IMG/VR virus record: IMGVR_UViG_3300023084_000009 | Span: 30,337 to 94,336 of that record | Strand: one strand, 5' to 3' | Source of the DNA: a virus | DNA length: 64,000 bases | Part shown: piece after piece, positions 1 to 64,000 of the stretch | Layout of the letters: each line of letters starts with the position of its first letter | How positions within the stretch are numbered: the stretch's first letter is position 1 | Translations under genes and position numbers: made by a program | Notes under the pieces: generated by a model | Seen by the model: only the letters and a program-made list of their open reading frames with translations | Told to the model about the DNA's origin: nothing | Database searches by the model: none

Positions 1-278
1 CCAACACCCGCCCTAATCTTTGCTGTAATTACACATCCAGCACTAAGTGGTAAGAAGTTATAAAGAGATCCACTTCTCTGTTGATTATCTTCTGTGGATT
101 TGGCAGCATCAATCGTGCTTACAATAACAACATTTCCAGTAATGTAAGGCGAGAGGATAGTTTCATAATAGTCGAATCTTGTAACTCTAAACTTACCACT
201 ATAAGCATCCACAGCATTAGAACCATCCTGTGAGATTATCTTGAATTCTTCGTATTTAAAGTCTTGTGCTTCTAACAT
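1..278 (-). CDS. Baseplate hub-like protein (gp27-like), N-terminal part, runs off the window
   Basis: Hand translation MLEAQDFKYEEFKIISQDG...FDYYETILSPYITG...LYNFLPL; ATG at 278 overlaps the upstream TAA (TAATG); baseplate context. Confidence 0.55.
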   Translation of the reverse strand, partial: MLEAQDFKYEEFKIISQDGSNAVDAYSGKFRVTRFDYYETILSPYITGNVVIVSTIDAAKSTEDNQQRSGSLYNFLPLSAGCVITAKIRAGV

Positions 279-1876
279 TATGGTATATTGTTAAGTGAGA
301 ATGCTGATCTTGGTTTTGTAATGTCAAATAAAACAGGAACCTGAGTTGGTGATGCGTTACCAGAACTGATAGGAGTAGATGGTGCTTGTGTCACAATAGG
401 TAATAATAAAAGTTTAGTTTGTGAGTCATCTACTGAGGTATCTATACTAAGTGGTTTCTTTTCAAGTCCTTTAAGTATGGCAAGTGTTTTCTTAGCTTCT
501 CTTTCTTGTTTTTTCCTCTCTGCTATTTTTTCTTGCTGTCTCTTTAGTAAAGAAGTTTCATCATCTGGACCAGAATTTAAATGGTTCAATGTATATTGAA
601 CACCATTGGATTCGATAATAACTCTATTGCCATATCCATCACCACGATTTGGAATAAATTGAACATACTTCAGTCCACCTTGTAGTGTTATCTTTTGATC
701 TGGATCTCCAGCATAATCTTCTCCTCGGTGCATACTACCCCATCTCATCCCAATACCAGAGGTAAATCTCAATCTTTGTGTCATTGGAATGCCACTTACA
801 AGAATATTATTCTTAACAGAGTCTGGTATAGACGCTCCTGGATTTGTGTAATTCTCAATATGAATATGAGATCCACCAGGTCCTGCTGGCACCGTTTTTC
901 CAGTGTATCCAACAGATCCAATTACTTCATCCGATCTTACAGCAACTGGTGTTAGATCCGATGCTGGTCTTGTTTTTGGACCTTCTCCTGGGGTTTCATT
1001 TGGTCTTTCGTTACCATCTCCACCAAATTTTTTAATAGTTTTTAGAGTTTTGACAATATCTTCAAACTTACTCATATTCTTATCATATAAATCAGTAGTT
1101 TCCTTGTTCTGTTCGGAAGTCTTAGAGAAAAGTTTTACTGGATTTGTTTTTTCATTACCAATTGTTGTTCTCTTTGGTTGTTGATTTGCCTGAGACTGTT
1201 TATTAACTGCTCCACCTTTGTTTCTCTTTTGTATTTTTGGAATACTACCTTCTGATGAACTTTGTGGTGGAGATATCTGTGGAGATGCTTGTGGAGTTTG
1301 TTGTGGGAACATATTCCCTGGTGCCATTGGAGCAAAAGGTATCTCTGGAATAACGATACCATCAGCATCAATCTCACCATCTAATCCACGTAGTTCTTTT
1401 TCTGATTGTTGTATATTTTTCTTAGCATCGTCTGGTTTGAAAAGAGAAGATATACTGTTATAGACTGATCCTATTCCACTTGCTATTACTCCAAGTGCCT
1501 TAACAGTTCCAACAACAAATGGTCCAACAGTTTTTATAAAAGAGGATACTTTTTCAATAATTATAGGTAACTTATCAACCAGAAATCCAAGAACAAGATA
1601 ACCAAAGAAGTTTATAATACGATCTTTGATGCTCATCACCATTCCACCAACACCCGATAGAATTTTTTTACCAAATCCCATTCCTGGTTTAATTTTTGTT
1701 TCTGCCTTTTGCTCTGCCTCTGCTCTTCTTCTGTCCTGAACTTCCTTACTAATTAATGCTGTTTTTTTAGAGTCAATTCTTCTAACTTGAGTATTAGATT
1801 TGATAAGAAAACTTTTAATGTTAGTGACATTAAGTTTTAAATTTTCTATTTGAGTTGTGGTGTTTAGTTCTTCCAT
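278..1876 (-). CDS. Tail/baseplate-associated protein with hydrophobic helices and a permuted M23 peptidase-like domain
   Basis: IGSVGYTG..SHIHIE, HRGED and GYGNRVII..HL motifs; follows the tape-measure-like gene. Confidence 0.65.
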   Translation of the reverse strand: MEELNTTTQIENLKLNVTNIKSFLIKSNTQVRRIDSKKTALISKEVQDRRRAEAEQKAETKIKPGMGFGKKILSGVGGMVMSIKDRIINFFGYLVLGFLVDKLPIIIEKVSSFIKTVGPFVVGTVKALGVIASGIGSVYNSISSLFKPDDAKKNIQQSEKELRGLDGEIDADGIVIPEIPFAPMAPGNMFPQQTPQASPQISPPQSSSEGSIPKIQKRNKGGAVNKQSQANQQPKRTTIGNEKTNPVKLFSKTSEQNKETTDLYDKNMSKFEDIVKTLKTIKKFGGDGNERPNETPGEGPKTRPASDLTPVAVRSDEVIGSVGYTGKTVPAGPGGSHIHIENYTNPGASIPDSVKNNILVSGIPMTQRLRFTSGIGMRWGSMHRGEDYAGDPDQKITLQGGLKYVQFIPNRGDGYGNRVIIESNGVQYTLNHLNSGPDDETSLLKRQQEKIAERKKQEREAKKTLAILKGLEKKPLSIDTSVDDSQTKLLLLPIVTQAPSTPISSGNASPTQVPVLFDITKPRSAFSLNNIP

Positions 1877-1879
1877 TTA

Positions 1880-3775
1880 TCAACTCCCATATATTCCAAG
1901 TTCCATCATCGCATAAGCAACGTAGAAGTTTGATGGGTCTTCAGCATCAACCATTGGCATTGAACTACCTCTAGATGGTGGAGTTGCCATAGTTCCAGAA
2001 GGTGTCATAGTTTGATTTCCGCCACCCATGTTCATTGGTGGAAGAACCGCCAATGATGATCCCGATGAAGGTCTTCTCAGATCTTTGGTTGCTCTTCTTG
2101 GTTGCTTCAAATTAACACTAATTTGTCCAACAACTCCAGCAGAATTCATTTCAATTCCAGATTGAGCAGAACCCATTAGGTTGCCAACTTTTAGTTTCGG
2201 CATTGAGCGAAGATCACCACCACCATATATTCTTTGATATAAAGCAGGATCAGACTCTTTCAATTTCATCTTTTTAACAAAATCATCATAATCTTTCAAA
2301 GTGGTTTCAAACTTTTCATTTGCTGCTTTGAATATTTCATTATTTTCTTCTTGCTTCTTAAGGGCACCAATCATCATAGTATAAAGTTGTCCACCATTAT
2401 AAATGACATCATCAATGAATGGTCCAAATTTTTTGCTTTCATCTCTTGGAACAACCTTTTCTCCAGGAGTTGCCAAAAGTGGGACAATATCTCTATTCAC
2501 ATTTGGTCCAGGAACTGTTCCACCTCTATTCATTTCTAAACCAGAATTTTCTTGTTCTTCACCACCACCACCAGTCAACATGTCATAAACAGTACCACCA
2601 AGTAAGTCACCAACAAGACTACCAAGTAATGTACCAACTCCAGGAATAGGTATAAATGATCCTAACGCGCCACCTAACATGGCTCCAATAGACTTTGCTG
2701 CTGCTCTTCCAATAGGTTCTCCTAAAGCTAATGAAACAGCAAAATCAATTAGTGCTCCAAAAAAAGGTATTCTCTTAAGTAATGGTCTTAATAGTTTTCC
2801 AAGACCTTTGGCACCAGGACCCATGCCCATAGATTTCATCATTCCTGATCCAAGTCTTTTTAAACCTACATCAGCACGCTGGAGTCCTTTTGCTAATGGA
2901 TTTTTTGATCTTGTTACAACATCTAAATCTATTTTTTTCCGTGCGCCACCACCATCAAATTGAGCAGGTCCTGTTCTTCCACCAGTTCCAGTATAAAAAG
3001 ATCTAGTTTCTCTACCTATTGTTACACCCCTTCTTCCACCCGAGGCATTTCGAAATAATCCACCACCAGTTCCGCCAGTTCCGCCAGTTCCACCAAAACC
3101 ACGCCCAGTCGCAAATCTAGAAATACCACGGAGAAGACGGTAAAGACGTGTAATCTTTCTAACAACTCTAAGAACAAGAACACCACCAATAACCATCAAA
3201 ATGGTATTGGCATGTTTTGATAGGAAATCAAAAAATCCTTGTATCTTTTCTATACTACCTGGTTTGCTTAACCACTTCAGTCCCTGGTTGATTAAAAATC
3301 CACCAACCAGTGCTCCAAAGAACTGAAGTATTCTGTCGAATATATTCTTTGTTGGAGCAATAATTTTATCTACAGTTTTACCAATCTTTGATCCAAGTTT
3401 ATTGACAGTCTCTGCGCCTTCTTCTGCCTTACCTCTTTTTCTCTTATCGGTGGCACTTCTTATTTTCTTTACTTCATCTTCTTCTTTTGCTATTCTATAA
3501 GCAAAATCCAAAGAAAGTTGTTTTTGAATTTCTACAAGAATATTATTAGTCTCTACTAAAGTCTGTTCTATAGGAGCAGACTCTTTCTTTAAGTATTTTG
3601 GATCTACATAACTAGCGCGAGCACCAATCTGCATTCCCTTTGGAATTTTGATTGTAGTCGATTTACCTACCAGTGGTGACTCGCCACGAAATATTGAGGA
3701 AGAAACCGTTGTTTTTCCTAACTTAGGTTTTGCCTTTAGTGATGGTGCGGTAAATGCCTGACTACTAAATGCCAC
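1880..3775 (-). CDS. Tape measure / baseplate hub-like protein (gp29-like)
   Basis: Gly/Ala-rich amphipathic and TM-like segments, GG.VPG...D.VP..TPGE.V motif, position after gp26/gp51; GTG start. Confidence 0.55.
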   Translation of the reverse strand: MAFSSQAFTAPSLKAKPKLGKTTVSSSIFRGESPLVGKSTTIKIPKGMQIGARASYVDPKYLKKESAPIEQTLVETNNILVEIQKQLSLDFAYRIAKEEDEVKKIRSATDKRKRGKAEEGAETVNKLGSKIGKTVDKIIAPTKNIFDRILQFFGALVGGFLINQGLKWLSKPGSIEKIQGFFDFLSKHANTILMVIGGVLVLRVVRKITRLYRLLRGISRFATGRGFGGTGGTGGTGGGLFRNASGGRRGVTIGRETRSFYTGTGGRTGPAQFDGGGARKKIDLDVVTRSKNPLAKGLQRADVGLKRLGSGMMKSMGMGPGAKGLGKLLRPLLKRIPFFGALIDFAVSLALGEPIGRAAAKSIGAMLGGALGSFIPIPGVGTLLGSLVGDLLGGTVYDMLTGGGGEEQENSGLEMNRGGTVPGPNVNRDIVPLLATPGEKVVPRDESKKFGPFIDDVIYNGGQLYTMMIGALKKQEENNEIFKAANEKFETTLKDYDDFVKKMKLKESDPALYQRIYGGGDLRSMPKLKVGNLMGSAQSGIEMNSAGVVGQISVNLKQPRRATKDLRRPSSGSSLAVLPPMNMGGGNQTMTPSGTMATPPSRGSSMPMVDAEDPSNFYVAYAMMELGIYGS

Positions 3776-3941
3776 TCTGCTGCTGTTTTAGATTTTCTTC
3801 TTCAATGTACTGTTGGAGAAGAGTAACATAAATTTCTCTCTCCCACGGTATCATATTTTCAATCTCCGTCAAACTATATTTATGGTGCTGAATGAGAGCA
3901 AAATTTGTTCTATAGTAGTTTTCCAGGCTTTCATGCGCCAT
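3765..3941 (-). CDS. gp51: Baseplate hub assembly protein gp51-like (58 aa, not in ORF track)
   Basis: Hand translation MAHESLENYYRTNFALIQHHKYSLTEIENMIPWEREIY...; directly downstream of gp26. Confidence 0.85.
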   Translation of the reverse strand: MAHESLENYYRTNFALIQHHKYSLTEIENMIPWEREIYVTLLQQYIEEENLKQQQSGI

Positions 3942-3943
3942 CG

Positions 3944-4666
3944 CTAGCTGAAAAAACTTGCTAACCCTTCTAGAACCACTTCACTTTCAACACCTGTCTC
4001 TGGATTTTTAACTTTAACAGTATGTGTAAGTTTTGGCATCGTATTGAAGAACTCTTCAATATCCTTGAACTGTTTGGTGTTCATCTGTTCGATAAAATCT
4101 CTCAGTTCTTTCTTAGTACAGTCAGAAGCACTCCAAGACTCATCTTCTGTGAATACTTGACCAATACAAGCAACAATAACTTCAAGTGATTTGTCAACAT
4201 CACTTCCAGTCTCATTATACTCGAAGTTGTTCTCAACGAACTGTGCAAGAGAAGGATATTTCATTTGGATTGAAAGATTATCATCCAATTTAACAACATT
4301 TGAATGTTTTGGATCCTTTTCAACTTTAATGGCATCCAAATCAATTTCAACTTTTACTTTAGTTACATTATCATCTGGGCAGGTAATATTAACTTCTACT
4401 GTTTCACCAACAGAACGAGCACGAATATTCAGGAAGAGATACTCGATATCAAATGTTGAAAGATCATCAACTTTTACACCGCGTGTGCTAATACAATCAG
4501 TGATAACTGTTTTAATAGCACTTGAGATTTGTTTCATATTCTCAGACTCAAGTGCCATGATGAGAATTTTTTCTTCTCTTACAAGAAAGGGACGATACTT
4601 AATTTTCTTTCCAGTAGAAGGCAATTCCAACTCATATGTTGGCGTAGAGATCTTTGGTAATGGCAT
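3944..4666 (-). CDS. gp26: Baseplate hub subunit gp26
   Basis: MPLPKI.TPTYEL.LPS...YRPFLVREEKIL, FDIEYLFL.IRA.SVGE, C-terminal LEGLASFF. Confidence 0.92.
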   Translation of the reverse strand: MPLPKISTPTYELELPSTGKKIKYRPFLVREEKILIMALESENMKQISSAIKTVITDCISTRGVKVDDLSTFDIEYLFLNIRARSVGETVEVNITCPDDNVTKVKVEIDLDAIKVEKDPKHSNVVKLDDNLSIQMKYPSLAQFVENNFEYNETGSDVDKSLEVIVACIGQVFTEDESWSASDCTKKELRDFIEQMNTKQFKDIEEFFNTMPKLTHTVKVKNPETGVESEVVLEGLASFFS

Positions 4667-4709
4667 AATAACCTATGATATTGTCAGTTGAAATTATTTA
4701 TTACTATTT

Positions 4710-5594
4710 TTAAAGTCCCCTTGGACCAGTTACACTTTCTCTCAATTTTCTGTCTCTGGCAGCATTTATTTTTTGGGTAGATTGGATTGTTCCTCCTTTA
4801 TAAGCATCAAACCATTCTTGATCAGTTAAAAGTCCCTTGAATGGTCTCTCTACTGGTTCATTTGTTACTGGATTAATAGGCACATCTTGTGCTGGTGATG
4901 GTTCTGGTTGGACAGGAGTTTCTCCTTGTGTATTTGAAGATCCTACTCCCCTTCCTTGAAGGATAAGATACCTATCATAGGCAAAAGAAACTGTTACCTT
5001 TAAAGTATCTGCTGGACCATAAGAAACAGGAATAGCAGACATTGATTTGGGAAAAGCATTAAAAAATTGATAAGTCAACATTGGAGATCCAGTTTTAGTA
5101 GTGTCTCTTTCAAACTTAGTAATATCAAACCCAGATTGACACTTATAACCTCCCTCTCCTTCTGGATAGTTAAATCTTCTATAGTATCGAGAATCAGTTT
5201 GCCCAAATCTTTGTATATTATTACCAGAAATATAATCCATCCATCCTTCAAAAACTTTAATCATTTGATAATTTTTATCGACATAAAAAGTGAAATCACT
5301 GTCTATGTAAAGTCTTGTATGGGCGAATTGTTGATTTACTCCATGAAAATTATCTTTTACTTCTGCTGTAGCAAATGAACTTGCTGGAAGTGTCGCATCA
5401 GCACACATTAAACCAGCCTGTTCTCTAATCCAATTAGATGGAACACCATACGTTTTACTAATATATTTTTTTACGACCTCAGGAATACCTCCAATATTAA
5501 CTTGATAATAATTGGTAAGAGATGGTTTAGCAATGTCCTTGGATTTAAGGACACTCATCTTAGGTTCTTGGACTACTGTCTTTGGCGATGCCAT
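4710..5594 (-). CDS. Baseplate tail-tube initiator (gp54-like)
   Basis: C..A.LP, FTFYVD..Y.....FE.W, NAFPKS....VSY motifs of the tail-tube fold; synteny between gp4 and gp26. Confidence 0.65.
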   Translation of the reverse strand: MASPKTVVQEPKMSVLKSKDIAKPSLTNYYQVNIGGIPEVVKKYISKTYGVPSNWIREQAGLMCADATLPASSFATAEVKDNFHGVNQQFAHTRLYIDSDFTFYVDKNYQMIKVFEGWMDYISGNNIQRFGQTDSRYYRRFNYPEGEGGYKCQSGFDITKFERDTTKTGSPMLTYQFFNAFPKSMSAIPVSYGPADTLKVTVSFAYDRYLILQGRGVGSSNTQGETPVQPEPSPAQDVPINPVTNEPVERPFKGLLTDQEWFDAYKGGTIQSTQKINAARDRKLRESVTGPRGL

Positions 5595-5637
5595 CTAAAT
5601 ATCTCTAATGGAGCCTACATTATTAAGTATTTAGATG
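5592..5637. promoter_or_regulatory. Face-to-face late promoters (CTAAATA) in an imperfect palindrome
   Basis: CATCTAAATA (5592-5601) and TATTTAGATG (5628-5637) are exact inverted repeats containing both start codons. Confidence 0.6.
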
Positions 5638-6072
5638 TCATATAAGGGAAAATTTCAACCATCATACCCACAGAAATACAAAGGTGACCCAACAAACATA
5701 ATCTATCGTTCTCTTTGGGAGCGAAAGTTTATGGTCTACTGTGATAAAAACCAAAACATTCTAGAGTGGGGTAGTGAAGAAATTGCCCTTCCATATCGTT
5801 CTCCCATTGATAATAGAATTCACAGATACTTTCCTGACTTCTATATTAAGGTGCGAGAAACGAATGGTCAGATCAAGAAAATGATCATCGAGATCAAACC
5901 AAAGAAGCAAACAGTTGAACCAAAAGTTCAAAAGAAGAAAACAAAAGGATATATTTACGAAGTCTACGAGTATGCCAAGAACCAGGCAAAGTGGAAAGCA
6001 GCACGAGAATTCTGTAAAGATAGATTATGGGAGTTCAAAATCATCACAGAAGACGAACTAGGTATTAAGTAA
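5635..6072 (+). CDS. gp4: Head completion protein gp4
   Basis: YKGKF.P..P.KYKGDP..I.YRS.WE, HRYFPDF, IEIKP, NQAKW.AA. Confidence 0.93.
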   Translation: MSYKGKFQPSYPQKYKGDPTNIIYRSLWERKFMVYCDKNQNILEWGSEEIALPYRSPIDNRIHRYFPDFYIKVRETNGQIKKMIIEIKPKKQTVEPKVQKKKTKGYIYEVYEYAKNQAKWKAAREFCKDRLWEFKIITEDELGIK

Positions 6073-6473
6073 TGCCGAGAAAAACTCTTAAACAGAGAAA
6101 AGAAAAATATCCAACAGAGAACGAAGTTAATCGAATTCGTTCCGTAATGGATAATATTATTGGTATGGAAGATCCTGATGACGTGATGATGGAACTTATG
6201 AGCACCATACCCGAAAGTGGCAGAGCACCAAGTGCTGGAAAGTATTATGCCTTTGTTTATAATCCCAAGACTCCTAATATACTGTATGATCAAAATCCCC
6301 TAGTTGCCGTCACTGATGTATTCGAATGGGGATTTCGTGGTCTTAACTATCACTGGGGTCAAGTGCGCCAATACACTTGGAATGAAATCCCAGGACAGTT
6401 GTATGAAATCTATCCCGAAGAACTTGCCGATGCCAGAGAACTGCCTTTTATGAAACAGCGTCTAAATAGTTAG
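6072..6473 (+). CDS. DNA end protector gp2-like protein
   Basis: G.YY.FVY.PKTP...YDQ.PLV, F.GLNYHW; coupled to gp4 by TAATG. Confidence 0.7.
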   Translation: MPRKTLKQRKEKYPTENEVNRIRSVMDNIIGMEDPDDVMMELMSTIPESGRAPSAGKYYAFVYNPKTPNILYDQNPLVAVTDVFEWGFRGLNYHWGQVRQYTWNEIPGQLYEIYPEELADARELPFMKQRLNS

Positions 6474-6486
6474 AAAAGTAGCCAAG

Positions 6487-7443
6487 ATGGCAGCAGCACC
6501 AGCATTTAACTATAGATACCCTAAAAGTACTATTGATAATTCTCAAGACTTTATTCAGTTTAACATATTTAAGTATGTTAGAGGGCAAAGGGGGATTAAT
6601 ATTAGAGTTGGGGATCCTGATTCAAGAGTAAATGTACCAAATCCAGATGGTTCTAGACCAGAAGATCCCCAAACAAAATATACAAAATTTATAGATAAAG
6701 AAATATCAAAAAATACTTTGATTGGTGGAGCAGTAAAAGGAGATTCTCAAGGAAGCATAATTTTACCAATTCCATCACAATTATCAGACACAAATGCTGC
6801 TAATTTTGGTGAAAGTTCACTAAATTCTTTTTATGCAGCAGCAATATCAGAAACACTAAACATAACTGGTTCAAATACACCTGGTCAATTTGTAGAGAAT
6901 CTTGGTAAGTCAGTGGTATCTGCTGCAGATATAGCAAAGGATCCATCAGTACAAAGTATAATAAAACTTTTTACAGCACAACAAGCAGTTAGTGCTCTTG
7001 GTGCTAATATTTCTTTTGAGCAGTTATTTGGACGAGCAACTGGTTCCATTATAAATCCAAATATGGAACTGCTATTTAATGGTCCAACACTAAGGCAATT
7101 TAAGTTTCAATTTAAATTCACTCCAAGAAGTCAACCTGAAGCAAAGGAAGTAAAAAATATTATAAAAAGTTTCAAAAAGCATATGGCACCAAGTGGAAGA
7201 GATACCAACTTTTTAAAGACTCCGGATGTTTTTGAATTGTCTTATCGGGGAAAATCATCTGAGTATTTAAACAGATTTAAACTCTGTGCTCTCACAAATA
7301 TGAGTGTCAACTACACTGGTGAAGGAAATTATGCCACTTATAGTGATGGTGCTCCAGTTTCTACGATTATGGATTTGGCATTCCAAGAACTATCACCAGT
7401 TTATCAAGAAGACTACAATGGAGTAGGAGGAGTAGGTTACTAA
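6487..7443 (+). CDS. gp48: Baseplate tail tube cap gp48
   Basis: I.LPIP..L.D.N, NPNMELLFNGP.LR.F.F.F..TPR...EA, K.CALT...VNY, L.FQEL. Confidence 0.9.
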   Translation: MAAAPAFNYRYPKSTIDNSQDFIQFNIFKYVRGQRGINIRVGDPDSRVNVPNPDGSRPEDPQTKYTKFIDKEISKNTLIGGAVKGDSQGSIILPIPSQLSDTNAANFGESSLNSFYAAAISETLNITGSNTPGQFVENLGKSVVSAADIAKDPSVQSIIKLFTAQQAVSALGANISFEQLFGRATGSIINPNMELLFNGPTLRQFKFQFKFTPRSQPEAKEVKNIIKSFKKHMAPSGRDTNFLKTPDVFELSYRGKSSEYLNRFKLCALTNMSVNYTGEGNYATYSDGAPVSTIMDLAFQELSPVYQEDYNGVGGVGY

Positions 7444-7444
7444 A

Positions 7445-8092
7445 ATGGGATACTTTAGAGAACTTCCAAATCTATTATATCCTTCTTATCTTTCTGATAA
7501 GAATTCATCTCTCAATTACATTGAGGTCAAGAACCTCTTCCGTAGAGTCAAACTAAGAGACGATCTTCAAAATGTTTTAACTCTTTTCAATAAGTATGAA
7601 GTTCCAGAAGGATCAAGACCAGAACTTATTGCTGAAGAAGTTTATGGAGATCCAGAACTTGATTGGGTGGTTTTAATTACAGCAGGAATTATTAACGTTC
7701 GAGATGATTGGCCTCTTTCAGATCGAGATCTCTATAATTATGCCTACGAGAAATATGGAACCGATTTGAACGCAACCCGCTTTTATGAAACTACAGAAGT
7801 TAAAGACTCTAATGGTCGTTTAATTCTTCCCAAAGGAAAAGTAGTTGACGGCACTTTTACAATTCCAAATCCTGCTGATCCAACGGCAACTCTAAATCCT
7901 GTTACTGGCATTAGCAACTACGAATATGAAGTTCGCAAGAACAATAAAAAGAGAAGTATCTATCTATTAAAACCAAGATACTTACAACAGTTCTTGAATG
8001 ATATGAGAGACATCTTTACATATCAAAAATCTTCTCAGTATATTAACGAAAAATACATTCAAACTGAGAATTTAAACATCACTCTTCCATAA
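7445..8092 (+). CDS. gp53: Baseplate wedge subunit gp53
   Basis: YFRELP, KNLFRR.K, RPE.IA..VYGD..LDWVVL...I......WP, YEYE...N..KR.I.LLKP.Y. Confidence 0.92.
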   Translation: MGYFRELPNLLYPSYLSDKNSSLNYIEVKNLFRRVKLRDDLQNVLTLFNKYEVPEGSRPELIAEEVYGDPELDWVVLITAGIINVRDDWPLSDRDLYNYAYEKYGTDLNATRFYETTEVKDSNGRLILPKGKVVDGTFTIPNPADPTATLNPVTGISNYEYEVRKNNKKRSIYLLKPRYLQQFLNDMRDIFTYQKSSQYINEKYIQTENLNITLP

Positions 8093-8671
8093 GAGTTCTA
8101 GTTTCTTATCAAACATCATAACATATCGGTGCTTGCGGGAGCGTTCTTTCCATTCTCCCTCAGCACCTTTTACTTTGCCACGAGAGTGCTTAGTTCCGTC
8201 TGAATAGTAGAAATCTTTTTTTGGTTCTGTAAGACCACAATACTTAAAGTTACAAGCGCGATAGATTGTGCCAATATGAAAATCGTTATCAGCGTAAGAG
8301 ATGATTGCTTTAACTTTAGTATCCTTTCGTAACTGTTTAATCGCTCTTGAAACAAACCAAGAAGTGATATTATATTCTGATTGTTGGGTTTCAGGGTGTA
8401 TGCAAAGTCGTGAAAGTTCAAATAGTCCCTCTTGCTCATCTCTCCTTAAACCAAATGCTCCTTGTGCTATTTCTGGGACAGGGAGTCCAGTAAAAATACA
8501 GACTCCCTTAATACCACCAATATTCAGTGGACTGAAATCATTGCTCTCATATAAACCGTAGTTGTATCCAGATTTAAAAGACTTAGAAAAGTCCTTAAGA
8601 TAATGAAACCGCAGAAGTAACTCTGCGGCTTCGGATTTACTTACTCGATCGATATGGTAATTAGATTTCAC
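8072..8671 (-). CDS. Mom-like (GNAT-fold) DNA modification protein
   Basis: FHYL, ELSRLC, SWFVSR, IISYAD...H.GTIY.ACNF.Y.G, K.RY motifs. Confidence 0.75.
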   Translation of the reverse strand: MKSNYHIDRVSKSEAAELLLRFHYLKDFSKSFKSGYNYGLYESNDFSPLNIGGIKGVCIFTGLPVPEIAQGAFGLRRDEQEGLFELSRLCIHPETQQSEYNITSWFVSRAIKQLRKDTKVKAIISYADNDFHIGTIYRACNFKYCGLTEPKKDFYYSDGTKHSRGKVKGAEGEWKERSRKHRYVMMFDKKLELLWKSDV

Positions 8672-8736
8672 TTGAACAGTAAGTTAAAATATGCTGCCAC
8701 AACTAAAAGTGTAAGACAGATTTGGTTGTATTTCAT
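8668..8736 (-). CDS. 22-aa hydrophobic peptide
   Basis: MKYNQICLTLLVVAAYFNLLFK; ATGA and GTGA overlaps with both neighbours. Confidence 0.5.
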   Translation of the reverse strand: MKYNQICLTLLVVAAYFNLLFK

Positions 8737-8852
8737 CGACCGAATTTACGATCCATACGAAGTTTAATATAATACATGCCGATGATCCAGAGGGAGAAGA
8801 GAAACCCTTCTCCGTAACTTAGATTCATCCAGGCATCTAGTGCCTCGCCCAT
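8733..8852 (-). CDS. 39-aa single-TM peptide
   Basis: MGEALDAWMNLSYGEGFLFSLWIIGMYYIKLRMDRKFGR; TGATG overlap with the gp32 stop. Confidence 0.6.
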   Translation of the reverse strand: MGEALDAWMNLSYGEGFLFSLWIIGMYYIKLRMDRKFGR

Positions 8853-9781
8853 CACTCTTCTGCCAGTCGTGCGAAGTAGGACATTGCGTCATCATCATCT
8901 TCATCAGAGGATGAGGAGACAGTGCGAGTGGGTTGAAGAGTATTCAGTTCATCGCGGAGATCTTCGGTAAGATCACGAGAAGAACCACGGGTGTTCTCTT
9001 CCTCATCAAACTCTTCAGGATCCTGATAACGAGGAGTGCCCTTGTTACCCAGCACATAGTCCAGACGCTTCTTCAGATCATCATAGGACTTGAACTGATC
9101 GGCAGCAACGAGTTCGGCAAGAGAATACTCTTTCTTCCAGATTGCTTCCATAGCGTCATCATCGTCCAGAAGTGCATCAGGACGGGCAAACTCAGAAGAG
9201 TCATAGTTGCGGTAACCAGCAACGTTCTTTGCCTTCAGTTTGAAGTTAGCACCCTGCCAGAAATCGAACGGATCGATTGCTTCCTCATCTTCAAACTCAG
9301 GTTGCATAGCAGCAGTGAGTTTGTCGAAGATCTTCTTACCGAACTTGAACAGGAACACACGACCTTCATTGGAAGGATTAGCAGGATCCTTGACCACATA
9401 GATGTTTGCCATGTAAGTCAGTTTGCGCTTCTGCTTGCGTGCTGCTTCCTTACCAGCATCGGTGCCGTTGTTCCACAGCATCGTGTTGTACTCGGACACA
9501 GGATCCTTCTGACCAAGAGTAGTCAGAGAGTTCTCAATATACCAACCACCAGGACCTTGGAAGGCGTGACTGTAGAGTTTCACGAAAGGAAGGTCCTCAC
9601 CATCAGGAGCGGGAAGGAAACGGATAACGGCATAACCGTTGCCGCTCTTATCACATTCCAGTTTCCAGAGACGCTCATCGCTGCTGGAACCACCATTGTT
9701 ATTCATTTTTTCGACTTCCTTGACCAGTTTCGCGGTCAGGTTGCCAAGCTTAGATTGCTTTTTAAGGTCGGAAAACGACAT
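8852..9781 (-). CDS. gp32: Single-stranded DNA-binding protein gp32
   Basis: DERLWK...DKSGNGYAVIRFLP, WYIENS.TT, NYD.SEF, acidic C-terminal tail. Confidence 0.96.
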   Translation of the reverse strand: MSFSDLKKQSKLGNLTAKLVKEVEKMNNNGGSSSDERLWKLECDKSGNGYAVIRFLPAPDGEDLPFVKLYSHAFQGPGGWYIENSLTTLGQKDPVSEYNTMLWNNGTDAGKEAARKQKRKLTYMANIYVVKDPANPSNEGRVFLFKFGKKIFDKLTAAMQPEFEDEEAIDPFDFWQGANFKLKAKNVAGYRNYDSSEFARPDALLDDDDAMEAIWKKEYSLAELVAADQFKSYDDLKKRLDYVLGNKGTPRYQDPEEFDEEENTRGSSRDLTEDLRDELNTLQPTRTVSSSSDEDDDDAMSYFARLAEE

Positions 9782-9825
9782 TTGGATTACCTCGGATTAA
9801 TTGGATTCGGGGGATTTACTCGGAT

Positions 9826-9854
9826 AGTATAGCAAGGATGCCCTCAGTCGTCAA
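9826..9854 (-). promoter_or_regulatory. Sigma70-type promoter of gp32
   Basis: TTGACG-N17-TATACT with TGn extended -10. Confidence 0.75.
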
Positions 9855-10176
9855 GATATTGCTTGAGGGATTCGATTGTTTGACTCATACTATTGAATAA
9901 AACAGACATATCGGTTTCTGCGGGAAATCCCATCAAAGAAACCGACTTGCGTAGGTTCTCTTTCATCTCAACCGCTTGTGGATCGTCTGAAAGAGATACT
10001 CTAGTATACATCACTCTTTGCTTTTCTAGCAAGGTTTGGAGTTTCTCAATGTGTTCTAATTTGGTTTCATTAGACATTGAACCAAAACTCAATATACTCC
10101 CATAAATTTGCTCTTGAAGTTTATTGATCTCTTTTAGTTCGTCTTGAATAATATCAGACTCAAAGAATTCACTCAT
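9844..10176 (-). CDS. Conserved cyanophage protein (DUF1825-like)
   Basis: FFES.I.Q.E...I, LLEKQ...Y.R..LSDDP.A. Confidence 0.7.
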   Translation of the reverse strand: MSEFFESDIIQDELKEINKLQEQIYGSILSFGSMSNETKLEHIEKLQTLLEKQRVMYTRVSLSDDPQAVEMKENLRKSVSLMGFPAETDMSVLFNSMSQTIESLKQYLDD

Positions 10177-10342
10177 TTTCGGTTGCTACCAACTGCTCCT
10201 CTTTAGAAGCTTCGATTTGCTCCAGAACTTCAATTGCACCATTAAGACGCATAACAGTATTTCTGATAGTTTCAAACTGGTCAATTGCAGCTTGACGCTG
10301 CTCTTTCAATTGTGCAAGAACTGCATTATTTTCAAGTGCCAT
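10169..10342 (-). CDS. 57-aa coiled-coil hypothetical protein
   Basis: Hand translation MALENNAVLAQLKEQRQ...RLNGAIEVLEQIE; fills the gap between gp59 and the next gene. Confidence 0.65.
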   Translation of the reverse strand: MALENNAVLAQLKEQRQAAIDQFETIRNTVMRLNGAIEVLEQIEASKEEQLVATENE

Positions 10343-10934
10343 AAGAAATAATCTCCTTCAAAATTTTTTTGTAATTAAACACGTCAATATTTATGAACGG
10401 ACTATACTTTTTGATTTTCAAACTTACGGTTTCCCACACTGGATCATCCAACTTTTTATCAAAGTTTTTTGAGAAATGGAATATTTTGTCGTAAATTACG
10501 AAGGTTTCTAGAGATATACTCCCGCTTAGAAACTTTTTGAGTATCAGGGGGTGTCCCTTGGTACATTTGAACAAACTCTCTAACTCGTTCTCCGATAACA
10601 ATTCGTTGCTTTGCTCTTTGAACAAGTACGTCAAACTCTGTTGGCGTCTCCTCCACTCGGAGTAATTTCTTTCGCCAGAATTGATAATTTCGCCAATCCA
10701 TAGGTTTTGCGGGTTGTCGGTGGCAGTGAAATTAGATACTAAAAAATCTACGACTTCTTTATCAGAATACTTACGCGAGGTCTTTTCAAACCAGTACTTA
10801 TCCTTTCGTTTATTGAAAGAAGTCATACTGGCACGAGTCCTCGCACCGTATTTGAAGAAATCGTATTTTGGATTTGTGAAGTGATTCTTTAGTGACAAAT
10901 AATGTTGATAAGTTTCAAAGGGAGTCACGGTCAT
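10332..10934 (-). CDS. gp59: Helicase loader gp59
   Basis: Y..YLSLKNHFT..YDFFKY, F.KRKDKY.F.K, I.LET; start at MTVTPF chosen from the ATGA overlap with gp33. Confidence 0.9.
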   Translation of the reverse strand: MTVTPFETYQHYLSLKNHFTNPKYDFFKYGARTRASMTSFNKRKDKYWFEKTSRKYSDKEVVDFLVSNFTATDNPQNLWIGEIINSGERNYSEWRRRQQSLTYLFKEQSNELLSENELESLFKCTKGHPLILKKFLSGSISLETFVIYDKIFHFSKNFDKKLDDPVWETVSLKIKKYSPFINIDVFNYKKILKEIISYGT

Positions 10935-11191
10935 AGAGGAAGTTTTGCTCTCGATGTTCTCTTCATAAAGTTGAGGCGTGTTGCATCCCACTTCAATCTC
11001 TCTTTAAGAGGTTTTGAAACGAGTTTCGTGATAGATTCTACCTCAAGATTATTGATTTCGCAATAGTGGCAAATAGCATCAATGTAGTTGAAGTTTTCTT
11101 CTGCTACAATTTTTTCTATTTCCAGAGCAAATTTAGAAGGAGTCAAAAACTTACTTTCTATTGCTTGTTCTAGTTCTTTATTGGGTTCCAT
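10931..11191 (-). CDS. gp33: Late transcription coactivator gp33
   Basis: F..EIE.IV.....YIDAI..YCE.N.LEVE...KL.SK.LKE.L..DA..LN; start at MEPNKE. Confidence 0.9.
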   Translation of the reverse strand: MEPNKELEQAIESKFLTPSKFALEIEKIVAEENFNYIDAICHYCEINNLEVESITKLVSKPLKERLKWDATRLNFMKRTSRAKLPL

Positions 11192-11858
11192 AGAGTTCCA
11201 GTTTATCTCTAACAAACTTTCTAATATATTGTGTGAGAAGTTTGATGTACTTTGATTTGTCTCGTTCTTCATAGACGACGCATTCTCCATTTTCACATGC
11301 CATGATAATTACAAGTTTTTTGACTGATATGCCAGTCAGTTCGTACAGCATACAACCATATGCCATGCACTGTACAAAATAGTGTTCGATCCACTCTCGT
11401 GGTTTGGGTTTTTTAGAAGTCTTAAAATCGATTATTGCTAACTCGCCGTCATATTCAGCGATACAGTCAACCGTGCCTGCAATGCCCAGTTGCTTACTAT
11501 ATAGGGAACCTTCTAAGGCGTAAATATTATTTATACGTTTTAGGTCTGTTTTTGAGATTTTGAATAAGAAATCTGACATTGGTTGAACCTTTGGTAGTTC
11601 CTCATTTTTGAGGTGATGTTCTACCAAGGTGTGCATATCTGTACCACGACTTGTTGCTTTCTTCGTGATACGATCCGCTTCTTCATCACCAACTTTTTTG
11701 CGCCAGTTGATAAAGATCTCCTTATTAAAATGACTGGTCACCGATGTAATCGAGACCAGTCGGAGAAGTTCTTCATCATCTGGAACTTTATAGTACCTTA
11801 CTCCATCAATAGTCTCCCTCTCAAGTTGAGGGAGATCAATATCAACATGATTGAACAT
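11178..11858 (-). CDS. PD-(D/E)XK exonuclease
   Basis: SITSV, RGT.MH, AGTVDCIAE.DG...IIDFKTS, YFVQ..AY. Confidence 0.88.
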   Translation of the reverse strand: MFNHVDIDLPQLERETIDGVRYYKVPDDEELLRLVSITSVTSHFNKEIFINWRKKVGDEEADRITKKATSRGTDMHTLVEHHLKNEELPKVQPMSDFLFKISKTDLKRINNIYALEGSLYSKQLGIAGTVDCIAEYDGELAIIDFKTSKKPKPREWIEHYFVQCMAYGCMLYELTGISVKKLVIIMACENGECVVYEERDKSKYIKLLTQYIRKFVRDKLELYGTQ

Positions 11859-12616
11859 TAAAAACCTGCTTCCATTTTAGCAATAATGTATTCTTTAACG
11901 AGACCAGAACGTACAATGTCATCTACACCAAATTCAATTAAATCGAAGGATGGCATTTTACGCAAGATATTCATAAAATCATGAATACCATTACGCTCGT
12001 TTGACTTCTGCAAATCAGACTGAACAGCATCACCACAGAAGCAAATTTTGGTATTTTCACCAACACGAGTAATTATACTATCCAATTCGTGAAAATTCAA
12101 GTTTTGGTATTCATCAACGATAACAATAGCATTGTCAAGTGTAGTTCCACGAAGGAACGAAGTAGACCAGAACTTGATAGTTTCTTGTGATTTGAGATTG
12201 CCGTAGAGCATTTCAAAGTCAGCATCACTAGGCATCTGGAACATGTACTTCACCATATTCTTATATGGGATTTGGTAGATGTCTGCCTTATCTTCATGGG
12301 ATCCAGGGAGAAAACCGATCTCTCTGGTTGCTACAAGCGATCGTACAAGGTAAATACGCTCATAAGGTGTGGTCTCATCCAATACATCTTGAAGTGCGTT
12401 GTAGAGCGTAATAAAGGTCTTACCAGTACCAGCACAACCATAAGCAACAATGTGCTTACCATCTTTATATGACTCAAACAGAGTTTTTTGGTTTTCTGTA
12501 AGTGGTTCAATATCTACCAAATAGTCACTATTAAGAGGTTTTTTCCTCTTCATCTGCTTTGCCGTGAGTCCAACCCCGATGGGTTGCTCTGCAGATGATC
12601 TTTTTCTTCTTGCCAT
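11858..12616 (-). CDS. phoH: PhoH-family ATPase
   Basis: GCAGTGKT Walker A, REIGFLPG, SFLRG.T, VDEYQN, GD..QSDL, DIVRSGLVK. Confidence 0.95.
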   Translation of the reverse strand: MARRKRSSAEQPIGVGLTAKQMKRKKPLNSDYLVDIEPLTENQKTLFESYKDGKHIVAYGCAGTGKTFITLYNALQDVLDETTPYERIYLVRSLVATREIGFLPGSHEDKADIYQIPYKNMVKYMFQMPSDADFEMLYGNLKSQETIKFWSTSFLRGTTLDNAIVIVDEYQNLNFHELDSIITRVGENTKICFCGDAVQSDLQKSNERNGIHDFMNILRKMPSFDLIEFGVDDIVRSGLVKEYIIAKMEAGF

Positions 12617-12864
12617 TAGATTTTCTTTACTCTAGAACGAGGTGCTTTTGCTGCTTTACCTAGGACATCATTCCAACCAGGATTCTTGGCGATGAGTTTA
12701 TCTCGCCACTCTCCAACTTCCCCAGGTTGTGGACAAGTAGATGGATCTGACCAATCCCGTTGCCAATCGGGATTGTCTTTACACCACTGAGACCAGTCGT
12801 GAACACTCATGCTCACTTCTTTCTGCTCTCCAGTTTCTTTGTGAATAACAGGATAAGTCGCCAT
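12616..12864 (-). CDS. Conserved cyanophage hypothetical protein
   Basis: MATYPV....TGE.KEV.MS...W; TAATG-coupled to phoH. Confidence 0.75.
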   Translation of the reverse strand: MATYPVIHKETGEQKEVSMSVHDWSQWCKDNPDWQRDWSDPSTCPQPGEVGEWRDKLIAKNPGWNDVLGKAAKAPRSRVKKI

Positions 12865-12888
12865 AGTTACAAATTCAAGATGATTTAT

Positions 12889-13524
12889 TTAGACCCACTC
12901 CAGTGCTTCTGCCACTGTGGGAAACTGCTCTGAAAAGATTTTCTTACATGCTTCTGCGATATCCATGTGCTCTTTCTGGGTTCCATTAGCAGAACGCAGT
13001 TGAATGTAATGAATCCAAGAACGACAGGAACCAGACATATAGAGTCGGGTAGGAGTTGCCAGAGGAAGCACAAAGCGAGCACACTCTTTGGCAATACCCT
13101 CATCAAGCATCGTTTGATACAATGCCATCGCGTCCCTGAAGTGATCCTGCATCAACATTTCATACTTCTGCTTGACGAAAGGATCAATGTCGTCAATAGA
13201 ATTCTGACGATTCTTGGTATCTTGACGACGAAGTTCTGGGAGCGGGATCGTCTCCGAGAGTAGGGAAGAATCAGCATAGCGTTGCGAAAATTCTTGATAT
13301 GTGAAAGAACGGTGCCGCAAAATTTGAGCTGCCAGACCACGAGTAGTCTCAATCTCAAGCGTCATGAACGACTGTTCAAAGACACTCCAGTGGTTGTGCT
13401 TAATACAATAACCCAACAACTTAGCATAATTGGGATTTTCCTGATTATTAGGATTGCTCACACGAGCAACATATGCCATTGTTTGCTCCGCATCAGGAGT
13501 CACACTAACCAGTTTTACACTCAT
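12889..13524 (-). CDS. thyX: Flavin-dependent thymidylate synthase ThyX
   Basis: H.SVFE, QILRHRSF..QEFSQRY, KECARFVLP, TQKEH. Confidence 0.96.
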   Translation of the reverse strand: MSVKLVSVTPDAEQTMAYVARVSNPNNQENPNYAKLLGYCIKHNHWSVFEQSFMTLEIETTRGLAAQILRHRSFTYQEFSQRYADSSLLSETIPLPELRRQDTKNRQNSIDDIDPFVKQKYEMLMQDHFRDAMALYQTMLDEGIAKECARFVLPLATPTRLYMSGSCRSWIHYIQLRSANGTQKEHMDIAEACKKIFSEQFPTVAEALEWV

Positions 13525-13685
13525 TTACCAAATCCTTTCGATGTTTTCTTTTCTATTTCTGCGAGTTGCTCTTTCAACTCACGAAGTTGTGCCTTCATCT
13601 CTATGATCTTTTCTTCTGTATAGAGATGATCTTGCTTGATTAGGCGCTCAAGCAACTTGATAAGTTTTTTAGATCTACTAACCAT
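13521..13685 (-). CDS. 54-aa hypothetical protein
   Basis: Hand translation MVSRSKKLIKLLERLIKQDHLY...KGFGK; overlaps both neighbours. Confidence 0.7.
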   Translation of the reverse strand: MVSRSKKLIKLLERLIKQDHLYTEEKIIEMKAQLRELKEQLAEIEKKTSKGFGK

Positions 13686-13855
13686 TAGTCTGGGTATCCA
13701 TCGTCGTCATCAAAGATTTCATCATAGTCGTGAAGTCCTCCTTTTACATCCTCATAGTTCAAATAACTCTGAGTATCAGAATAAACTTCTGCTTTAAGAG
13801 AATCTACAAGAAGTTCAAGATTACGGACGATGAGTTTAAGTTTTTCTTTGTCCAT
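13685..13855 (-). CDS. Conserved cyanophage hypothetical protein
   Basis: MDKEKLKLIVRNLELLVDSLKAEVYSD; start placed downstream of the promoter. Confidence 0.7.
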   Translation of the reverse strand: MDKEKLKLIVRNLELLVDSLKAEVYSDTQSYLNYEDVKGGLHDYDEIFDDDDGYPD

Positions 13856-13876
13856 GAGATACGGTTCTCTCAAGCA

Positions 13877-13905
13877 ATTATACACAAAAAAAGAGGGTTC
13901 GTCAA
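13877..13905 (-). promoter_or_regulatory. Sigma70-type promoter of the thyX-phoH unit
   Basis: TTGACG-N17-TATAAT. Confidence 0.8.
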
Positions 13906-13913
13906 GAACCCTC
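13886..13913 (-). terminator. Intrinsic terminator of the riboswitch operon
   Basis: GAGGGTTC-TTGAC-GAACCCTC hairpin followed by T7. Confidence 0.85.
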
Positions 13914-14057
13914 AGATCTTAATAAGTTTTCAAACCATTCTCGCAGATGGATTCGGTAACATGACCAATAGTTACATCCCCGATATTTGAGTTGATAACA
14001 TGATGGTGGTCTGTTATCTCTATCCATATCATCGTAATGATACCGATAGTCTTCCAT
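13902..14057 (-). CDS. 51-aa peptide with an LKYRG motif (DUF4278-like; not in ORF track)
   Basis: MEDYRYHYDDMDRDNRPPSCYQLKYRGCNYWSCYRIHLREWFENLLRSEGS; GAGGA upstream. Confidence 0.6.
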   Translation of the reverse strand: MEDYRYHYDDMDRDNRPPSCYQLKYRGCNYWSCYRIHLREWFENLLRSEGS

Positions 14058-14058
14058 T

Positions 14059-14154
14059 TTACTTCCTCGTTAGAAGAAGTACTTCTCCGTATAACAAGCA
14101 AATAAAAGCAACGCTAAAAAGGGTTCCGAACCCAGCTACTTGAAGTGCTTGCAT
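14059..14154 (-). CDS. 31-aa single-TM peptide
   Basis: MQALQVAGFGTLFSVAFICLLYGEVLLLTRK, 4 nt after the DUF4278 stop. Confidence 0.55.
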   Translation of the reverse strand: MQALQVAGFGTLFSVAFICLLYGEVLLLTRK

Positions 14155-14158
14155 GGTT

Positions 14159-14323
14159 TTACTTATTGTAAGTGTGACCGCGATAGCAGAATGTTCCGTG
14201 AATTTCGTCAACACCTTGCTGACACTCATACTTAACACCACGATAGGATGTCATAGCAATTTGTGCGTCGTGCAGTGCTGATGCTTTCTGGATTTGCTTT
14301 TTGATCAGAGTGAGTGTGTTCAT
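14159..14323 (-). CDS. DUF4278-like protein (possible glutamine synthetase inactivating factor-like)
   Basis: MNTLTLIKKQI...TSYRGVKY...FCYRGHTY (two YRG motifs), downstream of a glutamine-riboswitch-like RNA. Confidence 0.75.
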   Translation of the reverse strand: MNTLTLIKKQIQKASALHDAQIAMTSYRGVKYECQQGVDEIHGTFCYRGHTYNK

Positions 14324-14361
14324 TTGTCGTACCTGAAATACTAGGGTGAGTTTTAAGTCTC

Positions 14362-14635
14362 CCGTTCCTTCAGTCGTTTGCGTCCTGTGCTTCAAAACAC
14401 TTAGGGTCTGTATGTTCCATCCAATGGATGTAGATATCAGCCTTTTCAAAAGGAGTGAAGAGAGTTGTCTCATCTAATCCTTGCTTCAACCATTTCAAAT
14501 CTTCACAGCGAAGATAATTCTCCACTGGGACATGACTAAAAAAGATGAGTGCTAATGATAACATAGGATGAACGCTCCGTTCCGCGACTTACTTGCGTCC
14601 TATTCGCTATTCGCAAATAGCGAATGGGATGAACG
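14362..14635 (-). ncRNA. Double glutamine riboswitch (glnA-motif-like)
   Basis: Two copies of CGUUCAUCC...GGACGCAA...GGAACGG; AGUA/GAA E-loop elements; 10-bp perfect P2 hairpin; sits between the promoter and DUF4278. Confidence 0.8.
14370..14564 (-). CDS. 64-aa protein encoded inside a riboswitch arm
   Basis: ORF track; hydrophobic N-terminus, two Cys, ends DAND; start and stop lie in aptamer-conserved sequence. Confidence 0.6.
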   Translation of the reverse strand: MLSLALIFFSHVPVENYLRCEDLKWLKQGLDETTLFTPFEKADIYIHWMEHTDPKCFEAQDAND

Positions 14636-14642
14636 TAAGGGT

Positions 14643-14671
14643 ATTATACCCCTAATGTGAGTATTTATCAA
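14643..14671 (-). promoter_or_regulatory. Sigma70-type promoter of the riboswitch operon, with an embedded ATAAATA late motif
   Basis: TTGATA-N17-TATAAT; predicted +1 near 14636, immediately before the aptamer. Confidence 0.8.
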
Positions 14672-14679
14672 GTAAGTTC

Positions 14680-14695
14680 TGTAAAATACGATACA
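14680..14695. promoter_or_regulatory. NtcA-binding box
   Basis: TGTA-AAATACGA-TACA (GTA-N8-TAC with the flanking T/A), 8 bp upstream of the -35. Confidence 0.65.
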
Positions 14696-14747
14696 AAACC
14701 TTACAGAGCAAAAATTTTGCCGGGAATTTTTCCCTCGCTCAGGGAAA

Positions 14748-15107
14748 TCACTTCCTCTTTTTGGTTTTGGGTGCTTGATATCCCCAGGTCTTTGGGTTGT
14801 GCCTACCCTCTCCGTACTTTATACCTTTAAGTCCTTCACGAAACTTATCCCAGTACATATCAAACACATTTACTGCCTTTTGACTTCTGGTCAAGTCAAA
14901 ACATGTAATACCATCAACTTCATAGGTTACAATCCTTGCATCATTGGGGACGTCCTTGGTACACACCTGTTCCCAAGTTCCATTTTCAACTAGGATTTCA
15001 CATCCATATTTCTTTCTAGAGTTTTCCTTTTCTGTAGGTGTCCAGTTATACATAAGGTCTTCCTTTACAGGTGCCTCTTCAGACACCCTTGCCGTGTTTC
15101 TTGCCAT
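14748..15107 (-). CDS. Conserved cyanophage hypothetical protein
   Basis: P.DA..V.Y.......DL.R......FD.Y.DK, NPK.WG. Confidence 0.75.
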   Translation of the reverse strand: MARNTARVSEEAPVKEDLMYNWTPTEKENSRKKYGCEILVENGTWEQVCTKDVPNDARIVTYEVDGITCFDLTRSQKAVNVFDMYWDKFREGLKGIKYGEGRHNPKTWGYQAPKTKKRK

Positions 15108-15134
15108 TATAAACACTCCAATTGGTATTATATA

Positions 15135-15758
15135 TTACGAACGATTACCCCATTGAATATCAGGGAAAGCTTCCGCAACAATTTCTTTTGTAATTTTGTA
15201 CTTTTCTCCTAGTCTCTTGTCCTTAGTAAGGATAAGGATCTCTGCTTCAAGCGGATGAAGACCTTGGAGAATATTAATAAACATAGTCTCTCTACGAAGA
15301 GAACTCAACCCATCGTTACCACCTTTAACAAAGTTGTAAAAACGCTTGAACTCTTTACGAATAGAAGACTTTCCTTGATCTTGTGATCCAAGAGAGTTAG
15401 AACCCAACTCATTCATCTTGGAAACAGCATCACTAACTTTCTCTGATAGAGTGCCACTGAAAGAATTCTGCTCATCAGTTCCAGCATATGGAACATCACC
15501 AGGAGGGAGAAGACTAACTACACTCTCATCAAAGTTCCAGATCAATACAACCTTAGTGGCAGGATCATTAAACTTACGCAATGCCTCAACCTTCCTTGCT
15601 TTTGTCCTTTCTGAAGAAACTACATTCAGAATTTCATATACGAAAGGATTAGTAGGAAGGTCGGGGATTGGTTTTTGTGCTGCCTTTGGTTTGGTTGCTT
15701 TAGCAGCAGGTTTTGCCTTACTCGTCGATGTCTTCTTCGTCGTTTGTCTCGTAGTCAT
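15135..15758 (-). CDS. Conserved T4-like hypothetical protein
   Basis: WNFD....S.LP.G.VPY, FVKGGN....RRE.MFI..L.GLHP.EAE. Confidence 0.8.
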   Translation of the reverse strand: MTTRQTTKKTSTSKAKPAAKATKPKAAQKPIPDLPTNPFVYEILNVVSSERTKARKVEALRKFNDPATKVVLIWNFDESVVSLLPPGDVPYAGTDEQNSFSGTLSEKVSDAVSKMNELGSNSLGSQDQGKSSIRKEFKRFYNFVKGGNDGLSSLRRETMFINILQGLHPLEAEILILTKDKRLGEKYKITKEIVAEAFPDIQWGNRS

Positions 15759-15951
15759 GATAGTTTTCAAAGTTAAATGCGATCACCTCATCTGGTATCA
15801 GGTTACCCTGACTGTCAAACATTTCGGGGTGAGGTCTTGGTACTTCCCGATAGTTCATCATGTATTCTCTTGCCACCCAACCTGCCATTACTCCCACTAC
15901 AAGAAACAATACGGTTAGAAATGAACCGAATACTAAACTAACTGCTAACAT
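15718..15951 (-). CDS. Small membrane protein
   Basis: N-terminal TM helix, HPEMFD..GN.IPDE. Confidence 0.75.
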   Translation of the reverse strand: MLAVSLVFGSFLTVLFLVVGVMAGWVAREYMMNYREVPRPHPEMFDSQGNLIPDEVIAFNFENYHDYETNDEEDIDE

Positions 15952-16189
15952 TTCTTTTACCTCGGGAAACTACTTTTCTCTTCCTTGTTTTTAAGGAGAA
16001 TTCGAAATAGATGGTAACTTCCCTGTTCAGAAAGCAAACCATCTTCTCAAAAATTACATGTAATGGTTGAGTTTGCTTTCTTTTACCTCCATGAAGAATA
16101 AGTTCAACCCCGCGATTAACACGGATCTTGCTTTTATTTATGTTGTTATCAGACGATTCGTTGCTCTTTGAGGAATTTGATTGTGTCAA
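15938..16189 (-). CDS. Hypothetical protein
   Basis: ORF track; fits the tightly packed minus-strand operon. Confidence 0.6.
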   Translation of the reverse strand: MTQSNSSKSNESSDNNINKSKIRVNRGVELILHGGKRKQTQPLHVIFEKMVCFLNREVTIYFEFSLKTRKRKVVSRGKRNVSS

Positions 16190-16385
16190 CTGATCCTCCT
16201 AGTTTCTTTTCGTCACAAATTACCTGAGGAAAAGTAGATCCTTCTCCAAATTCAGAATAGAACTCTTCCTTAGTAAAGTCCCTATCAAGAGTATAAACCA
16301 CAAAGGTGCTTCCCGTCAACTCAAGAACTTGTTTTACCTTTGAGCAATAGGGACAATCTGGTTTGGAATAAACAGAAAAATTCAT
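16149..16385 (-). CDS. nrdC: Glutaredoxin
   Basis: VYSK..CPYC, TFPQV, LGG; start at MNFSVY. Confidence 0.9.
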   Translation of the reverse strand: MNFSVYSKPDCPYCSKVKQVLELTGSTFVVYTLDRDFTKEEFYSEFGEGSTFPQVICDEKKLGGSVDTIKFLKEQRIV

Positions 16386-16413
16386 AAATTGATTTCGAAA
16401 CATTTTTTGATAG

Positions 16414-16442
16414 ATTATATATGGTAAATGATATAGTGTCAA
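16414..16442 (-). promoter_or_regulatory. Consensus sigma70 promoter
   Basis: TTGACA-N17-TATAAT. Confidence 0.85.
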
Positions 16443-16444
16443 TA

Positions 16445-16610
16445 TTATTCTACATTATCAAATGTTGGAAGAAGATCATTCACATTTTGTTGAATCAGAA
16501 CATCATTCGAAAAATCATACGTGCAGATTCTTCTCTTACGAACCAAATCTACATCATCATATGCTACAACAATATAGTGTTCATATGTGCCAACTAGTCA
16601 GATATGCCAT
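16445..16610 (-). pseudogene. Deletion scar: 5' stub of a 2OG-Fe(II) oxygenase joined to a startless 3' gene fragment
   Basis: MAYLTSWHI-stop matches MAYLTCWHM of 29707; an out-of-frame startless reading IVVAYDDVDLVRKRRIC...TFDNVE-stop follows. Confidence 0.55.
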
Positions 16611-16632
16611 AATTGATTACAATTTTCAGATA

Positions 16633-17004
16633 TTATATAAGTTTTGGTTCTGGTCCTTCAGGTTTAGGATTATTTTCTTTGACTGCGTCGATAGCAGCAA
16701 TCCAAGCACCATTAGATAAATTACCAGACTTTATATCGTGGTAAAGCATATCCAACTGGTCTTTAACATGTGGATACTCTTTCTCACGAGTTCTCTCATA
16801 GAGATAGTAGTTATAAATTTCTACTTCTCTTACAATTTCGGCTTCAACTTCTTCCCAAGTGGGTGGTTCTCTACCTTCATCATCTTCCCACCCAACAAAG
16901 GTGGTATTTGATAAGTCCCAACGGGCACCTGGACGAAGTGTATTGATAGCGGTATCTACACCAGGAACTGGGTACTCGATACCCTTAAACTTTCTGTAAG
17001 CCAT
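16633..17004 (-). CDS. Tail fibre assembly/chaperone-like protein
   Basis: AI..LRPGA.W, PPT.EE, R..EYP...DQLDMLY.D, I.AVK...PKP. Confidence 0.6.
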   Translation of the reverse strand: MAYRKFKGIEYPVPGVDTAINTLRPGARWDLSNTTFVGWEDDEGREPPTWEEVEAEIVREVEIYNYYLYERTREKEYPHVKDQLDMLYHDIKSGNLSNGAWIAAIDAVKENNPKPEGPEPKLI

Positions 17005-17071
17005 ATAATCAAATAAGTGATATACGATGTTATTTAGATCGTAAATAAATACCGTAGTTATATCAAATACT

Positions 17072-18241
17072 TTGAAAATAGTAATTGTTGGTGCGGGTAA
17101 TGCTGGGTGTCTTACGGCATTACATTATGCTTGGCATACAAGAAAAGATGAATCTATAGAAATAGAATTAAGATATAATCCAAACATTCCCACAGAAAAA
17201 GTAGGACAGGCAACAGTACAAGAACCACCGAAACTTCTATGGGCAGCAACAGGATTTGATTGGTACAGCAATCCAATTCATGCAACGTTTAAAACTGGAA
17301 TACTGTATGAGAATTGGGGAAAGAAGCATGAAAACTGGTTCCACCCATTCTCTGCGGACCAAATGGCAATGCACTATTGTCCAAAAGAGATGCAAGATTA
17401 TGTGCTAGGTTGTGGTCTATTCAAAGTCGTAGAAGATGATGTAAAAGATATATCAAACATTGATGCTGATTACATCTTTGATTGTAGGGGAAAACCAGAA
17501 GATTACGCCGAGTATGATCTTCTTAATCACCCAATCAATTCATGTATTCTCGCAAAACCAAATTGGGACACTGAGAAAGTTTCTTGGAGTCGACATGTGG
17601 CAACTCCAGATGGATGGACATTTGTAATTCCAACGGTTAAGGAGTCACCATCAAATCCATACTGCGTTGGATATTCTTATAATGACAAGATAACTTCAAA
17701 AGAAGAAGCAGAAAAGAATATGTTGGATTTGTTTGATGTAGAGATAACCAAGCATGTATCCTTTAAGAATTACATCGCTAAAAATCCAGTTATAGATGAA
17801 AGAATTATCTTGAATGGAAATAAATTCTTCTTCTTTGAACCACTAGAGTCAACATCAGTTCAAAGTTATCTTGTATGGGCTAGAAAAGTTTATGATGTAA
17901 TCATTGATAAGAAAACTACCTGGCAGAAAGCAACAGAAGATATGATGAATTACTTAGATGAAACCAGAAACTTTATTCTCTGGCACTATCACTTTGGTTC
18001 AAAGTATGATACTCCTTTCTGGGACTATGCCAAGACAATAACATTCAAAGATAAAAAGTTTGGTGCAATCTTAGAGTACATAAAGACAACAAACCACCAT
18101 GACATTCTACCAGAAAGTTATGGTGGTTCGACCTATGATAGTTCAAAGTATTCTCAGTGTTATCTATGGAGTCTTAAGAACTGGTATGATGGTATGACTA
18201 TGCGTCAGGATCATCCTCATCAGGTGGCTCTGTTAAAATGA
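17072..18241 (+). CDS. Flavin-dependent (tryptophan halogenase-like) enzyme
   Basis: GAGNAG FAD motif, ATFKTGI (catalytic Lys context), FDCRG, GWTFVIP, FEPLES, FW; TTG start. Confidence 0.82.
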   Translation: MKIVIVGAGNAGCLTALHYAWHTRKDESIEIELRYNPNIPTEKVGQATVQEPPKLLWAATGFDWYSNPIHATFKTGILYENWGKKHENWFHPFSADQMAMHYCPKEMQDYVLGCGLFKVVEDDVKDISNIDADYIFDCRGKPEDYAEYDLLNHPINSCILAKPNWDTEKVSWSRHVATPDGWTFVIPTVKESPSNPYCVGYSYNDKITSKEEAEKNMLDLFDVEITKHVSFKNYIAKNPVIDERIILNGNKFFFFEPLESTSVQSYLVWARKVYDVIIDKKTTWQKATEDMMNYLDETRNFILWHYHFGSKYDTPFWDYAKTITFKDKKFGAILEYIKTTNHHDILPESYGGSTYDSSKYSQCYLWSLKNWYDGMTMRQDHPHQVALLK

Positions 18242-18674
18242 ATTCAGCATACTCCTCTGCGGTTTTCCAAAGGATCCAAGTCTGTGTTGCTTCGTCCCAA
18301 TCATATTGCCCACCATCAGTTGGATATGGTAGTGGTGGTTCCCAATCACAGGTATCCTCATTCAAAGTCCATGTATCAAAAGGTTTTGGTGGAATGAAAG
18401 CATCTCTATCTGGATCATAGGTCCCACCAATTACAGCATAATTTTTTCTTAAAGGTTGTTTTGCCGTACTTGGTTCTAAATCTTGATTAAGATATACACC
18501 TTGTCTGGTATTATAAGATGTTTGAACCCAAGTCAAATGTCCAGTATTGTTTATCAATCTTTGGATCGCGTTCTCTTCACTACGATTTCCTTCTCCATCT
18601 TCAAAAAAAGACTCATCAACAACGACAATATTTTTAACGACGTTGTTTAATCCTATTTGAGCAAAGTGTGCCAT
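18198..18674 (-). CDS. Tail fibre assembly-like protein
   Basis: MAHFAQI, W.QTSYN, RKNYA.IG.TYD...DAFIPP.P...W, W.PP.PYP. Confidence 0.65.
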   Translation of the reverse strand: MAHFAQIGLNNVVKNIVVVDESFFEDGEGNRSEENAIQRLINNTGHLTWVQTSYNTRQGVYLNQDLEPSTAKQPLRKNYAVIGGTYDPDRDAFIPPKPFDTWTLNEDTCDWEPPLPYPTDGGQYDWDEATQTWILWKTAEEYAEFILTEPPDEDDPDA

Positions 18675-18678
18675 GTGA

Positions 18679-19215
18679 TTATGAAAATTTGTTTTTTACA
18701 TATTCAGTAGAAATATAAAGATTTCCACTTACTATTATTCTTTCTTTATTTATTTTATGTTGGGGCACTCTATGTTCAAGTAGAGATGGAAATATTAGAA
18801 TATCCCCTTCTTTTGGGTGAAATTCAAACTCATTGAACACTAGTGGTGCAGATCCCTCTGGACAACGAACATAATATACAAAGGAATATGTTGCTGGAAA
18901 ATGATGATGCGTTAAAGCATATTCATTTTCTCTGTAGATTAAACCCCATATATTACCAACCTCCCAGGAACCACGCCATAGTTCATTAAAGTTTCCATGA
19001 TCATTTAAGCACGCAATAATATAGTCCATCAGTTTTTTAAATGATGGTGTTCTCATATTAAAAGAAGTCATGTAACATCTACATGAAGTGTTCTTGTTTT
19101 GAACATCTCCACTACTTCTTATATCTTTTTCTAGTTCATCATTCAATTTCTCAAAGTAGGGATATTTAAACTCATATATCCCTACTTTTTGATTTACTTC
19201 AATTAAGTGCTCCAT
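18679..19215 (-). CDS. 2OG-Fe(II) oxygenase (TIGR02466-like)
   Basis: HHH...SFVYY, P.EG.ILIFPS.L.H.V, R...SGN; TGATG overlap with the upstream gene. Confidence 0.8.
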   Translation of the reverse strand: MEHLIEVNQKVGIYEFKYPYFEKLNDELEKDIRSSGDVQNKNTSCRCYMTSFNMRTPSFKKLMDYIIACLNDHGNFNELWRGSWEVGNIWGLIYRENEYALTHHHFPATYSFVYYVRCPEGSAPLVFNEFEFHPKEGDILIFPSLLEHRVPQHKINKERIIVSGNLYISTEYVKNKFS

Positions 19216-20219
19216 CAACCGGAAAGATATCTAACAATAACAATTCCAGATCCACCATTACCACCACCTGAGTTTGGTCCTACGGTTCCACCGCCGCCAC
19301 CACCTCTATTTGCTAGACCACTTCTTGGGGATTTACCTGGTCTTCTACCTCCACCATATCCAATTCCATTAGTCGGAACTTCTGGATCTGGTCTACCATT
19401 TCCTGGTTCTCCACCACCAGCATAACCAACAGAAGATCCAGAAATACTATAAGTTAATCCTCGACCAGAAGTGGAAGCATTCCATCCAACGGTTCCAGTT
19501 GGTCCTCCTTGTCCGGCACCACCACCACCGCCACCACCATATCCAGGTGCTCTCCATCCAGGATGTCCCCATCCAGAACCAGGAGAATTAGAACCATCGG
19601 TTCCTCCAGTGGAAGAGTTGGTTGAACCGCCGTTTTGTGGTCCAGGGTCAGCCCATCCACCACCACCACCTGAACCGCCACTCTGACCGCCGCCAGCAGA
19701 TGGTCCTTGCATACCAATTCCACCACCACCGCCGCCAGGGGAGGTAATAGGACCGAATGTAGTGGTCCCTCCACCACCACCATTTGCTGAACCAGCACCA
19801 CCAATGCTTACTGCATAACTTCCAACAGATACTGCAAAACTATTTGAATAATATAATCTTCCAGCACCACCTGCTCCTCCACCACCTAGTGTTCCGGGAG
19901 GAGCAGATCTATGCCCAGCACCGCCGCCACCAAGAACTAAAACTTCAACAGATCCAGCACCTGCGGAAGTAACCTGAAATGTATCTGGACCAGAAGTAAA
20001 TGTATGAATTTTATATCCACCAGAAGTTGTTACTGTTCCACCAGATGCTTGTAGTGTTCCTTGGTCACCAATTGCCTGCCAAGCTGATCCAGTATAGATT
20101 TCAACATTTCCACTGGTCGTATTATAAACAACCATTCCAGTGGTAGCACTTAAGGAATTTCTCTGTGAAGTAGTTACAGAACTAATTTCAATATTATTTG
20201 AATTTAATCTGGTTGCCAT
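19215..20219 (-). CDS. Glycine-rich virion protein (adhesin-like)
   Basis: G..VYNTT....E.Y.G..W N-terminus, HTFTS, GGGG.G runs, GGSGIVIVRY end. Confidence 0.75.
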   Translation of the reverse strand: MATRLNSNNIEISSVTTSQRNSLSATTGMVVYNTTSGNVEIYTGSAWQAIGDQGTLQASGGTVTTSGGYKIHTFTSGPDTFQVTSAGAGSVEVLVLGGGGAGHRSAPPGTLGGGGAGGAGRLYYSNSFAVSVGSYAVSIGGAGSANGGGGGTTTFGPITSPGGGGGGIGMQGPSAGGGQSGGSGGGGGWADPGPQNGGSTNSSTGGTDGSNSPGSGWGHPGWRAPGYGGGGGGGAGQGGPTGTVGWNASTSGRGLTYSISGSSVGYAGGGEPGNGRPDPEVPTNGIGYGGGRRPGKSPRSGLANRGGGGGGTVGPNSGGGNGGSGIVIVRYLSG

Positions 20220-20220
20220 A

Positions 20221-22977
20221 TCAATTATTACCTTTAAGATTATTTATTTCTTCTTTAAGTAAATAAATTTCAGATCTAAGTTCTTTAATTGCTTCAACTA
20301 AAAGAGCAACAAAGTTTTGATACGCAACTGACTTTGGATCATCACCAAATACAAGTTCAGGAATAATATTTTCAACCTCTTGTGCAATAAATCCAAGAGA
20401 ATGTTGTCCATTTTCTTTATAATCAAACTCAACACCCCTTAATTTACAAACTTTTTCAAGAGCATCTGCAATAGTTGTAATGTTAATTTTGAGTTTAATA
20501 TCAGAATTGGATGTTACTGATCCAGCACAAGTTAAGTTTGTTCCATCAAAAGTTAGATTACTAGAAGTAGTTGCTACGTTAGATCCATTTTTGTAAAGAA
20601 CTTGGTTTGCTGATCCAGCAACTGGTCCAGGTATGCCTTGAATACCCTGAACACCTTGAGTACCATAAGTGCCTTGAGTACCAGTGATTCCCTGAGTTCC
20701 ATTAGTACCTTGAGCACCTGTAATTCCTTGAATACCCTGAGTTCCTTGAGTACCCTGAGTTCCTTGAGTACCCTGAGTTCCTTGAGTACCCTGAGTTCCT
20801 TGAGTACCCTGAGTTCCATTAGTACCCTGAGTTCCATTAGTACCCTGAGTTCCTTGAGTACCCTGAGTTCCTTGAGTACCCTGAGTTCCATTAGTACCCT
20901 GAGTTCCTTGAGTACCTTGAATACCTTGGATGCCCTGAGTACCTGTAATTCCTTGAATACCCTGAGTTCCTTGAATACCTTGAGTGCCTTGAACACCCTG
21001 AAGAGCAGCATTGGAAATAGTTGCCTTCTTTAAGTCTCCAACATCAGCATCATAAAGAAGAATATAATCGCTACCAGATGGTTGTCCAGAAGTTAGTTCA
21101 GCGCGATTACTAATAACTCCAGCACCAACAGTAGTCAGAGAAGAATTGGTAACTCCTGCTCCAAGAGTGGTCGCTGAAAGAACATCAGCACTGTTAATCT
21201 TATAAGTTCCACCAGTATATACATCTATTCCTCCAGAAACAACATCTACTCCAGATTGGAATGTAGATACACCAACTACATTTAGACCACCATCTGTGAT
21301 TCTAAGACCAGAACGAGCGGTAGAAATATAAACCGCATCAACGTTAGTAACGTCTTCATAAACTAATGTACCAAGAACGGTAAGATCTCCACTAACTTCT
21401 GCATTACCAGTAATACTTACACCACCAGAAGTGGTCTCAAATTTCTTATCACCGAAAGCATAGTATAACTCTACACCTGCATTATCAATAAACTTTGCTA
21501 TAGGTTGATTTCCACCAGTTCTAATTTCGGTAGAATTACTTTTTATCCATAAAGCACTACTAGCGCCAGTTTCCTGAATATAACTTGTACTCCCATCACT
21601 AAAGATTTCTAAATCTACACCATCACCAAATCTCAGTTTATCATTATCACCAAGATTTACATTACCTTGGAATGTGGCGATACCAGCAACTTCTAATTGA
21701 TTAAATGATGCTGTTGTGGTATGAATTGTTACTCCAGATCCAACACTAATTGTATTAGTATCTCCATTAAGAGTAACCGAAGATGAACCAACAGTAAGAA
21801 CACCAACGATACGAGCATCACCAGCAATACTTAGATCATTACCAACAAAAAGATTATCTTGTGTGGTAACAATGCCAACGAATGTAGAAACACCAGAGAC
21901 ATTCAGTTGATCAGTATCTGTTGTTCCTGTTACATCAATACCAGTAGACTTGGTAGCAAACTTCTGAATGCCATAATGGGAAAGAATAACCTCACCAGTA
22001 AGACCATTTGCATGGATGTATCCAGTCGTGCCTGAACCTGAACCATTGTCGGCAGAAATATAGATACCCTTGTCAGCAGCGGCATTTCTAATTATTAAGT
22101 GATCAGTAGTGTTGATAATGTAACTGCTAGTATTATGATAAATCTGTAAGTCTTGACCAGCACCAAATATTATCTTATCATCATCACCAAGATCTACATT
22201 ACCTTGGAATGTAGAGACACCAGAAACATTCAGTTGGTCAGTCTGGATCGTTCCAGTTACGTCAATACCATAGTTTTGCGTTTTAAGTTTTTCGTTCTCG
22301 TCTTGATAAAGTGAAATGTATTTACCAACCTGCTCACCATCATCAAATACAGAACTTGGCCACGTTTTTAAATATCTGGTTCCACCATTGTCTGCAATGT
22401 CGATATAATCACTACCACTACTTCCAGATCTTATCGACAAAGGAGTCCCACTTTGCGCCTGAATGTAATTTCTGCCTGGAGAACCAGATTGGTGCCGAAT
22501 GTATAAATCATAGCTAGCACCAAAATAAAGTGAATCATTATCACCAAAATATGCATCACCTTGGAATGTAGAAACTCCTACTACATCTAATCCACCACCA
22601 GTGATTCTTAGACCAGATCTTGCCGTAGCGATACCAACAGAATCAACATTAACTACGTCCTCATAAGTAAGAGTTCCACCAACCGTTACATCACCACTGA
22701 ATGATGCACTAGTAGCAGTAAGAACACCAGATATTCTTACATTATCCAGTTCTGTATGCCCATCTACATCTAGATCACCAGAAGCACTTAAATTTCTTGT
22801 AGTAATATCTTCTCCAACTGATCCTCCACCTTCAACATTAAGTGTTGATGCATGGAGAGTACCTCCAACATAAAGATCGTTTTGGAACGTACCAACTCCA
22901 ACAAATGTGGATATTCCAGCGTCTACGATATTTCTACTATCATCAACAATAGTAGAATTAGAAATCTTAATTGCCAT
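20221..22977 (-). CDS. Tail fibre with collagen-like segment and C-terminal S74 chaperone domain
   Basis: GVSTF repeats, G-T-Q triplets, SD..LK.NI, GFIAQEVE...PELV. Confidence 0.82.
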   Translation of the reverse strand: MAIKISNSTIVDDSRNIVDAGISTFVGVGTFQNDLYVGGTLHASTLNVEGGGSVGEDITTRNLSASGDLDVDGHTELDNVRISGVLTATSASFSGDVTVGGTLTYEDVVNVDSVGIATARSGLRITGGGLDVVGVSTFQGDAYFGDNDSLYFGASYDLYIRHQSGSPGRNYIQAQSGTPLSIRSGSSGSDYIDIADNGGTRYLKTWPSSVFDDGEQVGKYISLYQDENEKLKTQNYGIDVTGTIQTDQLNVSGVSTFQGNVDLGDDDKIIFGAGQDLQIYHNTSSYIINTTDHLIIRNAAADKGIYISADNGSGSGTTGYIHANGLTGEVILSHYGIQKFATKSTGIDVTGTTDTDQLNVSGVSTFVGIVTTQDNLFVGNDLSIAGDARIVGVLTVGSSSVTLNGDTNTISVGSGVTIHTTTASFNQLEVAGIATFQGNVNLGDNDKLRFGDGVDLEIFSDGSTSYIQETGASSALWIKSNSTEIRTGGNQPIAKFIDNAGVELYYAFGDKKFETTSGGVSITGNAEVSGDLTVLGTLVYEDVTNVDAVYISTARSGLRITDGGLNVVGVSTFQSGVDVVSGGIDVYTGGTYKINSADVLSATTLGAGVTNSSLTTVGAGVISNRAELTSGQPSGSDYILLYDADVGDLKKATISNAALQGVQGTQGIQGTQGIQGITGTQGIQGIQGTQGTQGTNGTQGTQGTQGTQGTQGTNGTQGTNGTQGTQGTQGTQGTQGTQGTQGTQGTQGIQGITGAQGTNGTQGITGTQGTYGTQGVQGIQGIPGPVAGSANQVLYKNGSNVATTSSNLTFDGTNLTCAGSVTSNSDIKLKINITTIADALEKVCKLRGVEFDYKENGQHSLGFIAQEVENIIPELVFGDDPKSVAYQNFVALLVEAIKELRSEIYLLKEEINNLKGNN
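20633..21000 (-). repeat. Collagen-like G-X-Q repeat (9/18-nt units)
   Basis: Repeated ccctgagttccttgagta units. Confidence 0.9.
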
Positions 22978-23021
22978 CTACCGTCCTCGTTTGCACTAGG
23001 TAGTTTTTAGTATTTAGGAAA

Positions 23022-26000
23022 TCACTCCAGTGCAGATATTCTTTGTTCGAGTTCTTCTATCTTTTGTTGTTGTTCTTTTACAACTTCAATCAAAAGACCC
23101 ACTAAACCATTGTAATTTACACCCTTCTTAGTATCACCATAAACCAATCGTGGCATCACTGCTTCAACTTCCTGTGCTATGATACCAGCAGAAGGTAATC
23201 CACCTTGGGATTCTATCCAATCAAAGGTAACTCCACGAATCTGAGAAACTTTTCCGATTGGATCATCAATTACTGCAATATTTTCTTTGAATCTTTCATC
23301 TGAAGTGGTATTGAAGTCTGCTGCTTGTACTGTTCCTTGAGCAAAAATAGTTCCAACAAAAGTAGAAACTCCAGTAACATTTACCTGGTTAGTAAATGTA
23401 GTTCCAACAACTGTTACTCCATACCCTGTGGTTTCAAGTTTCTTAGAACCATTATAGAAGAGTCTTACAGTTCTTCCAGATCCATCATTAAGTGCTTCAA
23501 CCCAATTCTCATTTGATTGTGATGGGTTTTGAAGTTTTAAATCTTGACCACGGAGAAGTAGTGTTCCTGTAGAACTATCTTCATGAAGAATGAGGTTATC
23601 AGTGTCAGAATATAACCACCCATCATTATCATTTCCAAAATAAATTCTATTGTTATCACCAAAGTATGCGTTATCATTAAAGGTTGAAACTCCAGTTACC
23701 TCAAATCCACCACCAGTAATTCTTAATCCAGATCTGGCAGTGGCAATACCAATAGAGTCTTGATTGGTAACGTTCTCATAAGTAAGGTCGCCAAGAACTG
23801 TTACGTTTCCACTGAACTCAGCACTAGTGGCAGTGAGAATACCAGAGATATTAACATTATCAAGTTCAGCATGTCCAGTGATGTCAACACCACCTACTGT
23901 GGTTTCAAATTTCTTGGAGTTGTTGTAGTAGAGTGATACCTCAGCATTTTGATTTGCCTCTATTGCCAGTTCATTAGAGTTTGATCTTATATGAACACTA
24001 CTTCCATCTAAGTATAGTCTTCCTGTTCCAATCTCTCTAATAAAACTATGACCTCCACCATGGTAAATCTGTAAATCATCACCATCACCAAAATACAATC
24101 TATCATCATCACCAAGATATACATTATCTTGGAATGTAGAAATACCAGAAACAGTAAGATTTCCTCCATTAACATCTAAACTTCCATTGATAATTGTCTT
24201 ATTAGATGCTGCAGGATCAATGTTAATGTTACCAGTAGTTGAAGAGAATGTATTAGCAGCAAGTTGAAGGTTACCAACAGTTAAACTTGTTGGAGTAATG
24301 AGAGTTTGATTCGAAACTCCATCAGTAACAACCAGGTTTCCAACATTCTCTAGGTCGTAAGATGTAGAGGCAAAACTTACTTGCCCAGTTTCTTGATTGA
24401 TATAAAGAGAATCGCCAACTCTAAAGTCTCCAGATTGATCAATACTTACAAAAGAAACTTGACCACTGTTAAGTTCAACTACTTCATTAGACTGTACTAC
24501 AAGTGTTGCGTCATTGGTAAAATCTTTACCTGTTCCAACATGATTAAAGTTAGTAGCAAATAGTCTTAACTGAACACCAACCCCATCTGCAACAACACCT
24601 TGAGATCCATATTCAACGGCACAACCGACTGAACGCATCTCAGCACCAAACATAGTATAGTCGGCAAGAGTAATAGCACTAGCAATACCAGTTTGAGTTA
24701 CGCCATCAGATTGGAAGAACCTAACATCCTGTGTGGTTCCAATACCAACCGATGTAAATGTACCATATCCTTTACCACTAATTCTAGCGTAATCAGTATT
24801 ATAATTAGTGATCGTACCAACAGCAACTACTGAACCACCAGAGTCATAAAGTTTAACAACATCATTAACTGATGGTGTTACTCCAGGAGTTCTAAACTTA
24901 AGTCTTGTTTCAGCAGTACCTGCAATACCAACCGTACCACCAAGACCAACAATTGCCTGAGAAGCAAAGTAGTGGAAGCAGTTTAGGTATTCTGCACGAG
25001 CACCATTTGTTAGGATGATACCTTTGTTGTTTGGTGTAAAGAATGTTACTTCATTGAAAAGCATTCCTGCTTCTAATGAATTACTTGCTACCTTAGATCC
25101 ATCAACTAACGCACCTCTACCTGCCAGGTATGTTGTTGGTGGATTATCAGGAGTATCATATCCATATGGATCACTTGTAGTTACTGTAGATCCAGTATTA
25201 AGAACAGTTACTCTCTGGATATAAGGACTTCTAGTCGTGATTGCGATACCAGTTGCATATGCGAAAGCATATCCTGTATCGGTAGAAGAATTATAGAAAG
25301 AATCTTTAATAGTAAAGTCTTCTAATGTAGAGATATCATTTAGTTCAAATACATTATTAGTCTTTGTAGCATCTGAAGGTTTAATTGTTGTTGCTCTTAA
25401 ACCAGCACCCTTAACAGTTACTCCTCTAGGAACTGTAAGAGGGCAAGTTTCCTCATAAGTACCAGCAGAAATGTTGATTATGTCACCATTCGTAACAACA
25501 CTCAGTGCCTGTGCAATGGTGAGATATGGTTCATTAATATTATCACCAGAATTCGAGTCGCTACCAGTTGTAGCAACATAGTAAGTCTTTCCAAGTGCAT
25601 TAAGATCACCATCAAATCTGGTTGCCGTTGCGACGCCAGATACATTCAATGCATCAAGTTCAGTGTGTCCATCAACATCTAGTTCAAATGCAGTAACAAT
25701 ACCACTAATATTAACGTTATCAAGTTCAGTATGCCCATCAACATCAATTGTATCAACACCATTGTTAAAAGTAGCAACTCCAACTACATCCAATCCACCA
25801 CCAGTGACTCTGAGACCAGAACGAGCGGTGGCAATACCAACAGAATCTACATTGGTTACGTCCTCATACTTAAGGACACCACCAACAGTTACATCACCAC
25901 TAAATGATGCTGTGGTTCCTGAAATCTGACTAGCAAAGGTAGAAATACCATTTGTATATAAGTTTCTAGTTACAATATCATCACCAATCGAAGCTCCTCC

Positions 26001-26777
26001 ACCACCAGATCCAGCAGTAAGAGATCCAGCAATAAAAAGATCACTTTGGAAAGTTCCAACTCCAGCAACTGTAAAACCGCCATCAAAATATGAAGATGTT
26101 TGAGTAATTGTTACTCCAGATCCAATATGAACACTGTTATTATCTCCATCAATAACTACAGAAGAAGATCCAACAGTCAATATGCCAGTAATCCTAGCAT
26201 CACCATGTACATCTAATGCATAAATTGAACTTGCTGTTGTTGTTGAAACACCAAGATTTGCCGTAGTGCTAATACCATTAACACCTGATACCCAATATCT
26301 ACTACCCTGAACCCCTTGAATACCTTGAATGCCTTGAGTACCCTGAACCCCTTGAACACCCTGAACGCCGGTGGTTCCTTGAGGTCCAGCAGATTCAAAG
26401 GTAACTACATCTACAATATCTCCAGCAACTAATGCAGAATTTAGAATTAAAGTATTACCAGCAGAAGTTGTGTATTCTGTCGTGGTTAAGTGGACGCCAT
26501 TAACAAAGACATCCATAGAACCAATCAGTGCATAATTTACACTGAAGTTGGTTTGTCCTTCTGTTGCTACAAATCTATATTCATCCCTATCAAAGTTAGA
26601 ACCTTGAATACCTTGAATACCCTGAACACCTTGAACTCCTTGTGTTCCTTGAGTACCTTGAGGTCCTAGTTGGCCAAGTCTTTTCCAGGATGACCCATTC
26701 CACTGCCATCTATTGCCATTGGCAACGTAAATGTCATTTATAGATGGACTTAACGGAAAATCTAGTGCTGCTGCCAT
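23022..26777 (-). CDS. Tail fibre protein with beta-helix-like domain and C-terminal S74 chaperone
   Basis: YYVATTGSD.NSG, SD.RFK.NI, GIIAQEVE, short collagen segments. Confidence 0.82.
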   Translation of the reverse strand: MAAALDFPLSPSINDIYVANGNRWQWNGSSWKRLGQLGPQGTQGTQGVQGVQGIQGIQGSNFDRDEYRFVATEGQTNFSVNYALIGSMDVFVNGVHLTTTEYTTSAGNTLILNSALVAGDIVDVVTFESAGPQGTTGVQGVQGVQGTQGIQGIQGVQGSRYWVSGVNGISTTANLGVSTTTASSIYALDVHGDARITGILTVGSSSVVIDGDNNSVHIGSGVTITQTSSYFDGGFTVAGVGTFQSDLFIAGSLTAGSGGGGASIGDDIVTRNLYTNGISTFASQISGTTASFSGDVTVGGVLKYEDVTNVDSVGIATARSGLRVTGGGLDVVGVATFNNGVDTIDVDGHTELDNVNISGIVTAFELDVDGHTELDALNVSGVATATRFDGDLNALGKTYYVATTGSDSNSGDNINEPYLTIAQALSVVTNGDIINISAGTYEETCPLTVPRGVTVKGAGLRATTIKPSDATKTNNVFELNDISTLEDFTIKDSFYNSSTDTGYAFAYATGIAITTRSPYIQRVTVLNTGSTVTTSDPYGYDTPDNPPTTYLAGRGALVDGSKVASNSLEAGMLFNEVTFFTPNNKGIILTNGARAEYLNCFHYFASQAIVGLGGTVGIAGTAETRLKFRTPGVTPSVNDVVKLYDSGGSVVAVGTITNYNTDYARISGKGYGTFTSVGIGTTQDVRFFQSDGVTQTGIASAITLADYTMFGAEMRSVGCAVEYGSQGVVADGVGVQLRLFATNFNHVGTGKDFTNDATLVVQSNEVVELNSGQVSFVSIDQSGDFRVGDSLYINQETGQVSFASTSYDLENVGNLVVTDGVSNQTLITPTSLTVGNLQLAANTFSSTTGNINIDPAASNKTIINGSLDVNGGNLTVSGISTFQDNVYLGDDDRLYFGDGDDLQIYHGGGHSFIREIGTGRLYLDGSSVHIRSNSNELAIEANQNAEVSLYYNNSKKFETTVGGVDITGHAELDNVNISGILTATSAEFSGNVTVLGDLTYENVTNQDSIGIATARSGLRITGGGFEVTGVSTFNDNAYFGDNNRIYFGNDNDGWLYSDTDNLILHEDSSTGTLLLRGQDLKLQNPSQSNENWVEALNDGSGRTVRLFYNGSKKLETTGYGVTVVGTTFTNQVNVTGVSTFVGTIFAQGTVQAADFNTTSDERFKENIAVIDDPIGKVSQIRGVTFDWIESQGGLPSAGIIAQEVEAVMPRLVYGDTKKGVNYNGLVGLLIEVVKEQQQKIEELEQRISALE

Positions 26778-26838
26778 CAGGGATTATCTCTATTTATTTA
26801 CGATGTGATATTCTATTTTAGTTATTTATGTCAACGAA

Positions 26839-27411
26839 TTACATGCCTAATAATTCTCTAAGATCATTAACAGACAAACCAAGTTTATCCAACTTTCTTT
26901 GCGCTTCTGTCTTATAAACCCACCCTTGAGTATTATCAGATTGGTAAAGTTCTTCATCCCATTCGAAGACTACTCCAGTGGTTTGTACACTACTATCCGT
27001 TAGATAATTTCTGAAGTTACTAGGATATGGAATTGGGGGAATCCAATCATGAGAATTTCTATCGTAAGTCCATGAAGTATACGGTTGTGGTGGAAAAAAC
27101 TTATTATTTTCTCTATCATAAGTGTATCCTGTTACAGCTGTTCTTTCTCTTTCAGATTTCATCTCTTCGGTTAGATCGGGATAAGTATTATCATATCTGA
27201 AAGTTCCATCGAGATTTAAATTTAAATATGATTTAACAGTTTCTGAAGCTGAAATTACCCACTCACCACCATATTTTCTTACACACTCACTTAAACCATA
27301 ATCCAAATCAATTTCATTTGTTTCTGGATTTGTGACATCATTATCATCAAGATGTATAACTCTTTCAACTATATTATTTTCATTTATTGAGGCAAAATAA
27401 TGGTTTGACAT
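26839..27411 (-). CDS. Tail fibre assembly-like protein
   Basis: YFA.I..NN.V.RV, GYTYD....F.PPQPY.SW, W.PPIPYP; paralog of 18198. Confidence 0.6.
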   Translation of the reverse strand: MSNHYFASINENNIVERVIHLDDNDVTNPETNEIDLDYGLSECVRKYGGEWVISASETVKSYLNLNLDGTFRYDNTYPDLTEEMKSERERTAVTGYTYDRENNKFFPPQPYTSWTYDRNSHDWIPPIPYPSNFRNYLTDSSVQTTGVVFEWDEELYQSDNTQGWVYKTEAQRKLDKLGLSVNDLRELLGM

Positions 27412-27415
27412 TTTC

Positions 27416-28357
27416 TTACGCTTGATAACCTTCTACTTTAATTATAACAATTCCTGGGCATCCAGCGCCACCAGAAGCACCTCCAGTAGTGCTTCCACCA
27501 CATTCAGAACCACCGCCGCCACCGCCGCCACCGCCGCTAAATCCAGTTCCACCGCCGCCGCCACGAGCACCATTACCACTATACTCACAAAGACCAGCAG
27601 CCTGATTTCCATCGGTTCCATTTCCTGGAGTTGGAACAGCAGGTGCTAAAGAAGTTGGTAAAGCACTACTTCTTGTTATAACTAAACCACCGCCGCCACC
27701 GCCGCCACCGTTTCCAGCAAACGAAGATCCACCGTTTTGACCACCAGGTCCACCATTTCCATTAGAAAAAGTATAGTCTGAAAAGAAAGGAGACCAAGGA
27801 CTAATAGTATATGAAGCATTGGTGCCAGCAGGACCTGCGTAAGCACCACCACTTCCTGGAGTACTCGGTCCACCAGAATATGGTCCGCCACCAGGAGAAG
27901 AACCACCTGGAAATAAAGAACCAGGAGCAGATGGAAGAGTGATTGGAACAGAAGATCCCAAAGTCGCTATTGTATTGTTCAATTTATATACTAGTGTTCC
28001 ACTAGCACCACCTCCACCAGAACCACCACCAGAGTCACTACCACCATTACCTGGTGATCCACTACCACCCGATCCACCTGGAGTTAAGTGTATAACATCA
28101 ACTCTGGCATCGGGAGCAAAAGAAATATCTGCTGTTAAATTCGCTGTTCCAGGAGAAGTAAATACAAAATATTGTGTCTCCCTATTCATATTTTTAACTG
28201 AAAGCCAACCACCTTCTCCAGAATAAGATTCTATGGAAGAAGTGGTTGAGTTAAAAATAACAGTACCTATAGCAGTTCCAACACCAGCATTTCTACCAGC
28301 ACTATCAGTAGAAGCAATACCAAGGTAACTTTGTGATAGATCTCTATTTCTGGACAT
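27416..28357 (-). CDS. Glycine-rich virion protein (adhesin-like)
   Basis: MSRNRDLS start, G..IFN.T....E.Y...GW, FTSPGT, poly-Gly runs, GIVIIK end. Confidence 0.72.
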   Translation of the reverse strand: MSRNRDLSQSYLGIASTDSAGRNAGVGTAIGTVIFNSTTSSIESYSGEGGWLSVKNMNRETQYFVFTSPGTANLTADISFAPDARVDVIHLTPGGSGGSGSPGNGGSDSGGGSGGGGASGTLVYKLNNTIATLGSSVPITLPSAPGSLFPGGSSPGGGPYSGGPSTPGSGGAYAGPAGTNASYTISPWSPFFSDYTFSNGNGGPGGQNGGSSFAGNGGGGGGGGLVITRSSALPTSLAPAVPTPGNGTDGNQAAGLCEYSGNGARGGGGGTGFSGGGGGGGGGSECGGSTTGGASGGAGCPGIVIIKVEGYQA

Positions 28358-28376
28358 TACAGAACTTTTTAGTTAT

Positions 28377-29090
28377 TTATCTAACGTCATTCGCATACTG
28401 AACAAAAGGTCCTTGAGAATTAACGTAGTGAAGAAAGATCTGATGATGGTATGTATCATCTTCTTTTCTCCTAATCGTTCTCCAAAGATTCTTGACCTTG
28501 CTATGCCTACTTTCTAGTGGATCTCTCCAGTGCTCACGCTCGCAACCCTTATAAACAGCAGCATCACCATTCTTCATTACAACACATGACTCACTACCAT
28601 CAGGTCTTTCAAACCAAATAGGCCAAGGTTTATCTGAGTTTGTACTAATTTGAAGAGTTACACTAATTTCACATGCTGGACGATCACTATGCCGACTTAA
28701 CTCTTGACCAAGATAATAAAAGCGATCATAGAAATAAGTGGGAAGTAAATCAATGCCTAAGCATTTTTCTATTTCTTTACGAACAATGTAATGTAACTGC
28801 TTGTACATTGGTACATTATATCTGGCAAGAGATCCATTTACTTGCATCTCTTCTGGTTCAAAAATAACCTTATCCTTACGGACATAGTTCATTTGACCAG
28901 ATAGTCTTTTGCCAGTTTCATCCAGTGGAGGAGAACAATACAGGTTTTCAGGATCTAAGATAAGTCCAGGAAGAAAAAGATAACCATTCTCTTCAAAGGA
29001 CTTATTCTTTGTCATGTCTGTGGTTGTTGGAAGGCAAGTACGACTATACCCCTCAGCATAAGAACCACCAGTCGATACATACTCTTTCAT
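28377..29090 (-). CDS. 2OG-Fe(II) oxygenase
   Basis: HSDRPACEISVT, WPI, GDA..Y.G...EHWR, QIFLHYV; TGATG-coupled start. Confidence 0.82.
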   Translation of the reverse strand: MKEYVSTGGSYAEGYSRTCLPTTTDMTKNKSFEENGYLFLPGLILDPENLYCSPPLDETGKRLSGQMNYVRKDKVIFEPEEMQVNGSLARYNVPMYKQLHYIVRKEIEKCLGIDLLPTYFYDRFYYLGQELSRHSDRPACEISVTLQISTNSDKPWPIWFERPDGSESCVVMKNGDAAVYKGCEREHWRDPLESRHSKVKNLWRTIRRKEDDTYHHQIFLHYVNSQGPFVQYANDVR

Positions 29091-29707
29091 CACTTCCACC
29101 TCGGACCAACTACCCATCCAACAATACTCTTACGCAAACCAGAACGTACTTTACGAACTCTATGGGGAGTACGTGAATCAAATACCATCAAAGTTCCTCT
29201 TTGCTTTGGTGCAAAATAGGTCTTACCACTATTGTCTAAGAACTGAACTTCACCACCAGTATATTCAGAAGGATCAGAAAGTTGTAGTGCAAAAGAAAGT
29301 TTCCTTATGTATTCACCATTTAAAGTTACTTGATCCTCGGCAAGATTGTTACCAGAACCAGCAACGATTTGTGGTTTATAACAAGTGTCTATACCAGCAT
29401 CAATGTGCCACTTATAGAATTGTCCTTCTCCATACTGTGTGTATTGAATATTTCCACCATCAATCTCTGTCAGATCATAGCAAAAATTCTCACGATTTAC
29501 CTTGTCAATGTAGTACCACAACCAACCACCAATCCAGTGAGAGGTTGGAACCCATACATTTTTGCTATTACGAATGACTTTATCTACTTCTGCACCCATG
29601 ATTTGAGAATCTTGTGCCTGTTCATCAAATCTTTTAAGGTCTTTTTCGATAATTTCTACAATGTCAGTTGGCATCTCAGTCATGTGCCAACATGTTAAAT
29701 ACGCCAT
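29090..29707 (-). CDS. 2OG-Fe(II) prolyl-hydroxylase-like oxygenase
   Basis: QYT.Y..G..Y.WH.D, RKLS...QLS...Y.GG, H.V..V..G.R.S.V.W. Confidence 0.88.
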   Translation of the reverse strand: MAYLTCWHMTEMPTDIVEIIEKDLKRFDEQAQDSQIMGAEVDKVIRNSKNVWVPTSHWIGGWLWYYIDKVNRENFCYDLTEIDGGNIQYTQYGEGQFYKWHIDAGIDTCYKPQIVAGSGNNLAEDQVTLNGEYIRKLSFALQLSDPSEYTGGEVQFLDNSGKTYFAPKQRGTLMVFDSRTPHRVRKVRSGLRKSIVGWVVGPRWK

Positions 29708-29731
29708 ACTTGAATAATATCCTTCAGGTTG

Positions 29732-29760
29732 ATTATATAGTAAAGTATCAAAGATGTCAA
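29732..29760 (-). promoter_or_regulatory. Consensus sigma70 promoter of the oxygenase pair
   Basis: TTGACA-N17-TATAAT. Confidence 0.85.
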
Positions 29761-29764
29761 TAAT

Positions 29765-30010
29765 TTATTCTTCAGATGATTCCTGTAAGAGAGCAATGAG
29801 TGCTAGTTTTTGCTCACGAGTTAGGGATTCGAAAGGATCTGATTCTTCAACTGGTTCTACTACTGTTGGATGATCGTTTTCAATTGGATGACAACACTCA
29901 TCATCACACACAGCAGTACATCCTTCTGGTGGAGACCATACAGAAGTGTCTCCGTCCCATACAACGCGATTAATACACTTGCCTTCTGAATTTAAGATTG
30001 CGTAGATCAT
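29765..30010 (-). CDS. Small tail fibre assembly-like protein
   Basis: YA.....G...N.VVWDG...W.PPEG; GGAGG RBS. Confidence 0.6.
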   Translation of the reverse strand: MIYAILNSEGKCINRVVWDGDTSVWSPPEGCTAVCDDECCHPIENDHPTVVEPVEESDPFESLTREQKLALIALLQESSEE

Positions 30011-30027
30011 TTTTTTACCTCCTTATT

Positions 30028-31248
30028 TTACCATGCCCAAACACGGATTCGACCGTCGCCGCCGTTTCCGCCAGCGCCAGAATCGCCTTGACCGTCAAAC
30101 GATGCGCCACCACCGGCGCCACCACCACCTATCGCTGCATTACCACCAGCACCAGCATCTCCAGTTTTATTCGGAGCACCGCCGCCAGCACCACTAAGTC
30201 CACCGGCAGAAATGCTTCCACCCGATTCACCATCAGTCGATCCAGCATTATTGGTGAATGGAGCATCAGAAGGATTCCAACCTCCAGGAGTTGCTAGATA
30301 ACTAGTAGTGTTATATGCAGCACCGCCACCACCGCCAGCGCCGCACCAGCCTTGAAAACCACCGGCTGAAGCGTAAATCTGTGGATAATTATTGGTGCGG
30401 GACCCGCCGGGTCCTAGATATCTGAAGTTATTGTAAGCTGAATATTGTCCCCAGGCAACTGGGACTGTGTTGTTGTAAGGATTAGTCCCAACACTGTCAT
30501 CGTCACCACCTTTACCTTTTGTTCCAAAACCACTAGTAAGGTGAGATCCAAATGATGATGTGCCACCATCTGTACCATCATTACCATTTGTACTATCCGC
30601 TGTAACAGAAGCTCCACCGGTTCCGCCAGCGGCAATAGTAATTGACTCTGTTGATCCTAGAGAACTAGCAGCAAAAATTTTCTTAGTTATAGGACTTCCC
30701 CAACCACCTGATCCACCATTGGTTCTAGTATTGGAAGCACCTTTTCTTCCACTACCGCCGCCGCCCCCGCCGCCGATAACTTCGACTTCAACCCAGGTTA
30801 CACCAGCAGGTTTTGTCCAAGTTCCGTTAGATGTAAATTCTTGGAAATCAAGTGAAGAACCACCACCAGACCCAGTAATACCTTGGGTGCCTTGTGTTCC
30901 AGATCCAGTAGTACCTTGAATTCCTTGAACTCCCTGGGAACCAACAACTCCCTGAGTACCTGTGGTTCCTTGTCTTCCTTCAGTACCTTGAATCCCGTAT
31001 CCCTGAACACCCTGAGTTCCTGTGTTTCCTTGAATGCCCTGAGTTCCTTGAGCACCATCGGAAGGTCCTTGAAGACCCTGCACTCCTTGAATCCCTTGGA
31101 CACCAGATGAAGGTCCTTGTGTTCCTTGAGTACCTTGAGTGCCTAGATTCGATCTAACCCAAGACGATCCGTTCCATTGCCAGGTAGTACTATTCGCACT
31201 ATAAGTTTGATTTAAACTTGGATTATCTGGAAAATTAAGTGCAGGCAT
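30028..31248 (-). CDS. Collagen + glycine-rich virion protein (adhesin-like)
   Basis: LNFP..P, W.WNG.SW, GTQ repeats, FTS.GTW.KPAG...V.VEVIGGGGGG, G.GG.G.IRV. Confidence 0.75.
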   Translation of the reverse strand: MPALNFPDNPSLNQTYSANSTTWQWNGSSWVRSNLGTQGTQGTQGPSSGVQGIQGVQGLQGPSDGAQGTQGIQGNTGTQGVQGYGIQGTEGRQGTTGTQGVVGSQGVQGIQGTTGSGTQGTQGITGSGGGSSLDFQEFTSNGTWTKPAGVTWVEVEVIGGGGGGGSGRKGASNTRTNGGSGGWGSPITKKIFAASSLGSTESITIAAGGTGGASVTADSTNGNDGTDGGTSSFGSHLTSGFGTKGKGGDDDSVGTNPYNNTVPVAWGQYSAYNNFRYLGPGGSRTNNYPQIYASAGGFQGWCGAGGGGGAAYNTTSYLATPGGWNPSDAPFTNNAGSTDGESGGSISAGGLSGAGGGAPNKTGDAGAGGNAAIGGGGAGGGASFDGQGDSGAGGNGGDGRIRVWAW

Positions 31249-31272
31249 TATTCAACTTTTTAGAAATATTTA

Positions 31273-33543
31273 TTAGAGAGCAACTGCATATGCAATTGCT
31301 ATGGCTTCAGAAACTCCACCACCACCGCCACCTGCTCCAGAAGGACCTTGAACACCCTGAGCACCTTGAGCACCACCAGTGTCACCCTGAATACCTAAAA
31401 TACCTTGAGCACCCTGAACGCCAGCGCCCGTAATACCTTGAACACCCTGAGTACCATATGTACCCTGAAGACCTGTTATACCCTGTGTTCCTTGAGTACC
31501 AGCACCTGTAGTACCTTGAGCACCTTGAGCACCATCAATACCTTGAATTCCCTGAGTGCTGCCGCCACCACCACCAGAGAATATCGAACCATTTTGATAA
31601 AGGTCCCCAGTGAAATATATGTCTCCAGCAACAGTTACACCAGTACCAATAGTTTCAAGTTTCTTAGTATCCTTGTGATAAAGTTCGGCACTTCCAGATC
31701 CAGTGAACACTGCCGTTCTTCCACTGCTACCAAGATAAGTACCAGATACGCCACCACTTGAGATAACTACATCACCAGAGGTTCCACCAGAATCATTAGA
31801 CTGCAGATGCAAATCATTACTAGCATTAGCAGATACCTTGAGTGCTGATGATTGTGGAGTTAATCTCCCTTTTAGAGAACCACTAAATTTGACATCTAAA
31901 GCACTATTAGTGGTAGATCTATCAATAATAACTCTATCACTAAATGTAGAAAGACCAGTTGCAGTTACACCACCAGTAATACTTACACCAGCACCAGTTG
32001 TTCTGATTCTACGAGTATTATCATAATAAAGAATACACGATCCATCATCAATATACTGTGCTTTTATTTCCGTTCCTGCTTGATTATTGAATATAATCTG
32101 ATTTGCCTTAATAACTAAAGACCCGCTGGCATCTTCTTCCGAGAAGACAGTGTGACCACCTTGGGCTGCTGGCAATTTATAAATTTGCATTCGATCGCCA
32201 GCACTAGATCCAATGTTCAAAACATTGTTATTATTTCCATCTAGTGTTCTAACAACAATATTATTACCATTGGTATCTAAATCACCACCGAGTTTTGGTG
32301 TAGTATCTTCAAAAATACTAGAGATTCCAGATCCACCACCGCCACCACCACTTGAAACATTAGAACTGGTGAAGACCGCATTACCCATATAATCATGGGC
32401 TGAGCACTGATAATGTAGAACTGCTGGTGTGGTATCTGTGATTGTTATCTCAGTATATGCACCAGAACTTCCTGCAGTTCCTGCTGTTGTTACGTTAGTT
32501 GTGTATTGAGTGGTCTTGTCTGCAGTGGTATAAAAACGTAGAGGGTGAGTACTATTAGAAGAATGACTTTGATCAAATCTATAAGTTCTACCAGGCTGAA
32601 GATATAAGAAAGGAGATTCAAAACCAGTCTCTACATTCCTTCTTAAATAATAAGCACTAGAAGATCCTTGGCCACTATATCTGTGATTACCACTCTTAGA
32701 TTGTACAGATACATTAAAAATTACAGTACCACTGTTATGTTTTGCTGCAATAAATTCTGAATATGATAGTTGAGAAGCTGATGCTATGCCAGTTACATTA
32801 ATTCCATCAAATGTAGTTTCTAATTTTATCGATGATGAAGTGGGGTCTCCATGATAAAGTGTAACTCCATTATCATTATCAATAACTAATCTCTGTTCAT
32901 AAAGTCCTACACCTTGTCCAGGAGTAGCTCCCCGCCCAAAGGTAAACGTACCGCCTCTACCATATAATTCCCAGTCACTATTTCCACCGGTTTGATATAC
33001 ATGTGCGGTTCGACCAACGCCTAGAATTTTACCATGAACAAGAGAATCCGGAATTAAAAATGAAAGTCCATTACCAAATGTAGAAACACCAGAGACATTT
33101 AATTGCTCAAAATTACCATCTAGAGCATAAGCAGTCCTCCACTTATTACTGCTAGTACCAAAATCTACTTGCTTATTTACTTGTGGAGATAAAACTCCTT
33201 GGTCTGATAGACTAATTAATGCTGTGGAAGTTCCGTTATATTTTCTTGCAATATTTAATGCAACTGACGATCCAGAAGTATTCGGAACTGTAAAAAGAAA
33301 TCCGTTTGTAGCAGGACCAGAAACGTCTCTGGTTAGTTCAATTGCAGGACCAACTGATCTAAAAAATGTAGTGACACCAGAAACATTTAATCCAACAACA
33401 CTCGCATCACCCTTAACATCGAGTTTTGCTATTGGATTTGTCGTACCTATACCAATATTTTTACTGGCAGACGTGGCAATTATACTTGCACCGACACCAA
33501 CGTCTAAACCATCTTTTACTATAAAATTCTTATAATCGGCCAA
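31273..33543 (-). CDS. Virion/tail protein with cupredoxin-like domain and collagen segment
   Basis: HPLRF...[13 protein letters not shown] repeats, AIAYAVAL C-terminus; TTG start. Confidence 0.7.
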
Positions 33544-33592
33544 GGTACTGTTCCCCCATATATTCTGGGTTTTTATACTTTCAAGTATTTAG

Positions 33593-36229
33593 TTAATAAT
33601 TATATGTGTAAGTTCCTAGCACTCTAACAACATAACTGTCAGAATTTCCAACCCCAGTATTATTAACAAGAAGTCTTATAGAACCTGAGTCTCCATTCGA
33701 ATCAAGATCAAAAGAAGCAATCGGAGAAGTTAAATTCTCGCCTTGACATACCGTTCCATATTCAATAAATGAAATTCTATTGGATCCTTCACTGGCGACT
33801 AGAAGTTTTGATATTTGTTGATCATTTCTACCTCCAAAACTGGTATTAGTAGGATAGATTGAAATAATCATTTCAATTGTAGATGGCAATGTTCCACTTG
33901 TACCAACGAGAGATATTCCCGTTGATCCTACTCCAACACCACCTTTCCATGAAGAAGTGGAAAACTCAGTTGGGTCGTACTGACCAGCACCAACAGAAAA
34001 ATATCCAAACTGGGTTGCATTTACACTATTGTCAAAGCCTTCATAACGATAAAGACTACCATATACTGAACCAGTTACTGTTCCACTTAAAGAAGATATT
34101 AATCTATTGTTAGTAGCATCATATTTAAGAAATGCATCGCCATATAAACTCTGACGAGAACTTGCAGTAATATCTCGTACAAATGGAATATAGCAACTAG
34201 TATCAGTAATATTGGTGCCTGCAAGTTTAACAGTATCATCAAATGCAAATGTTATTGCTTTAGAGAAAGTAGTTCCAATTCCAGCAGAAGCAACTGATTT
34301 TGTAGTAATTGCTATTCCAGCTCCAGCAATTATCTCAATTGGTTCCTCACCAGATGCAGAAAGAGTGTCTTCCCCATTAACATACCAAGGATTAAATGTA
34401 CTTCCAAGATCAACAAAGGCAGTTCCACCACCCTCATCAGTAACATTAAATCCACTACCATTATTAAATTGAATCTCGCTTACATTACTTACTGTTACGT
34501 TTGTGGCACCACCTTGACTTGCAACTTCCTTAACAGTTAAGGCAGTACCGCCTCCACCACCCTGGAAGAATACGGTAGCAATACCACTATAATCTCCAGA
34601 TCCAAAATACGCTGTTGAAACACCAGGACCACTAAAATGTATTGATGTAGCTGCAACTCCTGCTCCAGAAATCGCATCCGTGCGAATTCCAATAGGAGCT
34701 GTAGGTCCTGCAGATTCAAATGTTATGATATCAATAATATCACCAACAGATGCTCCAATATCAAGAACTACACTTGTTCCATTAGTTGCAGTATAATCTG
34801 CCGGTGTTAAACGAACACCATTTAGATATACATCAATGTCTGTACCATCAACATACGTTGCTGCAAATGTTTGTTGTCCAGCAGTTGCAGTGTAATTAAA
34901 TTCAGATCTATTGTAAGTAGTTCCCTGAGTACCTTGAGTACCCTGAGTACCCGTTGTACCTTGAGTACCATAAGTACCCTGAGCACCAGTAATTCCTTGA
35001 ATACCTTGAGTTCCATCAGTACCTTGAGTACCTGTCGTTCCTTGAGTTCCTGTTGTACCCTGTGCTCCAGTGGTTCCTTGAGCACCATTGGCACCTTGAG
35101 TTCCATCAGTACCTTGAGTACCTGTCGTTCCTTGAGTACCTGTGGCACCTTGAGTACCATCAGTACCTTGAGTACCTGTCGTACCTTGTGGTCCAGTGGT
35201 TCCCTGAGTTCCATCAGTACCCTGAGTTCCATCAGTACCTTGAGTACCTGTCGTACCTTGTGGTCCAGTGGTTCCCTGAGTTCCATCAGTACCCTGAGTT
35301 CCATTAGTACCTTGAGTACCTGTTGTACCCTGTGCTCCAGTGGTTCCCTGTGCTCCAGTGGTTCCCTGAGCACCATTGGCACCTTGAGTTCCATCAGTAC
35401 CCTGAGTACCTGTGGTGCCTTGAGCACCCGTATCACCTTTGTCTCCAGTTCTAGCAAAGGTGATAATAACGTCATCATCATTAGAGAAAGAAGTTACGCT
35501 TCCAGAAACATGTGAGCAACTGACTGTAAAGTATCCAGTATTCTCAGTGACACTAGAAATAGTGAAAAGAACAAAATTGTCTGCATTTAGACGAGTAGAA
35601 ATTCTAAAATGACCCTTTATAGTAGAAGTAGAGTCATCAATAGTTCTTAAGAATGGTTGTATATCGGTTTGATTATTGTCGCTATCATCAATATAAAGGT
35701 TTGTTGAAGAACTAAATGGAAATCCATTAACCTTTAATTTTCCTGTTCCTGGATCACTATTAGAAATATTAGTACTAAAAGTGTAATCAAAGGTAGCACC
35801 ACCAAAATTTCCATCAGTACCTTGAACCCCCGTCGTACCTTGAGTTCCATCAGTACCTTGAGTACCTGTTATACCTTGAGTACCATCAGTACCTTGGATT
35901 CCAGTGGTTCCTTGAGTTCCATCAGTACCTTGAGTACCTGTTGTACCCTGTGCTCCAGTGGTTCCTTGAGCTCCAGTGGTTCCTTGAGTTCCATCAGTAC
36001 CCTGAGTACCTGTAGTACCTTGAGTTCCATCAGTACCCTGAGTACCTGTAGTACCTTGAGGACCTTGAGGTCCTCGAAGTCCTTGGGAACCATCCGTACC
36101 CTGAACTGAAGGTGCCCATTCGACACCACTACCAGTCGATGTAAGAACAGAAGCGGCAGCACCTACACTTCTGTTGTTATCATAAACTATACCAGGAAGA
36201 TTAACAGGAGACTTACCTTGATATCCCAT
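33593..36229 (-). CDS. Collagen-like tail fibre protein
   Basis: Two long GTQ/GTT/GTD tracts; ATAGQ..F...Y.....DVYLNGV.L motif. Confidence 0.78.
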   Translation of the reverse strand: MGYQGKSPVNLPGIVYDNNRSVGAAASVLTSTGSGVEWAPSVQGTDGSQGLRGPQGPQGTTGTQGTDGTQGTTGTQGTDGTQGTTGAQGTTGAQGTTGTQGTDGTQGTTGIQGTDGTQGITGTQGTDGTQGTTGVQGTDGNFGGATFDYTFSTNISNSDPGTGKLKVNGFPFSSSTNLYIDDSDNNQTDIQPFLRTIDDSTSTIKGHFRISTRLNADNFVLFTISSVTENTGYFTVSCSHVSGSVTSFSNDDDVIITFARTGDKGDTGAQGTTGTQGTDGTQGANGAQGTTGAQGTTGAQGTTGTQGTNGTQGTDGTQGTTGPQGTTGTQGTDGTQGTDGTQGTTGPQGTTGTQGTDGTQGATGTQGTTGTQGTDGTQGANGAQGTTGAQGTTGTQGTTGTQGTDGTQGIQGITGAQGTYGTQGTTGTQGTQGTQGTTYNRSEFNYTATAGQQTFAATYVDGTDIDVYLNGVRLTPADYTATNGTSVVLDIGASVGDIIDIITFESAGPTAPIGIRTDAISGAGVAATSIHFSGPGVSTAYFGSGDYSGIATVFFQGGGGGTALTVKEVASQGGATNVTVSNVSEIQFNNGSGFNVTDEGGGTAFVDLGSTFNPWYVNGEDTLSASGEEPIEIIAGAGIAITTKSVASAGIGTTFSKAITFAFDDTVKLAGTNITDTSCYIPFVRDITASSRQSLYGDAFLKYDATNNRLISSLSGTVTGSVYGSLYRYEGFDNSVNATQFGYFSVGAGQYDPTEFSTSSWKGGVGVGSTGISLVGTSGTLPSTIEMIISIYPTNTSFGGRNDQQISKLLVASEGSNRISFIEYGTVCQGENLTSPIASFDLDSNGDSGSIRLLVNNTGVGNSDSYVVRVLGTYTYNY
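34920..35432 (-). repeat. Collagen-like repeat tract with higher-order duplications
   Basis: GTQGTDGTQGTT units; near-perfect 72-nt tandem copy around 35157-35300. Confidence 0.9.
35811..36101 (-). repeat. Collagen-like repeat tract
   Basis: GTQGTDGTQGTT units. Confidence 0.88.
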
Positions 36230-36245
36230 TTAGTGTATCCCCCTA

Positions 36246-36578
36246 TCAAGTTTGTTCAAGAACACTTACGATAACATCTACACTTGATGCAGTGCTTGAA
36301 GTTACTTGTATTTTATCACCCGTCTGCAAAACAATCTTATTTCCGGCATTAAAATCATATAATGACCCATCAGGAATCAAAATTCCCTTTACAATATAAA
36401 CATCATCAGCAGAAACATCTGCTTTATCAATCTGAACATCAGCAGTTACAGAAGACCCAGTTCTATTCGAAACGCAGAAGCCAATCACAGTAGCAGTTGT
36501 TGCACCCGGAACAGTATAAACGTCTTGCGTTACGGTGCCAATCGATGCTTTAGTATAACTTTTAAAAGTGTTTGCCAT
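36246..36578 (-). CDS. Small virion structural protein
   Basis: MANTFK, YTVP, K.VL..GD.I.V.S, D...SVLE; paralog of 57244. Confidence 0.7.
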   Translation of the reverse strand: MANTFKSYTKASIGTVTQDVYTVPGATTATVIGFCVSNRTGSSVTADVQIDKADVSADDVYIVKGILIPDGSLYDFNAGNKIVLQTGDKIQVTSSTASSVDVIVSVLEQT

Positions 36579-36584
36579 TTTTTA

Positions 36585-39500
36585 TTATCCTAATGCGATT
36601 GCCAACGCGATTGCTTCATCACTTGCAGTAGTAAGTACACTGACTCCATCTATCTGAACATCCGTCGAACTATTTATACTACCGTTTGCGTCTAGACCAC
36701 CTGTAATGGTTACACCAACACCAGTGGTTTCAAGTGTCTTATTATTATTGTGGTAAAGTTCTATAGCACCACCACTAAAGAATTTAGCTAAAGTAGAAGT
36801 CTTGGTGGTAAATAATATATCACCACTTGTAGTATTATTCTTAATGGTAAGATCACCACTTCCATTAAAAGTCAAAGCATCAGAACTGAGAGATGTTCTA
36901 TTTGAACCTCCTGTAGCATGAACTTCAATCCTATTTTGGAAGTACGAAAGACCAGTAACACCGAAAGTACCTGCTACTGATACGTTGTCATGGAACGTAG
37001 AAACACCAACAACATCTAATCCACCACCAGTAACTCGAAGACCAGCACGAGCAGTGGCAATACCAATCGAATCTTGGTTGGTAACATTCTCATAAGTAAG
37101 ATCACCAAGAACTGTTACGTTTCCACTGAACTCGGCACTAGTAGCAGTAAGAACACCAGATACATTTACATTATCTAATTCGGTATGACCAGTTACATCA
37201 ATACCACCAGCAGTGGTTTCAAACTTAGTAGAACCATTATGATTTAACTTAACTGATCCTCCACCAGTTGCATAGATTGCCGTTGTTCCACCAGCAACCT
37301 GAACTTCAAAATCATCTCTAGATTTAATAACAATATCATCTCCACCAGGACCCTCACCAGCCGTAGTGGTTTCAATAATAAGATCTCCTTCTCTATTAGT
37401 AATAGAACTATTAGTTCCGTCATGTTTAATGGTTAGATCCTGCGAAGAACCGAAAGTTACATAAGAACTATCTGGAAGCGAAAAATATCCAGGAGATGAA
37501 TTCCATGATGCAGTATAAGTATCACCCCTAAAAGCAACATAACCCTCAGCGTTAATTCCTTGAGAGAATGTAGAGATTCCAGAAACACCTAATTGATTTG
37601 AGAAAGTAGTTCCAGTGACAGTAACACCAGCACCAGTGGTTTCAAATGTTTTACCTCCACCATAATATAATGATACGCCAGCATTATTGGCAGCGTACAG
37701 CATAGTGGTGCCATCTTCATCTGCTAGATAAAGATCACTACCACGAATCTCTAATCTCCCAGATCCAGATTCGTTAATATAACTGCTATTTGTTGCAGAG
37801 TCATGATAAATCTGTAAGTCTTGACCAGCACCAAATCTTAGTCTGTCGTCATCACCAAGATTTACATTACCTTGGAATGTAGAAACACCAGTTACATTTA
37901 ACTGACCAGTCGTTGTGGTTCCAACGATGTTGACACCCGATGTAGCAGTTTCAAATTTCTTAGAGTTGTCGTAGTAGAGTTCTACTGCTCCGTTTGTGGT
38001 GAATTTTGCTTTGGTTTCCGAAATTGACCCATCAGTAATAACAACATCATTATTACCACCAATATATAAACTTCCAGTTCCAGCATCAGTAATATTACTG
38101 CTTGATCCATTATGCCAAATCTGTAAGTCATTACCATCACCAAGATTAATCTTATCATTATCACCAAGGAATACATTGTCATTAAAGGTGCTGACTCCAA
38201 CTACATCTAATCCACCACCAGTAATTCTTAAACCAGCACGGGCAGTAGCAAGACCAACAGAATCAACGTCAGTAACGTCCTCATAAGTCAAATTACCAAG
38301 AACGCTTAGGTCTCCAGTAATTACTGCACTAGCAGCAGTAAGAACACCAGATACATTTACATTATCTAATTCGGTATGACCATCAACATCAATGTCAGCA
38401 TTAAGATCAATATCACCAGTGAATACTGAAACTTGCTGATTGTTAATTCTAAATGCTTCAGATCCATCAGTATTAAATCTAATAGTTCCATCAGATCCAG
38501 TATCATCAAGAGAAATCGAAGTATCACCCTTTTGTAATGCAGATACTTGGAGAACGGATGCCGTTAGAATTCCACTAACATTTAAATTACCAGTAATATT
38601 AGTCTCACTGGATCCACCAGGATCAATAGTGATGTCACCAGAAGTCGATGAAAATGTGTTAGCAGCAAGTTGAAGGTTGCCAACAGTTAAACTAGTTGGA
38701 GTAATTAAAGTCTGATTGGATCCACCATCAGTAACGACAAGGTTTCCAACATTCTCTAGGTCGTAAGATGTAGAAGCAAAACTTACTTGACCTGTTTCTT
38801 GATTAATGTAAAGAGAATCACCTACGCGGAAATCTCCACCTTGGTCAATACTTACAAAAGAAACTTGACCACTGTTAAGTTCAACTACCTCGTTTGCCTG
38901 AATAACTGTGGTTGGATCATTGGACATATCCTTTCCAGATCCAACATGGTTGAAGTTCATGGCAAAGAGTCTTAACTGAACTCCTACACCATCAGCAACT
39001 ACACCCTGAGATCCGTATTCAACAGCACAACCAACCGAGCGCATTTCTGCACCAAACATGGTGTAATCAGCAAAACTGATTGCACTAGCAATACCAGTGA
39101 AAGTAGTACCATCAGACTGATAAAACTCAACTCTTTGAGTGGTTCCAATACCTACCGAAGTAAATGTCCCATATCCTTTGCCACTAATCTTGGCATAAGG
39201 ATCATCATAATTTGTAATTGTTCCGACAGCAACTACAGAACCACCAGAATCAAACAACTTAACAACATCATTAACTGATGGTGTAACACTTGGTGTTCTA
39301 AACTTAAGTCTTGCTTCGGCAGTTCCAGCAATACCAACTGTTCCCGAAGTACCTACAATAGCTTGAGAAGAGAAATAATGGAAGCAATTCAAATACTCTG
39401 CACGAGCACCGTTCGTGAGAACAACACCTTTATTATTTGGAGTGAAGAAGGTAACCTCATTAAAGAGCATACCTGCTTCTAATGAATTACTTGCTACCTT

Positions 39501-41360
39501 AGATCCATCAACTAACGCACCACGACCAGCAATGTAACTAGTTGGTGGTGAATCTGCAGTATCATAACCATAAGGATCAGTGAAACTAGTAGATGATCCC
39601 TTGTTTAAAACAGTTACTCTCTGGATATAAGGACTTCTAGTCGTGATTGCGATACCAGTTGCATAAGAGAATACATAACCAGTATCATCAGTAGAATTAT
39701 AAAATCCATCTTTGACTGTAAAATCTTCAACTGTGGAAAGATCATTTAGTAAGAGAATATTATTTGTCTTTGTAGCATCGGTTGGTTTAATAGTTGTTGC
39801 TCTAAGACCCGCACCCTTTAGAGTAACTCCTCTAGGAACTGTAAGGGGAACTGTCTCTTCATATGTACCAGAAGAAACATTAATTATATCCCCATCTGCT
39901 GCTACACTTAATGCTTGAGCAATAGTAAGATATGGTTCATTTATATTATCACCACTATTCGAATCGCTACCTGTAGTGGCAACATAATAAGTCTTTCCAA
40001 GTGCATTGAGATCCCCATCAAATCTGGTTGCAGTTGCAACACCAGATACATTCAATGCATCTAACTCAGTATGACCATCTACATCTAGATCAGCATTTAG
40101 ATCAATATTATTATTAAAAGTAGAAACTCCTACTACATCTAGACCACCATCAGTAATTCTTAAACCAGATCTAGCAGTAGCAATTCCTACAGAATCGACA
40201 TTAACTACATCCTCATACTTAAGAACACCACCTACTGTAAGATCACCACTGAAAGTTGCGCTAGTAGCAGTGAGAACCCCAGCAATATTAACGTTATCGA
40301 GTTCGGTATGACCATCAACGTCTAAATCACCATCGACATAAAGATCACTTTGGAAAGTACCAACACCAACGAATGTGGAAACACCAGAGACTCTTAGAGT
40401 ATCAAGTTCAGCATGACCATGTACATCTAGATCAGCATTGAGATCAATGTTTCCTGAGAATGTAGAAACACCAGAGACTCTTAGAGCATCAAGTTCAGCA
40501 TGACCATTTACATCCAGATCAAATGTGGTAACAATACCACTAATATTAACGTTATCAAGTTCAGTATGCCCATCTACATCGAGATCACCATTGAGATCAA
40601 TGTTTCCTGAGAATGTAGAAACACCAGAAACGTTTAAGTTATCAAGTTCGGTGTGTCCATCTACATCTAAATCACCATTAAGGTCTGTGTTTCCTGAGAA
40701 TGTAGAAACACCGGATACTCTTAATTGATCTACTTCAGCATGACCAATTACATCAAGCGTATCAATACCATTATTAAAAGTAGCAACACCAACTACATCT
40801 AGACCACCATCAGTAATTCTTAAACCACTTCTCGCTGTGGCAATACCGATGGCATCAACGTTAATTACATCTTGATAAGTAAGAGTTCCACCAATTGATA
40901 CATTACCACTAAACTCAGCACTACTAGCAGTAATAACACCAGTTACGCTCATGTTCGTAACTGTTTGTTGATTAACCTGGAAGGTTGTTGCAGTAAGTAA
41001 TCCTACGTTAAACTGGTCAGCTTCAATACCAGTTGAGTGAAGGAAAGAACTACCAATTCTAAATCCATCACTATCAATTGTTGCTGCAGTTCCTACAGTA
41101 ATTTTATTTTCATTTGGGTCAAGAGTAATAGTTCCCGATCCAACGGAAAGAATGCCTACTACTCTTGCATCACCATTAACATATAGTTGTGTTCCCGCAG
41201 CACCAACAGCACCAACTTCTAATGTGTATCTTGGCAGAGTCGTTCCGATACCAACACTAGTGACTCCCACCGTAGCAGAAATGCTTACCTGTGAGACATC
41301 ACCCTGTTTATCGTAATTTAGAGCTCTTGCTACTTGAGATAACTCAGAAGGAAATGCCAT
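36585..41360 (-). CDS. Long tail fibre protein (1591 aa)
   Basis: DLDVDGHTELD and GVSTF repeats, shared ~500-aa domain, AIALAIALG C-terminus. Confidence 0.8.
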   Translation of the reverse strand: MAFPSELSQVARALNYDKQGDVSQVSISATVGVTSVGIGTTLPRYTLEVGAVGAAGTQLYVNGDARVVGILSVGSGTITLDPNENKITVGTAATIDSDGFRIGSSFLHSTGIEADQFNVGLLTATTFQVNQQTVTNMSVTGVITASSAEFSGNVSIGGTLTYQDVINVDAIGIATARSGLRITDGGLDVVGVATFNNGIDTLDVIGHAEVDQLRVSGVSTFSGNTDLNGDLDVDGHTELDNLNVSGVSTFSGNIDLNGDLDVDGHTELDNVNISGIVTTFDLDVNGHAELDALRVSGVSTFSGNIDLNADLDVHGHAELDTLRVSGVSTFVGVGTFQSDLYVDGDLDVDGHTELDNVNIAGVLTATSATFSGDLTVGGVLKYEDVVNVDSVGIATARSGLRITDGGLDVVGVSTFNNNIDLNADLDVDGHTELDALNVSGVATATRFDGDLNALGKTYYVATTGSDSNSGDNINEPYLTIAQALSVAADGDIINVSSGTYEETVPLTVPRGVTLKGAGLRATTIKPTDATKTNNILLLNDLSTVEDFTVKDGFYNSTDDTGYVFSYATGIAITTRSPYIQRVTVLNKGSSTSFTDPYGYDTADSPPTSYIAGRGALVDGSKVASNSLEAGMLFNEVTFFTPNNKGVVLTNGARAEYLNCFHYFSSQAIVGTSGTVGIAGTAEARLKFRTPSVTPSVNDVVKLFDSGGSVVAVGTITNYDDPYAKISGKGYGTFTSVGIGTTQRVEFYQSDGTTFTGIASAISFADYTMFGAEMRSVGCAVEYGSQGVVADGVGVQLRLFAMNFNHVGSGKDMSNDPTTVIQANEVVELNSGQVSFVSIDQGGDFRVGDSLYINQETGQVSFASTSYDLENVGNLVVTDGGSNQTLITPTSLTVGNLQLAANTFSSTSGDITIDPGGSSETNITGNLNVSGILTASVLQVSALQKGDTSISLDDTGSDGTIRFNTDGSEAFRINNQQVSVFTGDIDLNADIDVDGHTELDNVNVSGVLTAASAVITGDLSVLGNLTYEDVTDVDSVGLATARAGLRITGGGLDVVGVSTFNDNVFLGDNDKINLGDGNDLQIWHNGSSSNITDAGTGSLYIGGNNDVVITDGSISETKAKFTTNGAVELYYDNSKKFETATSGVNIVGTTTTGQLNVTGVSTFQGNVNLGDDDRLRFGAGQDLQIYHDSATNSSYINESGSGRLEIRGSDLYLADEDGTTMLYAANNAGVSLYYGGGKTFETTGAGVTVTGTTFSNQLGVSGISTFSQGINAEGYVAFRGDTYTASWNSSPGYFSLPDSSYVTFGSSQDLTIKHDGTNSSITNREGDLIIETTTAGEGPGGDDIVIKSRDDFEVQVAGGTTAIYATGGGSVKLNHNGSTKFETTAGGIDVTGHTELDNVNVSGVLTATSAEFSGNVTVLGDLTYENVTNQDSIGIATARAGLRVTGGGLDVVGVSTFHDNVSVAGTFGVTGLSYFQNRIEVHATGGSNRTSLSSDALTFNGSGDLTIKNNTTSGDILFTTKTSTLAKFFSGGAIELYHNNNKTLETTGVGVTITGGLDANGSINSSTDVQIDGVSVLTTASDEAIALAIALG

Positions 41361-41383
41361 GGAAGGTTTTTAGTTATTTATGG

Positions 41384-41977
41384 TTACTCAGTATCAAAGA
41401 AGAACATATGAAATAGTCTAGAATCATACTTATCGTATCCAAAATATTTAGATGCTGTGTGGGGACACTTGGCATCCCAGATTACCAATCTATTAAAAAC
41501 ATTGGCGACAACATCAATGTGATCCCATGGTGTGGGATCTAAATGTTTGTTCCTCCAAATGATGTCGGATCCCTCAGTACTTACATGTCTAATGCGTGTT
41601 TCTTTATGAGAAAGTAAAGAAGTGCCACATTCATACGGTGCATCTGGTGTCAGATAAACAGTCGCTGCCCAAGTCTGAGCATCGGCATGATAAACCAGAG
41701 CATCTTCACAAGTACAGTGCTGGAACCTAGCACACATACCATGAACATCTGTCCAATTAGTAATTCTCCTCCCCATAATGGATTCAAATTTTTCTTTAGT
41801 TCCAGTAACTTCATACTGATGCTCAGTTCTCCTACCTCGGTGATAATCACTAAAGTGATAGTCTAAGGAAAGAGCAAAGTTTCGAATAGCAATTGGATCT
41901 TCATAAAAGTTTTCAACAACCCAAAGAGTGGGATTTGGGTTTTGATTTAATTTTGCATCTCCTAGGAAATATTTCAT
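41384..41977 (-). CDS. 2OG-Fe(II) oxygenase-like protein (DUF6445-like)
   Basis: VVENFY.DP...R, H.D....AA.VYLTP, FNRL..WD....H, RL...FFF. Confidence 0.75.
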   Translation of the reverse strand: MKYFLGDAKLNQNPNPTLWVVENFYEDPIAIRNFALSLDYHFSDYHRGRRTEHQYEVTGTKEKFESIMGRRITNWTDVHGMCARFQHCTCEDALVYHADAQTWAATVYLTPDAPYECGTSLLSHKETRIRHVSTEGSDIIWRNKHLDPTPWDHIDVVANVFNRLVIWDAKCPHTASKYFGYDKYDSRLFHMFFFDTE

Positions 41978-44130
41978 GTCAGTTCTGGGGGTTTAACGGC
42001 ATTCTCACAAAAACGGCAGAGATTAAAGCATTGGAAGTTATCTGGGATAACATCTTCATAAGATTGTTCATAGAGATTTCCAAGAATATGCTCAAGACCA
42101 TAGTCCATACAACAGAGTGATACATCACCATTTGGGAGCATCACATTGTGATACATCTTCTCAAGACAACCACAGGTCATCTCTTGCTCACCATGATAAA
42201 TGGAACGATACTCATCCTTGCGATTGAGTAGTTCTGGTTTCATAATACTTTCACCAAGAAGATTTCCTGCTCTAGACCACATAGCATATACGGGAGCATC
42301 CGTGAAAACATGTCGCACACTTTCATGTACTGTTCCCATACACATAGTAGTAAAGTTATTGATCTGGGGCCAAACTTTACTGAAGTGTTCGATCACTTCA
42401 ATGTATCTCTTAGTGATAGGATGCTTTGCTTTTCTTTCTTGATCGGGTAAGTGAAGAACAAATCCACCATTTGGTCCACCAGCAAAAGGAATGTGTTTGA
42501 TGCGATCAATATCCTCAATACTCATGCCAATACCAGTGGTAAAGATTGAGATGGGATGACCCTTTTCATGAGCATAAAGAACCATATCAGTGCAGTTCTT
42601 ATTCAACCAAGGTTCAGTAAATCCAGCAAAGGTTACACGAACTTCTTGTGGAAGTTTATCAACTGCTTTCTTGAAGTTATCGAGCGTCATAAAACGCTCA
42701 CCTTTGTAAGACTTTTGAAGAGTTCTTTGTGGGCAGAAGACACAATCAACTACACAACCGTTTTGAGTGTCGATAGAAGTGGTGAATTCCATCGTTGGGG
42801 CAATAGAGTTTTTCCACTTGTCTTTTGGTTGCTCTCTATTGTCAATGTATAGATTGATTTGTTCATACTTTTCAATGAACCAATCATCCCATAAAGCCCA
42901 CTTCATATCAACATAGTCGATAGAATAGATTTCATGTTTTGGAAATTCTCTGAGATAAGTATCCCTAAACTTTCTAAACTTAACTTTGTTTTCTGGAGTA
43001 TCTAGGTGCCACTCACCAGCAATCTTACTGACATTTTTGCGAATCCAATCCATATTTTCATCATTGAAAATATCATACTCACCACCTTCACAATCAGTCT
43101 TAAGAAAATCAATTTTTGGAATATTATTTTCCCTAACAAAATTCATAAAATTAACAGATGGAATTGTATTCTCATTTTCATCCTCAGAGGCATAAACAAG
43201 ACTCTGATTAAAAAGACCACATGTTTTTAATGAACCATCTTCTGGTCCAATTGCTTTATTTGTAAGAACAGTATTACTATCCTGCACATTTTCAACAAGA
43301 TCTTTGAAAAGATCTGGGTGTGGTTCAAAGCAATAAACCTTTGCTGGATTTTGTTCTTTGATTAAATGTACAAATGGACCAACACTCGAACCAATATCAA
43401 AAACAATATCTCCTTCTTCTACCTTAAAGAATTTTTGATAGACATTATCAACAAAAATTTCTTTTTCGACAGTTCTCTTAAACCATTCGTTATTTGCAGC
43501 ATGTCCCCAATTGAAATCTCTCAATCTCTTGGGTAGATAAACTCGATGGAGATCTTTTCCAGTATCTCCCAGTTTTTGGAGATTGTTTTTAACTGCAGTT
43601 AAATGAATTTCATCCAGAGGATAGTTCAAGAAAAGATCTTCAAGAATATCTCTAGCTTCATTGCACAGTCCAACCCACCATGCTGCTACTGCTTTTTCAA
43701 AACGAATACCATAATATCCAGGATATTCAACATCAACACCAAGTTTTTCTTCTGGATCTTTATCGGCAACTTTCTCACCGATAGAAGCAATCAAAAATGC
43801 ATCGTGATAGTTCTCTTCTCTTTCATAAAAGCGACTCAGAAGAAAATACCCTTCAGGACGATTTGGCATAATTGTCAAACCATGCTGATACAATCCCTTA
43901 ACGGTAAAGTTTCTACACCCCTGCTTACTGAAACAAATGCCAGCACGAAGAATACATTGATACTTAATAATATCTTGATCGGTTCTCTCTGCTGCTCTCA
44001 AATAGTAGGAGACTGCAGATGCTGTTTGATTAAGTTTATCGTAATAGATTGCCAGATTTAAATTGTTATCAACATTTTCTGGATCGGCAATAAAACTATA
44101 AAGCAAATTGCTCAACATTTTATCATTCAT
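41974..44130 (-). CDS. TPR + FkbM methyltransferase + radical SAM/SPASM fusion protein
   Basis: YLRAAE/P.RPE.Y TPR; FDIG.SVG, FEPHP, LKTDCEGGE; CVVDCVFC, GFTEP, PNGDV.LCC.D....LGN, C..C. Confidence 0.82.
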   Translation of the reverse strand: MNDKMLSNLLYSFIADPENVDNNLNLAIYYDKLNQTASAVSYYLRAAERTDQDIIKYQCILRAGICFSKQGCRNFTVKGLYQHGLTIMPNRPEGYFLLSRFYEREENYHDAFLIASIGEKVADKDPEEKLGVDVEYPGYYGIRFEKAVAAWWVGLCNEARDILEDLFLNYPLDEIHLTAVKNNLQKLGDTGKDLHRVYLPKRLRDFNWGHAANNEWFKRTVEKEIFVDNVYQKFFKVEEGDIVFDIGSSVGPFVHLIKEQNPAKVYCFEPHPDLFKDLVENVQDSNTVLTNKAIGPEDGSLKTCGLFNQSLVYASEDENENTIPSVNFMNFVRENNIPKIDFLKTDCEGGEYDIFNDENMDWIRKNVSKIAGEWHLDTPENKVKFRKFRDTYLREFPKHEIYSIDYVDMKWALWDDWFIEKYEQINLYIDNREQPKDKWKNSIAPTMEFTTSIDTQNGCVVDCVFCPQRTLQKSYKGERFMTLDNFKKAVDKLPQEVRVTFAGFTEPWLNKNCTDMVLYAHEKGHPISIFTTGIGMSIEDIDRIKHIPFAGGPNGGFVLHLPDQERKAKHPITKRYIEVIEHFSKVWPQINNFTTMCMGTVHESVRHVFTDAPVYAMWSRAGNLLGESIMKPELLNRKDEYRSIYHGEQEMTCGCLEKMYHNVMLPNGDVSLCCMDYGLEHILGNLYEQSYEDVIPDNFQCFNLCRFCENAVKPPELT

Positions 44131-45100
44131 TAGTCAAAAACTCCTCCAAAACAGTCTCAGGAAACTTAAGCAAATAGGCAGCATTATCTTGGAATCCAAA
44201 AGTCATGAGCATATTTTCCTTATGTATGGCAAGACCAACGCAGAACTCTACGTGACCACCCATGATAAAGAACTTGTTTGACCACTTCACAAGATTAAAA
44301 TCTTTATCCCAGAAAAGAACTCTGTGATAATAAACAGCATCTTTTCTACCAACTTCACTCTTGAACAAATCAACTTCATGAGTGATAGCAACATACCCAC
44401 CTTTCCAAGGAATGACCTGAGATCCTCCACGAGGATACCCATCCATGTTTTTACCTTCCCTTGTGAATAGTTGTTCAGAAGTTCCAGTTGTAGGATTAAC
44501 TTTAACCAGTTCTGTCGGATTGCTCCACTTAATATAGTGGTATGGCATATCAGTAACTGGCATCCAATTCTTTTCACAATAAGAATTTGGATCTAGTGGT
44601 GGTTGAATTCTTGTTTGTGATACTTGCTTTACGGCATTGTTCTCAACAACAAGTTCGCACAATTCCATTCTTCCTGTTCCAACAGTGTCCTCATCTCTAC
44701 GGACACCAGAATAGAATAGTTTGTTACCCCAACGGAAAAGACGAGCATCTTCTAGACCAACAAAATCCCAGAGCTCCTTGTCTGGAAACTTTGATGTATC
44801 TACTTTGTTGCAGCGAACAACATCATAATTATCATTCAATTCCAAATAATAATTCCAAGTTCTAAGATGAATATCATCCTCAGGATGGACATAAGTCAGA
44901 GGACCATACTGATGTTGAAATAATTTTTCTTCGGAATGGTAGAAAGTATAATTAACAGATCTAAGATTAACCATAACCTTATCACCATCAACAAAAACTG
45001 ATGGGTTCATCAAACCCAGACCACCAGTTAAGTTGGGATCAACAATTAAAGGATGTATAGATCCACCCTGCTCAATGGCAGATTGTGCGAATATCTTCAT
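44123..45100 (-). CDS. Beta-propeller glycoside hydrolase-like protein
   Basis: NPSV, GLEDARLF, CEKNWMP, RGGS, VEFC.GL, FG.QD. Confidence 0.65.
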   Translation of the reverse strand: MKIFAQSAIEQGGSIHPLIVDPNLTGGLGLMNPSVFVDGDKVMVNLRSVNYTFYHSEEKLFQHQYGPLTYVHPEDDIHLRTWNYYLELNDNYDVVRCNKVDTSKFPDKELWDFVGLEDARLFRWGNKLFYSGVRRDEDTVGTGRMELCELVVENNAVKQVSQTRIQPPLDPNSYCEKNWMPVTDMPYHYIKWSNPTELVKVNPTTGTSEQLFTREGKNMDGYPRGGSQVIPWKGGYVAITHEVDLFKSEVGRKDAVYYHRVLFWDKDFNLVKWSNKFFIMGGHVEFCVGLAIHKENMLMTFGFQDNAAYLLKFPETVLEEFLTNE

Positions 45101-45125
45101 TCAATGAATACTATTTCTCAGTCAC

Positions 45126-45154
45126 ATTATATATTAGATTATCAAAAGTGTCAA
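45126..45154 (-). promoter_or_regulatory. Consensus sigma70 promoter of the tailoring-enzyme operon
   Basis: TTGACA-N17-TATAAT. Confidence 0.85.
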
Positions 45155-45480
45155 TCGCGTGGAGTTTCTGGTTCTGGATCTGGAATTACTGGTTCTACTT
45201 CACCTCTTTCCAATCTAGCATAATAGTCCTGATATTCATTAACTCTTGCTTGGAAAGCATCCTCAGTTTCTTTAGCATATCTATCTTTAACTGCTTGAAT
45301 TCTAGCAGTCATTGCATCAGAAAATGCACCAGCTTTGAAGAGATCGTCCAGTTGTTCGGTGATATCTGGATACTCTTCTTTTCTTTTTTCACCATATCTC
45401 ATCAATCCCGAATTTTCAGGAATTGATTTTGTTCCAATCTCTTTAATCAAAGAATCTTCGCCTTCATCAAAGTAAGCCAT
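45151..45480 (-). CDS. Tail fibre assembly/chaperone-like protein
   Basis: Y...R..EYP.I.EQLD.L, I.AVK..Y; related to 16633. Confidence 0.6.
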   Translation of the reverse strand: MAYFDEGEDSLIKEIGTKSIPENSGLMRYGEKRKEEYPDITEQLDDLFKAGAFSDAMTARIQAVKDRYAKETEDAFQARVNEYQDYYARLERGEVEPVIPDPEPETPRD

Positions 45481-45517
45481 TTGTTTTCTCCTCTGTATGG
45501 TTTATTAAATTATTTAA

Positions 45518-46705
45518 TTAGGTTAATCTCCAACGGATCATTACACGTCCAGGAGCACCATTTCCACCGAAGTTTGGATGTCCATAAGATGGACCGTTGT
45601 GATAACTACCAGCACCACCACCAGCGCCTGTTCCAACAATAGCATCAAGTTCTTTAGATCCAGCACCGTTTCCAAGTGGTTCTACACCTGTTACCATATT
45701 GGTATAAGGTTGTGTAGGAGTAGATCCAGATCCTCTACCACCACCATATCTTCCGTTTCCAGCAACCTCAGAAGAGTTTCCTCCTCCTCCGCCACCACCA
45801 GCGATATATTCTGCAGATCCTGTTCTCCAAGGTACTGCAACACCAACGCCACCCCATCCGTTTCCTGGAGATGATGTAGGAGCAGAACCACCAGCACCAC
45901 CAGCACCACCGCCACCAGCACCAGTCCAAGTGTTTGCATTATTTCCGCCCGCATTCCCATATCCCTTAACAATACCCGTGTTCATGTATGGAGTATTATT
46001 AAAGGCAGTGATAGGCATTGGGGATGGGTCATATCCTGCCTGAGTTGGGTTCCATTGACCACCAAGATAAGTTGGGTTTGTTGGAAGTCTATATCCTTGT
46101 GCAGCGCCGCCGCCAGATCCACCTCTTACATCAATTCTCTGATAGGAGCTACTGAATCCACCCTCTGTAGATCCACCACCACCACCATCAGCAACATATG
46201 GTAGTGGAGATGCTGGTGGTCCTTCAATGTAAGAAGGAAGTCCTCTTTCTCCAAATCCACCAGGATAATATCCTCTTCCTTTACCACCACGTCCTACTCT
46301 AATATAATAGTTTCCAGCAGGTAAATCAACACCTCTACCAATAACAACTCCGCCTGCTCCACCGCCACCATTTCCATTTGTGGAGTGGAACATGCCGCCG
46401 GCACCACCACCACCAATAATCATGAAATCAACTCTGATTTTACTATTAACTGTTAGTGTTCCATCACCCCAGAAAGTTCTCGATTCATACTGATATCCAT
46501 TTTCAGTATAGGTATTAACTTCACCACCAATAACACTAGCAGCGTATCCAACTGGTTGAGTAACTCCACCAACCGTAATACCATTACTATAACTAACACC
46601 ACCAGCAACATCCAGTGTTCCATCAACGTTTAGAGTTGTTCCTGATGGAATAGTAACCTGAGAACCAGTTCTGCCTTGGATACTATCGACTCTTAATGTA
46701 GACAT
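45518..46705 (-). CDS. Glycine-rich virion protein (adhesin-like)
   Basis: MSTLRVD.I start, IGGGGAGG, GGGAGG runs, GG.GA.G.V.IR end. Confidence 0.75.
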   Translation of the reverse strand: MSTLRVDSIQGRTGSQVTIPSGTTLNVDGTLDVAGGVSYSNGITVGGVTQPVGYAASVIGGEVNTYTENGYQYESRTFWGDGTLTVNSKIRVDFMIIGGGGAGGMFHSTNGNGGGGAGGVVIGRGVDLPAGNYYIRVGRGGKGRGYYPGGFGERGLPSYIEGPPASPLPYVADGGGGGSTEGGFSSSYQRIDVRGGSGGGAAQGYRLPTNPTYLGGQWNPTQAGYDPSPMPITAFNNTPYMNTGIVKGYGNAGGNNANTWTGAGGGGAGGAGGSAPTSSPGNGWGGVGVAVPWRTGSAEYIAGGGGGGGNSSEVAGNGRYGGGRGSGSTPTQPYTNMVTGVEPLGNGAGSKELDAIVGTGAGGGAGSYHNGPSYGHPNFGGNGAPGRVMIRWRLT

Positions 46706-46738
46706 TCTTTCTTCCGTTTACGGCAATTTTGTTAAAAC

Positions 46739-46746
46739 TATTTATA
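46739..46746 (-). promoter_or_regulatory. T4-type late promoter
   Basis: Exact TATAAATA on the minus strand upstream of the 45518 gene. Confidence 0.7.
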
Positions 46747-46747
46747 A

Positions 46748-49700
46748 TTATAAAACTAATACACAGGTATCGTCAACCGTAACGGTGACTCCATTTTCAA
46801 TATCATATGTAATATCATCTTGCAGATATGATGGAATTTTTCCATATCCGACTTTTTGCATTCCACCCAATGTAATACTAGTTTGGAACACTGAGCGAAT
46901 GTTATCATCAAAAGAGTCACCTCTAAGTAAATTAGTTCCACCAATTTCTCTACCATAGTAGTTCATATCAAAATCAGTTTTATCTGTTATGGCAAGAACA
47001 CATCCATCATCAACATAAACAGTAACACCACTCTCAATATCAACTGTCGATGATGGGTGAGTAAAGACTTCACCAAACTTTTGGGGAGATCCGATCGTGG
47101 TATTAGTATCAAACCCACCATAGTGAGTGAATAATACCTTATTAATTTGTTCTATGTTACGAACATCAGGATCAATGGTAATATCAGCTCTCGATCCAGT
47201 AATTGCAAATGTATTTCCAACACCAAGGAAGTTTAGTGTTGTCAGTGGTCCATAAGAAACAGGAGATCCATTAGAACTAATACCAATATTATATCCTTGA
47301 GTTGCTGTTACATAACCAACCAAGGAGACTTCATTGGAAGAAGCAAAATATCTCAGATTATTTGAACCAGTTGCAACGTTAGATGAGTTCTTGAAAAGAA
47401 TCTGGTTAGCACTAGCGACAACTGGTCCAGGAATACCTTGAGTACCCTGTGTTCCATTAGTTCCTTGTCTTCCCTGAACGCCCTGAGCACCGGTAGCACC
47501 CTGAGCACCAGATGTTCCCTGTCTTCCCTGAATACCTTGGATACCTTGAACACCCTGAGTACCAAAAGCACCCTGAGCACCAGTTGTTCCTTGAATACCT
47601 TGAACACCCTGAGTACCCTGCCTTCCTTGTGTTCCCTGAGAACCTGTAATTCCTTGGATACCCTGAGTACCCTGAGTTCCTTGAACACCTTGGATACCTT
47701 GAGTACCTTGAGAACCTGTAATTCCTTGGATACCCTGAGTACCCTGAGTTCCTTGAACACCCTGAGTTCCTTGAACACCTTGAGTTCCTTGAGTTCCTTG
47801 AACACCTTGGATACCCTGAATACCTTGAACACCCTGCAGAGCTGCATTAGAAATAGTCGCTTTTTTCAGATCACCAACATCAGCATCATAAAGAAGAATA
47901 TAGTCACTTCCAGAAGGTTGACCAACAGTCAATTCTGCACGATTATTAATAACTCCAGCACCAACCGTAGTTAGAGAAGAATTAGTAACTCCTGCACCAA
48001 GAGTTGTAGCAGAGAGAACATCGGTGCTATTAATTTGATAAGAGTTACCACTGGTGACATTTACATCATCATTAAATGTAGAAACGCCAACTACATCCAA
48101 TCCACCACCAGTAATTCTTAAACCAGAACGGGCAGTGGCAATACCAATAGCATCAACATTGACAACGTCTTCATATTTAAGAGTTCCACCAACAGTAACA
48201 TCACCACTAAATGATGCAGAGGTTGCTGTTAGGAAACCAGTAATTCTTGCATTATCAAGTTCAGTGTGTCCAGTGATGTCAACACCACCAACAGTGGTTT
48301 CAAATTTCTTGGAGTTGTTGTAGTAGAGTGATACTGATCCATTGGGTGTTGCTACTAACTGATTTTCATTTCCTGTTCTCGTCCTTAAAAGAATAGAACT
48401 ATCAGACCTCAATACAAGAGAACCAACATTAACATCGTCAATAATACTATTAAGTCCATCGTGGAAAATCTCTAAATCTCCACCATCACCCAATCTTATC
48501 TTATCATTATCACCAAGATTTACATTACCTTGGAATGTAGAAACACCAGAGACGTTTAAGTTATCAAGTTCAGTATGCCCATCAACATCTAAATCACCAT
48601 TAAGATCAGTATTACCAGTAACCGTAACAATACCAGAAGCAGAAATATTTCTTGTGGTGATATCTTCACCAAGAGATGCTCCACCATCAACAACAAGATC
48701 AGTTACATAAAGTGTCTTAGCATATGCATCATTTTGGAAAGTAGCAATTCCAATAAAAGTCGATAATCCAACAACTTCTAATTGATTAAATGATGCTGTT
48801 GTGGTATGAATTGTTACTCCAGATCCAACACTAATTGTATTAGTGTCTCCATTAATAGTAACAGATGAAGATCCAACTGTTAGAACACCAACGATTGATG
48901 CATCACCAGCAACATTTAGAGAATCATTAACAAAGACATCGTTCTGGAATGTTCCAATACCAGAGAAGGTAGAAAGACCAGCAACTTCAAGTTGATTGAC
49001 AGATACTGTTGTGGTATGAACGGTAACACCAGATCCAACACTAATTGTATTAGTGTCTCCATTAATAGTAACAGATGAAGATCCAACTGTTAGAACACCA
49101 ACAACTTGAACATTATTAGAAATGGTCAGGTCACCAGAAACAGTAGCACCAACACCAGTGGTCTCAAATTTCTTGGAGTTGTCGTAGTAGAGTTCTACTG
49201 CTCCGTTTGTGATGAATTTTGCCTTTGTTTCATTTATAGAAGCATTTGCAATAACAACTTCGTTGCTACCAGCAATATACAAATTGCCTTGTCCAGTATC
49301 AACTAAATTAGTATGAGCACCAGTGTGTCTAATACTAAAATCATCATTATCACCAAAATTTAGTCTTACATTATCACCAAGATTTGCATTTCCTTGGAAT
49401 GTAGAAACACCAGAAACATTCAGTGTTCCACGAACATCTAACTTAGCAGTTGGATTTGTGGTTGCAATGCCAACATTACCATCAGAATCTATAACTGCTC
49501 TCTCCGACCCTGCAGTAAAGAATGTCAGAGCATCTTCATCTGATCCAGGAGAAGACTCTGGTTTAATATAAGTATCTCCATCAACGTCCTTAACACCACC
49601 AAGAGATCCCCAATCATTACCAGGACCAAATCCTTCAAACTGTGAATTAGTTGTATTATATCTAATCTGGCCAGTGACTGCAGTTCCTACTGCATCTTTT

Positions 49701-52700
49701 TCTGCATCAGTTCCAACAGGAATTTGAATAGAGTTAGTGCTATCAAAGATAACTCTATCTCTAAATGTAGAAACACCAGTTGCTTCTACACCACCGGTAA
49801 TACTTACACCAGCACCAGTGGTCTCAAATTTCTTGGAGTTGTCGTAGTAGAGTTCTACTGCCCCATTTTCAGTATAAAGTAATGCGTCTTCGGTATTACT
49901 TTGATTGCGAAGACGTATAGTTGAACCAGTGATGAATATACCACCAACTCCAGTATCTTGAATAAAACTATTACTTCCACTATGATAAATCTGTAAGTCA
50001 TTACCATCACCAAGTCTCAGTCTATCATTATCACCAAGATCTACATTATCACTAAAAGTAGCAACTCCTACTACATCTAGACCACCACCAGTAATTCTTA
50101 ACCCAGAACGAGCGGTAGCGATACCAATAGCATCTACATTAACTACATCTTCATAGGTAAGAGTTCCACCAACAGTAACATCACCACTGAATGATGCACT
50201 AGTAGCAGTAAGAACACCAGCAATATTAACATTATCTAATTCTGTATGACCTTCAACATCTAGGTCTCCATTGAGATCAGTATTTCCAGATATTGTTGCA
50301 ATGCCTGCTACAGATAAATTTCCACTAGCAGTTAAACTTCTTGTACTTAAATCATCTCCAAGAGTAGCACCACCTTCAATATTAATCGAAGGTGCTGATA
50401 GAGTTCCTCCAACAAACAGATTACCCTCAAAGGTTCCAATACCAACAAAAGTTGATACACCCGAAACTCTGAGATTATCTAATTCCGTATGACCTTCAAC
50501 ATCTAGGTCACCATTAGCATCAATGTTTCCAGTAAAAGTAGAAACACCAGAAACAGTAAGATTGCCTCCATTAACATCTAAACTTCCATTGATAATTGTC
50601 TTATTAGATGCTGCAGGGTCAATAGTAATATCACCACTCAGTGATGAGAAAGTCGCATCGGCAAGCTGCAAATCACCAACTGTTATACTTGTTGGTGTAA
50701 TTACTGTCTGATTTAATCCACCATCAGTAACAGTCAAATTACCAGTGGTTTCTAAATCATAAGTTGTTGCAGCAAAACTTACATTACCACTTTCTTGATT
50801 GATATAGAATGCTTCACCAACTCTGAAGTCACCTTTATGGTCAATACTTACATAAGATACTTCACCATTATTCAGTTCTGTGACTTCATTTGCCTGAATA
50901 ACTGTAGTTGGGTCATTAGAAAAATCTTTACCAGATCCAACGTGGTTAAAGTTTAGAGCGAATAGACGTAGATTTACACCTAAACCATCAGCAACAACAC
51001 CCTGATCACCATACTCAACAGCACAACCAACTGAACGCAAGTCTGCGCCAAACATCTTATAGTCTGCAAGACTAATTGCACTGGCAATACCTGTAAAAGT
51101 AGTTCCGTCAGATTGGAAGAACTCAACTCGTTGAGTTGTACCAATACCAACGGAGGTAAAAGTGCCATATCCCTTTCCACTAATCTTAGCATAAGGTGAA
51201 TTGTAATTGGTAATCGTACCAACAGCAACTACAGAACCACCAGAATCAAACAACTTAACAACGTCGTTGACTGCTGGTGTCACTCCAGGAGTTCTAAACT
51301 TAAGCCTCGTTTCTGCGGTTCCAGCTATACCTACTGTACCAGATGTACCAACAATCGCTTGAGATGCGAAGTAGTGGAAACAGTTAAGGTACTCGGCACG
51401 AGCACCGTTCGTGAGAACAATACCTTTATTATTTGGAGTGAAGAAAGTAACCTCATTGAAAAGCATTCCTGCTTCCAATGAATTTGAAGCAACTTCAGAA
51501 CCATCAACCAATGCTCCACGTCCAGCAACATAAGTCGTTGGTGGATTGTCAGCAGTATCATAACCATAAGGATCAGTAGCACTAAGTGTAGATCCAGTAT
51601 TAAGAACCGTTACCCTTTGAATATAAGGGCTTCTGGTCGTGATGGCAATACCAGGAGCATATGCGAAGGCATAACCAGTATCATCGGTAGAATTATAATA
51701 TGAATTTCTGACAGTAAAATCTTCTAATGTTGATACATCATTCAGTAAGAAGACATTATTTGTTTTTGTAGCATCACTAGGTCTGATTGTAGTTGCTCTT
51801 AAACCAGCACCCTTTACAGTAACACCTCTAGGAACTGTCAGTGGAACTGTTTCTTCATAGGTTCCTGCCGAAATATTAATAAGATCCCCATTACCAGCAA
51901 CACTCAGTGCCTGAGCGATAGTAAGGTATGGTTCGTTTATGTTGTTACCACTGTTCGAATCGCTACCTGTAGTGGCAACATAGTACGTTTGTCCAAGCGC
52001 ATTGAGATCACCGTCAAATGAGGATGCGGTAAGAATGCCAGATACATTTACATTATCAAACTCGGCATGACCATCTACATCTAGATCAGCATTTAGATCA
52101 ACGTTTCCTGAGAACGTAGAAACACCAGTTGCTTCTACACCACCAGTAATACTTACACCAGCACCAGTGGTCTCAAATTTCTTGGAGTTGTCGTAGTAGA
52201 GTTCTGCCGAACCGTCAACATTAAACTTTGCTAGTGTTTCAGTGTTTACCTGATTGCCAATAACTACTGAAGCATCTCCAAGTAGATTTAGATTTCCAGT
52301 TCCAGTATCTTGAATATAACTTTGTCCACCAGAATGATATATTCTTAAATCATTACCATCACCCAAATAGATTGTATCATTATCACCAAGATATACATTT
52401 CCTTGGAATGTAGAAACACCAGAAACATTTAAGTTATCAAGTTCAGTATGCCCATCAACATCTAGATCAGCATTAAGATCAATGTTTCCTGAGAAAGTAG
52501 AAACACCAGTAACACTTAAATTCCTAGTTGAAATATCATCTCCAATTGATGATCCACCTTCAACATTAAGAGCTGGTGCATATAAAGTACCACCAACATA
52601 AACATCACTTTCAAACGTACTAACACCAACGACAGTAGAAACACCAACTACATATAAAGTTCCACCCTCAATATTTCCAGCAACGTCTAAACTCTTATCA

Positions 52701-53419
52701 ACAATAACATCTTCATAAAAAGTAGAAAATCCAGTAATGCTTAACTGGTTTGCAAAACTAGATCCAAAGACAGTAACACCAGCACCAGTGGTTTCAAACT
52801 TCTTAGAGTTATCATAGTATAGTTCTACTGAATCATTGGGTTTGAAAACTGCTATTGGTTCATCACTAGTATCCTTTCGGATAGTCATGTTTGAATCACT
52901 TTCTACAAATAATTCACCAGTATTATTTTTGATGTAACTATTAGTTCCATCATGATGTATTTCTAGATCATTACCAGCACCAATTCCCAGTGTAACATTA
53001 TCATCAAGATTTACATTATCGTTAAAAGTAGAGACTCCTACTACATCTAGTCCACCACCAGTAACTCTCAGTCCAGCTCTTGCTGTTGCAATTCCTACAG
53101 AGTCAACATTGACTACATCTTCATACTTAAGAACACCACCAACGGTTACATCACCACTGAAGTTAGCGGATGTTCCATTTATTGAACCGATAAATGTTGA
53201 AATACCATTTGCAGTTAAGTTTCTAGTTATAATATCATCGCCAATCGAAGCACCACCACCAGAACCCGAAGTTAAAGCGCCAGCAATATATACATCGCTC
53301 TGAAACGTACTTATTCCAGAAACAGCAAAAGCACCACCAACAAAAGCGTCTGTTGAAGTGATAGTTGATGCTGTACCTATCTCTAGACCGTTCTTTACCC
53401 TAAAATTTTGTGTTCCCAC
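46748..53419 (-). CDS. Giant tail fibre protein (2223 aa)
   Basis: Many ELYYDNSKKFETT/GHTELD repeats, shared ~500-aa domain, G.IRYN....FEG, collagen tract; GTG start. Confidence 0.82.
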   Translation of the reverse strand: MGTQNFRVKNGLEIGTASTITSTDAFVGGAFAVSGISTFQSDVYIAGALTSGSGGGASIGDDIITRNLTANGISTFIGSINGTSANFSGDVTVGGVLKYEDVVNVDSVGIATARAGLRVTGGGLDVVGVSTFNDNVNLDDNVTLGIGAGNDLEIHHDGTNSYIKNNTGELFVESDSNMTIRKDTSDEPIAVFKPNDSVELYYDNSKKFETTGAGVTVFGSSFANQLSITGFSTFYEDVIVDKSLDVAGNIEGGTLYVVGVSTVVGVSTFESDVYVGGTLYAPALNVEGGSSIGDDISTRNLSVTGVSTFSGNIDLNADLDVDGHTELDNLNVSGVSTFQGNVYLGDNDTIYLGDGNDLRIYHSGGQSYIQDTGTGNLNLLGDASVVIGNQVNTETLAKFNVDGSAELYYDNSKKFETTGAGVSITGGVEATGVSTFSGNVDLNADLDVDGHAEFDNVNVSGILTASSFDGDLNALGQTYYVATTGSDSNSGNNINEPYLTIAQALSVAGNGDLINISAGTYEETVPLTVPRGVTVKGAGLRATTIRPSDATKTNNVFLLNDVSTLEDFTVRNSYYNSTDDTGYAFAYAPGIAITTRSPYIQRVTVLNTGSTLSATDPYGYDTADNPPTTYVAGRGALVDGSEVASNSLEAGMLFNEVTFFTPNNKGIVLTNGARAEYLNCFHYFASQAIVGTSGTVGIAGTAETRLKFRTPGVTPAVNDVVKLFDSGGSVVAVGTITNYNSPYAKISGKGYGTFTSVGIGTTQRVEFFQSDGTTFTGIASAISLADYKMFGADLRSVGCAVEYGDQGVVADGLGVNLRLFALNFNHVGSGKDFSNDPTTVIQANEVTELNNGEVSYVSIDHKGDFRVGEAFYINQESGNVSFAATTYDLETTGNLTVTDGGLNQTVITPTSITVGDLQLADATFSSLSGDITIDPAASNKTIINGSLDVNGGNLTVSGVSTFTGNIDANGDLDVEGHTELDNLRVSGVSTFVGIGTFEGNLFVGGTLSAPSINIEGGATLGDDLSTRSLTASGNLSVAGIATISGNTDLNGDLDVEGHTELDNVNIAGVLTATSASFSGDVTVGGTLTYEDVVNVDAIGIATARSGLRITGGGLDVVGVATFSDNVDLGDNDRLRLGDGNDLQIYHSGSNSFIQDTGVGGIFITGSTIRLRNQSNTEDALLYTENGAVELYYDNSKKFETTGAGVSITGGVEATGVSTFRDRVIFDSTNSIQIPVGTDAEKDAVGTAVTGQIRYNTTNSQFEGFGPGNDWGSLGGVKDVDGDTYIKPESSPGSDEDALTFFTAGSERAVIDSDGNVGIATTNPTAKLDVRGTLNVSGVSTFQGNANLGDNVRLNFGDNDDFSIRHTGAHTNLVDTGQGNLYIAGSNEVVIANASINETKAKFITNGAVELYYDNSKKFETTGVGATVSGDLTISNNVQVVGVLTVGSSSVTINGDTNTISVGSGVTVHTTTVSVNQLEVAGLSTFSGIGTFQNDVFVNDSLNVAGDASIVGVLTVGSSSVTINGDTNTISVGSGVTIHTTTASFNQLEVVGLSTFIGIATFQNDAYAKTLYVTDLVVDGGASLGEDITTRNISASGIVTVTGNTDLNGDLDVDGHTELDNLNVSGVSTFQGNVNLGDNDKIRLGDGGDLEIFHDGLNSIIDDVNVGSLVLRSDSSILLRTRTGNENQLVATPNGSVSLYYNNSKKFETTVGGVDITGHTELDNARITGFLTATSASFSGDVTVGGTLKYEDVVNVDAIGIATARSGLRITGGGLDVVGVSTFNDDVNVTSGNSYQINSTDVLSATTLGAGVTNSSLTTVGAGVINNRAELTVGQPSGSDYILLYDADVGDLKKATISNAALQGVQGIQGIQGVQGTQGTQGVQGTQGVQGTQGTQGIQGITGSQGTQGIQGVQGTQGTQGIQGITGSQGTQGRQGTQGVQGIQGTTGAQGAFGTQGVQGIQGIQGRQGTSGAQGATGAQGVQGRQGTNGTQGTQGIPGPVVASANQILFKNSSNVATGSNNLRYFASSNEVSLVGYVTATQGYNIGISSNGSPVSYGPLTTLNFLGVGNTFAITGSRADITIDPDVRNIEQINKVLFTHYGGFDTNTTIGSPQKFGEVFTHPSSTVDIESGVTVYVDDGCVLAITDKTDFDMNYYGREIGGTNLLRGDSFDDNIRSVFQTSITLGGMQKVGYGKIPSYLQDDITYDIENGVTVTVDDTCVLVL
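47430..47838 (-). repeat. Collagen-like G-X-Q repeat
   Basis: GVQGIQGTQ tract. Confidence 0.88.
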
Positions 53420-53455
53420 AGGTTCACTTTCCCCCGATGGTTTTTTAGGTATTTA

Positions 53456-56400
53456 TCAAACCTTTACTGCATCGAAGATTATATTATAAGTTGTGATACC
53501 AGAACTTGCTGGTGTGGCAAGAAGTCTTAAGTTTCCACCAGATACATCCACATCATATGTAGCAACTACGGATGTATTGTAAATTGCACCATACTCATTA
53601 TAGTATGCTGTAGATCCATCATGAAGTGCAGTAATCTTAGTCGTGTGATAATTTCCACCCTCGGTCGCTTGGATTGTATAGTCTATAGAACGATAGGATG
53701 CTACTGGAACTGCAGAGTGAATTCCAATCTGTGAAGTTGTTGTTGTCTCTGCTGTTGTTGTACCATAAGAAACCCTATCATCAATAGAAATATATCCATG
53801 AACATCAAGAGATTCATTTGGAATAGTTGTTCCAATTCCAACATTATAATTGGTATGAATACCAACATATGGTGGATCTGAAGAAACCCAATAGTTACTA
53901 ATTCCAGCATTGCTTGTATCAACCCACTGCTGACTATTACCATCATCATAGTAAATCTTGAGTTGACCATATACGCTATCCCACCACAGGTCTCCTGCAA
54001 GTGGTGATACTGGTGGGAACTCACCAATAACTGCTAGATTCTCACCACCATTTGTATCAACCCACTGAGTACTATCACCATCAGCATAATAAACTTTCAG
54101 GTCTCCAGTGTCACTTTCCCACCAGAGGTCGCCTGCCCTTGCACCACCTGGTGGTTCGGTTGAAACAGAAACTCTTGCACCACCAACACTATCAAGGTCA
54201 ATAACAACAGTGCTTCCATATCCAGTGATACTGAGACCAGTACCAACAAAGTTAATATCAGTAAATCCAGTACCAACTCTTGCCTCTGGGGTTATAACTC
54301 CAGAAGTTGGATTTACTTCGGTAGATCCAATACCAACACCAGCAACGAATAAGATGCCATCCTTATAGAGATCACCGTTGAAGTTAATATCACCATTAAC
54401 GTCCAGGTCATAATTTGGATCGGTAGAAGCAACACCAACAGGACCAGCAAAGTATGCTCCACTATCAACTTGGAATGCTTGTGCGCTAGTTCCTGTAGAA
54501 GTTCCCGTTCCTACCAGTACTGGACCAGTTGTAAATGTTGTTAATCCAGAAATGATGAGAGTATCACCATTTATATTACCTGTAAGGGTGGCATTACGTG
54601 CCGTGAATTCATCAAATACCAGATCATCAGCAACGTAAAGATCACCACCAACATAGAGATCACTTTGGAATGTACCAATACCAGTGAAAGTAGAAACACC
54701 ACCAACATTAATTGGTCCAGTGATATCTACGAAAGAATTGATATCAAGGTAAGAACCAAATGTTGTTACTCCAGATATATTAACATCATCAAGTTCAGTA
54801 AGTCCATTTACATCTAGATTTCCTTCTAAGTCTAGATCAGCATTAGCATCTATGTTACTGGTGAATGTGGAAACACCATTAACATTTAATTGTGTGGAAG
54901 TGAGATCACCAATATCATAAATCTCTGTTCCTGTACCAACAACTCCTGTAATTTCCTTATTGACTATCTCAAACCAGGCACCACTATGTGCAAAGAAAGC
55001 TTTACCATAACTATGAACATGAGCAAATGCACCATGATATGTTCCAGCATCAGGAAGATCTGAATAGTTAGAATATAGGAAAGGTATTACGTTACTTGTG
55101 CCAGCACCAACAATTCTTCCACCAAAAGTAGAAGCGCCAGATACATTTACAGTGTTTAATTCAGTATGTTGCTCTACATCTAGATTACCGTTGGCATCAA
55201 TATCACCAGTAAATGTAGAAGCGCCAGATACATTTACAGTGTTTAATTCAGTATGACCATTTACATCTAAGTCAAATGCGGTTACAATCCCACTAATATT
55301 AATCTGTGGGACTTCTAAAGTATTGTATATTGTTACTCCGTAACCAGTAGTCTCAAACTTTCTAGAATTGTCATAATAAAGTTCTACTGCACCATCAACA
55401 TTAAAGTTTGCATAACTTTCACTACCATCAGCATTTGCAAAATAAATTGCTGCAGTTCCTCTGATATTAAGATTACCAATACCATCATCTACGATGTAAG
55501 AATTTGATCCATCATTATAGATCTGTAAATCATTGCTTCCACCAAGATTAATTCTGTCGTCATTACCAAGATAAATGTCATCTTGGAAAGTAGCAATTCC
55601 AGTGAATAGTGAAGTATGAGTAACTTTTAAATGGCGAGTGGTTGTAAGACCAGTAACATCAAGAGTTGAAGATCTTACATGATCAATGGAAGAGATTCCA
55701 ATATAATCCAGAGTTGTACCCTGGAGATGAGTAGCAAATCCTACATCAATATATGATGTTTTTGCATCAAGAACTTCAAAGTTTCCTCTTGTGATTGTTG
55801 CGGCAGTACCTGTAATATTTCTCGCGCTGATGCTAAAATCGCCAACCTTAACATCACCAACAGCAAGTCTAATCTCGTTAGGAACAAGAGTAGATCCAAT
55901 ACCAACTGCCTGATTAGTCAACCATGCATCAGTGGTTCCAACACCCATTGTGTTGTGCTTATACCACAACCACTGCTTATAAGTATTTGGTAAGCTATTA
56001 ATTCCAGTAACTTGAAGAGGAACTAAGTAATGTCCTTCAGTACTAGCAACAGCAATACCAGAAGAATTTGCAGTATTATCTGTTGGAGTTGTTGTAGTAG
56101 TAAATCCAAGAATTAATTCTTTGTCTTCAATTCTTACTGTTTCAGCATCAAGAAGAATTGAAGTTCCACCAATACTTACGTCACCTTGAATGGTGAGGTT
56201 TCCATAGAATACTGAATCTGGAGCATGAATATCAAAGTCATTAGTGACTTCTAAGTTATATGCTGTAAGAGTTCCAGATACATTTACATTATCAAGTTCA
56301 GAATGTCCATTTACATCAATATTTCCTTCTAGATCTAAATCACCATTAGCATCTAGATTACCACCAATTGTAGTAACGCCAGAAATATTAACATTGTCAA

Positions 56401-57232
56401 GTTCTGTATGCCCTTGAACATCTAAATCACCACCAACTGATACATCACCACCAAGAGTCAAATCACCACTAAGTGTGGAGATACCAGCAACATAAAGATT
56501 GCCCTGTATATCAGTTTGCTTACCAATTGAAGTAAATCCGGTGATTACACTATCACCAATTACTTCTAATTGATATAGTGGATCAGAATTACCTACTCCA
56601 AGTTTTCCAGAAACGTAAGCACCACCAGTAACTTGCAGTTTTTGATTACTTATTCCTGTTGAGTAATCATTGTTAATGAGTACCTCACCAACAGTATTAA
56701 TCCGCATTCTATTCGAACCGGATTCAGATGGTCTAACTTGATAGTTTGCTGTTCCAGTTTGGAAGATAATGTGCCCAGCAGTACCACTTCCAGACTCTGA
56801 TCTAATATACAGATCGCCAGCATTGTCCTCAAAAGCAGAACTAGATTGACCAGGATCTACAAGAGCAATCCAAGGTCCACTTTGATCAAATACTGTTAGA
56901 TTAGCAAATGGATTCGTATATCCGATACTAACATAGGTTGAAATATAAGCACCACCATCAACCTGCAACGTTTGGTTGAAAGTTCCTGTTGATGTGGCAC
57001 CACCAACTAAAAGAGTACTCTCTACTGTAGTAACACCAGCAACATATACAGTGTCATCTACACGAAGATTCCCACTTACTCTTTCATTACCTATAACATA
57101 TAAAGAGTTTTCTTCAGCGGTACTGGTTCCAATACCAACCTTACCGATAGTTTGTAAAACGGTACTACTCTCGGTAAATGATGATATACCAAGATTTAAA
57201 TTAGATTTTCTGCCGCTGAGAAACTTGCCCAT
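53456..57232 (-). CDS. Tail fibre protein (1258 aa)
   Basis: GVSTF repeats, LP.A..YHG.FAHVH, two GDLWW...G.LK.YY.DG.S.QWVD units. Confidence 0.78.
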   Translation of the reverse strand: MGKFLSGRKSNLNLGISSFTESSTVLQTIGKVGIGTSTAEENSLYVIGNERVSGNLRVDDTVYVAGVTTVESTLLVGGATSTGTFNQTLQVDGGAYISTYVSIGYTNPFANLTVFDQSGPWIALVDPGQSSSAFEDNAGDLYIRSESGSGTAGHIIFQTGTANYQVRPSESGSNRMRINTVGEVLINNDYSTGISNQKLQVTGGAYVSGKLGVGNSDPLYQLEVIGDSVITGFTSIGKQTDIQGNLYVAGISTLSGDLTLGGDVSVGGDLDVQGHTELDNVNISGVTTIGGNLDANGDLDLEGNIDVNGHSELDNVNVSGTLTAYNLEVTNDFDIHAPDSVFYGNLTIQGDVSIGGTSILLDAETVRIEDKELILGFTTTTTPTDNTANSSGIAVASTEGHYLVPLQVTGINSLPNTYKQWLWYKHNTMGVGTTDAWLTNQAVGIGSTLVPNEIRLAVGDVKVGDFSISARNITGTAATITRGNFEVLDAKTSYIDVGFATHLQGTTLDYIGISSIDHVRSSTLDVTGLTTTRHLKVTHTSLFTGIATFQDDIYLGNDDRINLGGSNDLQIYNDGSNSYIVDDGIGNLNIRGTAAIYFANADGSESYANFNVDGAVELYYDNSRKFETTGYGVTIYNTLEVPQINISGIVTAFDLDVNGHTELNTVNVSGASTFTGDIDANGNLDVEQHTELNTVNVSGASTFGGRIVGAGTSNVIPFLYSNYSDLPDAGTYHGAFAHVHSYGKAFFAHSGAWFEIVNKEITGVVGTGTEIYDIGDLTSTQLNVNGVSTFTSNIDANADLDLEGNLDVNGLTELDDVNISGVTTFGSYLDINSFVDITGPINVGGVSTFTGIGTFQSDLYVGGDLYVADDLVFDEFTARNATLTGNINGDTLIISGLTTFTTGPVLVGTGTSTGTSAQAFQVDSGAYFAGPVGVASTDPNYDLDVNGDINFNGDLYKDGILFVAGVGIGSTEVNPTSGVITPEARVGTGFTDINFVGTGLSITGYGSTVVIDLDSVGGARVSVSTEPPGGARAGDLWWESDTGDLKVYYADGDSTQWVDTNGGENLAVIGEFPPVSPLAGDLWWDSVYGQLKIYYDDGNSQQWVDTSNAGISNYWVSSDPPYVGIHTNYNVGIGTTIPNESLDVHGYISIDDRVSYGTTTAETTTTSQIGIHSAVPVASYRSIDYTIQATEGGNYHTTKITALHDGSTAYYNEYGAIYNTSVVATYDVDVSGGNLRLLATPASSGITTYNIIFDAVKV

Positions 57233-57243
57233 TTCTTATATTA

Positions 57244-57573
57244 TTAGTTAAGTGTTTCCAGAATGCTGACGGTTAATTTCAAATTACTATCGTTGCTACC
57301 AGATAGTTGCAACGAATCACCAGACTCAAGAATCAATCTGCCATTTATAAGACTAAGAGTGTCTTTCCCCTCAATAGGGAAGTCTTTAACAATTTCAGTA
57401 GTAGTTACCGTTCTCTGATGAGAAAGAGAAACAGAATGTGATACAGAATCAATGTTAGCGACTTGTGCTAACAGAACAACACCACTGTACCCAACGGGAG
57501 CAGTGTAGATACCAACAGGACTTGTTGGTGCAACATATGTAACTGTTTTAAATACGTTTAATGGTAAAGCCAT
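57244..57573 (-). CDS. Small virion structural protein
   Basis: LN.FKTV, YTAPVGY, G.LILESGD.L, SILET. Confidence 0.7.
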   Translation of the reverse strand: MALPLNVFKTVTYVAPTSPVGIYTAPVGYSGVVLLAQVANIDSVSHSVSLSHQRTVTTTEIVKDFPIEGKDTLSLINGRLILESGDSLQLSGSNDSNLKLTVSILETLN

Positions 57574-57577
57574 TTTA

Positions 57578-59452
57578 TTAATTTCCTCCTAGTGCTAGAA
57601 TTAATGGCGTCACGTTTGCAAACAAACTCTTCGAATAGAAATTACCAGAAATAGTTCCAGTCAATTGATTGATAATAACACCTTCACCAATTCTAAAGTT
57701 TCCAGCCTGATCGGTACTGGTATAAACGACCAATCCACCATTAGTCATATCAACTTCATTATCTTGAATTACAATACCACCATTCTTAGGAAGAGCAGCG
57801 GCAATAGTTGTACCAGATCCAACATACTCAAAAGAATGACCAGATGCTAGCAAACGACTTTGCTTAAAGAATGGAACTGTAGTTCCTACTCCAACAGAGA
57901 ATGGAATATTTTCATTAACAGTTATAGTACATATTCCAGATGAAGTAATTTCTGTCGAACTTTCAATAGCAAAGTATGAAGGAAGAGTTTTAACATATCC
58001 CGTTGCCGTATTAAAACCAACGTCTGGAGCAGAAAAAGTTACACTAGGTGTAGTAGTATAACCTCTTCCACTTGAAATCAATAAAACGTCACTAACAGAC
58101 CCATCTAGAGTTTCTGCAGCTGCAGTGGCAGTAATTCCCCATTCAGTGGATGGGTCATCAATAGTTACTGTTGGTGGAGAAGTATATCCAGTTCCACCAG
58201 AACTAACAACAACTTTAGAAACTGTGTTGTAGAGATGGTCAAAATAAACAACTTGACCATCAAAAGGTCTAGTAACATTTACAGAAACACTTCCAGGACT
58301 ATAAAAAGTGTGGCGAATCGTTGAAACAGATCCAACATTTACTTCAAAAGTTGTAGTTGATGGAGTTGCTTTAACCTCAAAAACGTATCCATTATTTCCT
58401 GATGGATAATATAGTGGTGTTACTCCACCATCATAATCACAAGTAAATCCAACACCGTTAAGTGTAACACCCATTCCAACGTTAAACCCATGAGCAGATG
58501 CTGTGGTTGCCGTTAAAACGCCAGTAATATGATCATAATCAGCACCAGTGACTTGTAAGGTGCTCACACCAACATTAACTGTAAATACTGATGAATTAAC
58601 TGGTGCTGATTCAAGAAGAGTTCCAGAGAACTTTAACGGACTCACACCATCAGAAACTAATCCGTAGTTACCAAATGATGAGTTTGAGTTGGTTAGGTCG
58701 CAAGCACCACCAGAACCAGTAAATACAGCAGTTTCATCACAGATAGTAAAGAGAGAAACTAACTGAGCATATCCCTCGTTCGTAATAGATGCTCCAATTC
58801 CTGCTTCATTATACTGAGTATAAGAGTCAAGAACCATTGACTTCAATGGTCCAAGAGCATGATTTCCATCGACTCTCAGACCAATACTTCTTGGGATAAA
58901 GTTTGTGCAGTTTTGAATATAAGGAGATTGTGCAAAATATTTGATATCATTTGGATTGAAAGCAAAGATTGCTCCAGTATTGGCCGAACCAACAAATGAC
59001 ATCTCGGTAATATAATTACCAGGACTTACATAAAAGAGATCACCTTGATTTTGTGGAGTAACCGATACCTCTCTCAGATTATCTCCAACAATACTTATTT
59101 GAGATGGAAGTGCAATAGGATTATCTTCTAGATAAGTCCCAGCACTAACTTTAATAACAGTTCCTGCTGTTGCGATTCCAACTGCTGCTTTGATTGTTCG
59201 TTTGGCGTCTCCGAGTTTGACTCCTGTGTTGTCGTCGTCTCCGTCTGTTGTGACATATAAAACATTAGTGACTTCTGTACCGGCGGTAAGATTAACAACC
59301 TCCGTAGCGATACCAGTAGCTGCAAACCTATCTCTTATCGTAAATAGGTTCGCATCATAAGTGTTAAGAGCTAATTCTCCCGTCTGTAAATCGGAAACCT
59401 GGGGAATTTTTCCAGGCACCGCAGATCGTTTGATTCTATACGGTGTTGCCAT
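57578..59452 (-). CDS. Virion structural / fibre protein
   Basis: IKRS.V.GK.P....L..GELALN..D, LYV...GDD.N.G, SPYIQNCT, STDQ.GNFRIG. Confidence 0.75.
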   Translation of the reverse strand: MATPYRIKRSAVPGKIPQVSDLQTGELALNTYDANLFTIRDRFAATGIATEVVNLTAGTEVTNVLYVTTDGDDDNTGVKLGDAKRTIKAAVGIATAGTVIKVSAGTYLEDNPIALPSQISIVGDNLREVSVTPQNQGDLFYVSPGNYITEMSFVGSANTGAIFAFNPNDIKYFAQSPYIQNCTNFIPRSIGLRVDGNHALGPLKSMVLDSYTQYNEAGIGASITNEGYAQLVSLFTICDETAVFTGSGGACDLTNSNSSFGNYGLVSDGVSPLKFSGTLLESAPVNSSVFTVNVGVSTLQVTGADYDHITGVLTATTASAHGFNVGMGVTLNGVGFTCDYDGGVTPLYYPSGNNGYVFEVKATPSTTTFEVNVGSVSTIRHTFYSPGSVSVNVTRPFDGQVVYFDHLYNTVSKVVVSSGGTGYTSPPTVTIDDPSTEWGITATAAAETLDGSVSDVLLISSGRGYTTTPSVTFSAPDVGFNTATGYVKTLPSYFAIESSTEITSSGICTITVNENIPFSVGVGTTVPFFKQSRLLASGHSFEYVGSGTTIAAALPKNGGIVIQDNEVDMTNGGLVVYTSTDQAGNFRIGEGVIINQLTGTISGNFYSKSLFANVTPLILALGGN

Positions 59453-59509
59453 TTATCGCATTCGGTATGTACCAAAAGAAGCAGTATATACTGCCTTTGA
59501 TTTATTTAT

Positions 59510-59881
59510 TCAAGTTGCGTTATTCCTTCTTGGGCGATACGCAAACAAGTTAGTCGGTGGATCTGGTTTCATCCAGTCCTTAATTTTTTCATATCTCTGA
59601 ATACTAAAAAACTCCTGAGAAAGATACCAATCTTCCCAAGGAGTATGACCTTTATCTTGATTGCAATCATGGCAGGCACACACAACATTCTTTGTGTAGT
59701 CTGCTCCACCCTTTGAACGGGGAACAATGTGATCTAATGTGAGTCCTTCTTCAGACCCACAATAGGCACATTTATTACCCCATTCTTCCTTTATCTTCCT
59801 CCTCCACATTCTTTTCGCTTCTGCCGAACTTGTTGTCTGGAGATTGAAGACATAGGCTTGCGGGGAGTTGTATAGGGGCAT
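59510..59881 (-). CDS. HNH endonuclease
   Basis: CAYCG, TLDHIVP.SKGG, N...AC..CN..K. Confidence 0.9.
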   Translation of the reverse strand: MPLYNSPQAYVFNLQTTSSAEAKRMWRRKIKEEWGNKCAYCGSEEGLTLDHIVPRSKGGADYTKNVVCACHDCNQDKGHTPWEDWYLSQEFFSIQRYEKIKDWMKPDPPTNLFAYRPRRNNAT

Positions 59882-59902
59882 AAAAGAATTTTGCCGTTTT
59901 AG

Positions 59903-60058
59903 TTATTTATTTGTTTTGAAATCAACATGTTTCTTTTTACATGCTCCACGTGCCCATGCTCTTGCCATGCTGTCTACATGAGAACAAGGTTTTCCTTTCT
60001 CACCACAGTAGGGACACTTAGCATCATTTGGATCATTAGGGTATGAAAACTTCGGCAT
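59903..60058 (-). CDS. 51-aa Cys-rich protein (not in ORF track)
   Basis: MPKFSYPNDPNDAKCPYCGEKGKPCSHV...ARGACKKKH. Confidence 0.6.
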   Translation of the reverse strand: MPKFSYPNDPNDAKCPYCGEKGKPCSHVDSMARAWARGACKKKHVDFKTNK

Positions 60059-60302
60059 TGTCTTCCTCTAAGATAGGTTGAACTTCCCATGATCCACCAA
60101 CACCACCATCCATATTCACAACAATATCCCGAGTAGGAAGTTGCTTACCGAAAGATACATCAACAATATCACCAGGATAAGGTGTAAATTGATAGTAGTG
60201 TCCATCACCTTTCATGGCAACAAGAGTGGTTGCATCTTGAAGAGATCCACAATCAGCAATCTTTTTACCACCTGGTTGAAATACAGAATAAAAACCGTTC
60301 AT
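60036..60302 (-). CDS. Hypothetical protein
   Basis: ORF track; ATGA overlap with the upstream gene. Confidence 0.65.
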   Translation of the reverse strand: MNGFYSVFQPGGKKIADCGSLQDATTLVAMKGDGHYYQFTPYPGDIVDVSFGKQLPTRDIVVNMDGGVGGSWEVQPILEEDNAEVFIP

Positions 60303-60616
60303 TTCTTTTCGTATGGGTGTGCCTGTTTCAAATCAGGATTTGGTTGGGAAGGAACTACTGGGTTCCTAGTTACATTTTCAATTACAATAAAGGCATCACT
60401 TTGATAACTTACTGTACCATAAGGTTTTGCCCACTTGGGGTTAGCACCTTCAGTCTGGTGAATGCCGCTGTTGGCAACTCCACCAATCTTGACACGAAGT
60501 TCATCATTTGGATCCCAATCCATCTTACCAAGAGCAATTGCTAGTTGCCCTAGCATATCAGCACTTGGGAATTTCTCTTTCATCACATTTTCCTCTGGTT
60601 CCAGGTTTCCGATCAT
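60299..60616 (-). CDS. Conserved cyanophage hypothetical protein
   Basis: ORF track; preceded by TGnTATAAT near 60655-60663. Confidence 0.7.
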   Translation of the reverse strand: MIGNLEPEENVMKEKFPSADMLGQLAIALGKMDWDPNDELRVKIGGVANSGIHQTEGANPKWAKPYGTVSYQSDAFIVIENVTRNPVVPSQPNPDLKQAHPYEKK

Positions 60617-60687
60617 CTCTTTTCAAGTAGTAAAGATTTGGCCAAGTATCCATTATTATAGCACGAAGTTTGTCTGGTGTCTCAGAA

Positions 60688-61347
60688 CTAATCATTCCCC
60701 TGAACAGAGTCCCAATCTTTTTGGAATTGCTCAAGACCCTTGTCGGTCAGAACGTTTTTGTACATTCCCCAAAAAACTTTAGGAGGAATAGTAACTACAT
60801 CAGTTCCAGCAAGAGCACATTGTTCTACTTGACGTACATCACGAACTGATGCACTCAAAATTTGAGTCGTTGTAAATTGACCGTTGCCAGTATATGCCTG
60901 ACGAATATCCTTAATAAGTCCAATACCATCAATAGAATTGTCCATCCAACGACCGACAAATGGTGAGACATATGCTGCACCTGCTTTCTCTGCAAGGATT
61001 GCCTGAGCAACAGAAAAAATTAGAGTTACATTAACCTTATACTGATTCATTGCAAGTGCCGTACAAGCTTTGAGACCCTCAACTGTACATGGAACTTTAA
61101 TAGTTACGTTCCACAAACCATTGAATGCTTGTGCTTGATCTATCATCTCTTCGGCAGTATCAGCAACGACTTCTGCAGAAACGGATTGCAAACTAGAGAA
61201 AGAAGTAGAGATCTCTTTAATAACTTCTACCGGATCTCTTCCACTTTTTTTGATAAGAGTTGGATTAGTCGTTACCCCATTTACTAATCCAGTTTCATGT
61301 GCCTTTGCAATTTCGGTAACGTCGGCGGTATCTAGAAAAATTTTCAT
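60688..61347 (-). CDS. talC: Transaldolase TalC
   Basis: IFLDTAD, GVTTNPTL, KVP.T..G, NVTL.FS..QA, YVSPFVGR, AS.R. Confidence 0.96.
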   Translation of the reverse strand: MKIFLDTADVTEIAKAHETGLVNGVTTNPTLIKKSGRDPVEVIKEISTSFSSLQSVSAEVVADTAEEMIDQAQAFNGLWNVTIKVPCTVEGLKACTALAMNQYKVNVTLIFSVAQAILAEKAGAAYVSPFVGRWMDNSIDGIGLIKDIRQAYTGNGQFTTTQILSASVRDVRQVEQCALAGTDVVTIPPKVFWGMYKNVLTDKGLEQFQKDWDSVQGND

Positions 61348-61481
61348 GGATTGTGATTCTTGTTTTCCTTAATTTTTTGATATCCCCAAACAGCGAGGGT
61401 GCCGATACCTAGACCAGCAATACAACAGAGTAACATATGAATAATGTGTTCGAAGGTTGTGTGATCAGCGTGGTTCATCAT
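61344..61481 (-). CDS. 45-aa His-rich single-TM peptide
   Basis: MMNHADHTTFEHIIHMLLCCIAGLGIGTLAVWGYQKIKENKNHNP; ATGA overlap with talC. Confidence 0.6.
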   Translation of the reverse strand: MMNHADHTTFEHIIHMLLCCIAGLGIGTLAVWGYQKIKENKNHNP

Positions 61482-61561
61482 TTAGGTTTTTTAACGGGAA
61501 AGGTTGATTCCATTGCCGTAGTCAACAGCAATGCAAATCCAAAAACAAATAAGTGTTCCAT
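61478..61561 (-). CDS. 27-aa hydrophobic peptide
   Basis: MEHLFVFGFALLLTTAMESTFPVKKPK; abuts or overlaps both neighbours. Confidence 0.5.
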   Translation of the reverse strand: MEHLFVFGFALLLTTAMESTFPVKKPK

Positions 61562-61562
61562 G

Positions 61563-61685
61563 TCATCCAAAGTACATTACACTAAGAGTAAATACAACAA
61601 AGATGATGACCGTGAAGATCATCAATCCTACACCTGCCCAGGGAACCCAGGCAGGCATAGGTTCATAGTTGTGGTTATGAGACAT
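61563..61685 (-). CDS. 40-aa single-TM peptide
   Basis: MSHNHNYEPMPAWVPWAGVGLMIFTVIIFVVFTLSVMYFG; overlaps the end of petE. Confidence 0.55.
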   Translation of the reverse strand: MSHNHNYEPMPAWVPWAGVGLMIFTVIIFVVFTLSVMYFG

Positions 61686-61998
61686 GTAGTGTTCCAATCA
61701 TACCAGCACCCTTGTGAGGATCACACCAGAAGGTATAGTCTCCTGCTTCGGGGAAGGTGATATCAAAACTCTCACCAGGAGCAAAAGCAAGGTCTCCGTG
61801 TGAGAGTTCGGGGTGATCTTCAACGATCACATTATGGGGTGGGAGCATACCATTCACAAAATGAACGGTGTCTCCTGCGGATATTGTAACATCTGCTGGG
61901 TCAAAAATCAAGTTACCATTTGATCCCATTGTAATATCTACTGCCCAGGCGGGAGCAGCAAAAAGAATTGTAGCAAACAGTGCAAGAAGAAACTTCAT
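61675..61998 (-). CDS. petE: Plastocyanin
   Basis: AxA signal peptide, PPHNV, C-D-P-H...M copper ligands. Confidence 0.95.
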   Translation of the reverse strand: MKFLLALFATILFAAPAWAVDITMGSNGNLIFDPADVTISAGDTVHFVNGMLPPHNVIVEDHPELSHGDLAFAPGESFDITFPEAGDYTFWCDPHKGAGMIGTLHVS

Positions 61999-62017
61999 TA
62001 GGTATTTGTAACTATCA

Positions 62018-62242
62018 CTATCTAGGAGGTTTTCTTTTCCCAGGAAACAATTCTATGTCTTTATACCGTGGGTTTGTTAGGAATTCCTGATGAATCATTT
62101 CACCAAGTTCATCAGCACACTTACACCACTCTTTTCTCAGTTCTTTTGCCTTTGGGTCTTTATTACAATACAACTCAAACCATTCACGCCATAGGACAGC
62201 ACATTCATCAGACTTCTTTTGAAGATGTGGTTCCCTATACAC
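62018..62242 (-). CDS. Conserved cyanophage hypothetical protein
   Basis: ORF track; YREPHLQ.KSD.CA.LW; TAAATA late motif upstream. Confidence 0.65.
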   Translation of the reverse strand: MYREPHLQKKSDECAVLWREWFELYCNKDPKAKELRKEWCKCADELGEMIHQEFLTNPRYKDIELFPGKRKPPR

Positions 62243-62285
62243 GGGAGGAACCCTCTGTTTGGGTTGTGTGCCCTAGACTACATTA

Positions 62286-62951
62286 CTATTTAACGAAGTA
62301 CATGCGGCGACGATACTGCTCACCAGGACAATTTTCAAGGTGGTCAATCTCTTCTTCTGGGAGGAAGTTGATACCTCCAAGCAGTTTGGCACCAATGAAA
62401 ATATCAGCAGACTTCTCACACATTAAAGTGGCAGCAGCACAATCCTTTTGGTAGGGGGATGCTGTAATGATACCATGATTTTCCAAAAGAACTAACTTAG
62501 GAAAGTATCCATGCTCATCAACGAAAGCACCAACATACTTCTCTACATTTTTGAGTAGGCGAGCACCAGGAGGAGCATAAGGAACAAGGCAGGATACGAC
62601 ACCGTTTCTTACGATCTGATCTGGGAACCAACGTTGATAAGCAAAATCTTCTATCGCAGGAGAACAAAGAATCTGTGTGGTCTTTGGTGGATGTGTATGA
62701 GCAATATAATTGATTTCTGGAAAGTGCTTCATAATCCATGCATGGAATAGCACTTCAATACTTGGTTTCTTTTGATTTGGATTAATCTGTTTAGCGTCGG
62801 TATTTACTAATACTAAGTCTTCGTCTGTTAATGTATGAAGACTTGTGCCACTTGCTTTAATCAAAAATACATCTTCTTTCCATCTTTCTGATACATTTCC
62901 TTCACCACAGATAGTATAGTCAGCAATGGTATGTGCGAGGTCTAGTAGCAT
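62286..62951 (-). CDS. Class II aldolase/adducin-family protein
   Basis: GNVS, IKASG, PS.E...H, HTHP, LL.NHG. Confidence 0.88.
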   Translation of the reverse strand: MLLDLAHTIADYTICGEGNVSERWKEDVFLIKASGTSLHTLTDEDLVLVNTDAKQINPNQKKPSIEVLFHAWIMKHFPEINYIAHTHPPKTTQILCSPAIEDFAYQRWFPDQIVRNGVVSCLVPYAPPGARLLKNVEKYVGAFVDEHGYFPKLVLLENHGIITASPYQKDCAAATLMCEKSADIFIGAKLLGGINFLPEEEIDHLENCPGEQYRRRMYFVK

Positions 62952-62968
62952 TTACCTATTGTAAAATT

Positions 62969-63181
62969 TTATTTAGAGTTTGCACAAGATGTTAATTGTG
63001 GTTTTGTTTGGTAATCAACATCATCCCAATGCCTCACTGCGTTAGCCACGATAGCGATATTAGTAACCATGTAACAAATAAGAATAATGGTGCGTATGCC
63101 AGCAATAGTATCTGCTTCTCGATCATCTCTTCCTTCCTTTGCTCCTAATGCCTTTGCCCAAATTCTCCAAATCTTATTCAT
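62969..63181 (-). CDS. Small membrane protein
   Basis: WRIWAKALG.K....D.EAD..A..RT, one TM helix. Confidence 0.7.
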   Translation of the reverse strand: MNKIWRIWAKALGAKEGRDDREADTIAGIRTIILICYMVTNIAIVANAVRHWDDVDYQTKPQLTSCANSK

Positions 63182-63350
63182 CCAACTTAATCTCTCTCAT
63201 TCCTTTAACTTCAACACCACGTTTAATCATTGACATCATTGCTTGTTGTGCCGAAACCATATCAAAGTGAACGGCAACTCTATTTTTACCCCAAAGCATA
63301 TAATCAACTCCATAGAATCCATACTTTAAAGGGTCTCTAAATCTTGCCAT
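63174..63350 (-). CDS. 58-aa hypothetical protein (not in ORF track)
   Basis: MARFRDPLKYGFYGVDY...MREIKLDE; fills the gap. Confidence 0.55.
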   Translation of the reverse strand: MARFRDPLKYGFYGVDYMLWGKNRVAVHFDMVSAQQAMMSMIKRGVEVKGMREIKLDE

Positions 63351-63374
63351 AAAAAAGGAGGGTTCGAACCCTCC
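63351..63374 (-). terminator. Intrinsic terminator
   Basis: GGAGGGTTCGAACCCTCC perfect palindrome followed by T6. Confidence 0.8.
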
Positions 63375-63389
63375 AATTTTATCAAAATT

Positions 63390-63770
63390 TTATTCGTCAG
63401 TCAAATGGTCGGCACAAGCTAGTGTGTCACAAGGAGGACATTCTTTGTTAATGTGATAAGCACTAATGGCAGCTTCGAGTGCTTCAGTCACATTCTCTTT
63501 GAAAGAACGATAAGGAATGAAGAGTTCATCATCTTCAGTCTTATAGTCCTGGTGTGTCTCTTTGAACTTACGATCTACATCATACAGGAGATTTGTTACG
63601 ATGTCATTGATGACTTCCATGTGTCCAGATGTGAGTCCATTCCAGGATGTATTGGGGAATAGATCATCCTTGACACGATTCAGCAGTGCTCGCCTACAAT
63701 GCCATTGATTATCAAAGATCTGGGTAAATGCTTCCCAGTCGTGGTTGCTTTTGAAATGTGGGATGCTCAT
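63390..63770 (-). CDS. Hypothetical protein
   Basis: ORF track; ATGA-coupled. Confidence 0.7.
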   Translation of the reverse strand: MSIPHFKSNHDWEAFTQIFDNQWHCRRALLNRVKDDLFPNTSWNGLTSGHMEVINDIVTNLLYDVDRKFKETHQDYKTEDDELFIPYRSFKENVTEALEAAISAYHINKECPPCDTLACADHLTDE

Positions 63771-64000
63771 TTGTTCTTCTCACAATAAAGGAAATACTTG
63801 TACTCTGCAACTTGGTGTGGTGCGTATCTTACTATATCACATCCTTTGTACTTATCAACCACCTCAAATGATGATTCGTTGATTGGTTTATCACCAGCGG
63901 TAAAGTATGCTAGTACAATCAGAATAGTAATGAGGATAACAGCACAAGCAGCAAATACACCAGCACCACGCATAAACTCTTTGAGAGCATACTTATCTTC
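63767..64000 (-). CDS. Membrane-anchored hypothetical protein (may start beyond the window)
   Basis: TM helix then FEVVDKYKGCD; frame open to the window edge. Confidence 0.6.
   Translation of the reverse strand, partial: EDKYALKEFMRGAGVFAACAVILITILIVLAYFTAGDKPINESSFEVVDKYKGCDIVRYAPHQVAEYKYFLYCEKNK

Follow-up and report, generated by a model that had tools for sequence, protein, structure and literature searches.

The leader of a DUF4278-like gene in a T4-like cyanophage appears to be a composite glutamine riboswitch that holds a translated gene within its own helices. The window analyzed here is a stretch of 64,000 nucleotides, part of a 94-kb IMG/VR virus record, and the element covers positions 14636-14324 of its minus strand. 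We assign a probability of about 0.7 to this reading with its mechanistic steps included, and regard the architecture of the element and the coding status of its nested gene, ORF64, as highly probable. Comparative analysis points to an outer core with the type-1 (glnA) layout, in the order P1, P2, CGCA-AGUA, P3, GAAG and P1, whose P3 encloses a circularly permuted second core. In the latter, a hairpin (H) replaces P1, followed by its own CGUUCA, P2, CGCA and GGAACGG, without an E-loop, and the loop of its P2 (14568-14565/14386-14383) is, on the same comparative grounds, a translated gene of 64 codons. The parts of the unit, in the order of predicted transcription, are as follows:

14643-14671, minus strand: sigma-70-type promoter, with TTGATA at 14671-14666, a 17-nt spacer and TATAAT at 14648-14643 (11/12 matches)
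14631-14635, minus strand: outer P1 5' strand CGUUC, partner of 14367-14363
14598-14629, minus strand: P2 of the outer core, UCC/GGA closing a 10-bp hairpin, directly after CGUUCA
14590-14597, minus strand: junction CGCA and AGUA, the latter (14593-14590) being the 5' half of the E-loop
14585-14589, minus strand: P3 5' strand AGUCG, partner of CGACU 14376-14372, about 210 nt away
14575-14583, minus strand: 3' strand of the inner core, GGAACGG 14583-14577, overlapping GGAG 14578-14575
14570-14574, minus strand: 5' strand of the inner core, CGUUC, forming inner hairpin H with GAACG 14582-14578
14561-14568, minus strand: inner P2 5' strand, UCCU 14568-14565, then AUG 14564-14562, then U
14370-14564, minus strand: ORF64, 64 aa, between the strands of the inner P2
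14383-14390, minus strand: inner P2 3' strand, AGGA 14386-14383 with a GCAC extension specific to the lineage of the window
14372-14382, minus strand: inner CGCA 14382-14379, AA, and the P3 3' strand CGACU 14376-14372
14368-14372, minus strand: ORF64 stop codon UGA 14372-14370, overlapping the 3' half of the E-loop, GAAG 14371-14368
14362-14367, minus strand: outer P1 3' strand GAACG 14367-14363 and G14362, partner of the CGCA junction
14332-14338, minus strand: UUUCAG and G, pairing with CUGAAG 14373-14368 and containing the DUF4278 Shine-Dalgarno AGG
14159-14323, minus strand: DUF4278-like (IF17-like) gene, 54 aa, with YRG motifs
14113-14133, minus strand: intrinsic terminator-like hairpin and T run, with the terminator at 14133-14121, closing the unit after the DUF4278-like gene

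The source of the window is a T4-like cyanophage. The survey of its ORFs placed T4-like cyanomyovirus genes (PhoH-like, ThyX-like and glutaredoxin-like) near the element, and the DNA of the region is 68-84% identical to S-WAM2, S-RSM4, S-RIM8, S-SCSM1, S-PRM1 and many further Synechococcus phages. TTGAC-type -35 and TATAAT boxes are kept among relatives, and the position of the promoter predicts a transcript start at about 14636, one base ahead of the aptamer. Metatranscriptome contigs of relatives span the leader, ORF64 and the DUF4278 gene, and some of them, from ORF-less relatives, skip the ORF; these contigs were not counted as evidence of expression, as transcript ends, strand and level are invisible in contigs and DNA carry-over is possible.

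Several further features were observed around the unit. Terminator-like hairpins with a T run lie behind the upstream gene (14748-15116), at 14700-14745 on the minus strand, and a similar structure is found in S-BM3; this arrangement fits separate transcription of the riboswitch unit. The -10 box sits within the palindrome GGGTAT-A-ATACCC (14639-14652, minus strand), and the same place is palindromic in relatives, with arms that covary across phages (GGTCTAT/ATAGACC, GTGC/GCAC, CGTCAT/ATGACG). S-RIM8-like and S-IOM18-like phages carry at this position a GAAA- or GAAU-loop hairpin without TATAAT, and the palindrome could be a protein site on the DNA or a 5' RNA hairpin. Downstream of the unit, a 51-codon ORF (13902-14057, minus strand) encodes a KYRG motif reminiscent of DUF4278 peptides; it showed no Pfam match and no riboswitch-like leader. 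In one relative (locus L381), the glutamine element is preceded, at a distance of about 90 nt, by a manA RNA (RF01745, 173 bits, L381:1351-1540).

The original prediction started from two motif copies on the minus strand, and both motifs were indeed found twice. CGUUCAUCC occurs exactly two times in the 64-kb window, at 14635-14627 and 14574-14566 (minus strand), against a chance expectation of 0.24, and GGACGCAA...GGAACGG occurs at 14600-14577 and 14385-14362 (minus strand), with no occurrence in 100 shuffles. Three details of that description also held: copy 1 contains a perfect 10-bp hairpin (14625-14616 with 14611-14602, UGCG loop), copy 2 is split by the 64-codon ORF (14564-14370, minus strand), and the last codons of this ORF, GAC GCA AAC GAC UGA, are the 3' motif of copy 2. 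The P2 pairing proposed for the split copy, UCCU-A-UGU with GCA-C-AGGA, is present in the window (14568-14561 with 14390-14383), but its conservation among relatives is limited to UCCU/AGGA, the extension varying by lineage. The extended helix is perfect (UCCUAUG/CAUAGGA) where the ORF of the relatives stops at UAG, and is missing from AAGGA forms.

What did not hold was the view of a serial pair of self-contained aptamers, the first copy being complete and the second split. Covariation among relatives shows that strands are swapped between the copies, which together make up, at the level of predicted secondary structure, one interlocked fold and not separate tandem aptamers. Outer P1 (14635-14631/14367-14363) joins the copy-1 5' strand to the copy-2 3' strand, P3 (14589-14585/14376-14372) joins AGUCG in copy 1 to CGACU in copy 2, and hairpin H (14582-14578/14574-14570) joins the copy-1 3' strand to the copy-2 5' strand. 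Relatives were retrieved by patterns fixed in conserved parts, so that the counts among the 249 unique ones are not frequencies. The innermost position of P1 is the sole variable P1 position in this set; read in the order copy-1 5', copy-1 3', copy-2 5' and copy-2 3', it is C,G,C,G in 236/249, U,C,G,A in 8/249, C,C,G,G in 4/249 and U,G,C,A in 1/249. The interlocked pairing is thereby intact in all 249 sequences, whereas the within-copy (tandem) pairing is broken in 13/13 variants. Outer P1 pair 5:36 is C-G in 240/249 and U-A in 9/249, and in hairpin H a G-C pair has become C-G in 12/249, in several P2 backgrounds; neither pair is ever broken. Most core positions are invariant and covariation support comes from few columns; as the nine U-A sequences belong to one lineage, independent events are few, about 1-2 in outer P1, at least 3 in hairpin H and at least 4 in P3.

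The remaining helices vary in the same concerted manner. Among relatives, the closing pairs of the outer P2 covary at all three positions (UCC/GGA, UUC/GAA, UCU/AGA, ACC/GGU, UCA/UGA), and P3 has four compensatory variants (AGUCA/UGACU, AAUCG/CGAUU, AGACU/AGUCU, GGUCA/UGACU), together with G-U intermediates and two matched 3-nt insertions that are present on both strands together. The fourth pair of the inner P2 is U-A in the ORF family of the window and C-G in families of 53-56 aa and of 66 aa (signal-peptide-like), with two exceptions in 150 (one U-G wobble and one C-A mismatch), and pairing in this helix is also maintained in relatives through G-U wobbles. The CGCA and AGUA junction is invariant among relatives and aligns with the Rfam RF01739 consensus, the second C of CGCA being the long-range partner of G14362. 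In a 50-sequence alignment, 99.9% of the cells of the interlocked structure were paired and 7 pairs had changed on both sides; no shuffle matched either the observed pairing or the observed covariation score, and sliding of the partners collapsed the pairing. In the tandem structure, the two P1 helices had 8 and 9 cells without a pair, and neither helix had a double change. Moreover, the AGUA half of the E-loop occurs in copy 1 only and the GAA half in copy 2 only, so that the two (14593-14590/14371-14369; GAA or AAA in relatives) meet in the interlocked fold only, the E-loop being judged here by sequence. Since strands are swapped between the copies, the ORF would also lie within P3 of the outer aptamer.

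Tandem glutamine riboswitches are nevertheless the published description (PMC2864571; 157 doublets in PMC9481103), and two independent, pseudo-cooperative aptamers, in which 5' and 3' strands pair within the same copy and the ORF lies in P2 of copy 2, have to be weighed against the interlocked fold. Both folds are possible in the window and alike in folding energy (-79.3 vs -78.1 kcal/mol), as the duplicated 5' strands are identical and so are the duplicated 3' strands, and the unconstrained minimum-free-energy fold of the window uses the local P1 of copy 1. Rfam scores fall on both sides. The window as such has no match at the gathering thresholds (35 bits for RF01739), and copy 1 alone is a weak match at 17-18 bits (17.4 bits with RF01739 and 18.1 bits, against a threshold of 33, with RF01704). 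None of the ORF-bearing relatives that were tested has an Rfam match. ORF-less natural relatives do reach the RF01739 threshold, with five matches at 35.2-45.9 bits. In one of these (L412), the best alignment is copy 2 alone (35.2 bits), as independent aptamers would have it, but in the other four (43.6, 45.9, 41.0 and 35.6 bits) the RF01739 alignment runs across the entire composite as one aptamer and treats the inner unit as an insert in P3. Together with the broken tandem pairing and retained interlocked pairing in all 13 variants, the P3 covariation that ties the two copies to each other and the location of the E-loop halves in different copies, this makes two independent aptamers an improbable account of the element, although the RNA could pass through the tandem fold transiently while it is being transcribed. 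A match to symR on the plus strand (35.7 bits, threshold 61) was discarded as the copy-1 hairpin read backwards.

In all relatives examined, the insert has stayed open as a reading frame and is subject to purifying selection, in line with the original prediction. Protein-based retrieval from IMG/VR gave 80 loci and 60 distinct intact proteins, and no frameshifts were found in these 60 A-type or in more than 100 B-type proteins. Over 54 unique 64-codon sequences, dN/dS was about 0.18, and variable sites at the three codon positions numbered 31, 20 and 52 of 55. Residues including the two conserved cysteines, C20 and C56, are retained in homologues at 34-62% identity. Judged from these substitution patterns, ORF64 is a real gene. 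An untranslated expansion segment of P2 that is open by accident could accommodate the GenBank annotations, in which homologues start internally and not at the conserved AUG beside the riboswitch strand, giving shorter products (51 aa in S-RSM4, S-RSM4_012, L001:712-867; 39 aa in S-WAM2, L002:748-867). It would have to account for the low dN/dS, the concentration of changes at third positions, the intact frames and the conserved cysteines, and is very improbable.

ORF64 belongs along its whole length (residues 1-64 of 64, E 1e-41) to phrog_13397, a family label without a function, and its homologues are confined to cyanophages and marine metagenomes. The AlphaFold model is a small helical protein (pLDDT 78); searches returned no Pfam family, no PDB structural match and no usable Atlas match. 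The end of the gene is constrained in another way than its interior: third-position diversity is 0.006 in the last five codons (the DAND-stop tail) vs 0.259 in the interior. An earlier UAG, of which the AG forms the start of AGGA, closes the ORF in 13 unique relatives, and the 3' motif beyond it is unchanged; as this motif is constant whether or not it is translated, the stretch is constrained as RNA. The stop codon at the ORF64 position is UGA or UAA in relatives.

The placement of the ORF within a riboswitch helix, also part of the original prediction, is supported by the location of its start and stop codons at the two P2 strands: the AUG lies against the 5' strand of the inner P2 or runs into it, and the stop codon lies within the conserved 3' strand. 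GGAG (14578-14575), 10 nt upstream of the AUG and inside the 3' strand of the inner core, is likely the Shine-Dalgarno site of ORF64. The AG in the loop of hairpin H that completes this GGAG is present in 56/61 ORF-bearing relatives, from a retrieval in which the loop was not fixed, vs 1/54 ORF-less ones.

Other relatives carry different genes in the same place, or none. A DNA pattern search yielded more than 120 further loci with a 53-56-aa family (phrog_504, very diverse) or a 66-aa family with a signal-peptide-like start at the position of ORF64, and most of these proteins end in DAND or DAHD, residues that the RNA motif itself encodes. The first P2 arm holds an ORF of 66 or 75 aa in 54 unique loci, phage S-IOM18 included. 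Its closing helix is UCUCAUG/CAUGAGA, UCUUAUG/CAUAAGA or UCCUAUG/CAUAGGA, with CAU opposite the start codon and with a 5' strand that changes in step with the stop codon (UGA/UCUCA, UAA/UCUUA, UAG/UCCUA). Forms without an ORF, both arms being short hairpins, made up 85 of the 87 unique matches of a further search. Among the 249 unique complete elements, an ORF occupies the second arm in 172, the first in 54, both in 39 and neither in 62, counts that reflect a biased retrieval and are not frequencies. At least five families of small two-cysteine proteins occupy one or the other arm, all with the cysteines about 35-37 residues apart; hhalign compared families A and B with a probability of 45% (E 2e-4), driven in part by the tail that the RNA motif encodes. 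The earlier idea of a cargo slot fits these comparative data, with an arm that is a short hairpin in many relatives and that holds at least five families across the two positions.

One lineage (L212, L218, L228, L229 and L231) was observed to lack copy 1, the upstream gene ending just before the second CGUUG, and to retain the ORF, the 3' half and the DUF4278 gene. As the orphan CGUUG has no partner, the sensor is probably dead there. Outside cyanophages, a scan of bacterial genomes gave only chance matches in GC-rich genomes (120/120 loci, none with the other motifs), the pattern being too degenerate. Likewise, none of the non-cyanophage matches L208, L210, L213-L216, L223, L224, L226, L232, L233, L235, L236, L238 and L240 has the leader layout, and those inspected in detail were chance occurrences inside unrelated coding sequences.

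The gene downstream of the element resembles DUF4278 (PF14105; E 4e-4, 21.1 bits, Pfam cut-off 25.3) and matches phrog_545 (E 1e-32); DUF4278 proteins are IF17-like (PMC6212724). A segment CU-R-AAG, made of the P3 end and the E-loop strand (14373-14368), pairs with the UU-Y-AG that opens the DUF4278 Shine-Dalgarno site. This anti-Shine-Dalgarno helix is present both in the minimum-free-energy fold of the window and in the RNAalifold consensus of ORF-less relatives, and its R/Y pair is G-C in 106, G-U in 54, A-U in 51 and A-C in none of 211 unique sequences. R is also the middle base of the stop codon of the nested ORF. By comparative analysis, the stop-codon segment has two alternative predicted partners, engaging either in P3 and the E-loop or with the DUF4278 Shine-Dalgarno site. 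DUF4278 and gifB genes are switched ON by glutamine riboswitches, which are thought to melt an inhibitory duplex (PMC6212724), and the helix described here fits that published model, in which glutamine binding melts the duplex that masks an IF17-type ribosome site. In many relatives (L003:940-975, L004, L209, L384, L388 and others) an extra module was observed between the riboswitch and the Shine-Dalgarno site, consisting of ACGGAUCC, a covarying hairpin (CUCG/CGAG, CGCC/GGUG, CUGA/UCAG) and then GAGAAGGUU; the window is without it.

With ORF-less, either-arm and both-arm forms all in existence, the switch works without an ORF, and some lineages (L212, L218 and others) have lost copy 1 and retained the ORF. 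The nested ORF could thus be passive cargo, brought in by recombination at conserved flanks and expressed, or silent, independently of the switch, its translation having no regulatory role and the riboswitch controlling the DUF4278 gene only. This we consider unlikely, as helices incorporate the start and stop codons of ORF families that are unrelated, and do so in both arms, the GGAG in the inner core is tied to the presence of the ORF (the loop counts above), the stop codon lies at the center of the switching strand, and a closing helix of 4-8 bp cannot stay undisturbed by a translated loop of 64 codons.

In the composite riboswitch that we favor, glutamine would stabilize the interlocked fold, in which the DUF4278 ribosome site would be free (ON, as shown for gifB leaders) and the GGAG and AUG of ORF64 would be buried (OFF). 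At low glutamine the fold would open, ORF64 would be translated and the DUF4278 site would be masked. Ribosomes that cross ORF64 and terminate at 14372-14370 would have to melt the inner P2, P3, the E-loop strand and outer P1. Because they must open the sensor helices, translation would reset or override the sensor, and the two activities would not be independent. The mutual exclusion of ORF translation and ligand-driven folding that was first proposed is reasonable from this anatomy, and nitrogen sensing and translation probably compete on one mRNA. A strictly reciprocal toggle of ORF64 and DUF4278 has at best an even chance; should ribosomes that terminate at the ORF64 stop codon release the DUF4278 site, expression of the two could instead be coupled. 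The inner core, which lacks the E-loop, is a candidate that may provide a second glutamine-binding site. The invariant core sequences beside each P2 loop are probably recombination arms, which would explain why the loops hold differing small genes, or none. The scheme in its entirety, with two helix-sharing glutamine cores acting as a two-way toggle, a reset by terminating ribosomes and P2 loops serving as exchangeable gene cassettes in marine cyanophages, is put forward as a speculative proposal that we hold to be doubtful in at least some of its parts.

Riboswitches are usually treated as non-coding leaders. Here, a putative metabolite sensor physically contains translated genes, and because start and stop codons are built into its sensing helices, ribosome traffic and ligand sensing would have to interact on one molecule. 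Our search of the literature found no paper on an ORF inside a glutamine aptamer or any other aptamer. The swapped strands suggest that an interlocked rather than a serial arrangement may apply to the many tandem glutamine riboswitches in print, in which case the modeling of their dose response would change. Cyanophage glutamine riboswitches are probably under-counted, since standard scans miss every ORF-bearing form tested, the window included. The regulated gene is IF17-like, kin to a glutamine synthetase inactivating factor, and thus bears on how phages manipulate the nitrogen metabolism of their ocean hosts.

Among known systems, the closest is glutamine-I (glnA motif, RF01739), as in the Synechocystis gifB/IF17 leader (PMC6212724). 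It shares with the element the CGUUCA/GGAACG P1, the variable P2, the AGUA/GAA E-loop, P3 and the three-way junction (assigned here by sequence), as well as the position upstream of a DUF4278 gene and the likely action as a translational ON switch that frees a masked ribosome site (PMC6212724). Unlike in glutamine-I, P3 of the window is a long-range helix that encloses both a 195-nt gene and a second core, the long-range pair is the C:G of type 2 in place of G:C, and the score is below the RF01739 gathering score. The tandem doublets described as pseudo-cooperative (PMC2864571, PMC9481103) likewise have two sets of core motifs a few bases apart ahead of one gene; their aptamers are described as independent, each with its own platform, whereas the strands here are swapped between the units. 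The doublets tallied in those publications very probably correspond to the ORF-less relatives described here.

With glutamine-II (Downstream-peptide, RF01704; structure PMC6698751) the element shares the CGCA...GGAACGG core and the C:G long-range pair. The glutamine-II core works in vitro as two separate strands (PMC6698751), so that the core tolerates split connectivity. Unlike glutamine-II, the element has no conserved P2 stem around GGAACGG, the window scores 18.1 bits vs a threshold of 33, and the 3-bp CGC/GCG stem of glutamine-II is not kept in the variants.

Structured RNAs that carry ORFs in peripheral loops include group I and II introns, with homing-endonuclease or maturase ORFs, and tmRNA. 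As in these, a coding sequence lies here in a loop closed by a functional helix, and the content of the loop varies among relatives. Unlike in introns and tmRNA, the host RNA is a predicted metabolite sensor in an mRNA leader, and the start and stop codons are part of the predicted sensing helices, so that translation would interfere directly with sensing.

Follow-up and report, generated by a model that had tools for sequence, protein, structure and literature searches.

The window analyzed here, a 64,000-nucleotide stretch of viral DNA (positions 30,337 to 94,336 of the IMG/VR record IMGVR_UViG_3300023084_000009), is T4-like cyanomyophage DNA with PhoH, ThyX and other typical genes on its minus strand. 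The nearest isolates to the locus described below are S-WAM2, S-RSM4, S-H35 and S-RIM8, and 416 phage records match it. On this strand, a leader precedes a small operon in which ORF1 lies within the leader itself and ORF2 follows it (Table 1). An earlier reading of this DNA, made from the letters alone (the sequence-only reading), had described the leader as two glutamine aptamers interlocked through one shared P3 helix rather than simply placed in tandem. All the elements that it named are present at the coordinates of Table 1 on the minus strand. As it had noted, neither copy of the aptamer has a P3 hairpin of its own, both copies have C in the junction (ACG-C), and in both a G directly follows GAACG. 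The motif CGTTCAYCC occurs just twice in the 64 kb, both times in this leader, and the whole layout recurs in relatives; the arrangement is therefore not due to chance.

Table 1. Features of the leader and the small operon, listed 5' to 3' as RNA (positions are those of the window; copies of the P1 strands are numbered in brackets)
Feature	Position	Strand	Basis or remark
-35 box TTGATA of the operon promoter	14666..14671	-	sequence and relatives
-10 box TATAAT, 17 nt past the -35 box	14643..14648	-	sequence and relatives
Predicted transcription start, 1 nt ahead of the aptamer	~A14636	-	prediction
Outer P1, 5' strand CGUUC(1)	14631..14635	-	pairs with 14363-14367; invariant in relatives
Outer P2 hairpin (UCC...GGA base, 10-bp upper stem, UGCG loop)	14598..14629	-	MFE fold and covariation
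Outer junction CG-C; C14595 is the outer linchpin, partner G14362	14595..14597	-	
GGACGC-AAGUA block	14600-14590	-	sequence
AAGUA, 5' half of the outer E-loop	14590..14594	-	invariant; fits the Rfam Glutamine consensus
Shared P3 strand AGUCG	14585..14589	-	complement of 14372-14376; followed by CG
Inner P1 hairpin	14570..14582	-	GAACG(1) 14582-78, loop GAG 14577-75, CGUUC(2) 14574-70
Inner linchpin nucleotide in the inner P1 loop	G14577	-	partner C14380
GGAG, SD-like, 10 nt ahead of the ORF1 AUG	14578-75	-	
Inner P2 base, 5' strand UCCUAUGUU	14560..14568	-	holds the ORF1 start codon 14564-14562
ORF1, 64 aa, in the 'loop' of inner P2	14370..14564	-	phrog_13397
ORF1 stop codon UGA	14372-14370	-	overlaps P3/E-loop
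Inner P2 base, 3' strand	14383..14391	-	pairs with 14560-14568
GGACGC-AAA block at the end of ORF1	14385-14377	-	sequence
Inner junction CG-C-AAA; C14380 is the inner linchpin	14377..14382	-	linchpin covariation
Shared P3 strand CGACU	14372..14376	-	complementarity and covariation
GAAG, 3' half of the outer E-loop	14368..14371	-	
Outer P1, 3' strand GAACG(2) (14367-14363) and linchpin G14362	14362..14367	-	
Variable hairpin GGAG...CUC-CC right after the aptamer	14344..14361	-	fold kept in relatives
UUUCAG (14338-14333) and weak SD-like AGGU ahead of ORF2	14331..14338	-	proposed partner of CUGAAG
ORF2, 54 aa, two YRG motifs, DUF4278-like	14159..14323	-	phrog_545

Standard annotation does not recognize the leader, Rfam giving no match in the whole window at the gathering threshold. 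In a permissive scan, copy 1 alone was aligned to Glutamine (17.4 bits, threshold 35) and to Glutamine-II (18.1 bits, threshold 33). Sub-threshold matches to symR and a miRNA on the plus strand were set aside as chance hits reflecting the palindrome of the P2 hairpin. Of the defining features of glutamine-I (glnA RNA motif, RF01739; for example the leader of Synechocystis gifB/IF17, PMC6212724), the outer core lacks only the self-contained P3 hairpin and the Rfam score; it has the same P1 CGUUC/GAACG, the same P2 between A-UCC and GGA-CG, the ACG junction, a long-range linchpin to the nucleotide after P1 and the AAGUA/GAAG E-loop by P3. Likeness extends to glutamine-II (Downstream-peptide motif, RF01704, PMC6698751), which has the same pocket, the CGUUC/GAACG helix, the ACG strand with its C:G long-range pair and a C-type junction ACG-C ... 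GAACG-G as found here, and which lies upstream of short YRG peptides. That RNA folds as an H-type pseudoknot; its P2 is coaxial, and ~8 loop nucleotides lead into GAACG, where copy 1 of our element has 0-1 nt. A glutamine-II fold for copy 1 was rejected on this topology, as a 3-bp hairpin would leave no loop nucleotides to span the helix.

To collect relatives, viral contigs were scanned for the pattern 'AAGUA - P3 strand - GGAACG - loop - CGUUC'. The nested layout was found in several hundred of them, and the family sample comprised 150 instances from the first two collections and 235 after the third, representing 71 distinct junction types. Many relatives are compact (86-106 nt) with the same block order, no inner gene and a short hairpin in place of ORF1, while further relatives carry a different small gene at the ORF1 site, a gene in the first P2, or both. 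The ORF1-less relatives in salt-marsh runs have their breakpoints exactly at the base of inner P2, joining 14386 to 14567 via 8 nt that make up a UUCG-type hairpin. Rfam scored one compact form (L111) at 43.6 bits as a single glutamine-I aptamer with a 38-nt P3 insert, and gave two separate matches for an ordinary phage tandem (L176). A covariance model built from the compact forms found the 5' half of the element in the window, left the 195-nt ORF unbridged and placed a false 3' half inside ORF1; run on the whole virus record, it failed to bridge the ORF in the same way and no second element was found. Among the matches listed, the pattern scan of genome contigs returned chance matches only, one of them in a Synechococcus MAG. 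With the same covariance model and strict filters, no nested form was found in the 151 picocyanobacterial genomes of the family of this MAG, the sole match being a single canonical glnA aptamer.

The proposed sharing of P3 was borne out by these relatives. The two P3 strands lie 208 nt apart in the window, and in compact relatives a second aptamer core lies between them. They are complementary in all 150 instances collected first and in all 235 instances of the final sample (71 types), with compensatory changes. Without exception, the complement of the strand after AAGUA stands immediately ahead of the first downstream NAAGGAAC, and this holds both where that site is 24-39 nt away and where it is 150-220 nt away. 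Compensatory types include AGUCG/CGACU, AGUCA/UGACU, AGCCGACA/UGCCGACU, AGCCGACG/CGCCGACU, the reversed CGCCGACU/AGCCGACG, GGACGG/CCGCCC, GAGCAUA/UAUGCUC, AGCCGACU/AGCCGACU, GGACGACG/CGCCGCCC and AGACAACU/AGUUGACU, together with the partial types ..ACA/UGC.. and ..ACG/CGC..; they occur in compact and gene-bearing forms alike. Counted by type, the first pair is A:U in 50, G:C in 14, C:G in 2 and G.U in 3, and the last pair is G:C in 34, U:A in 28 and A:U in 5. Conservation of AGUCG/CGACU across homologs, which the sequence-only reading had singled out as a check on its proposal, was thus observed, with complementarity kept and covariation present.

Two copies in one leader could also form a simple tandem, that is, two independent P3-less aptamers built on CGUUC(1)/GAACG(1) and CGUUC(2)/GAACG(2), the linker hairpin being merely an 'off' structure. 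Ordinary glutamine tandems do exist in phages, as the one above illustrates, and are common (157 doublets, PMC9481103); the weak alignments of both Rfam models to copy 1 alone are in line with such an arrangement. The P1 strands are identical in both copies, so P1 alone cannot discriminate between the two schemes. The linchpin offers a second measure: in the solved structures (PMC6698751) the nucleotide after ACG pairs with the nucleotide 3' of GAACG, capping the ligand pocket. Both C:G and G:C versions of this pair occur in our family, and the two cores vary independently in this respect. With nested partners, the outer linchpin is Watson-Crick in 69 of the 71 types (C:G 46, G:C 23), the two exceptions being rearranged elements, and the inner linchpin in 56 of 71 (C:G 41, G:C 14, U:A 1), with one further G.U. 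With tandem partners, the corresponding values are just 33/71 and 34/71, so that roughly every second type would have an unpaired linchpin. These counts support the outer P1 and the C...G long-range pair in the form first proposed.

An alignment of 20 compact elements (MAFFT) told the same story. Under the nested structure 93.5% of its cells are paired and 11 pairs show changes on both sides, values reached by none of 500 shuffles, and slid controls pair 29-50%. The linchpins are 100% paired with nested partners and 65% with tandem partners, 35% of the rows being left unpaired by the latter. Outer P2 shows rich covariation in relatives. In seven instances GAACG(1) has become CAACG and CGUUC(2) has become CGUUG, with CGUUC(1) and GAACG(2) unchanged. 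Such a swap is compensated only inside the linker hairpin and would give C.C and G.G mismatches in the tandem scheme; it follows that the linker hairpin, suggested early on to be a circularly permuted P1, is real and that the outer strands pair together. The P1 helix CGUUC/GAACG of glutamine-I is present both as the outer and as the inner helix, invariant or compensated in relatives.

Folding energies gave a similar picture. In unconstrained ViennaRNA folding of the 280-nt RNA of the window, the pair probabilities were ~0.82 for the outer P1, which spans a 270-nt range, ~0.80 for the linker hairpin and ~0.35 for P3, compared with 0.06 and 0.008 for the two tandem-style P1 pairings. The nested structure has a free energy of -77.4 kcal/mol and the MFE structure one of -77.5. 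A simple tandem, which would also leave the complementarity and covariation of P3 without a role, is in our opinion hardly tenable. A local permuted fold, in which the 3' strand of outer P2 would pair with the 5' strand of inner P2, was likewise discarded: its pairing would be limited to the conserved GGA/UCC, the variable stretches of the outer and inner P2 stems being no match for each other. As the covariation shows, selection acts on the predicted nested pairing in hundreds of elements from cyanophages. It supports the interlocked reading first made from the letters, including for the gene-bearing form seen in the window.

We consider it likely that the leader is a nested pair of glutamine-I-type aptamers, the inner one permuted, placed at the two ends of a common P3. 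The outer aptamer would follow the normal strand order, with P1 (14635-31/14367-63), the P2 hairpin, the ACG-C junction, the AAGUA/GAAG E-loop and P3. The latter (14589-85/14376-72) would not be capped by a loop and would instead be closed by the circularly permuted second core. In this inner core the GAACG-GAG-CGUUC hairpin would serve as P1, P2 would be a long-range helix whose 'loop' is all of ORF1, and the junction ACG-C-AAA would return into P3. Each core would have its own linchpin (C14595:G14362 in the outer and C14380:G14577 in the inner one). Glutamine would bind both cores, and since both hold the same P3, occupancy of one site would favor that of the other and sharpen the response. 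Compared with glutamine-I, P3 would thus be closed by a second aptamer core and not by a hairpin loop; that core is strand-permuted, its P1 closed by a loop and its P3 opening to the first core, and it has no E-loop. Two more differences are that one P2 encloses an entire protein gene and that the nested form comes from phages, the search of 151 picocyanobacterial genomes having yielded none.

Could both cores bind a ligand? The ligand contacts named in PMC6698751 are the C1:G and G2:C pairs of CGUUC/GAACG, the G of ACG and the long-range pair, and both of our cores have all of them. These ligand-contacting nucleotides are conserved in both cores and invariant in the inner one. The AAGUA/GAAG E-loop is found in the outer core only (14594-90, 14371-68), the inner core having AAA and CG instead. 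We infer that both cores would bind L-glutamine. The suggestion in the sequence-only reading that two glutamines may be bound, perhaps cooperatively, is consistent with the full conservation of the contacts in both cores, and occupancy of the two putative ligand sites could plausibly be coupled through the common P3. The inner P1 is closed by 3 nt, one of which is needed for the linchpin pair, and may be strained.

The outer core might, on the other hand, be the only glutamine sensor, with the inner core acting as a cap for P3 or as an alternative-pairing device. The inner core indeed has no E-loop and its P1 ends in a very short loop, compact forms are read by Rfam as a single aptamer carrying an insert, and 14 of the 71 types have no Watson-Crick inner linchpin where one is expected. 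In these 14 types the first loop nucleotide is A or U opposite C; a register shift is possible, with G at loop position 3 in all loops but one. Against such a scaffold, all the ligand-contacting nucleotides of the inner core are invariant, and its linchpin, a pocket pair in the solved structures, covaries in the C:G, G:C, U:A and G.U forms counted above. This combination of invariant contacts and linchpin covariation is hard to explain by a mere cap, and we find the single-sensor explanation unlikely.

The inner aptamer of the nested pair has ORF1 within it. ORF1 relatives were found in 153 viral contigs with 77-97% protein identity, their variable columns fall 27/17/54 on the three codon positions, a third-position bias, and a search against PHROG gave a match to phrog_13397 (1e-41). 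On these observations ORF1 is a real gene of 64 codons. The RNA blocks around it are almost invariant among the ORF1 relatives. Only 2 of its last 15 columns vary, and the 3' block is conserved also where the ORF1 of relatives ends upstream at a UAG and the stretch is non-coding, which argues that the constraint there acts on RNA rather than on protein. The P2 between A-UCC and GGA-CG that characterizes glutamine-I is present as a hairpin in the outer core and as a long-range helix around ORF1 in the inner core. At the base of this helix, 8 of 9 positions are paired in the window (14568-14560 with 14383-14391). In gene-bearing elements, the stretch that follows CGUUC-A invariably pairs with the one that precedes CG-N, giving the first 4-5 pairs of inner P2, whose sequence changes with the family of the inserted gene (UCCUA/AGGA, UCCCA/UGGGA, UCUAU/AUAGA or CCCC/GGGG).

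The start signals of ORF1 are part of the same structure. A GAG-type loop closes inner P1 in 92 of 120 gene-bearing instances, from several gene families, and in none of 32 nested compact ones; it is this loop that creates the GGAG 10 nt ahead of the AUG. Two G's of GGAG are used in the fold, one in the closing pair of inner P1 and one in the inner linchpin. The start codon is within inner P2, GGAG belongs to the inner P1 loop and the stop codon to P3/E-loop, so that aptamer folding and ORF1 translation should exclude each other. Such mutual exclusion may serve regulation, high glutamine switching ORF1 OFF and ORF2 ON, or may simply reflect that an inserted gene is tolerated. In the window some 200 nt of translated RNA separate the strands of P3, outer P1 and inner P2, and ribosomes on ORF1 or kinetic traps could keep these from pairing in vivo.

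The presence of genes in these helices brings up a quite different explanation, in which the aptamer repeats are a relic of recombination: they would have served as gene-shuffling sites, the long-range helices would be lost in vivo from gene-bearing versions such as that of the window, and ORF1 and ORF2 would be free of glutamine control. The ORF1 family that occupies inner P2 in the window is found in outer P2 in another relative (L120), two elements (L014 and L141) are rearranged with a broken 3' half, and ribosomes translating ORF1 should open the structure. A 173-aa ORF in the outer P2 loop of L014 matched no family in Pfam. Other observations are difficult to reconcile with a relic. Among ORF1 variants with 77-97% protein identity both halves are conserved as RNA, each inserted gene family has its own covarying inner P2 base, the P3 type AGUCA/UGACU occurs in the sample in gene-bearing elements only, the outer linchpin is paired in 31 of the 33 gene-bearing types, and the long-range pairs are favored by folding energy. 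We therefore see a mere relic as very improbable. The covariation in gene-bearing forms could partly be inherited from compact ancestors rather than maintained.

If the nested pair does regulate, which gene does it control? Of 153 nested elements, 142 are followed by a gene for a YRG protein of 40-55 aa. ORF2 matches phrog_545 (1e-32) and, below the cut-off, Pfam DUF4278 (E 4e-4), and the element, like glutamine-I, lies upstream of a DUF4278/YRG gene, as expected of a class that precedes DUF4278/IF17-like or nitrogen-metabolism genes. We propose ORF2 as the gene under control. DUF4278/IF17-like genes are the main targets of cyanobacterial glutamine riboswitches, which turn their translation ON (PMC6212724). 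Between the aptamer and ORF2, the hairpin at 14344..14361 varies in sequence yet stays foldable among relatives; it is followed by UUUCAGGU and then by the ORF2 AUG at 14323. The ORF2 SD in the window is weak (AGGU).

The segment CU[G/A]AAG(G), formed by the P3 end and the E-loop strand, is complementary to a stretch just before the SD of the YRG gene. In the window, CUGAAG (14373-14368) is able to pair alternatively with UUUCAG (14338-14333), and in relatives the two segments covary: CUAAAG always occurs with CUUUAG or CUUUGG, CUGAAG with CUUCAG, UUUCAG or CUUUAG, and CCGAAG with CUUUGG. In the class with a G:C linchpin, the linchpin C and UCUUUA are complementary to the SD UAAGGAG, which mirrors the gifB model. 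These pairings speak for an ON switch: once folded, the outer aptamer would free the ribosome site of ORF2. A single expression platform ahead of ORF2 is supported in the same manner. Folding would withdraw CUGAAG from UUUCAG beside that ribosome site and turn the gene ON at high glutamine, the known direction for glutamine-I and -II switches, with a likely logic of SD masking as in glutamine-I.

The promoter of the window is of the sigma-70 type; the form TTGnnn, a 16-18 nt spacer and TAnnnT was found in 101 of 114 distinct upstream regions of relatives, at the same distance from CGUUC. Metatranscriptome contigs from several studies cover the element. In three salt-marsh runs the summed depth reached hundreds across most of 14342-14613, with 363-521 over this stretch in one run, and fell to 0-2 upstream of ~14614-14647. 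The drop fits a start at the predicted promoter and, in contigs from mixed populations, gives a weak hint of it.

A bolder extension of the nested model is a two-site, two-output toggle, in which glutamine in the inner core would mask the GGAG and AUG of ORF1 (OFF) and glutamine in the outer core would release the ORF2 site (ON). Ribosomes on ORF1 would then be a second input, unfolding P2, P3 and P1. We regard this as possible but rather doubtful. If true, it would be a natural RNA reciprocally controlling two genes on one transcript by host nitrogen status during infection, and the P2 loops would be landing pads for swaps of small genes among cyanophages.

Leaders with tandem or dual aptamers (glycine, guanidine-II and glutamine doublets; PMC9481103) likewise have two units for the same ligand and an expected sharper response. 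In those systems the units stand side by side, whereas here one aptamer would lie inside a helix of the other, a helix common to both. The 2022 review lists 157 doublet and 4 triplet glutamine arrangements as separate, 'pseudo-cooperative' units (PMC9481103); it describes glutamine doublets as separate units only, and the words nested and interlock are absent from it. No nested, interlocked or permuted glutamine riboswitch was found in our literature search; the founding work of Ames & Breaker (2011) lay outside its coverage, and an earlier mention is possible. With respect to the inserted gene, a parallel is found in group I/II introns, which tolerate ORFs in peripheral loops. As in these introns, a gene lies in the loop of a helix, the breakpoints are at the helix base and relatives have a short hairpin. 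The element differs from them in being neither a ribozyme nor a mobile intron and in having the start codon within the helix, where folding and translation likely compete.

The nested pair would be a new combination of aptamers, with a circularly permuted one inside a helix of the other and that helix common to both. In its compact natural form (86-106 nt), it lends itself to testing whether two weak, millimolar sites become cooperative through a helix that they share. The use of riboswitches by phages also looks underestimated: a 2017 survey reported only two glutamine aptamers in cyanophages (PMC5473149), compared with 416 phage records matching this locus and several hundred viral contigs with the nested layout here, and Rfam does not see the gene-bearing forms. 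A riboswitch helix can hold a protein gene, and translation would then compete directly with ligand-dependent folding. In cyanobacteria, IF17 inactivates glutamine synthetase. As the genes proposed to be controlled here encode phage YRG/IF17-like micro-proteins, the element has a bearing on how phages may read or manipulate the nitrogen status of their host.

The promoter of the nested element, which precedes the CGUUC that starts the outer aptamer, carries an NtcA-box-like palindrome (see table below). For the related elements (L001-L199), 114 distinct upstream regions were compared, and 76 of these contain such a palindrome, in most cases with its start 57-60 nt before CGUUC. Its presence here and in the relatives suggests that the promoter would be under 2-oxoglutarate/NtcA control, added to the glutamine control of the leader. 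It is centred near -50, a position that differs from the -41.5 of the classical NtcA box.

Features of the promoter and operon (window coordinates)
Feature	Position	Strand	Location	Sequence
NtcA-box-like palindrome	14681-14694	minus	just upstream of -35 box	GTA-N8-TAC
Inverted repeat	14638-14652	minus	encloses -10 box	GGGTAT-A-ATACCC
Short ORF	14059-14152	minus	immediately 3' of ORF2	start MQALQVAGFGTLFSVAFICLLYG

Variation among the related elements was observed in both the inner P1 loop and the shared P3 helix. In one class (among L331-L437), the first position of the inner P1 loop is neither G nor C, and the loop takes the form NNG-Y or NNG-A (AAGU, AAGC, UAGU, UGGC and others) opposite the inner junction C; the G of the linchpin, the long-range pair between the junction and the nucleotide 3' of P1, may here be supplied by loop position 3. 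The classes with a P3 of 6 or 8 positions (e.g., L097:3435-3530, L198:2710-2811, and L387) were non-Watson-Crick at position 3 in every case (C.A, A.C or U.U), with position 6 usually A.C, and both positions remain mismatched when the P3 strands change sequence. A+.C wobbles and a deliberately weak helix are candidate readings of these mismatches, which are absent from the 5-bp P3 of the window.

The homologous region of the well-studied isolate S-RSM4 (FM207411.1 3432-4704) is annotated with hypothetical proteins only and lacks an RNA feature. Its homologue of ORF1, the gene inside the inner P2, is annotated as 51 aa (156 nt), compared with 64-66 codons in relatives. The operon may also encode a membrane micro-protein, since the short ORF that follows ORF2, the gene of the 54-aa YRG protein, has a hydrophobic product.

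At the site of the inverted repeat around the -10 box, relatives carry GGTC-TATAAT-GACC and ATGGT-ATAATA-ACCAT, the arms covarying between the window and these sequences. The repeat resembles the promoter-early stem-loops that T4-type phages have on either side of small genes that are shuffled. Two related sequences (L014:1230-1860 and L141) are chained modules, in which another promoter and another nested element, with GAGCAUA/UAUGCUC as its P3, come after a rearranged 3' half, GGAAC-AACUGAAGG. The outer P2 of this second element encloses a 173-aa ORF, for which a Pfam search gave no match. In another relative (L120), the ORF1 family of the window sits in the outer P2 instead of the inner P2. 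Taken with the chained modules, this placement points to the repeated aptamer blocks as sites of gene shuffling.
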